Assembly (NCBI RefSeq): GCF_000940845.1
Contig: NZ_CP010341.1
Coordinates: 1,980,001-2,012,000, forward strand
DNA: 32,000 nucleotides
Reading direction: 5' to 3'
Origin: Propionibacterium freudenreichii subsp. freudenreichii
GTDB taxonomy: Bacteria > Actinomycetota > Actinomycetes > Propionibacteriales > Propionibacteriaceae
How positions within the stretch are numbered: the first letter of the stretch is position 1; every line of letters begins with the position of its first letter. Below the pieces are notes generated by a model. That model was not told the DNA's origin. It ran no database searches and worked only from the letters and a program-made list of their open reading frames with translations. The translations under genes and the position numbers were made by a program. This document shows positions 1-32,000 of this stretch, piece after piece.

Positions 1-7779: not shown

Positions 7780-8967
7780 ATGAGCGACCAGTCCGGAAAG
7801 GACCCGTCCCCCGAACTCTCAGCACTCACCCGGGCGGTGCGTGCCGGGCTGGACACCGACACCCAGTTCGGATCGGTGGTGCCGGCGCTGTATCCCAGCA
7901 CCAACTACCGCTTCCCCAGCATCGACGAGCGTCCGCCCTTCGACTACTCGCGCTCGGCCAATCCGACCCGGGCGATGTTGGCCAGGACCCTGGCGACCAT
8001 GGAACACGGCGAGACCGCCACGGTCACCGGCTCCGGACTGGGCGCCATCACCGCGACCGTCGAGGCACTGACGGGCCCGCGGGGCCGCGTCGTGGCGCCC
8101 ACCGACTGCTACGGCGGCACCTGGCGGTTGCTTGACCATCTGGCCACCAAGCAGCGCATCGACGTCGAGTTCGTCGACATGTGGGACCTCGACGAGGCCG
8201 CCCGTGCGCTGGCGACGCCGGCCGAGCTGGTGTTCGTGGAGACGCCGTCGAATCCGCTCATGCGCATCACCGACGTGGCCGCCGTGGCCCGGTTGGCGCA
8301 CACGGCGGGCGCGACCGTGGTGGCCGACAACACCTTCTGCTCACCGTTGCTGCAGAATCCGCTCACCCTGGGCGCCGACGTGGTGGTGCATTCCACGACC
8401 AAGTTCATCAACGGCCACTCCGACGTGGTGGGCGGGGCCGTGATCTCCAAGACCGCCGAGACCGGTGAGCTGGTGGCCCACTGGGCCAATGCGCTGGGCC
8501 TCACCGGTGGCGCCTGGGATTCCTGGCTGACGCTGCGGGGGCTGCGCACGATCGACGCCCGCATGCGCGTGCACCAGGCCAATGCCGCCGCCGTGGTCGA
8601 ACTGCTGAGCAACCACCCGGCCGTGCAGGCCGTGTACTACCCCGGCCTGGCCACGCATCCCGGGCACGACCTGGCCGCACGCCAGCAGTCCGGCTTCGGT
8701 TCCTTGCTGAGCTTCGAGCTGACCGGCGGCATCGACGCGGTGCGTCGCTTCACCGACGGGCTGCAAATCATCGACCTGGCCGAATCACTGGGCGGCACGG
8801 AGTCGCTGCTGGCCCATCCGGCCACCATGACCCATGCCGGCATGTCACCCGAGGCCCGAGCAGCCGCCGGCATCACCGACTCGCTGCTGCGGCTCAGCCT
8901 GGGCATTGAGCCGGTGGACGACCTGCTCAACGAGATCCGCTCGGCCCTCGACCGCGCCGTCGCCTGA
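7780..8967 (+). CDS. metB: Cystathionine gamma-synthase (Cys/Met-metabolism PLP enzyme)
   Basis: ATG 7780 (AGGAGGA upstream) gives MSDQSGK...AVRAGLDTDTQFGSVVP...YSRSANPTR...VETPSNPLMRITD...HSTTKFINGHSDVVGG...MTHAGM. It is collinear with E. coli MetB along its whole length. Confidence 0.9.
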   Translation: MSDQSGKDPSPELSALTRAVRAGLDTDTQFGSVVPALYPSTNYRFPSIDERPPFDYSRSANPTRAMLARTLATMEHGETATVTGSGLGAITATVEALTGPRGRVVAPTDCYGGTWRLLDHLATKQRIDVEFVDMWDLDEAARALATPAELVFVETPSNPLMRITDVAAVARLAHTAGATVVADNTFCSPLLQNPLTLGADVVVHSTTKFINGHSDVVGGAVISKTAETGELVAHWANALGLTGGAWDSWLTLRGLRTIDARMRVHQANAAAVVELLSNHPAVQAVYYPGLATHPGHDLAARQQSGFGSLLSFELTGGIDAVRRFTDGLQIIDLAESLGGTESLLAHPATMTHAGMSPEARAAAGITDSLLRLSLGIEPVDDLLNEIRSALDRAVA

Positions 8968-8988
8968 CCAACCTTCCCCACTCTGCGT

Positions 8989-9024
8989 GCCCCTCCCCGC
9001 CGGGGGTGGCCCGCAGGGAGGGGG
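8989..9024 (+). terminator. GC-rich hairpin after metB: 9-bp stem gcccctccc/gggaggggc with an 18-nt loop
   Basis: The arms at 8989-8997 and 9016-9024 are perfectly complementary. The large loop and missing U-tract make its function uncertain. Confidence 0.4.
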
Positions 9025-9080
9025 CTGGCCCGTCGGGCGTCCGGGTGCCTGAACGCCCACAGGGGTGGCAGACTGGACGG

Positions 9081-10463
9081 GTGCCACGATTCCTGTCCGC
9101 CAAGCCTGATGCCAGGCTCATTCCGCTGCCGTGGAATGTGCCGCTGGCGAAGTGGCCCACCGAGCACCTCGTTGCCCTGCCACGCGGCATCTCGCGCCAC
9201 GTCGTGCGCTTCATCACGGTGGGCGATGAGGTCTATGCGGCCAAGGAAGTGATCGAGCACCTGGCGATCCACGAGTACCGGCTGCTGCATGACCTCACCC
9301 GCCTGGGCACCCCGGCCGTCGAGGCGGTGGCGGTGGTGAGTGGGCGTCAGGACCTCGAGGGCAACCCGCTCGATTCAATACTGATCACCAAGCACCTTGA
9401 GTTCGCCCTGCCCTATCGCTCGCTGTTCACCCCGGGTGTGCGCCACGAGACGGTGATGCGCCTGCTCGACGCGATGGTGGTGTTGCTGGCGCGCCTGCAC
9501 CTGCAGGGCTTCATGTGGGGAGATGTGTCCCTGTCGAACATCCTGTTCCGACGCGACGCAGGCTCATTTGCCGCGTACCTGGTGGACGCCGAGACCGGCG
9601 AACTGCATGACCGGCTCACCGACGGCCAGCGCGCCCACGACCTGGATATCGCCCGCACCAATGTGTTCGGCGACTTCTGTGACCTCCAGGCCGGCGGCAT
9701 GCTCGACGAGTCCCTCGACCCGATGGTGCTGGTGGACACGATCGAATCCCGCTACCAGGAGCTGTGGAACGAGCTCACCGGGATGGAGGAGTTCTCCGGC
9801 TCGGAGCTGTACCGCATTGAGAGTCGCGTGCGCAGGCTGAATGCGCTGGGATTCGACGTGGCCGAACTCGATATCCGCACCAGCGCCGACGGACAGACCG
9901 TGACCCTGCAACCGAAGGTGGTCGACGCCGGGCACCATTCGCGCCGACTGTTGCGGCTCACCGGGCTGGACACCGAGGAGAACCAGGCCCGACGCCTGCT
10001 CAACGACCTGGACACCTTCCGGGCACGCACGAACCAACAGGACGTCGACGAGGCGGTGGTGGCCCACCAGTGGCTCACCGAGTTCTTCGAGCCCGTGGTC
10101 AATGCCGTGCCGCCGGAGCTGCAGGGCAAGCGCGACCCGGCGCAGATCTACCACGAGGTGCTGGACTACCGCTGGTACATGTCGGAGCGCGAGAAGCGCG
10201 AGGTGCCGCTGTCGGTGGCCACCCAGGGCTATATCCGCGACATCCTGCGCAACCTGCCCGATGAGGCGATGGTGCGTGATGCCATGGTGCAGGTGCAGGA
10301 GGGCGACAACCGCCAGCTGGCCAATCCCTATGATCCCTCGCTGGGCTACGCCGACGATGACGACCTGCCCCCGGTGCACGATCCCTGGGAGGACGCGGCC
10401 CAGGACGTCGACGTGTCACAGCTGAACCACTTCGACATCAACGAACTGCGCGCCCGGGGCTGA
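9081..10463 (+). CDS. Conserved actinobacterial protein with an N-terminal RIO/Kdo-type kinase fold and a C-terminal DUF4032-like region
   Basis: ORF 9006..10463. I prefer GTG 9081 (VPRFLSAKPDARLIPLPWNVPLAKW). Kinase-like motifs: VYAAKEV (beta3 Lys), WGDVSLSNILF (catalytic D...N) and YLVDAETGE (metal-binding D). The DUF4032 assignment is from memory. Confidence 0.75.
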   Translation: MPRFLSAKPDARLIPLPWNVPLAKWPTEHLVALPRGISRHVVRFITVGDEVYAAKEVIEHLAIHEYRLLHDLTRLGTPAVEAVAVVSGRQDLEGNPLDSILITKHLEFALPYRSLFTPGVRHETVMRLLDAMVVLLARLHLQGFMWGDVSLSNILFRRDAGSFAAYLVDAETGELHDRLTDGQRAHDLDIARTNVFGDFCDLQAGGMLDESLDPMVLVDTIESRYQELWNELTGMEEFSGSELYRIESRVRRLNALGFDVAELDIRTSADGQTVTLQPKVVDAGHHSRRLLRLTGLDTEENQARRLLNDLDTFRARTNQQDVDEAVVAHQWLTEFFEPVVNAVPPELQGKRDPAQIYHEVLDYRWYMSEREKREVPLSVATQGYIRDILRNLPDEAMVRDAMVQVQEGDNRQLANPYDPSLGYADDDDLPPVHDPWEDAAQDVDVSQLNHFDINELRARG

Positions 10464-10519
10464 CGCCCTGCTGAGGCCCTGCGCCGGGCAGCCGCGCACC
10501 GGTCGGTGCGGGCTCGTGC

Positions 10520-10921
10520 CTAGTCGGTGTCGTCGTCCTCATCGCGGTCGACCTCGCGGAAGACCACGGAGATGGCATTGATGTCGTCGGCACCGAGGCT
10601 GATCAGGCCGCCACGATCGGCGGCCCGCAGGGTGTACCCACCGGCCTGTTCCGAGGCTGCGTCCGGCTTGGGGGCAACCGGCTCCTCGGTGGGAACCTCC
10701 ACGAAGAAGGGGTCGACCAGCTCATGCTCGGCACCCGCATCGAAGTCGATGCGGGTGCGTCCGCCCGTGCTCGTCGTGGCGTCATCACCGGACGCCTCGG
10801 GAGCCGCGGGGACCTTGTGCGTGCCCGGCACGACCGGACGCGGCACGGCGTCGCCCATCGCAGCCCTCACCTGATCGCCGATCAGATTGGCCTTGGGCCT
10901 GTGCTTGCGGATCTCTGCCAT
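10520..10921 (-). CDS. Acidic hypothetical protein, about 133 aa
   Basis: ORF 10520..10930. ATG 10921 (MAEIRKHRPKANLIGDQ...) has GAAAGG about 9 nt upstream. It has a low-complexity middle, a C-terminal LISLGADDINAISVVFREVD and an acidic tail DRDEDDDTD. I recognise no family. Confidence 0.55.
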   Translation of the reverse strand: MAEIRKHRPKANLIGDQVRAAMGDAVPRPVVPGTHKVPAAPEASGDDATTSTGGRTRIDFDAGAEHELVDPFFVEVPTEEPVAPKPDAASEQAGGYTLRAADRGGLISLGADDINAISVVFREVDRDEDDDTD

Positions 10922-11105
10922 CGTGCGCACCTTTCGCTGGGACCGGCACCCAGCCTAGTGGGGAGCACCCATGAGGGGGCTGGGACGACGCCCGGTGGCA
11001 GCTGCGAGCGCCCCACCGGGCCCCGGCCCCGTCCGGGGAAGGGTGCGCGGAGGAGGAACAAAGCAAGGGCACAGACAAAACACACAAAAAGGCATGGAGA
11101 AAGGG

Positions 11106-11136
11106 TTGGGGCCACGACAAGATGTCGTGGCCCCAA
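11106..11136 (-). terminator. Intrinsic terminator of the lldP-lutABC operon
   Basis: ttggggccacgaca-aga-tgtcgtggccccaa forms a 13-14 bp stem. On the minus strand it is followed by T-rich sequence (cccTTTcTccatgccTTTTTgtgtgTTTTg). It lies 27 nt after the lutC stop. Confidence 0.7.
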
Positions 11137-11162
11137 CCCCTGATGATTCAGCTCAGTGAGCC

Positions 11163-11819
11163 TCAGTCCTCAACAAGCACCACATAGAGCTTGCGGGGGC
11201 CGTGCACGCCGTCCACACGGGACAGCTCGATATCGGACGTTGCCGAACCGCCACTGATGAAGGTGAGCGGGTGACCGGCATGGACCGACGGCTTGAGCGC
11301 CTGGATCGACTCGGGGACATCCGAGACGACCTCGCTGGCCCGCACCACGCAGACGTGACGATCAGGCACCAGGCTCAGGGCGCGACGGCCCTGGTCCTCG
11401 GTGTGGTCGAGCACGATGGTGCCGGTGTCGGCGATGGCCGAGGCCGAAGCCGTGACCACTGCGTCGGTGCCGTCGAGTTCCTTGTTCGACAGCTGGGGCT
11501 CGTCATTGCTCACCGTGTAACCGGCAGCCTTGATGGCCTTCACCCAGGACTCGTCGAGGCCTGCGGGCACCACCACCGATTCCTCGGCGCCGGTGGCCTT
11601 CAGTCCTGCGACCACGGCCTCGGGGATTCCGGCTTCGCGGGTGCGCACAACCGTGGCCGAGTAGTCCTCGACCTTCTCCTGGAAGGTGCCCACGACGTCT
11701 TCCATCTCGATGCCGCCGCCATAGGTCCAGTTGACGGGCTGGTCCTTGACCGGGTCCTTCTCAGTGATGTCGATCGTGGCCCGACGAATGCGGGCGAGAA
11801 TCTCTTGCTTCGCGTCCAT
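11163..11819 (-). CDS. lutC: Lactate utilization protein C (LUD domain, YkgG-like)
   Basis: ORF 11163..11819, MDAKQEILARIRR...; it is the last gene of the lutABC arrangement. Confidence 0.9.
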   Translation of the reverse strand: MDAKQEILARIRRATIDITEKDPVKDQPVNWTYGGGIEMEDVVGTFQEKVEDYSATVVRTREAGIPEAVVAGLKATGAEESVVVPAGLDESWVKAIKAAGYTVSNDEPQLSNKELDGTDAVVTASASAIADTGTIVLDHTEDQGRRALSLVPDRHVCVVRASEVVSDVPESIQALKPSVHAGHPLTFISGGSATSDIELSRVDGVHGPRKLYVVLVED

Positions 11820-11824
11820 TGCGA

Positions 11825-13363
11825 TTACCTCTCGTCCTCAACGCGGTTCTGCTTCCACCAGTCGCGGAAGGTCTGGGTCGGAATCGGCTGCACATCGCGG
11901 TACTTGAGCCAGCGTTCGGCAACCGGCACCGGGATGGGCCCAAGGGGCTTGTTGCCGAGCACACGACCCGCGGCGCGGGTGGCGTACATGGTGGTCTCCC
12001 AATGCTTGTAGTCGCCAAGCACCCACTGGGCGGCCTTCATGATGCCCTGCTCACCGAGCACCTCCACGTCACCGTGACCGTGGTCGATCTTCTCGGCCTG
12101 TGCCACCTGGTTGCGCAGGTGGATGATCACGTCGACGAAGGAGATCTTCACCGGGCACACCTCGGAGCACGCATTGCACAGCGAGCATGCGTACGGCATG
12201 CCGCGGTCGACCGGATCGTCCAGGCCACGCAGCTGCGGGGTCAGGGAGATGCCGATGGGGCCGGGGTAGACCGAGCCGTAGGCGTGGCCGCCGGCGCGCT
12301 CGTAGACCGGGCAGACGTTGATGCACGAGGCACAACGGATGCAGCGCAGCACCTGGCGACCGATCGGGTCGGCAAGCACATTGGTGCGACCGTTGTCCAT
12401 GAAGATGATGTGCTGTTCCTGCGGGCCATCATGGGGGGTGACGCCGCTCCACACGGAGTTGTACGGATTCATCCGCTCACCGGTGGCCGAACGGGGCAGC
12501 AGCTTCAGGAAGATCTCGAGATCGTCATAGGTCGGCAGGATCTTCTCGATGCCGACCAGCGAGATCAGGGTGTCGGGAAGGGTCAGGCACATGCGGCCAT
12601 TGCCCTCGGACTCCACGATCACCATCGAGCCGGTGTCGGCCAGGATGAAGTTGGCACCGGAGACGGCAACCTTGGCGCGCAGGAACTTCTCACGCAGGTG
12701 CAGACGCGCGGCGTCGGCCAGGTCGGGAGGATTCGAGCTGACATCCTCGGGAGCCGGACGGCCGTAGTTCTTCATCTCGCGCAGGAAGATCTCGCGGACC
12801 TCCGCACGGTTGCGGTGGATCGCGGGCACCACGATGTGGCTGGGACGGTCGTGGCCGAGCTGGACGATCAGCTCCGCGAGGTCGGTCTCCCAGGCCGCGA
12901 TGTTCTGCGACTCGAGGTACTCGTTGAGGTCGGTCTCCTGAGTGGTGATCGACTTGATCTTGACGACCTCATCGACGCCCTTGGACTTCGCGATGTCGCC
13001 GACGATCCGGTTGGCCTCGGCGGCGTCGCGGGCCCAGTGGACCTGCACGCCATGGGCGGTCAGGTTCTTCTCGGCCTGCTCCAGGTAGTAGTCGAGGTGC
13101 CGTCCCACGCGGTTCTTGATCTCGTAGGCGGCCTCACGCACGTCCTCCCAGTCCGGCGACTCAGCGACGCGGGTGGCGCGCTTGTTGCGGATGGTGGTCA
13201 TCGCGTTGCGCATGTTCTTGCGCTGCACGGCAAGCTTCAGCTCACCCTTGACGGCCTTCGAGAACTTCGGCATGCCCAGGAAGGTGCCGGGGTGCTCGGG
13301 AGCCGGGGTCAGGCGTGCCACACCGTAGTTGCCCTCGGTGATTCGACGCAGTTCGGTGCTCAT
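11825..13363 (-). CDS. lutB: Lactate utilization protein B (4Fe-4S protein, YkgF-like)
   Basis: It has two ferredoxin-type Cys motifs (CIRCASCINVCPVY and CSLCNACSEVCPVKI) plus a LUD domain. Its ATG overlaps the lutA stop (ATGA at 13360-13363). Confidence 0.95.
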   Translation of the reverse strand: MSTELRRITEGNYGVARLTPAPEHPGTFLGMPKFSKAVKGELKLAVQRKNMRNAMTTIRNKRATRVAESPDWEDVREAAYEIKNRVGRHLDYYLEQAEKNLTAHGVQVHWARDAAEANRIVGDIAKSKGVDEVVKIKSITTQETDLNEYLESQNIAAWETDLAELIVQLGHDRPSHIVVPAIHRNRAEVREIFLREMKNYGRPAPEDVSSNPPDLADAARLHLREKFLRAKVAVSGANFILADTGSMVIVESEGNGRMCLTLPDTLISLVGIEKILPTYDDLEIFLKLLPRSATGERMNPYNSVWSGVTPHDGPQEQHIIFMDNGRTNVLADPIGRQVLRCIRCASCINVCPVYERAGGHAYGSVYPGPIGISLTPQLRGLDDPVDRGMPYACSLCNACSEVCPVKISFVDVIIHLRNQVAQAEKIDHGHGDVEVLGEQGIMKAAQWVLGDYKHWETTMYATRAAGRVLGNKPLGPIPVPVAERWLKYRDVQPIPTQTFRDWWKQNRVEDER

Positions 13364-14169
13364 GACTCGTCCTCCTCCGTGTTGGCCAGGATCTCGGCAA
13401 TGTGGATCGCCTTGACACCTGAGTTCTGGCGGGCCAGAACACCACCGATGTTCATGAGGCAGGAGTTGTCGCCCGCCACCACGTACTCGGCCCCGGTCTC
13501 ACGCACATGACGGGCCTTGTCGTTGGCCATCGTCGCGCTCATGTCGGAGTTCTTGATGCAGAAGGTGCCGCCGAAACCGCAGCACTGCTCCTTGGCCGGC
13601 AGGTCGACCATCGTCATGCCGCGCACGTTCTTGAGCAGCTCGTAGGGACGATCACCCAGGTGCAGCAGGCGCAGGCCGTGGCAGCTGGGGTGATAGGTGA
13701 CCAGGTGCGGGAAATAGGCGCCCACATCAGTGACACCCAGCACGTCGACCAGGAACTCGGTGATGTCGAAGCTGATCTTGCTGGTGTGCTCCGCATCGCG
13801 CTCAAGGCCCTTGTCGCCGGCGGCCCTGGCCAGCATCGGATGCTGGTCGCGGACGGCGGCGGTGCAGGAACCCGACGGGGACACGACGTAGTCGTAGTCG
13901 CCGAAGGCCTTCACATACGAGCGAACCATGCCCATCGACTCATCGAAGTAGCCGGTGTTGGTGGTGATCTGCGCGCAGCAGGTCTGTTCCTTCGGAAAGT
14001 GGACGCGGCAACCGAGCCGCTCCAGCAGCTTGGTGACTGCGACGCCGGTCTGCGGGAACATCACGTCGTTGATACACGTGACGAACACTGCGACGTCGAG
14101 TCCCGCGCCCGGGAGCCCCGGTGTCGCGGCCCGTCCGGTTATCCCGGACGAGTTGGTCGTGGTGGTCAT
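13360..14169 (-). CDS. lutA: Lactate utilization protein A (CCG-domain Fe-S oxidoreductase, YkgE-like)
   Basis: VAVFVTCINDVMFPQTG...FPKEQTCCAQ and ...KEQCCGFGGTFCIKN (CCG motifs). GGAGG lies upstream of ATG 14169. Confidence 0.93.
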   Translation of the reverse strand: MTTTTNSSGITGRAATPGLPGAGLDVAVFVTCINDVMFPQTGVAVTKLLERLGCRVHFPKEQTCCAQITTNTGYFDESMGMVRSYVKAFGDYDYVVSPSGSCTAAVRDQHPMLARAAGDKGLERDAEHTSKISFDITEFLVDVLGVTDVGAYFPHLVTYHPSCHGLRLLHLGDRPYELLKNVRGMTMVDLPAKEQCCGFGGTFCIKNSDMSATMANDKARHVRETGAEYVVAGDNSCLMNIGGVLARQNSGVKAIHIAEILANTEEDES

Positions 14170-14209
14170 TGCAAAACCTCCAAGGGGTTGTTTTCGGGAA
14201 GATTCAGAT

Positions 14210-15973
14210 TCACTTGACCGACGCCGGCAGGATCCAACTCAGGATCGGCGTGGACATGAGGCCGGCCAGGATGCACATGAGGATGAGCAGGATGATCGAG
14301 TACTTGAACACCTTGCGCAGAATCGTGGACTCGCCACCGACCAGGCCGATTGCCGTGGCGGCGACCGTCAGCGACTGCGGCGAGATCATCTTGCCGACCA
14401 CGCCACCGGCTGCGCCGGCGCCGACCAGCAGGTCCTTCATGCCATTGACGCCCAGGTGCGAACCGGCGCCCATCTGGTCACCGACACCGGACTGCAGGCC
14501 GGAGAACAGGATGTTGGCCGAGGTGTCAGAACCGGTGACATAGGTGCCGATCCAGCCCAGGATCGGGGCCAGGAACGGATAGACGGCACCAGCGCCGGCG
14601 ATCCACAGGCCCAGGGCCAGCGTCTGGCCGGAGTCACCCATGACATAGGCCAGTGCGACGACCAGGCCGATCGTGGTCAGCGAGAACTTCATCTTCTTGA
14701 GGTTGACCCACAGTTCCTTGAACAGATCGGAGAACTTCACCCGGTAGATGATGCCCACCAGGATCGCGACGATGGCCAGCAGGAAGCCAGGCGTGGACAT
14801 CCACTGCCAGGTGTAGGACTGGTGCGCCGACGGCGAGGAGCCATTGGCGGCCATCATCTGCGACAGGCCGGGCCATGCCATCTTGACGTCGCCCTTGAGC
14901 AGGAAGCTCTTGATCGGGCCCAGCGCGGCGAAGGCGAAGATCGCGATGACCAGCACGTAGGGAACCAGGGCCATCATGATGCGACCACCGGTGAGATCAG
15001 CGGAAGCGTCCTCGGTCTTCTCAATGGCGCCAGCCTCGAGGGTGGTGTCCATCGGGATGCCGATGCGCTCAGCAGCAGCGGCGCCGCCCTTGGGACTCCA
15101 CACCTTCAGGAAGACCATGGCCAGGGCCACGGTGATGACGGCGGCGAAGATCTCGGTCAGGTTGTACAGGGCAGTACCGGCGACGATCCACTTGACGACG
15201 CCGAAGACGATGCCGACGAACAGACCGAAGGGCCAGCACTCCTTGATGCCCTTCTTGCCGTCCATGATCTGGAGCATGAGGAAGGGAACGACCAGGCAGA
15301 GGATGGCGCAGATGCGTGCGGTGACGGGGGCAATGTGCATCACGTCGAGGTTGGCCGTCTTGGCGGCCATCAGCACGGGCAGACCGACGGCACCGAAGGC
15401 CACGGGCACCGTATTGGCGACCAGAGCGGTGACGGCTGCGCGAAGCTTGCCGAAGCCGACCGCGATCAGCATGGCGGCGGCGATGGCCACGGGGGCGCCA
15501 AAGCCGGCGAGGGCCTCCAGCAGACCACCGAAGCAGAAGGCGATGAGGATGCCGAGCACGCGCGGATCGTCACTGATCATGAAGAACGTGCGGCGCAGGT
15601 CATCGAAGCGTCCGGAGATGACGGTGACCTGGTACATCCAGATGGCGGCCAGCAGGATCCAGCCGATGGGGAACAGGCCGTAGAGGAAACCCTGGACACT
15701 GGTGGAGAAGGCCATGCCGATCGGCATCTTGAACGCCGCGATGGCCACGACCAGTGCCAGGAACCACGACGCCAGTCCTGCCCAGTACGCCTTCCATCGC
15801 AGCGCGCCAAGGGTCACCAGCATGCAGGCAATGGGAATGAGCGCGACCAATGCCGACGCCCACTGATGCCCTAATGGGTTCGTGTTGGGTGTGAAGACTT
15901 GTAGCAGGACCACGGAGGACCCCCCGATCTGTGGTGAGAGAACTACTGCACCGAGATCTCGACTGTGAGACAT
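14210..15973 (-). CDS. lldP: L-lactate permease (LctP family)
   Basis: ORF 14210..16006 is a polytopic membrane protein collinear with E. coli LldP from VLLQVFTPNTNPLGHQWASALVALIPI onward. The start is ambiguous: ATG 15973 or GTG 15913. GTG 15913 aligns best with the E. coli N-terminus. TTG 16006 is unlikely because it would overlap the predicted promoter and operator. Confidence 0.92.
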   Translation of the reverse strand: MSHSRDLGAVVLSPQIGGSSVVLLQVFTPNTNPLGHQWASALVALIPIACMLVTLGALRWKAYWAGLASWFLALVVAIAAFKMPIGMAFSTSVQGFLYGLFPIGWILLAAIWMYQVTVISGRFDDLRRTFFMISDDPRVLGILIAFCFGGLLEALAGFGAPVAIAAAMLIAVGFGKLRAAVTALVANTVPVAFGAVGLPVLMAAKTANLDVMHIAPVTARICAILCLVVPFLMLQIMDGKKGIKECWPFGLFVGIVFGVVKWIVAGTALYNLTEIFAAVITVALAMVFLKVWSPKGGAAAAERIGIPMDTTLEAGAIEKTEDASADLTGGRIMMALVPYVLVIAIFAFAALGPIKSFLLKGDVKMAWPGLSQMMAANGSSPSAHQSYTWQWMSTPGFLLAIVAILVGIIYRVKFSDLFKELWVNLKKMKFSLTTIGLVVALAYVMGDSGQTLALGLWIAGAGAVYPFLAPILGWIGTYVTGSDTSANILFSGLQSGVGDQMGAGSHLGVNGMKDLLVGAGAAGGVVGKMISPQSLTVAATAIGLVGGESTILRKVFKYSIILLILMCILAGLMSTPILSWILPASVK

Positions 15974-15989
15974 CGGTTCATCTCTCGAC

Positions 15990-16019
15990 ACAATAGGTCC
16001 GACCAATTCGTCAGGTCAA
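15990..16019 (-). promoter_or_regulatory. Candidate lldP-lutABC promoter: -35 TTGACC, 18-nt spacer, -10 TATTGT
   Basis: The minus strand reads TTGACC-tgacgaattggtcggacc-TATTGT, 16 nt upstream of ATG 15973. The hexamers fit TTGACA and TANNNT. Confidence 0.5.
15995..16005. promoter_or_regulatory. LldR/FadR-subfamily-type operator palindrome
   Basis: Minus strand TGGTCGGACCT, within AATTGGTCGGACCTATT. It matches the GntR/FadR pattern tnGTnnnACna and 9 of 11 positions of the C. glutamicum LldR operator TGGTCTGACCA as I recall it. It lies inside the promoter spacer. Confidence 0.5.
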
Positions 16020-16417
16020 GGCCGTTTGCCGCTTCTGACACAGAATGGCGACGCCAACGCGCAAACCGGTCTCGACCGCTGGTTGACGCCCCGTTCCGGG
16101 CGCGGAATTGGGGGGTGCGAAGTCTACCCTGTCAGACGCCCGCGGCCTCCAGCGGGTGGGGGTGATCGCGCTGCCGCCCGCGCTAACTCGTGCATCGGCC
16201 CGAGCGCTGCCGCGTGCATCGACCCGCTGTGGGCACGTCCTTGCACGAGCTCGGCGCGTCGTGCGACGGCGGTGAACATCGGTGCAGCATCGCGATCTCA
16301 TCGGCCCAACAGTCGCCATCTTTTTTGAACATCGGTAACAATGGCTGCATGCAGGCATCCAGCGCGGGGGGCGTCACCACTCTCGAAGGCACAGAGCGAT
16401 GCCAGGACTGCGCCATC

Positions 16418-17419
16418 ATGCGCGCCCGCGGCATGTCGGGCTTCGACATCGCCCTGCACCACATCCAGTCCGAGATCCTGTCCGGCCACTATGTGGCGGG
16501 CATGCAGCTGCCCACCGAGCGCGAACTGGCCGCCAGCCTGGCCGTGGGACGTGGCGCGGTGCGCGAGGCACTGCGCGTGCTGCAGGCACAGGGCATCGTG
16601 GTCTCGGGAACCGGCCCGGGCAATGGCACCCGCATCCGCACCACGCCGGGCGACGCGCTGGGGCAGATGTTGCGCCTGCACCTGGCGCTGGAGAGCACCT
16701 CGGTGCCCGACCTGACCCAGACCCGCCTGGTGGTGGAACGCGCCGCCACCGAGATGGCCGCCCACCATGCCTCCGTGGGCGCGCTCAAGCGCGCGCGGGC
16801 GATCGTGGAACGCATGGAGCAGTGCCCCACCATCGACGAGTTCAATGACCTCGACACCGCCTTCCACATTGCCATCGTGGACGCGAGCGGCAACCACATG
16901 CTCACCATGATGTCGACCGCGATCCGCCAGACACTGGCCATCCCGATCCGCAGCGCGGAGGCGTCCCTGACGAACTGGGACGACTTCCGCGACGGCCTGG
17001 TGGCCCAGCACCGCGCGATCCTCGAGGCCGTGACCGACGGCGACGCCGAGCGCGCCGCCGAGCTCGCCGAGGGCCACATCCGCCATGCCTACGCCCAGTT
17101 GCTGCCCGACAAGCCGATCGCCGAGGCCACCGACGCGGTGGAATCCGCCGAGGCAGCGGTGGTGGCGCTACGACCCGGGGCCGCCATCCAGGACTCCGCC
17201 CACCACGGGCATTCCCATGGCCACTCCCCCGCGGCGCACACCGTGGTTGGCACGGATCCGGCCGATCCGGGTGCCGACGACGGCGCCGCACCGCGTCCGG
17301 CCGTGAAGGCACCGGCCAAGAAGGCCCGCGCAAAGGCGGTGGCCGCACGTCGCAGGCCCTCGCGCAGCCGGGGCGCCACCGATGTATCGGCGCAGCTGAC
17401 CACGCCGAGCGCCGGCTGA
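16418..17419 (+). CDS. lldR: GntR-family (FadR subfamily, FCD domain) regulator, LldR/PdhR-like, with a C-terminal low-complexity extension of about 100 aa
   Basis: Within ORF 16190..17419. Winged-HTH segment: LPTERELAASLAVGRGAVREALRVLQAQGIV. The FCD-like helical domain runs to ...AEGHIRHAYAQLLPDKP. The start is ATG 16418 or 16433. The gene is divergent from lldP. Confidence 0.85.
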   Translation: MRARGMSGFDIALHHIQSEILSGHYVAGMQLPTERELAASLAVGRGAVREALRVLQAQGIVVSGTGPGNGTRIRTTPGDALGQMLRLHLALESTSVPDLTQTRLVVERAATEMAAHHASVGALKRARAIVERMEQCPTIDEFNDLDTAFHIAIVDASGNHMLTMMSTAIRQTLAIPIRSAEASLTNWDDFRDGLVAQHRAILEAVTDGDAERAAELAEGHIRHAYAQLLPDKPIAEATDAVESAEAAVVALRPGAAIQDSAHHGHSHGHSPAAHTVVGTDPADPGADDGAAPRPAVKAPAKKARAKAVAARRRPSRSRGATDVSAQLTTPSAG

Positions 17420-17545
17420 CGCCAGCCCCCGGGGAGCCGCCGGGGCCGTCCGTGGACCATGGCCCGGGCCGTACCGGGGCCATCCGTGGGCCGAGACGGT
17501 GTGCATGCCTCGAAGTGCAGGCACCGGCACGGTTAGACTGATCCC

Positions 17546-18949
17546 GTGTCATTTCACCTGTACGACGAATCCAGTGGCCAGGTCGTGCCCTTCGTTCCCC
17601 TGATCCCGGGGAAGGTCTCGATCTATCACTGTGGATTGACCGTGCAGAGCTCCCCGCATCTGGGGCACATGCGCAAGGAGGTCGTCTTCGACGTCCTGCG
17701 GCGCTGGTTCGACGCCAGCGGCTACCGGGTGCGCGTGGTGGCCAACATCACCGACATCAACGAGAAGATCTGGCAGAAGGCGGCCGAGGCCGGACTGGAA
17801 TGGTTCGAGCTCGCCTACGCCGTGGAGCTCGAACTGCACCGCGCCTACGCGTCGCTGGGCTGCATCCCACCCAGCTACGAGCCCCGCGCCACCGGGCACA
17901 TCACCGAGATGATCGAGCTGATCAACCGGCTGATCGAACGCGGACATGCCTATGCGGCCGACGATGGCTCGGGTGACGTCTACTTCGACGTGCGCAGCTG
18001 GCCCGAGTACGGCGAGCTGTCGCACCAGAAGATCGACGACATGGTGGCTGCCACCGACGCCGACCCGCGCGGCAAGCACGATCCGCGCGACTTCGCCCTG
18101 TGGAAGGGCTCCAAGCCCGACGAACCCGCCACCGCATCGTGGCCCAGCCCCTGGGGCAGGGGACGTCCCGGCTGGCACCTTGAGTGCTCGGCCATGAGCC
18201 TGAAGTACCTCGGCGAGGCCTTCGACATCCATGGTGGCGGCATCGACCTGCGCTTCCCCCACCACGAGAACGAACAGGCCCAGAGCCGCGCGGCCGGCTA
18301 CGACTTCGCGCACTACTGGATGCACAACGCCTTCGTGACGATGGCCGGCGAGAAGATGAGCAAGTCATTGGGCAACGGGGCGACCGTTGCCGAGGTGACC
18401 AAGCACTATCCGGCCCGCGCGGTGCGCCTCTACCTGGCCCAACCCCACTACCGCTCGACCATCGAGTACTCCGACACCTCCCTGACCGAGGCGACCGCCC
18501 AGCTCGACCGCATCGATTCCTTCCTCAACCGGGCCCATGTGTCCGGCCAGGCGGCATTCGACACCGCCGACCTGCCCGATGCCTTCGTCGAGGCCATGGA
18601 CAATGACCTCGGCACGCCCGCCGCCTTCGCGGTGCTCTACGACACCATCAAGGAAGGCAATCGCGCCTTCGACGCCAACGACCAGGGCGCGGCGACCAAC
18701 TGCGTGGCGCAGGTGCGCGCCATGCTGCACGTGCTCGGGCTCGACCCCCATGAACCCCAGTGGGCCGATCAGGCCGGGGGCACCGACCTGGCCGTGACCG
18801 ATGGATTGGTGAAACTGGTGCTCGATGAGCGACAGGCGGCCCGCGAACGCAAGGACTTCGCCGCCGCCGACCATATTCGTGACTCGCTGACCGAGCTGGG
18901 CATCCGACTCGAGGACGGCGCGAATGGCACGCGTTGGACGATCGCCTGA
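17546..18949 (+). CDS. cysS: Cysteine--tRNA ligase
   Basis: GTG 17546. HIGH-type motif SPHLGHMR and KMSKSLGN are present. [19 protein letters not shown] and the C-terminal ...[20 protein letters not shown] are collinear with E. coli CysS. Confidence 0.95.
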
Positions 18950-19872
18950 TGGCCGGGCCGAAGAAGGGCACCGGCGGCAAGGGACGACGCAGGCTGACCG
19001 GTCGCGGACCCACGCCGAAGGCGGAGGACCGCACCTACCACAAGGCCTACCGCGCCAAGCAGGACCAGGGCCCGCGCAAGGGCACGCGTCCCTCACACGG
19101 GGCGAAGCCCTCGAGCACGGGGCGGGGTGCCGCACCCGACTGGGTGGTCGGCCGCAACCCGGTGCTGGAGGCACTGCAGGCGAACCTGCCGGTGCGACGC
19201 GCCTATGTCGCGGAGGGTTCCGAGCACGATGACCGGCTGCGCGAGATCTTCAAGTACGCCGCTGAGCACTCGCTGTCGCTGTTGCAGGTGCCGCGCCAGG
19301 AACTGGACAAGCTGACCGACGGCGCCGTGCACCAGGGCGTGGCACTGCAGCTTCCGCCCTATGAATATGCCGACATCGACGAGGTGGCCACCAAGGCCCT
19401 GGGTCGCGATGACAACCACGGGCTGTTGGTGGCCTGCGACGGCATCACCGACCCGCACAACCTGGGCGCGATCATCCGTTCGGCCGCGGCCTTCGGGGCC
19501 GACGGCGTGATCATCCCCGAGCGGCGCAGTGCGTCGCTGACGGCCAGCGCCTGGAAGGCGTCGGCCGGCGCGGCCGCTCGGCTGCGCGTGGCCAAGGTGA
19601 CCAACCTCAACCGGGGGCTGGAACGGCTGGCGAAGGCCGGCTTCGTGGTCGCCGGCCTGGCCGGCGAGGCGGACACCGATATCGCCGGGATCCCGGGGGT
19701 CAATGGTCCCCTGGTGCTCGTGGTGGGCTCCGAGGGTGCCGGCCTGAGTCGCATGGTGCGGGAGCACTGCGATGTGCTCGTGTCGATTCCGATCACCAGC
19801 GAGGTGGAGAGCCTCAATGCCTCGGTGGCCACCGCCATCGCGCTGTACGAGGTGAGTCGGGCGCGCGGCTGA
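18949..19872 (+). CDS. rlmB: TrmH/SpoU-family 23S rRNA 2'-O-methyltransferase (RlmB-like) with a basic N-terminal extension
   Basis: The ATG at 18949 overlaps the cysS TGA (TGATG). VVGRNPVLEAL (substrate-binding domain) is followed by the SpoU core ...ITDPHNLGAIIRSAAAFG...LVVGSEGAGLS...IPITSEVESLNASVA. Confidence 0.9.
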   Translation: MAGPKKGTGGKGRRRLTGRGPTPKAEDRTYHKAYRAKQDQGPRKGTRPSHGAKPSSTGRGAAPDWVVGRNPVLEALQANLPVRRAYVAEGSEHDDRLREIFKYAAEHSLSLLQVPRQELDKLTDGAVHQGVALQLPPYEYADIDEVATKALGRDDNHGLLVACDGITDPHNLGAIIRSAAAFGADGVIIPERRSASLTASAWKASAGAAARLRVAKVTNLNRGLERLAKAGFVVAGLAGEADTDIAGIPGVNGPLVLVVGSEGAGLSRMVREHCDVLVSIPITSEVESLNASVATAIALYEVSRARG

Positions 19873-20084
19873 GGCCACGCGATTGCGTCGACGCGACGCC
19901 GGGCGATCCCCCGCTTATGCCGTGAGAAGACACCTCGCGGCGACCGTTCCACGATGACAGCAGAATTGCTGGTGGCGGTTGCATACTCGTCGTGGGATCC
20001 GCGGCATCCGCTCTGCCTGCCGGAAATCTTGCGGACATCGTCGTCCGTGGGCCCGGGTCCCGGTCATCGACGAAGGAGCCGACG

Positions 20085-21587
20085 ATGAGCTCAGGTGAGC
20101 CCGATTCCACTGCGGTGGCACATGGCCAGAATGATCCTGCACCCACTGATCCCGCACCCACTGATCCCGCACATGGGGGCCATGCACACGTGGACAAGGC
20201 CGACGACGGCTACCACAAGGGGCTGAAGACCCGTCACATCCACATGATCGCCCTGGGTGGATCCATCGGCACCGGACTGTTCCTGGGCGCCGGCACCCGG
20301 CTGGCCAAGGGCGGCCCCTCCCTGGCGCTGTCCTATGCGATCTGCGGGGTCTTCGCGTTCATCATGGTGCGCGCGCTCGGCGAGCTGTCGGTGCGCCGTC
20401 CCTCATCGGGGGCCTTCGTGTCATACGCCCGCGAATTCATCGGCGAGAAGGGCGCCTACGCCACCGGCTGGCTGTTCTTCCTCAACTGGTCCACGGCCGT
20501 GATGGCCGACATCACCGCCGTCGCGCTGTACCTCCACTTCTGGGACTTCTCCGACCCGGTGCCGCAGTGGTTGCTGGCGCTCATCGCGCTGGCCCTGGTG
20601 TTCACGCTGAACATGTTCAGCGTGAAGTACTTCGGCGAGGCCGAGTTCTGGTTCGCCGCCATCAAGGTGGCGGCCATCGTGATCTTCATGCTGGTGGCCA
20701 TCTGGGCCATCATCACCGGCCACGCGGTCGGGCCGGGACGGGCGGGCTTCGCGAACCTCACCGACAACGGCGGCTTCTTCCCGATGGGCCTCATGCCGAT
20801 GATCTCCCTGTCGCTGGGCGTGATCTTCGCCTTCGGCGGCACCGAGATGGTCGGCGTCGCCGCCGGCGAGACGGCCGGCGCCGAGAAGGTGCTGCCCAAG
20901 GCGATCCACTCGATGATCCTGCGCATCTTCGTGTTCTACGTCGGCTCGGTGATCCTCATGACGCTGGTGCTGCCGTGGAGTGCCTATTCACAACATGAAT
21001 CACCCTTCGTCACCTTCTTCGCGGCGATCGGCGTGCCGCACGCCGGCGACATCATGCAGGTGGTGGTGCTCACCGCGGCGCTGTCGTCGGTGAACGCCGG
21101 CCTGTATGCCACCGGCCGGGTGCTGCGGTCGATGGCGGTGGCCGGGGAGGCGCCCCGGTTCGCGGCCCGGATGAACAAGCACCATGTGCCCTATGGCGGC
21201 ATCATGATCATTGCCGGGCTCGGCCTGATCGGCGTGCTCATCAACTATGTGTTCCCCTCGAATGCCTTCGAGATGGTCATGAACATGGCCGGTATCGGCA
21301 TTGCCGGCACCTGGATCTCGATCCTCGTGTCGCACTGGATCTTCGTCCACAAGGCACGCAAGGGCGAGATGACCCGCCCGGAGTTCCGCCTGCGCGGCGC
21401 ACCGGTGCTCAACGCGGTGACGATCATCTTCCTGGTCGGGGTGATCGTGGCCATGTGGTTCGATCCCACCGGAGGGCGTCCGACGCTGATGATCTTCGGG
21501 CTGGTGCTGATCGCCATGGTGGTCGGCTGGTTCATGGTGCGCAAGCGCATCAAGGGCGAACTGCTCGACTCGATCCTCGACACCTGA
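20085..21587 (+). CDS. ansP: APC-family amino-acid permease, L-asparagine permease (AnsP)-like, copy 1
   Basis: ATG 20085 with GAAGGAG 8 nt upstream. It is collinear with E. coli AnsP (GYHKGLKTRHIHMIALGGSIGTGLFLGAG...RPSSGAFVSYAREF...ESPFVTFF...). Confidence 0.9.
   Translation: MSSGEPDSTAVAHGQNDPAPTDPAPTDPAHGGHAHVDKADDGYHKGLKTRHIHMIALGGSIGTGLFLGAGTRLAKGGPSLALSYAICGVFAFIMVRALGELSVRRPSSGAFVSYAREFIGEKGAYATGWLFFLNWSTAVMADITAVALYLHFWDFSDPVPQWLLALIALALVFTLNMFSVKYFGEAEFWFAAIKVAAIVIFMLVAIWAIITGHAVGPGRAGFANLTDNGGFFPMGLMPMISLSLGVIFAFGGTEMVGVAAGETAGAEKVLPKAIHSMILRIFVFYVGSVILMTLVLPWSAYSQHESPFVTFFAAIGVPHAGDIMQVVVLTAALSSVNAGLYATGRVLRSMAVAGEAPRFAARMNKHHVPYGGIMIIAGLGLIGVLINYVFPSNAFEMVMNMAGIGIAGTWISILVSHWIFVHKARKGEMTRPEFRLRGAPVLNAVTIIFLVGVIVAMWFDPTGGRPTLMIFGLVLIAMVVGWFMVRKRIKGELLDSILDT
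20133..20173. repeat. 15-bp tandem repeat, about 2.7 copies, in the ansP-1 N-terminus
   Basis: gatcctgcacccact / gatcccgcacccact / gatcccgcaca, encoding DPAPT-DPAPT-DPAH. Confidence 0.9.
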
Positions 21588-21905
21588 GACCCGATAGCAC
21601 CCCAATCGCGGCATCGACCATCGGCGTCGCACACGGGGGCGGCCACGCCATCCCGAAGATCTTGCGGGCCACCGCGGGCCGGGGACCCCTGCCTGCGGCG
21701 AGCATGGGCCCACACACCAACATTTCGTGTCGCGAGGGCGATCACCATGATTTCTCCTGCGCCAACCCGATGATGCGCGTGAATGTGGGCCGGAGCATAC
21801 TCATGTATGAGATTTTCGCGGAAGCAGCTTTCGACCCCGTCCCGGTGACCGTCACACGGTCCCGAGCCCGGCCGAACCACAGAATCGGTGACAAGGAGTT
21901 CGACG

Positions 21906-23396
21906 ATGAGTTCATCCGAGCCCGTCAAGGCACGACCCGCAGCCCCCATGGTCGACAAGGCCGATGCCGGCTACCAGAAGGGCCTGAAGACCCGGCACAT
22001 CCGGATGATTGCCATCGGCGGGTCAATCGGCACGGGTCTGTTCCTGGGCGCCGGCGGACGACTGGCCAAGGGCGGCCCGGCCCTGGCCATCTCGTATGCC
22101 ATCTGTGGCATCTTCGCCTTCATCATGGTGCGGGCACTCGGTGAGCTGTCGGTGCACCGACCCTCATCGGGGGCCTTCGTGTCGTATGCCCGTGAGTTCA
22201 TGGGCGAGAAGGGTGCCTACACCACCGGTTGGCTGTTCTTCCTGGACTGGTCGACCACCGTGATGGCCGACATCACCGCCGTGGCGCTCTACCTGCACTA
22301 CTGGCGCTTCTTCGAGCCCATCCCCCAGTGGCTACTGGCGATGATCGCGCTGGCCGTGGTGTTCGCGCTGAACATGTTCAGCGTGAAGTACTTCGGCGAG
22401 GCCGAATTCTGGTTCGCCGCCATCAAGGTGGCCGCCATCGTCGCCTTCATGGCGGTGGCCATCTGGGCCATCATCACCGGCCACGCCGTGGCCAATGAGC
22501 ACGCCGGATTCGCCAACCTGACCAACCACGGCGGCTTCTTCCCTATGGGCGTGGCGCCGATGCTCACCCTGTCGCTGGGCGTGATCTTCGCCTTCGGCGG
22601 CACCGAGATGGTCGGCGTCGCCGCCGGCGAGGCCAAGGATGCGGTGAAGATCCTGCCCAAGGCCGTCAACTCGATGATCGTGCGCATCTTCGTGTTCTAC
22701 GTCGGCTCGGTCGTGCTGATGACGCTGGTGCTGCCCTGGAGTTCCTACTCGGCCAACGAGTCGCCCTTCGTCACCTTCTTCTCGGGCATCGGCGTGCCGC
22801 ATGCCGGCGACATCATGCAGATCGTCGTGCTCACCGCCGCCCTGTCGTCGCTGAACGCCGGCCTGTACGCCACCGGACGCACGCTGCGCTCGATGGCGGT
22901 GGCCGGCGAGGCACCGAAGTTCGCGTCGAGGCTCAACAAGAGCCATGTGCCCTATGGCGGCATCATCATCACCGCCGGGCTCGGCCTGATCGGCGTGCTC
23001 ATCAACTACGTCTACCCGACCAACGCCTTCGAGATCGTGATGAACCTGGCCGGCATCGGCATCGCCGGCACCTGGATCTCGATCCTCGTGTCGCACCTGA
23101 TCTTCACCCGTCGGGCGGCCAAGGGCCTCATCGAGCGCCCCAGCTACCAGCTGCGCGGCGCTCCCTACACCAACATCGTGGCCATCCTGTTCTTCGTCGC
23201 CGTCATCGGATCCATGTGGTTCGATCCCGACGTGGGCCGCAAGACGATCCTGATGTTCGGTGGCGTGGTCGTGCTGATGGTGGCCGGCTGGTTCGCGGTG
23301 CGCAAGCGCATCCACGCCGAGTTGATGGATACGATCCTTGATGACGACGGCGTTGCCGCCCCCGGCACGGACGGCAACGCTGCTGGCACCAGCTGA
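21906..23396 (+). CDS. ansP: APC-family amino-acid permease, AnsP-like, copy 2 (tandem paralog)
   Basis: ATG 21906 with AAGGAG upstream. It shares long identical runs with copy 1, for example NMFSVKYFGEAEFWFAAIKVAAIV, GVIFAFGGTEMVGVAAGE and AGIGIAGTWISILVSH. Confidence 0.9.
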   Translation: MSSSEPVKARPAAPMVDKADAGYQKGLKTRHIRMIAIGGSIGTGLFLGAGGRLAKGGPALAISYAICGIFAFIMVRALGELSVHRPSSGAFVSYAREFMGEKGAYTTGWLFFLDWSTTVMADITAVALYLHYWRFFEPIPQWLLAMIALAVVFALNMFSVKYFGEAEFWFAAIKVAAIVAFMAVAIWAIITGHAVANEHAGFANLTNHGGFFPMGVAPMLTLSLGVIFAFGGTEMVGVAAGEAKDAVKILPKAVNSMIVRIFVFYVGSVVLMTLVLPWSSYSANESPFVTFFSGIGVPHAGDIMQIVVLTAALSSLNAGLYATGRTLRSMAVAGEAPKFASRLNKSHVPYGGIIITAGLGLIGVLINYVYPTNAFEIVMNLAGIGIAGTWISILVSHLIFTRRAAKGLIERPSYQLRGAPYTNIVAILFFVAVIGSMWFDPDVGRKTILMFGGVVVLMVAGWFAVRKRIHAELMDTILDDDGVAAPGTDGNAAGTS

Positions 23397-23406
23397 GAGG
23401 CACACC

Positions 23407-24408
23407 ATGAGAGTGCACATCCTGTACACCGGCGGGACGCTGGGGATGGTCAGCACCGAGCACGGCCTGGCGCCGGGCGCCGACCTCGAGAGCTGGCTGG
23501 ACCGGCTGCTCACCGACACCGACCTGGCCGACACCATCACCATGACGAGCTTCGACCACCTCATCGACTCGTCCAATGCCACACCGGATGACTGGGCGCT
23601 GATGGTCTCGCAGCTGTGGGCCGCCCGTGACCGGGCCGACGCCTTCATCGTGCTGCACGGCACCGACACCATGGCCTATGCCGCCTCGGCGCTCAGCTTC
23701 GCGCTCACCGGCTTCGGCAAGCCGGTGGTGCTCACCGGCGCCCAGTACCCGCTCGGCGTCGTCGGCTCGGACGCGGCACCCAATGTGACCGGCGCGCTGC
23801 GGGCCGCGGTGTCGGGGCGCTTCGAGGGAGTGGCGCTGTTCTTCGGCCACAAGCTGCTCAGCGGCAACCGCGCCACCAAGACATCGTCGTGGGCCTTCCA
23901 GGGCTTCGACTCCCCCAGCGTGCCCGAGCTGGCGCGCACCGGGGCACCCTGGCAATGGATCCCGCAGCTGCCGGCCGGCAGCGGATGGGACGATCCGCAG
24001 CCCTATGCCCGCCACGATGTGCCGGTGGTCGACCTGGCCCCCGGCATCACTGCCGCGCGCCTGGCAGCTGCCCTCGACCCCGCACCCGAGGCGGTGATCC
24101 TGCGTGCCTTCGGCGTCGGCAACATGCCCAGCGAGGAGCCGGGCCTGGCCCAGGTGCTGGATGCAACCGTGGCCTCCGGGGTGCCGCTGGTGGTCACCTC
24201 GCAGTGCTACCAGGCCGACGTGCTGTTGGGGCACTACGACGCCGGCTACGCGCTGTTGCAGGCCGGCGCGGTGGGATCGGGCGATATGACGCTGGAGGCC
24301 ACCTACGCCAAGCTGATCTTCCTGCTCAGCCAACAGCTGGCCCCCGCCGAGGTCTCCCGCTTCATGTCGACCAATATCGCCGGGGAACTGACCGAACCAC
24401 AGGCCTGA
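23407..24408 (+). CDS. ansA: L-asparaginase (type I, cytoplasmic)
   Basis: ATG 23407, 10 nt after the ansP-2 stop. MRVHILYTGGTLGM (catalytic Thr motif) and VLHGTDTMAYAASAL are present. Confidence 0.9.
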   Translation: MRVHILYTGGTLGMVSTEHGLAPGADLESWLDRLLTDTDLADTITMTSFDHLIDSSNATPDDWALMVSQLWAARDRADAFIVLHGTDTMAYAASALSFALTGFGKPVVLTGAQYPLGVVGSDAAPNVTGALRAAVSGRFEGVALFFGHKLLSGNRATKTSSWAFQGFDSPSVPELARTGAPWQWIPQLPAGSGWDDPQPYARHDVPVVDLAPGITAARLAAALDPAPEAVILRAFGVGNMPSEEPGLAQVLDATVASGVPLVVTSQCYQADVLLGHYDAGYALLQAGAVGSGDMTLEATYAKLIFLLSQQLAPAEVSRFMSTNIAGELTEPQA

Positions 24409-24627
24409 GCCGGTTCGTGGCCGGCCCGGCGCCACCGGAGCCCGGGGGTCGCCCCCGGCGGCAGGAACATGGTGATCGGCGCGGACGGCCCGGCACCGGC
24501 CGCCGCGCGACTCACGGTAGATTTGGCCCCATCCGGGCAATTTCGCGCGAAAGGGCCCGGAACGCTTCGACCACCGTCACTCGCAGCCAGCCACTGGCGC
24601 AACGCCCACCGGCACTAGGAGTCATTC

Positions 24628-26076
24628 GTGTCCGATATTGATCTCAACGAGCAAGCCACCATCGCCTACCGCGCGATGCTGAATGTCATCGGTGCGACCG
24701 AACCCACCGTGGCCCAGGCGATTCGCCAGGAGCTCGCCGACCAGCGCACTTCGCTGAAGCTCATCGCCTCGGAGAACTATGCGTCGCTCGCCACGCTGCT
24801 GTCGATGGGCAACTGGTTCTCGGACAAGTACGCCGAGGGCACCATCGGCCACCGCTTCTATGCCGGCTGCCAGAACGTCGACACCGTGGAGGCCGAGGCC
24901 GCCAGGAACGCCGAGGAACTGTTCGGCGCCGATCACGCCTATGTGCAGCCGCACTCGGGCATCGACGCGAACCTGGTGGCCTACTGGACGATCCTGACCC
25001 ATCGGGTCGAGACCCCCGATCTGGAGGCCAAGGGCGTCCGCTCGGTCAACGACCTGTCGGAGGACGACTGGGAGACCCTGCGCCACCAGTTCGGTGACCA
25101 GCGCATGATGGGCATGAGCCTGGACGCCGGCGGACACCTCACCCATGGCTTCCGCCCCAACATCTCCGGACGCATGTTCCACCAGCACAGCTACGGCACC
25201 GATCCGACCACGGGACTCATCGACTATGACGTGATGCGTGCCCAGGTGCGCGAGTTCAAGCCACTGATCCTGGTGGGCGGCTACTCCGCCTACCCGCGCC
25301 GGGTGAACTTCGCGAAGATGCGCGAGATCGCCAACGAGGTTGGCGCCACCCTCATGGTGGACATGGCGCATTTCGCCGGGCTGGTGGCCGGCAAGCTGTT
25401 CACCGGCGACGAGGACCCGGTGGCACATGCCCAGGTGGTGACCACCACCACCCACAAGTCGCTGCGCGGGCCGCGCGGTGGCATGGTGCTCGTGGAGCAT
25501 GAGTTCGCCGACGATGTCGACCGTGGCTGCCCGATGGTGCTGGGTGGCCCGCTCGCCAACATGATGGCCGCCAAGGCGGTGGCCCTGGCCGAGGCCAAGC
25601 AGCCCTCGTTCCGCGAGTACGCACGCAATGTGGCGGGAAATGCCAAGACCCTGGCAGAGGGCCTCATGAAGCGTGGTGCCACGCTAGTGACCGGTGGCAC
25701 CGACAACCACATCGTGTTGCTGGACGTTGGCTCGAGCTTCGGACTCACCGGGCGCCAGGCCGAGTCGGCGCTCATCGAGGCGGGCATCGTGACCAACCGC
25801 AACTCGATCCCGGCCGACCCCAATGGTTCCTGGTACACCTCGGGCATCCGACTGGGCACCCCGGCGCTGACCAGCCGTGGCTTCGGCACCGACGAGTTCG
25901 ACCGCGTCGCCTCGCTGATCTGCGAGGTGCTGTCGGGCACGAGCGTCGCCACCACCACGAAGGGCACCCCGTCGAAGGCCAAGTACACGATCACCGACGG
26001 TCTGGCCGCCCGCGTGCATGCCGAGACCGAAGAACTGCTGGACGCCAACCCGCTCTACCCGGGACTCGACCTGTGA
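24628..26076 (+). CDS. glyA: Serine hydroxymethyltransferase (long form, 482 aa)
   Basis: GTG 24628 with AGGAG upstream. Motifs: LIASENY, GGHLTHG and [16 protein letters not shown] (PLP Lys). Confidence 0.95.
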
Positions 26077-26098
26077 GGCGCTGACCCGCGAGCCATGG

Positions 26099-26147
26099 CC
26101 ATGAGGGCCCGTACACCTGCCACGGCAGGATGTGCGGGCCCTCATGG
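26099..26147. terminator. Long imperfect hairpin between convergent glyA and ispF
   Basis: ccatgagggcccgtaca...tgtgcgggccctcatgg: a 17-bp stem containing a single G-U wobble pair, with an inner cctgc/gcagg stem. There is no U-tract. Confidence 0.55.
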
Positions 26148-26280
26148 GTGTCTGGGTCCCGCGGACGCGCGTAGTGGTGTCGTGCGGGTGCGGCGAAGGC
26201 GTCCGGTGCCGGCATGATGGCCCACGGGCAGGGCCGACCCGGGCGCCCCGGGGATGCCGCGAGCGGCAGCCTGCAGGGGC

Positions 26281-26781
26281 TCAGCCGGCGGCGGTGATCA
26301 GAGCAGTCGCCACGGCGGCGACACCCTCGCCACGGCCGGTGAACCCGAGTCCGTCGGTGGTGGTGGCGCTGACCCCCACCGGCGCACCCAGCGCCTGCGA
26401 GAGCACGGCGGCTGCCTCCTCGCGACGCGAGGCCATCCGGGGACGCTGGCCGATCACCTGCACGGCGGCATTGGCCGGCGCCCAGCCCGCCGCGCGGAGG
26501 CGCCGGGCGGTCTCGACGACGAAGGCAACACCGCTCGCACCAGCCCACTGGGGGTCGGCCGTGCCGAAGTTGGAACCCATGTCCCCCAGTCCCGCAGCGG
26601 ACAACAGGGCGTCGCACAGCGCATGCGCCGCCACGTCACCGTCGGAGTGTCCGCTGAGGCCGGCCGGCTCATCGGGGAAGAACAGGCCTGCACAGTGCAT
26701 GGGCACGCCGGCCACCAGGGCATGCACATCGGTTCCGATGCCGGTGCGGATCGACGTCGCGCCGGGAGGCATCGGGCTCAC
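26281..26781 (-). CDS. ispF: 2-C-methyl-D-erythritol 2,4-cyclodiphosphate synthase
   Basis: [12 protein letters not shown]...[17 protein letters not shown]...[18 protein letters not shown] 26781 overlaps the ispD stop (GTGA); ATG 26772 is an alternative start. Confidence 0.95.
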
Positions 26782-27542
26782 GCCAGGCCCGCCTGCAGCA
26801 GCGCTTCGGCGAACAGGAAGTCATGGGGACGGGTGATTTTCATCGACAACACCGAACCCTCGACCAGGGCCACCTCGGAGCCCTGCGCCTCGCACACCGA
26901 GGCATCATCGGTGAACAGCGTGTCGGCCGGTAGGTGGTCGTAGGCATCGATGAGGGTGGCCCCGTCGAAGCCCTGGGGCGTCTGCACGGCGCGCAGCCCG
27001 GAGCGGTCGACCACACGGCTGCCATGGGGTTCCACGGCCCTGACCGAGTCGATCAGCGAGATCACCGGGATGACGGTGGACGAACCACCGCGCACCGCCG
27101 CGATCACGCGGGAGACCACCTCGGCGGGCACCAGCGGACGCGCCGCGTCATGCACCAGGATCACCGGCGGCACCCCCTCGAGCACACGCAGGCCATTGCG
27201 CACCGAGTCGGTGCGCGTGGCACCGCCATCGGTAAAGGTGATGGGTACGTCGATTCCGGCCAGGGTGGCACGCATCTGCTCGCGGAACTCAGGGCGGGAG
27301 ACGACCACGACGCGGTCCACTCCCCCGGCGACGAGCCGATCGATGCTGTGGCGCAACAGGGGCACCCCGGACAGCTTGCGCAATGCCTTGGGGCCATGGC
27401 CGCCGGCGCTGGAATTGCCAAGACGAACGCCGGAGCCAGCAGCCACCACGATGGCGACCACCGGCTCCGGCGTGTCATGTTCTGTCACTCGACGGTTCGA
27501 GGGCAGGGCCCCACCGTCGGACATACGGGATTCTTCGGACAT
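26778..27542 (-). CDS. ispD: 2-C-methyl-D-erythritol 4-phosphate cytidylyltransferase
   Basis: [14 protein letters not shown]...[12 protein letters not shown]...VHDAARPLV. The start is uncertain: ATG 27542, ATG 27524 or GTG 27596, none with a clear SD. Confidence 0.9.
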
Positions 27543-27605
27543 GTCAATGTTCGTGCGGTCCGGGCGTCGATCACGAGCCGATCGTGCCGCGCGCACCGGC
27601 GCGGA

Positions 27606-28091
27606 TCAGGAAGCGAGCACCTCGTCGAGCATGACCTCGGCGCGCTCTTCCTCGACCTTCTCAGCAAGCGCGAGCTCACTGACCAGGATCTGACGGGCCT
27701 TGGCCAGCATGCGCTTCTCGCCGGCCGACAGGCCCCGCTCCTTCTCGCGGCGCCACAGGTCGCGGACGACCTCGGAGACCTTCATGACATCACCGGAGTG
27801 AAGCTTCTCAAGATTGGCCTTGTAGCGACGCGACCAGTTCGTCGGCTCTTCCGTATGGGGCGCACGCAGCACGCTGAAGACCTTCTCGAGGCCCTCCTCG
27901 TCGACCACGTCACGCACACCGACCAGGTCGAGGTTGCATGCAGGCACCCTCACCACCAGGTCAGTCTGACCGAGGATTCTCAGCACAAGGTAAAGCGTGT
28001 CCTCACCCTTGATCTTGCGGGTCTCGGTGTCCTCGATGACGGCCGCGCCATGGTTGGGGTAGACGACGGTCTCGCCGACAGTGAAAGTCAT
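27606..28091 (-). CDS. carD: RNA polymerase-binding transcription factor CarD
   Basis: ATG 28091 is preceded by [49 protein letters not shown]... matches the CarD N-terminal RID plus the C-terminal helical domain. Confidence 0.95.
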
Positions 28092-28113
28092 ATATGCACC
28101 TCTCCTCCTTCTT

Positions 28114-28119
28114 ATTCTA
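28114..28119 (-). promoter_or_regulatory. Candidate extended -10 element of carD (TGG-TAGAAT)
   Basis: The minus strand reads gtggTAGAATaagaaggaggagaggtgcatatATG, in a locally AT-rich stretch. No convincing -35 is present. Confidence 0.35.
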
Positions 28120-28214
28120 CCACAGGCATTGCAAGGAAAGGCCATTGCCCCGGGATTTCGCCCGTCGCGAATCATCCGAAAGGCGTCGGACAATTCATGT
28201 TGTCATTTCAGAAA

Positions 28215-28232
28215 ACTGAAGGGGAGTTCAGT
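28215..28232 (-). terminator. Native regX3 terminator, now separated from the gene body by the IS
   Basis: Minus strand ACTGAA-ctcccc-TTCAGT followed by TTTCT. It starts at the TAA of the orphaned regX3 3' remnant. Confidence 0.5.
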
Positions 28233-28276
28233 TAGCCCATGAATTTGTAACCGAGTCCGCGCACCGTCACCAATGC
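28232..28276 (-). pseudogene. regX3: Orphaned 3' end of regX3 (last 14 codons plus stop)
   Basis: Minus-strand translation: gca ttg gtg acg gtg cgc gga ctc ggt tac aaa ttc atg ggc taa = ALVTVRGLGYKFMG*. This is the canonical OmpR/PhoB-family wing; M. tuberculosis RegX3 ends ...LVTVRGLGYKLEG. Confidence 0.85.
28269..28276. repeat. Target-site duplication, left copy (ACCAATGC)
   Basis: It is identical to 29716-29723. A ninth shared base (c at 28268 and 29715) makes the exact boundary ambiguous by 1 nt. Confidence 0.85.
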
Positions 28277-28301
28277 GGCTCATCCCAATCGGGGGTGTAG
28301 G
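28277..28301. repeat. IS terminal inverted repeat (transposase-distal end, overlaps the tnp stop)
   Basis: See the mobile_element entry. The transposase TGA is at 28280-28282, inside this IR. Confidence 0.75.
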
Positions 28302-29605
28302 AGTTGGGGTCTGAAGCCGCCGGTCTCGAGCAGGCTTCGGGCGATGTAGTTGGTCAGGTTGCGGAACCCGAGTGCGGAGCCGCGCAGGTGTTCGAGCCGT
28401 CCGTTGAGCGCCTCGGTCGGCCCGTTGCTGGTGCCGGGTCGTTCGAAGTAGGCGAGCACGTCAGCGGCTCGCTTCTTCAGGGTCCGGCCCAGGGTGGTGA
28501 GCTCGGTGAGCACCTTGGGGACGCCGGCGCTGAGGTCGGTGATCAGCTTCTCCATGAGCTCGCGGCCACGTTGCCGGTCCTCGTGGCGATAGGCGGCGAT
28601 CATGCGCTGGTAGACACCCCAGGTCGCCTCGACCTCGACGTGAGCGTCATCAACGAACAGCGCGCGTAGCCTGTCGCTCTGCTTGTCGGTGAGCAGGTCC
28701 GCGCCGGTGTGCAGCGTGCGCCGCGACTTGTAGAGCGGGTCGTCCCTGAACCCACGGTGCCCGTGGATCGCGAGTTGGACCCGGCGCCGGCACCTGTCGA
28801 GGGCGTCACCGGCCAGGCGCACGACGTGGAAGGGATCCATCACCGTGACCGCGTCCGGGATCTCCTCTGCAGCGGCGGTCTTGAACCCGGTGAAGCCGTC
28901 CATCGCGACCACCTCGACCGCGTCACGGAAGGCGTCGTCGCGGTCGGCGAGCCAGGTCTTGAACGCCGCCTTCGACCGGCCCTCGACCATGTCCAGCAGC
29001 CTTGCTGGGCCGGCGCCATCGCGGACCGGGGTGAGGTCGATGATCACGGTGACGTACTTGTCGCCACGCCTGGTGTGGCGCCAGACGTGCTCATCGACGC
29101 CAATGACCTTCACGCCCTCAAACCGCGTGGGGTCGTTGATCAGCAGCCGCTTGCCTTCAGCCAGGACCGCGTTGTTGGCGGTGTCCCACGCGACCCCGAG
29201 TCCCTCGGCGACACGGGCGACGGTGAGGTGTGCGACCACGATCCCTTCCAGCGCCCACCGCAGCCCGGTGCGCGAGAGCTTCGCGCGTGGCTCCGCCGCG
29301 GCGCTGGTGTCTTGGCGCCACACGTGTCCGCAGTCGGCACAGCGGTAGCGGCGCACTACAACTTCCAGCACGGTCGGTCGCCAGCCCAGCGGCTCGTGGG
29401 CCAACCGCCGGATCACGGTGTCACGAGCAGCGCCTTCGCTGCCGCACCGTCGGCACCACTGATCTGGTTCCACCACGCGGCACGCGAGGACCGCACGATC
29501 CGGTTCAAGTCGTTGTCCGGTCACGCTCAGACCGAGGCCGTCGAGTCGAGCGAAGGCGGTCAGGTCAGGGCGGCCGAAGCCGGCCGGCGGGGTAGCGTCG
29601 GACAC
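28280..29605 (-). CDS. ISL3-family transposase, 441 aa
   Basis: It has an N-terminal zinc-finger-like region, CRRCG...RYRCADCGHVW. The DDE region includes VIGVDEHVW, VVAMDGFTGF and NGPTEALNGRLEHLRG. The start is GTG 29605. Confidence 0.95.
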   Translation of the reverse strand: MSDATPPAGFGRPDLTAFARLDGLGLSVTGQRLEPDRAVLACRVVEPDQWCRRCGSEGAARDTVIRRLAHEPLGWRPTVLEVVVRRYRCADCGHVWRQDTSAAAEPRAKLSRTGLRWALEGIVVAHLTVARVAEGLGVAWDTANNAVLAEGKRLLINDPTRFEGVKVIGVDEHVWRHTRRGDKYVTVIIDLTPVRDGAGPARLLDMVEGRSKAAFKTWLADRDDAFRDAVEVVAMDGFTGFKTAAAEEIPDAVTVMDPFHVVRLAGDALDRCRRRVQLAIHGHRGFRDDPLYKSRRTLHTGADLLTDKQSDRLRALFVDDAHVEVEATWGVYQRMIAAYRHEDRQRGRELMEKLITDLSAGVPKVLTELTTLGRTLKKRAADVLAYFERPGTSNGPTEALNGRLEHLRGSALGFRNLTNYIARSLLETGGFRPQLLHPRLG

Positions 29606-29690
29606 GTCGAGGTCTTTCGGATGGATGGCGTAGGAACCTCCATCGTCGGGAGACCTCGACGTCTATCTGCGGACCGACGCGCCCGGCCGA

Positions 29691-29715
29691 CCTACACCCT
29701 CATCTGAGAAGACCC
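29691..29715. repeat. IS terminal inverted repeat (transposase-proximal end)
   Basis: The plus strand reads cctacaccctcatctgagaagaccc. It supplies the new GLLR* end of the truncated regX3. Confidence 0.75.
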
Positions 29716-30356
29716 ACCAATGCCGTCGGATGTGACGGATCGAGCTCGATCTTGGCGCGCAGGCGCTTGACGTGCACATCAAGGGTCTTCGTATCCCCCA
29801 CGTAATCAGATCCCCAGACCCGATCAATCAGTTGCTCCCGCGACATGACACGGCCGGAATTGCGCAACAGCAGCTCGAGCAGCTCGAATTCCTTCAGGGC
29901 CAGGCGCACCGGCTCGTCACGCACGGCCACCTCGTGGCGCTCCACGTCCATGCGCACATCGCCACTCTCGAGCACATCGGGCACCAGTTCCTCGGCACGC
30001 CCGCGGCGCAGCACGGCGCGGATGCGGGCCACCAGCTCACGCTGGCTGAACGGCTTGGTCACATAGTCGTCGGCGCCCAGCTCGAGGCCCACCACCTTGT
30101 CAACCTCGGAATCGCGGGCGGTCACCATGATCACCGGCACATCGCTGCGCTGCCGCAGCGCCTTGCACACCTCAATACCGGGTAACCCCGGCATCATGAG
30201 GTCAAGAAGCACCAGGTCGGCCCCATTGCGATCGAATTCGGCCAGGCCCTGCTCGCCGTCCGGCGCCGCCGCGACGGCGAACCCCTCCCGGTCAAGCATG
30301 AACGACATGGCGTCCCGATAGGACTCCTCGTCCTCAATGATCAGAATGCGACTCAC
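29700..30356 (-). CDS. regX3: OmpR/PhoB-family response regulator RegX3 (PhoP-like), C-terminally truncated by the IS
   Basis: GTG 30356 with GAGGAG upstream, 5 nt after the senX3 stop. VSRILIIEDEESYRDAMSFML...DLVLLDLMMPG...VPVIMVTARDSEVDKVVGLELGADDYVTKPF...GDTKTLDVHVKRLRAKIELDPSHPTALV is near-collinear with M. tuberculosis RegX3. The sequence then reads GLLR* from IS sequence instead of TVRGLGYKFMG*. Confidence 0.88.
   Translation of the reverse strand: MSRILIIEDEESYRDAMSFMLDREGFAVAAAPDGEQGLAEFDRNGADLVLLDLMMPGLPGIEVCKALRQRSDVPVIMVTARDSEVDKVVGLELGADDYVTKPFSQRELVARIRAVLRRGRAEELVPDVLESGDVRMDVERHEVAVRDEPVRLALKEFELLELLLRNSGRVMSREQLIDRVWGSDYVGDTKTLDVHVKRLRAKIELDPSHPTALVGLLR
29716..29723. repeat. 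Target-site duplication, right copy (ACCAATGC)
   Basis: Identical to 28269-28276. Confidence 0.85.
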
Positions 30357-30361
30357 AGTGC

Positions 30362-31549
30362 CTATTCTCCTCGCTCGCGACCGGCGGCGGATTGATCCTG
30401 GGGAACCGGGTCCGCCACCGGCCCGAGGTCCTCGGGCAGGCGGACGGTGAAAGTGGATCCCTGGCCCGGACGGCTCCACAGGCTGATCGAGCCACCATGG
30501 GCCGCCACGACGTGCTTCACAATCGACAGCCCCAGCCCGGTGCCACCATCGGCCCGGCTGCGCGCATAATCCACCCGATAGAAGCGCTCAAAGATCCGCT
30601 CCTGTTCCTCGGGGGCAATTCCGATTCCATTGTCGGTGACGGCGATCTCAACCCAGTGGTCGTCGGCCTGGGCGACGCGCCGCACCGTCACCGCGACGCG
30701 CGCACCACGATCGGAATAGGAGATCGCATTCGCCACCAGATTGGTGATGGCATTGGTCAGCTGGTCGAGGTCGCCGATCACCGTGAGCCCCTTGTCCCCG
30801 GTGACCGAGAACGAGACCTCATGGCCCACCAGCGCATCGTGGGTGCGGGAGGCCGCCTGGGCGACCACCTCATCCACCGACACCACATGGGCGCCCAGCA
30901 GCGGATCATCGGACTGCAGGCGCGACAGCTCGATGATCTGGCCCACCAGTTCGCCCAGACGCTTGCTCTCCACGCCCATCCGCCCCGCAAAGTGGCGCAC
31001 CGCCTCGGGATCGTCGGCGGCCGCCTGCAGGGTCTCGGCCAGCACCTGCATCGCACCCACCGGCGTCTTGAGCTCGTGGCTCACATTGGCCACCAGGTCA
31101 CGCTTGGATTCATCGGCGCGAAGCACGGCACTGTGGTCCTCGACGATCGCCAGCACGGCGTCGCGTTCCATGGGATGCACCCGGGCGGTGAGGATGCGTG
31201 CCGGACCGGCCAGGTCGGAGCCCAGTCGCACGTCATGCACCGACGCCTTGCCGCTCTCACGGGCCCGACGCACCTGGTCGAGCACCTGGTGGATGCCGAT
31301 GCGCCCCCCACGCACCAGGCCGAGGGTGCGGGCCGGCTCGTTGGCACAGACCACCTCGTCATGGGGCCCCACCACCACCGCGGGGGGACGCAGGGCGTCA
31401 ACGACGACGGCCACCTCGGGATCGACCACCGGCGGGCGTTCATGCATGCGCCGGCGCGCATTGAGGCCCCAGCTGATGACCGCGGCGAGGCCGGCACCGA
31501 GGAGTGCACCCAGCACAAGGCTGAGCAACACGGCGGGGACAAGGCTCAC
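30362..31549 (-). CDS. senX3: Sensor histidine kinase SenX3 (PhoR-like)
   Basis: ORF 30362..31651. It has an N-terminal TM segment, a PAS-like region, the H-box DLVANVSHELKTPVGAM, an N box (ITNLVANAISYS) and G boxes (DNGIGI, GGTGLGLSIV). I prefer GTG 31549 (VSLVPAVLLSL...). That start matches the M. tuberculosis SenX3 N-terminus, which begins at the TM segment, and avoids overlap with the PHO-box-like repeats. Alternatives are GTG 31651 and ATG 31642. Confidence 0.85.
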   Translation of the reverse strand: MSLVPAVLLSLVLGALLGAGLAAVISWGLNARRRMHERPPVVDPEVAVVVDALRPPAVVVGPHDEVVCANEPARTLGLVRGGRIGIHQVLDQVRRARESGKASVHDVRLGSDLAGPARILTARVHPMERDAVLAIVEDHSAVLRADESKRDLVANVSHELKTPVGAMQVLAETLQAAADDPEAVRHFAGRMGVESKRLGELVGQIIELSRLQSDDPLLGAHVVSVDEVVAQAASRTHDALVGHEVSFSVTGDKGLTVIGDLDQLTNAITNLVANAISYSDRGARVAVTVRRVAQADDHWVEIAVTDNGIGIAPEEQERIFERFYRVDYARSRADGGTGLGLSIVKHVVAAHGGSISLWSRPGQGSTFTVRLPEDLGPVADPVPQDQSAAGRERGE

Positions 31550-31556
31550 GGGGCCG

Positions 31557-31562
31557 ATTGTA
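31557..31562 (-). promoter_or_regulatory. Candidate -10 (TACAAT), 7 nt upstream of GTG 31549 (possible leaderless senX3 mRNA)
   Basis: The minus strand reads ccccTACAATcggccccGTG, and there is no SD sequence between the hexamer and the start codon. Confidence 0.35.
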
Positions 31563-31645
31563 GGGGAGCTGCCGGCCGTCGCCGACCGCCCACGGGGTCG
31601 GTGCCGCACCGCCGCGCCTGCGCCGGGCGGCGGGGGCCCCATGTC

Positions 31646-31678
31646 GTTCACCAGTTGTTCACATGGGCGTCACGCATC
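31646..31678. promoter_or_regulatory. PHO-box-like array: three 11-bp direct repeat units
   Basis: GTTCACcagtt / GTTCACatggg / cGTCACgcatc, starting at 31646, 31657 and 31668 (exact 11-bp phasing). A TANNNT hexamer (TAGCAT, 31706-31711) lies 27 nt downstream toward phoU. Confidence 0.55.
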
Positions 31679-31843
31679 CATGACCACCGCGACGCGCAGG
31701 CCCGTTAGCATCCTTGTCGAGGACTGTGCTGATCACCAGCCGCCGCGGTGGGTGACCGGCAGCGGTTCGATCAGTCACGGGACACCAGCGCCCCGGCGGG
31801 GCAACGAACCACGGGACGCGGAGCGCCCCAGCAGGGAGAACGA

Positions 31844-32000
31844 ATGCGCGAGTACTACCACTCAGAGCTGGACGAGGTGGTCCACCAACTGGTCACGATG
31901 TCGGATTCGGTGCAGATTGCCGTGCGTGACGCCACCACCGCCCTGCTCGACGCGAATGTGTCGGTGGCCGAGCGGGTGATCGCCGGCGACCTGCGCATCG
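31844..32000 (+). CDS. phoU: Phosphate transport system regulator PhoU (5' end only, runs off the window)
   Basis: My translation from ATG 31844 (AGGGAG upstream) gives MREYYHSELDEVVHQLVTMSDSVQIAVRDATTALLDANVSVAERVIAGDLRI, a typical PhoU N-terminus. The gene is divergent from senX3-regX3. Confidence 0.88.
   Translation, partial: MREYYHSELDEVVHQLVTMSDSVQIAVRDATTALLDANVSVAERVIAGDLRI

Follow-up and report, generated by a model that had tools for sequence, protein, structure and literature searches.

ISPfr2 interrupts the 3' end of regX3 in the lineage of the Propionibacterium freudenreichii type strain and truncates the predicted DNA-binding wing of the regulator

The window analyzed here is a 32,000-nt stretch of the Propionibacterium freudenreichii subsp. 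freudenreichii genome (NZ_CP010341.1, positions 1,980,001 to 2,012,000), and all coordinates are positions within it. On its minus strand lie, in reading order, a senX3-type histidine kinase gene (30362-31642), a truncated regX3 reading frame of 218 aa (29700-30356), a 1439-bp insertion sequence (28277-29715), a 45-nt orphaned remnant of the regX3 3' end (28232-28276), and carD (27606-28091). The kinase, which appears intact, has HisKA and HATPase_c domains and goes under the name SenX3 in several sources; its gene is 5 nt upstream of regX3, and its start is uncertain, with annotators giving lengths from 361 to 426 aa. Within the species, senX3 varies in length only through start-codon calling, and a search for truncated senX3 alleles in the species found none. 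The product of carD, the next gene downstream, matches CarD_C and CarD_TRCF_RID, and the 140-bp region upstream of the gene is unchanged. All strains compared share the gene order regX3-carD-ispD-ispF, and the carD neighbourhoods on the 24 longest contigs, a set in which similar places are collapsed and which is no measure of allele frequency, carry only intact regX3.

Among solved structures, the regulator best matches RegX3 of Mycobacterium tuberculosis (2OQR, 4e-98), with MtrA (4e-59) and PhoP (5e-46) behind. As the protein passes no RegX3-specific model in NCBIfam, its orthology rests on this structural match together with synteny, and by these sequence criteria the gene is a RegX3 orthologue. 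An earlier, sequence-only reading of the locus had likewise called the regulator RegX3-type, in agreement with the 2OQR match, the SenX3-type kinase directly upstream and the divergent phoU. Three PHO-box-like 11-nt direct repeats with a GTGAAC core are found upstream of senX3 (31641-31673). A literature search pairing RegX3 or SenX3 with P. freudenreichii found no paper; the presumed role of RegX3 in phosphate starvation in Propionibacterium is extrapolated from mycobacteria, with the divergent phoU and the PHO-box-like repeats as local context.

The insertion sequence has the anatomy of an ISL3-family element. Such elements are typically about 1.4 kb long, with one DDE_Tnp_ISL3 reading frame, imperfect terminal inverted repeats beginning GG, and 8-bp target duplications, and the element in regX3 agrees on every one of these features. 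Its boundaries are set by the inverted repeats and the target-site duplication. The transposase gene (28280-29605, minus strand) is uninterrupted, starts with GTG, encodes 441 aa, and has its stop codon 3 nt inside the end of the element; it reads in the same direction as senX3, regX3 and carD. In profile searches, the protein matches PF01610 (DDE_Tnp_ISL3) at 4e-56 and NF033550 (transpos_ISL3) at 364 bits against a cut-off of 180, with a weak match to Zn_ribbon_ISL3. The 25-nt inverted repeats, IRL on the transposase-start side (29691-29715; GGGTCTTCTCAGATGAGGGTGTAGG in regX3 orientation) and IRR (28277-28301; GGCTCATCCCAATCGGGGGTGTAGG), each begin GG and are 72% complementary (18/25 positions). 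They are flanked by a perfect direct repeat of exactly 8 bp, ACCAATGC, with one copy on the carD side (28269-28276) and one on the regX3 side (29716-29723); elsewhere in the 32 kb, the octamer is found at only two other places. Thus, the description of an intact ISL3 element with inverted repeats, a full transposase frame and an 8-bp duplication was reproduced in all its coordinates. In NCBI, the transposase of identical sequence carries the label ‘ISL3-like element ISPfr2 family transposase’, from which we take the name of the element. ISPfr2 was first catalogued in the genome paper of strain CIRM-BIA1 (Falentin et al. 2010, PMC2909200); going by the NCBI label, its 441-aa transposase is identical to ours, and only the insertion site is particular to the present lineage.

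ISPfr2 is a known and currently active mobile element of P. freudenreichii. The 11 copies that we compared, taken from six genomes and lying at differing sites, are all 100% identical; the window copy matches the ten others over its full 1439 bp (CP120880.1, LT576034.1, LT576032.1, CP191348.1, LT618777.1), which supports the earlier suggestion that the insertion is recent. The exact transposase protein is present in 467 collection blocks, with several copies per genome, and 8-bp duplications also flank five other copies of the element. Many ISPfr2 sites are strain-specific and some fall within genes, as in an SSF transporter gene that is split in CP191348.1 and whole in CP120880.1. A scan of GTDB representative genomes with a 30-nt end of the element gave seven matches, all in other actinomycete genera, and no matching P. 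freudenreichii record. Published work reports that ISL3-family transposase genes move within P. freudenreichii cultures (PMC5644110).

In regX3, the element lies after nt 641, in codons 212-214, and the reading frame then runs 16 nt into the end of the element. Residues 1-214 of the truncated protein are native (29716-30356), and the element supplies GLLR and the stop (29700-29715), so that the product ends PTALV-GLLR (KRLRAKIELDPSHPTALVGLLR). On the far side, the 45-nt remnant encodes ALVTVRGLGYKFMG, that is, the duplicated ALV followed by TVRGLGYKFMG and the native stop. When the element and one copy of the repeat are excised in silico, the gene encodes a 225-aa protein that is 100% identical to P0001, the most frequent P. 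freudenreichii allele, which is present on 153 contigs. The exact 218-aa protein (AJQ91490.1 / WP_044636328.1) is found on 53 contigs. Its NCBI product name, ‘response regulator transcription factor’, is silent on the truncation, and so leaves database users unwarned.

The truncated protein lacks the last 11 native residues, 215-225, and keeps its receiver domain (PF00072, 5e-32, residues 4-113) and most of its winged-helix domain. The Trans_reg_C match covers profile positions 2-65 of 77, leaving that domain incomplete, whereas the repaired ancestral 225-aa gene encodes a complete winged helix including the terminal beta-hairpin. An AlphaFold model of intact RegX3 (mean pLDDT 81.6; 84-92 in the last four 10-residue blocks) places the recognition helix at residues 190-203 and the strands of the terminal hairpin at 213-216 and 220-223. 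As native sequence extends only to residue 214, half of beta6, the turn and all of beta7 are gone. We aligned 25 Propionibacteriaceae orthologues with 78-93% identity to P. freudenreichii RegX3. In all of them, the phospho-acceptor D52 is invariant, as are T215, V216, R217, G218, L219, G220, Y221 and K222 of the lost segment. The orthologues listed are all of 225 aa, bar a few shorter metagenome fragments. We also looked for orthologues that naturally end in ALVGLLR with no insertion sequence and found none among those listed; the aligned proteins end LVTVRGLGYKF.G.

A hairpin overlaps the native regX3 stop at 28214-28233 (minus strand). Its stem is 7 bp and A/U-rich, with UUUUCUG directly behind it. 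The surrounding 56 nt fold with an energy of -11.8 kcal/mol (z = -2.2), and the hairpin is identical in strains with intact regX3. A consensus scan of 27900-30500 for promoters and terminators returned no sites, and the hairpin does not pass, so that neither an outward promoter nor a canonical terminator is supported by the scan. Of the ‘orphaned native terminator’ proposed for 28215-28232, then, the hairpin itself is present and conserved, but it fails as a terminator in the scan. From its sequence and fold, we regard it as a possible weak terminator.

The history of the insertion can be read from related genomes. In CIRM-BIA1, JS, LT576034 and CP018002, an empty site with identical flanks holds a single copy of the octamer, as an alignment with sister strains had been expected to reveal. 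All seven independent assemblies that we inspected (from NCBI, ENA and Logan) carry the identical regX3-IS junction; in total, seven junction contigs were inspected and 23 read, and the truncated protein is indexed in 60 blocks. The seven contigs break 30-141 bp into the element, as short-read assemblies do at repeats, and match the window with 100% identity over 2285 bp, while strains with the intact allele differ from it by at least 9 substitutions and an indel. Because of this identity, the truncated allele marks one clonal lineage, which almost certainly includes the type strain DSM 20271T. The lineage is seen in many metagenome assemblies, so the allele is compatible with persistence.

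Collectively, our data show that an ISPfr2 copy transposed once into codons 212-214 of regX3, with duplication of 8 bp, in an ancestor of the clonal lineage containing DSM 20271T. The gene now reads 16 nt into the element and stops, yielding a product with a truncated wing. In regulators of the OmpR/PhoB family, the C-terminal hairpin, or ‘wing’, lies against the recognition helix and makes contacts with DNA. For this reason, binding of the 218-aa protein to its target boxes is most likely abolished or strongly reduced. The lineage would then carry a natural mutation in the SenX3-RegX3 phosphate-starvation circuit, where the receiver domain could still be phosphorylated by SenX3 but would no longer switch on transcription. 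We give this reading, including the predicted loss or reduction of DNA binding, a probability of roughly 0.85. As the transposase is co-oriented with the operon and no terminator was found inside the element, read-through is probable, and transcripts from senX3-regX3 or from the element itself would probably exit through the 45-nt regX3 remnant towards carD.

A multi-copy element whose copies are 100% identical is the kind of sequence that is prone to misassembly, and a copy misplaced here through repeat collapse, as the sequence-only reading had warned, could mimic an insertion. We consider this extremely improbable. The same junction recurs in every one of the independent assemblies inspected, the duplication is a perfect 8 bp with a single copy at the empty site, and the DSM 20271T genome (CP010341) is a single contig built from 198x PacBio data with a 10-kb library (genome paper), whose reads should span a 1.4-kb element. 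A real insertion might also be functionally near-neutral, either because the 218-aa protein still binds well enough or because dairy and laboratory media are so rich in phosphate that the cell can do without RegX3; in a species with such high IS activity, the allele would then be a polymorphism that merely hitch-hikes. Residual or altered binding is conceivable, as the protein keeps its recognition helix (190-203), and the receiver domain is intact as well. The persistence of the lineage across many samples fits such neutrality, as do the many strain-specific ISPfr2 sites, including those inside genes such as that of the SSF transporter, and the published view that most IS insertions in P. freudenreichii have no obvious impact (PMC2909200). 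Against it, the invariance of T215-K222 among orthologues of 78-93% identity argues for strong constraint on the segment that was lost. A second insertion, in strain JS7, also deletes the recognition helix, which is hard to square with retained function, though it fits dispensability. On balance, we think near-neutrality unlikely.

The JS7 insertion (LT618777.1; positions 4557-5995 of the locus examined) consists of an ISPfr2 copy of identical sequence and orientation, 85 bp further upstream in regX3. Its site, intact in the window at 29801-29808, follows nt 556 and has a different target duplication, TGATTACG in regX3 orientation. As the flanking haplotype of JS7 differs, the two insertions are independent, and by sequence comparison the second is new here. 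A third regX3 allele, on 9 contigs, has lost three residues (ELL) through a 9-bp deletion. When the N-terminal 157 aa were used as a query for further truncated forms, only proteins of 218, 202 and 222 aa were found, in one cluster. Three independent effector-domain lesions in one species (insertions after nt 641 and nt 556 and the 9-bp deletion) could mean that loss of RegX3 has been selected convergently in some lineages, and a regX3 SNP is among the regulator-gene mutations fixed in experimentally evolved M. tuberculosis (PMC9213004). Yet only two of the events are IS insertions. By our own estimate, which assumes 100-300 ISPfr2 sites and a uniform model, a second hit in a given 678-bp gene would be expected with a probability of ~3-8%. 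The ELL deletion may or may not impair RegX3, no further truncated forms appear as separate clusters, and senX3 is free of truncations. We therefore hold convergent selection to be rather unlikely. We are equally tentative about the wider proposal that regX3 is recurrently inactivated, either because dairy or laboratory niches rich in phosphate favour loss of the SenX3-RegX3 phosphate-starvation response or because the element alters carD expression. Recurrence might instead reflect target preference, with the 3' part of regX3 acting as a hotspot for ISPfr2. Both insertions have the same orientation and lie 85 bp apart, and an A/T-rich centre is common to their duplicated octamers and those of the other sites with a duplication (GCATTGGT, TGATTACG, GGTTTGGT, CGTTTGCA, GGTAATCG, CTGAAAGA). 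In addition, the native regX3 sequence GGGTCTTC (29783-29790) equals the terminal 8 nt of the element; its distances to the JS7 site and the window site are 11 and 60 bp. The A/T-centre preference is loose, however, and thousands of genomic positions would satisfy it, while the four other duplication sites have no IR-like sequence within 150 bp. We know of no description of targeting to IR-like sequences among ISL3 elements, and we rejected it as a general mechanism for ISPfr2, given its presence only at regX3. A hotspot thus seems to us improbable.

If regX3 is indeed inactivated in this lineage, the Pho circuit of the type strain, DSM 20271T, would be naturally mutant. This would matter in that studies of the transcriptome, of vitamin B12 and of microcompartments use DSM 20271T as their reference, recent transcriptome and metabolism papers among them. 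Should RegX3 be non-functional, data from DSM 20271 on phosphate and polyphosphate metabolism, stress survival and starvation may misrepresent the species. DSM 20271 and JS7, compared with CIRM-BIA1 or JS, also form a natural allelic series for SenX3-RegX3 function in propionibacteria.

The insertion itself is an ordinary type of mutation, a routine IS-driven gene disruption, and IS-linked variation has already been described in P. freudenreichii: an insertion sequence lies upstream of gtf (capsule), the lactose genes are IS-flanked, and restriction-modification genes have been inactivated by transposons (PMC2909200, PMC5644110). The regX3 insertions share with these cases the species, the class of mobile element and the principle that IS movement creates differences between strains. 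They differ in that none of these earlier cases involves a two-component regulator, and they are absent from both of those papers and from the DSM 20271 genome paper. The other natural comparison is with SenX3-RegX3 of M. tuberculosis. The two systems share the full-length alignment of the regulator (4e-98) and its C-terminal LVTVRGLGYK motif, the adjoining upstream kinase gene, a phosphoglycerate-mutase-family gene and phoU nearby, and the 11-nt direct repeats with a GTGAAC core upstream of senX3. Unlike M. tuberculosis RegX3, the protein encoded in the window ends before the last 11 residues.

The regulator ORF at 30356 to 29700 (minus strand) translates to a C-terminus ending in KRLRAKIELDPSHPTALVGLLR and a stop, and the native 3′ remnant of regX3, the 45 nt from 28276 to 28232, reads in frame as ALVTVRGLGYKFMG and a stop. 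The two pieces are separated by a 1439-bp segment (28277-29715) whose ends are 25-nt inverted repeats matching at 18 of 25 positions, with ACCAATGC on either side as a repeat of exactly 8 bp and no extension. Inside it, one unbroken 441-aa ORF (28280-29605, minus strand) matches DDE_Tnp_ISL3 at 4e-56 and NCBIfam transpos_ISL3 at 364 bits (cut-off 180). Removing the element and one octamer in silico yields a 225-aa protein that is 100% identical to P0001, the commonest regX3 protein allele. The sequence-only reading had described a frame running into the IS end with its remnant beyond, an element with an uninterrupted transposase ORF, imperfect inverted repeats and a perfect 8-bp duplication, and a 225-aa repaired protein; its observation of the insertion holds in all details.

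P0001 is present on 153 contigs, labelled at source as a P. freudenreichii response regulator. At all P0001 loci in complete genomes, which include CIRM-BIA1 (FN806773), JS (LN997841), LT576034, LT618785 and CP018002, regX3 is uninterrupted and lies 140 nt upstream of carD. In a DNA alignment of both window flanks with three such genomes, the sequences are identical and GCATTGGT occurs once where the flanks meet; this is the empty site whose search the sequence-only reading had proposed.

In the index of the assembly collection, the exact 218-aa protein of the window allele appears in 60 blocks, and we inspected seven junction contigs, taken from assemblies in NCBI, ENA and Logan. Each continues past regX3 into the end of the IS and breaks 30-141 bp inside it, with zero mismatches to the window; short-read assemblers are expected to break at a multi-copy repeat. 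Upstream of the junction, each also matches the window at 100% identity across 2285 bp, a stretch in which intact-gene strains differ from it by at least nine substitutions and one indel. The truncated allele therefore marks one clonal lineage and had a single origin. The protein is deposited as AJQ91490.1 and WP_044636328.1, with the neighbouring kinase under the adjacent accession AJQ91491.1, and the allele almost certainly belongs to DSM 20271T or a near-identical strain. The DSM 20271T genome, CP010341, was assembled into one contig from PacBio reads (10-kb library, 198x). A misplaced IS arising from repeat collapse, the artefact considered at the outset, is rejected, as the identical junction occurs in all seven inspected assemblies and in this single-contig genome.

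The best solved-structure match to the repaired protein is M. tuberculosis RegX3 (2OQR, 4e-98, full length), with weaker matches to MtrA (4e-59) and PhoP (5e-46). A HisKA/HATPase_c kinase, named SenX3 by several sources, ends 5 nt upstream of the gene; phoU lies divergently past the kinase, and carD, ispD and ispF lie downstream of regX3. Because the protein passes no NCBIfam RegX3 model, we base orthology on the structure-database match and synteny, by which the gene is the RegX3 orthologue. The ancestral regX3 has the features of the family, one of which, a complete winged-helix domain, the window allele lacks: in the 218-aa product the receiver domain is complete and Trans_reg_C ends at profile position 65 of 77.

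We located the missing residues on an AlphaFold2 model of the intact 225-aa protein, for which 25 aligned sequences were the input (mean pLDDT 81.6; 84-92 over the final four 10-residue blocks). In the model, the recognition helix spans residues 190-203, and the strands of the terminal hairpin lie at 213-216 and 220-223. The window allele is native through residue 214 only, with GLLR added, and by the model has lost half of the first hairpin strand, the turn and the entire second strand. Residues T215, V216, R217, G218, L219, G220, Y221 and K222 are invariant in 25 Propionibacteriaceae orthologues, which share 78-93% identity with the protein of P. freudenreichii. The orthologues listed are all 225 aa, bar a few shorter metagenome fragments, rather than ending naturally at GLLR. 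In OmpR/PhoB winged-helix domains the terminal hairpin is the 'wing', which packs against the recognition helix and makes contact with DNA. With the wing lost here, we infer that loss of DNA binding is the likeliest consequence for the 218-aa protein.

The identical 441-aa protein has the NCBI name 'ISL3-like element ISPfr2 family transposase' (MULTISPECIES across Actinomycetes). ISPfr2 is included in the paper on the CIRM-BIA1 genome, in which IS elements of 22 types, belonging to four families, account for 3.5% of the sequence (PMC2909200). Over its full 1439 bp, the window copy shows 100% identity to a copy in strain JS7 and to ten more from four further P. freudenreichii genomes. Their sites vary by strain and some are intragenic, for instance one splitting, in CP191348.1, an SSF transporter gene that is whole in CP120880.1; where a duplication is retained, the middle of its 8 bp is A/T-rich. 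Deptula et al. reported that 100%-identical ISL3-family transposase genes move by copy-and-paste within single cultures (PMC5644110). ISPfr2 was thus already known, and it is active and has expanded recently, which agrees with the recent insertion proposed from the window.

Copies with 98.7-99.7% identity also occur in distant genera: Kineosporia, Serinicoccus, Brevibacterium senegalense, B. aurantiacum (a cheese bacterium), Phycicoccus and the 3.4-Mb genome CP189837.1 (loci L012, L028, L029, L031-L033). There, the flank on the transposase-start side is conserved for ~130 to 2400 bp and the 8-bp duplication is absent, which suggests that ISPfr2 travels within a larger mobile unit in these genomes. 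Four P. freudenreichii copies (L009, L010, L013 and L015; CP120880.1, LT576034.1, CP191348.1) share an identical left flank of 1.4-2.9 kb, consisting of another ISL3 transposase remnant and a 190-aa ORF; their right flanks are unlike each other and the target duplication is absent. This pattern fits IS-mediated rearrangements or a composite element, consistent with the transposase-bounded inversions already published.

A 202-aa variant in the same 90% cluster (SCQ45428.1, SCQ49727.1) ends in RVWGSDYGVFSDEGVGRPGASVRR and a stop, a tail that is the same IS end read in a different frame. Its locus (L026) lies in LT618777.1, one of two chromosome forms of strain JS7 (PMC5644110), and carries an identical 1439-bp ISPfr2 at 4557-5995 in the same orientation as in the window. 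The JS7 element sits after nt 556 of regX3 with the target-site duplication TGATTACG (equivalent window position 29801-29808), 85 bp upstream of the window insertion, which follows nt 641. The JS7 flanks are of the common haplotype, unlike those of the window, so the two insertion events are independent. The 202-aa product is without both the recognition helix and the wing. A third allele, P0124 (222 aa, nine contigs, other strains), has ELL deleted from KEFELLELLLRN, presumably through replication slippage at a 9-bp tandem repeat encoding ELLELL (29871-29888; CAGCTCGAG CAGCTCGAA on the plus strand). The deletion falls in effector-domain helix alpha1. An N-terminal query found no additional truncated regX3 forms, and no truncations were present among the senX3 alleles compared.

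A second hit in regX3 may be chance: under a uniform model with an assumed 100-300 ISPfr2 sites, we estimate a probability of ~3-8% that a given 678-bp gene is hit a second time. Alternatively, the 3′ part of regX3 may be a preferred target, in keeping with the preferred A/T centre at both sites and with the native GGGTCTTC (29783-29790), which is identical to the outermost 8 nt at the ISPfr2 end and lies between the two sites, 11 and 60 bp from them. However, four other duplication-bearing ISPfr2 sites have no similar match within 150 bp, and the match in regX3 may be coincidental. Selection may also have acted, favouring either a lost or altered RegX3 or IS-driven read-through into carD; a loosely parallel case is the experimental evolution of M. 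tuberculosis, where the regulator-gene mutations that reached fixation included a regX3 SNP (PMC9213004).

Only 3 nt separate the transposase stop codon from the end of the IS, meaning that any transposase transcript would have to leave ISPfr2 towards carD. A consensus scan found no sigma-70-like promoter in 27900-30500. The proposed orphaned native terminator is a 7-bp A/U-rich hairpin that overlaps the native regX3 stop codon and is followed by UUUUCUG. Folding the surrounding 56 nt gives -11.8 kcal/mol (z = -2.2); the hairpin fails a simple terminator scan. Elsewhere, an msiK RNA motif (RF01747) at 6331-6386 (+) is the sole Rfam match in the window (48.4 bits; gathering score 33).

Immediately upstream of the senX3 start, or overlapping it, at 31641-31673 (minus strand), are three 11-nt direct repeat units, GTGACgcccat GTGAACaactg GTGAACgacat. 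Their arrangement resembles that of actinobacterial PHO boxes (other-strand core GTTCAC), and they are a candidate autoregulatory RegX3 site. Compared with five other strains, the ~150 bp at 31496-31644, at the senX3 5′ end, carry nine substitutions plus one inserted base (G at 31640), with almost no lineage-specific change in the other 1.8 kb beside them; of the changes, that at 31644 is within the third repeat unit. The inserted base is probably why SenX3 is called here at 426 aa rather than 415 aa. Such 426-aa calls also occur in other strains with intact regX3, so the cluster looks like a recombined haplotype with no link to the IS.

The affected strain is the type strain of the species and a common laboratory reference, and the NCBI product name of its 218-aa protein, 'response regulator transcription factor', gives no flag of the truncation. 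JS7 offers a second natural regX3 allele for comparison. Insertions in regX3 are unmentioned in the genome papers, including PMC5644110 and the DSM 20271 paper, and in the other literature searched. IS-caused differences between P. freudenreichii strains are known for capsule, lactose use and restriction-modification (PMC2909200, PMC5644110), and the regX3 insertion is a fresh instance of this same type of event.
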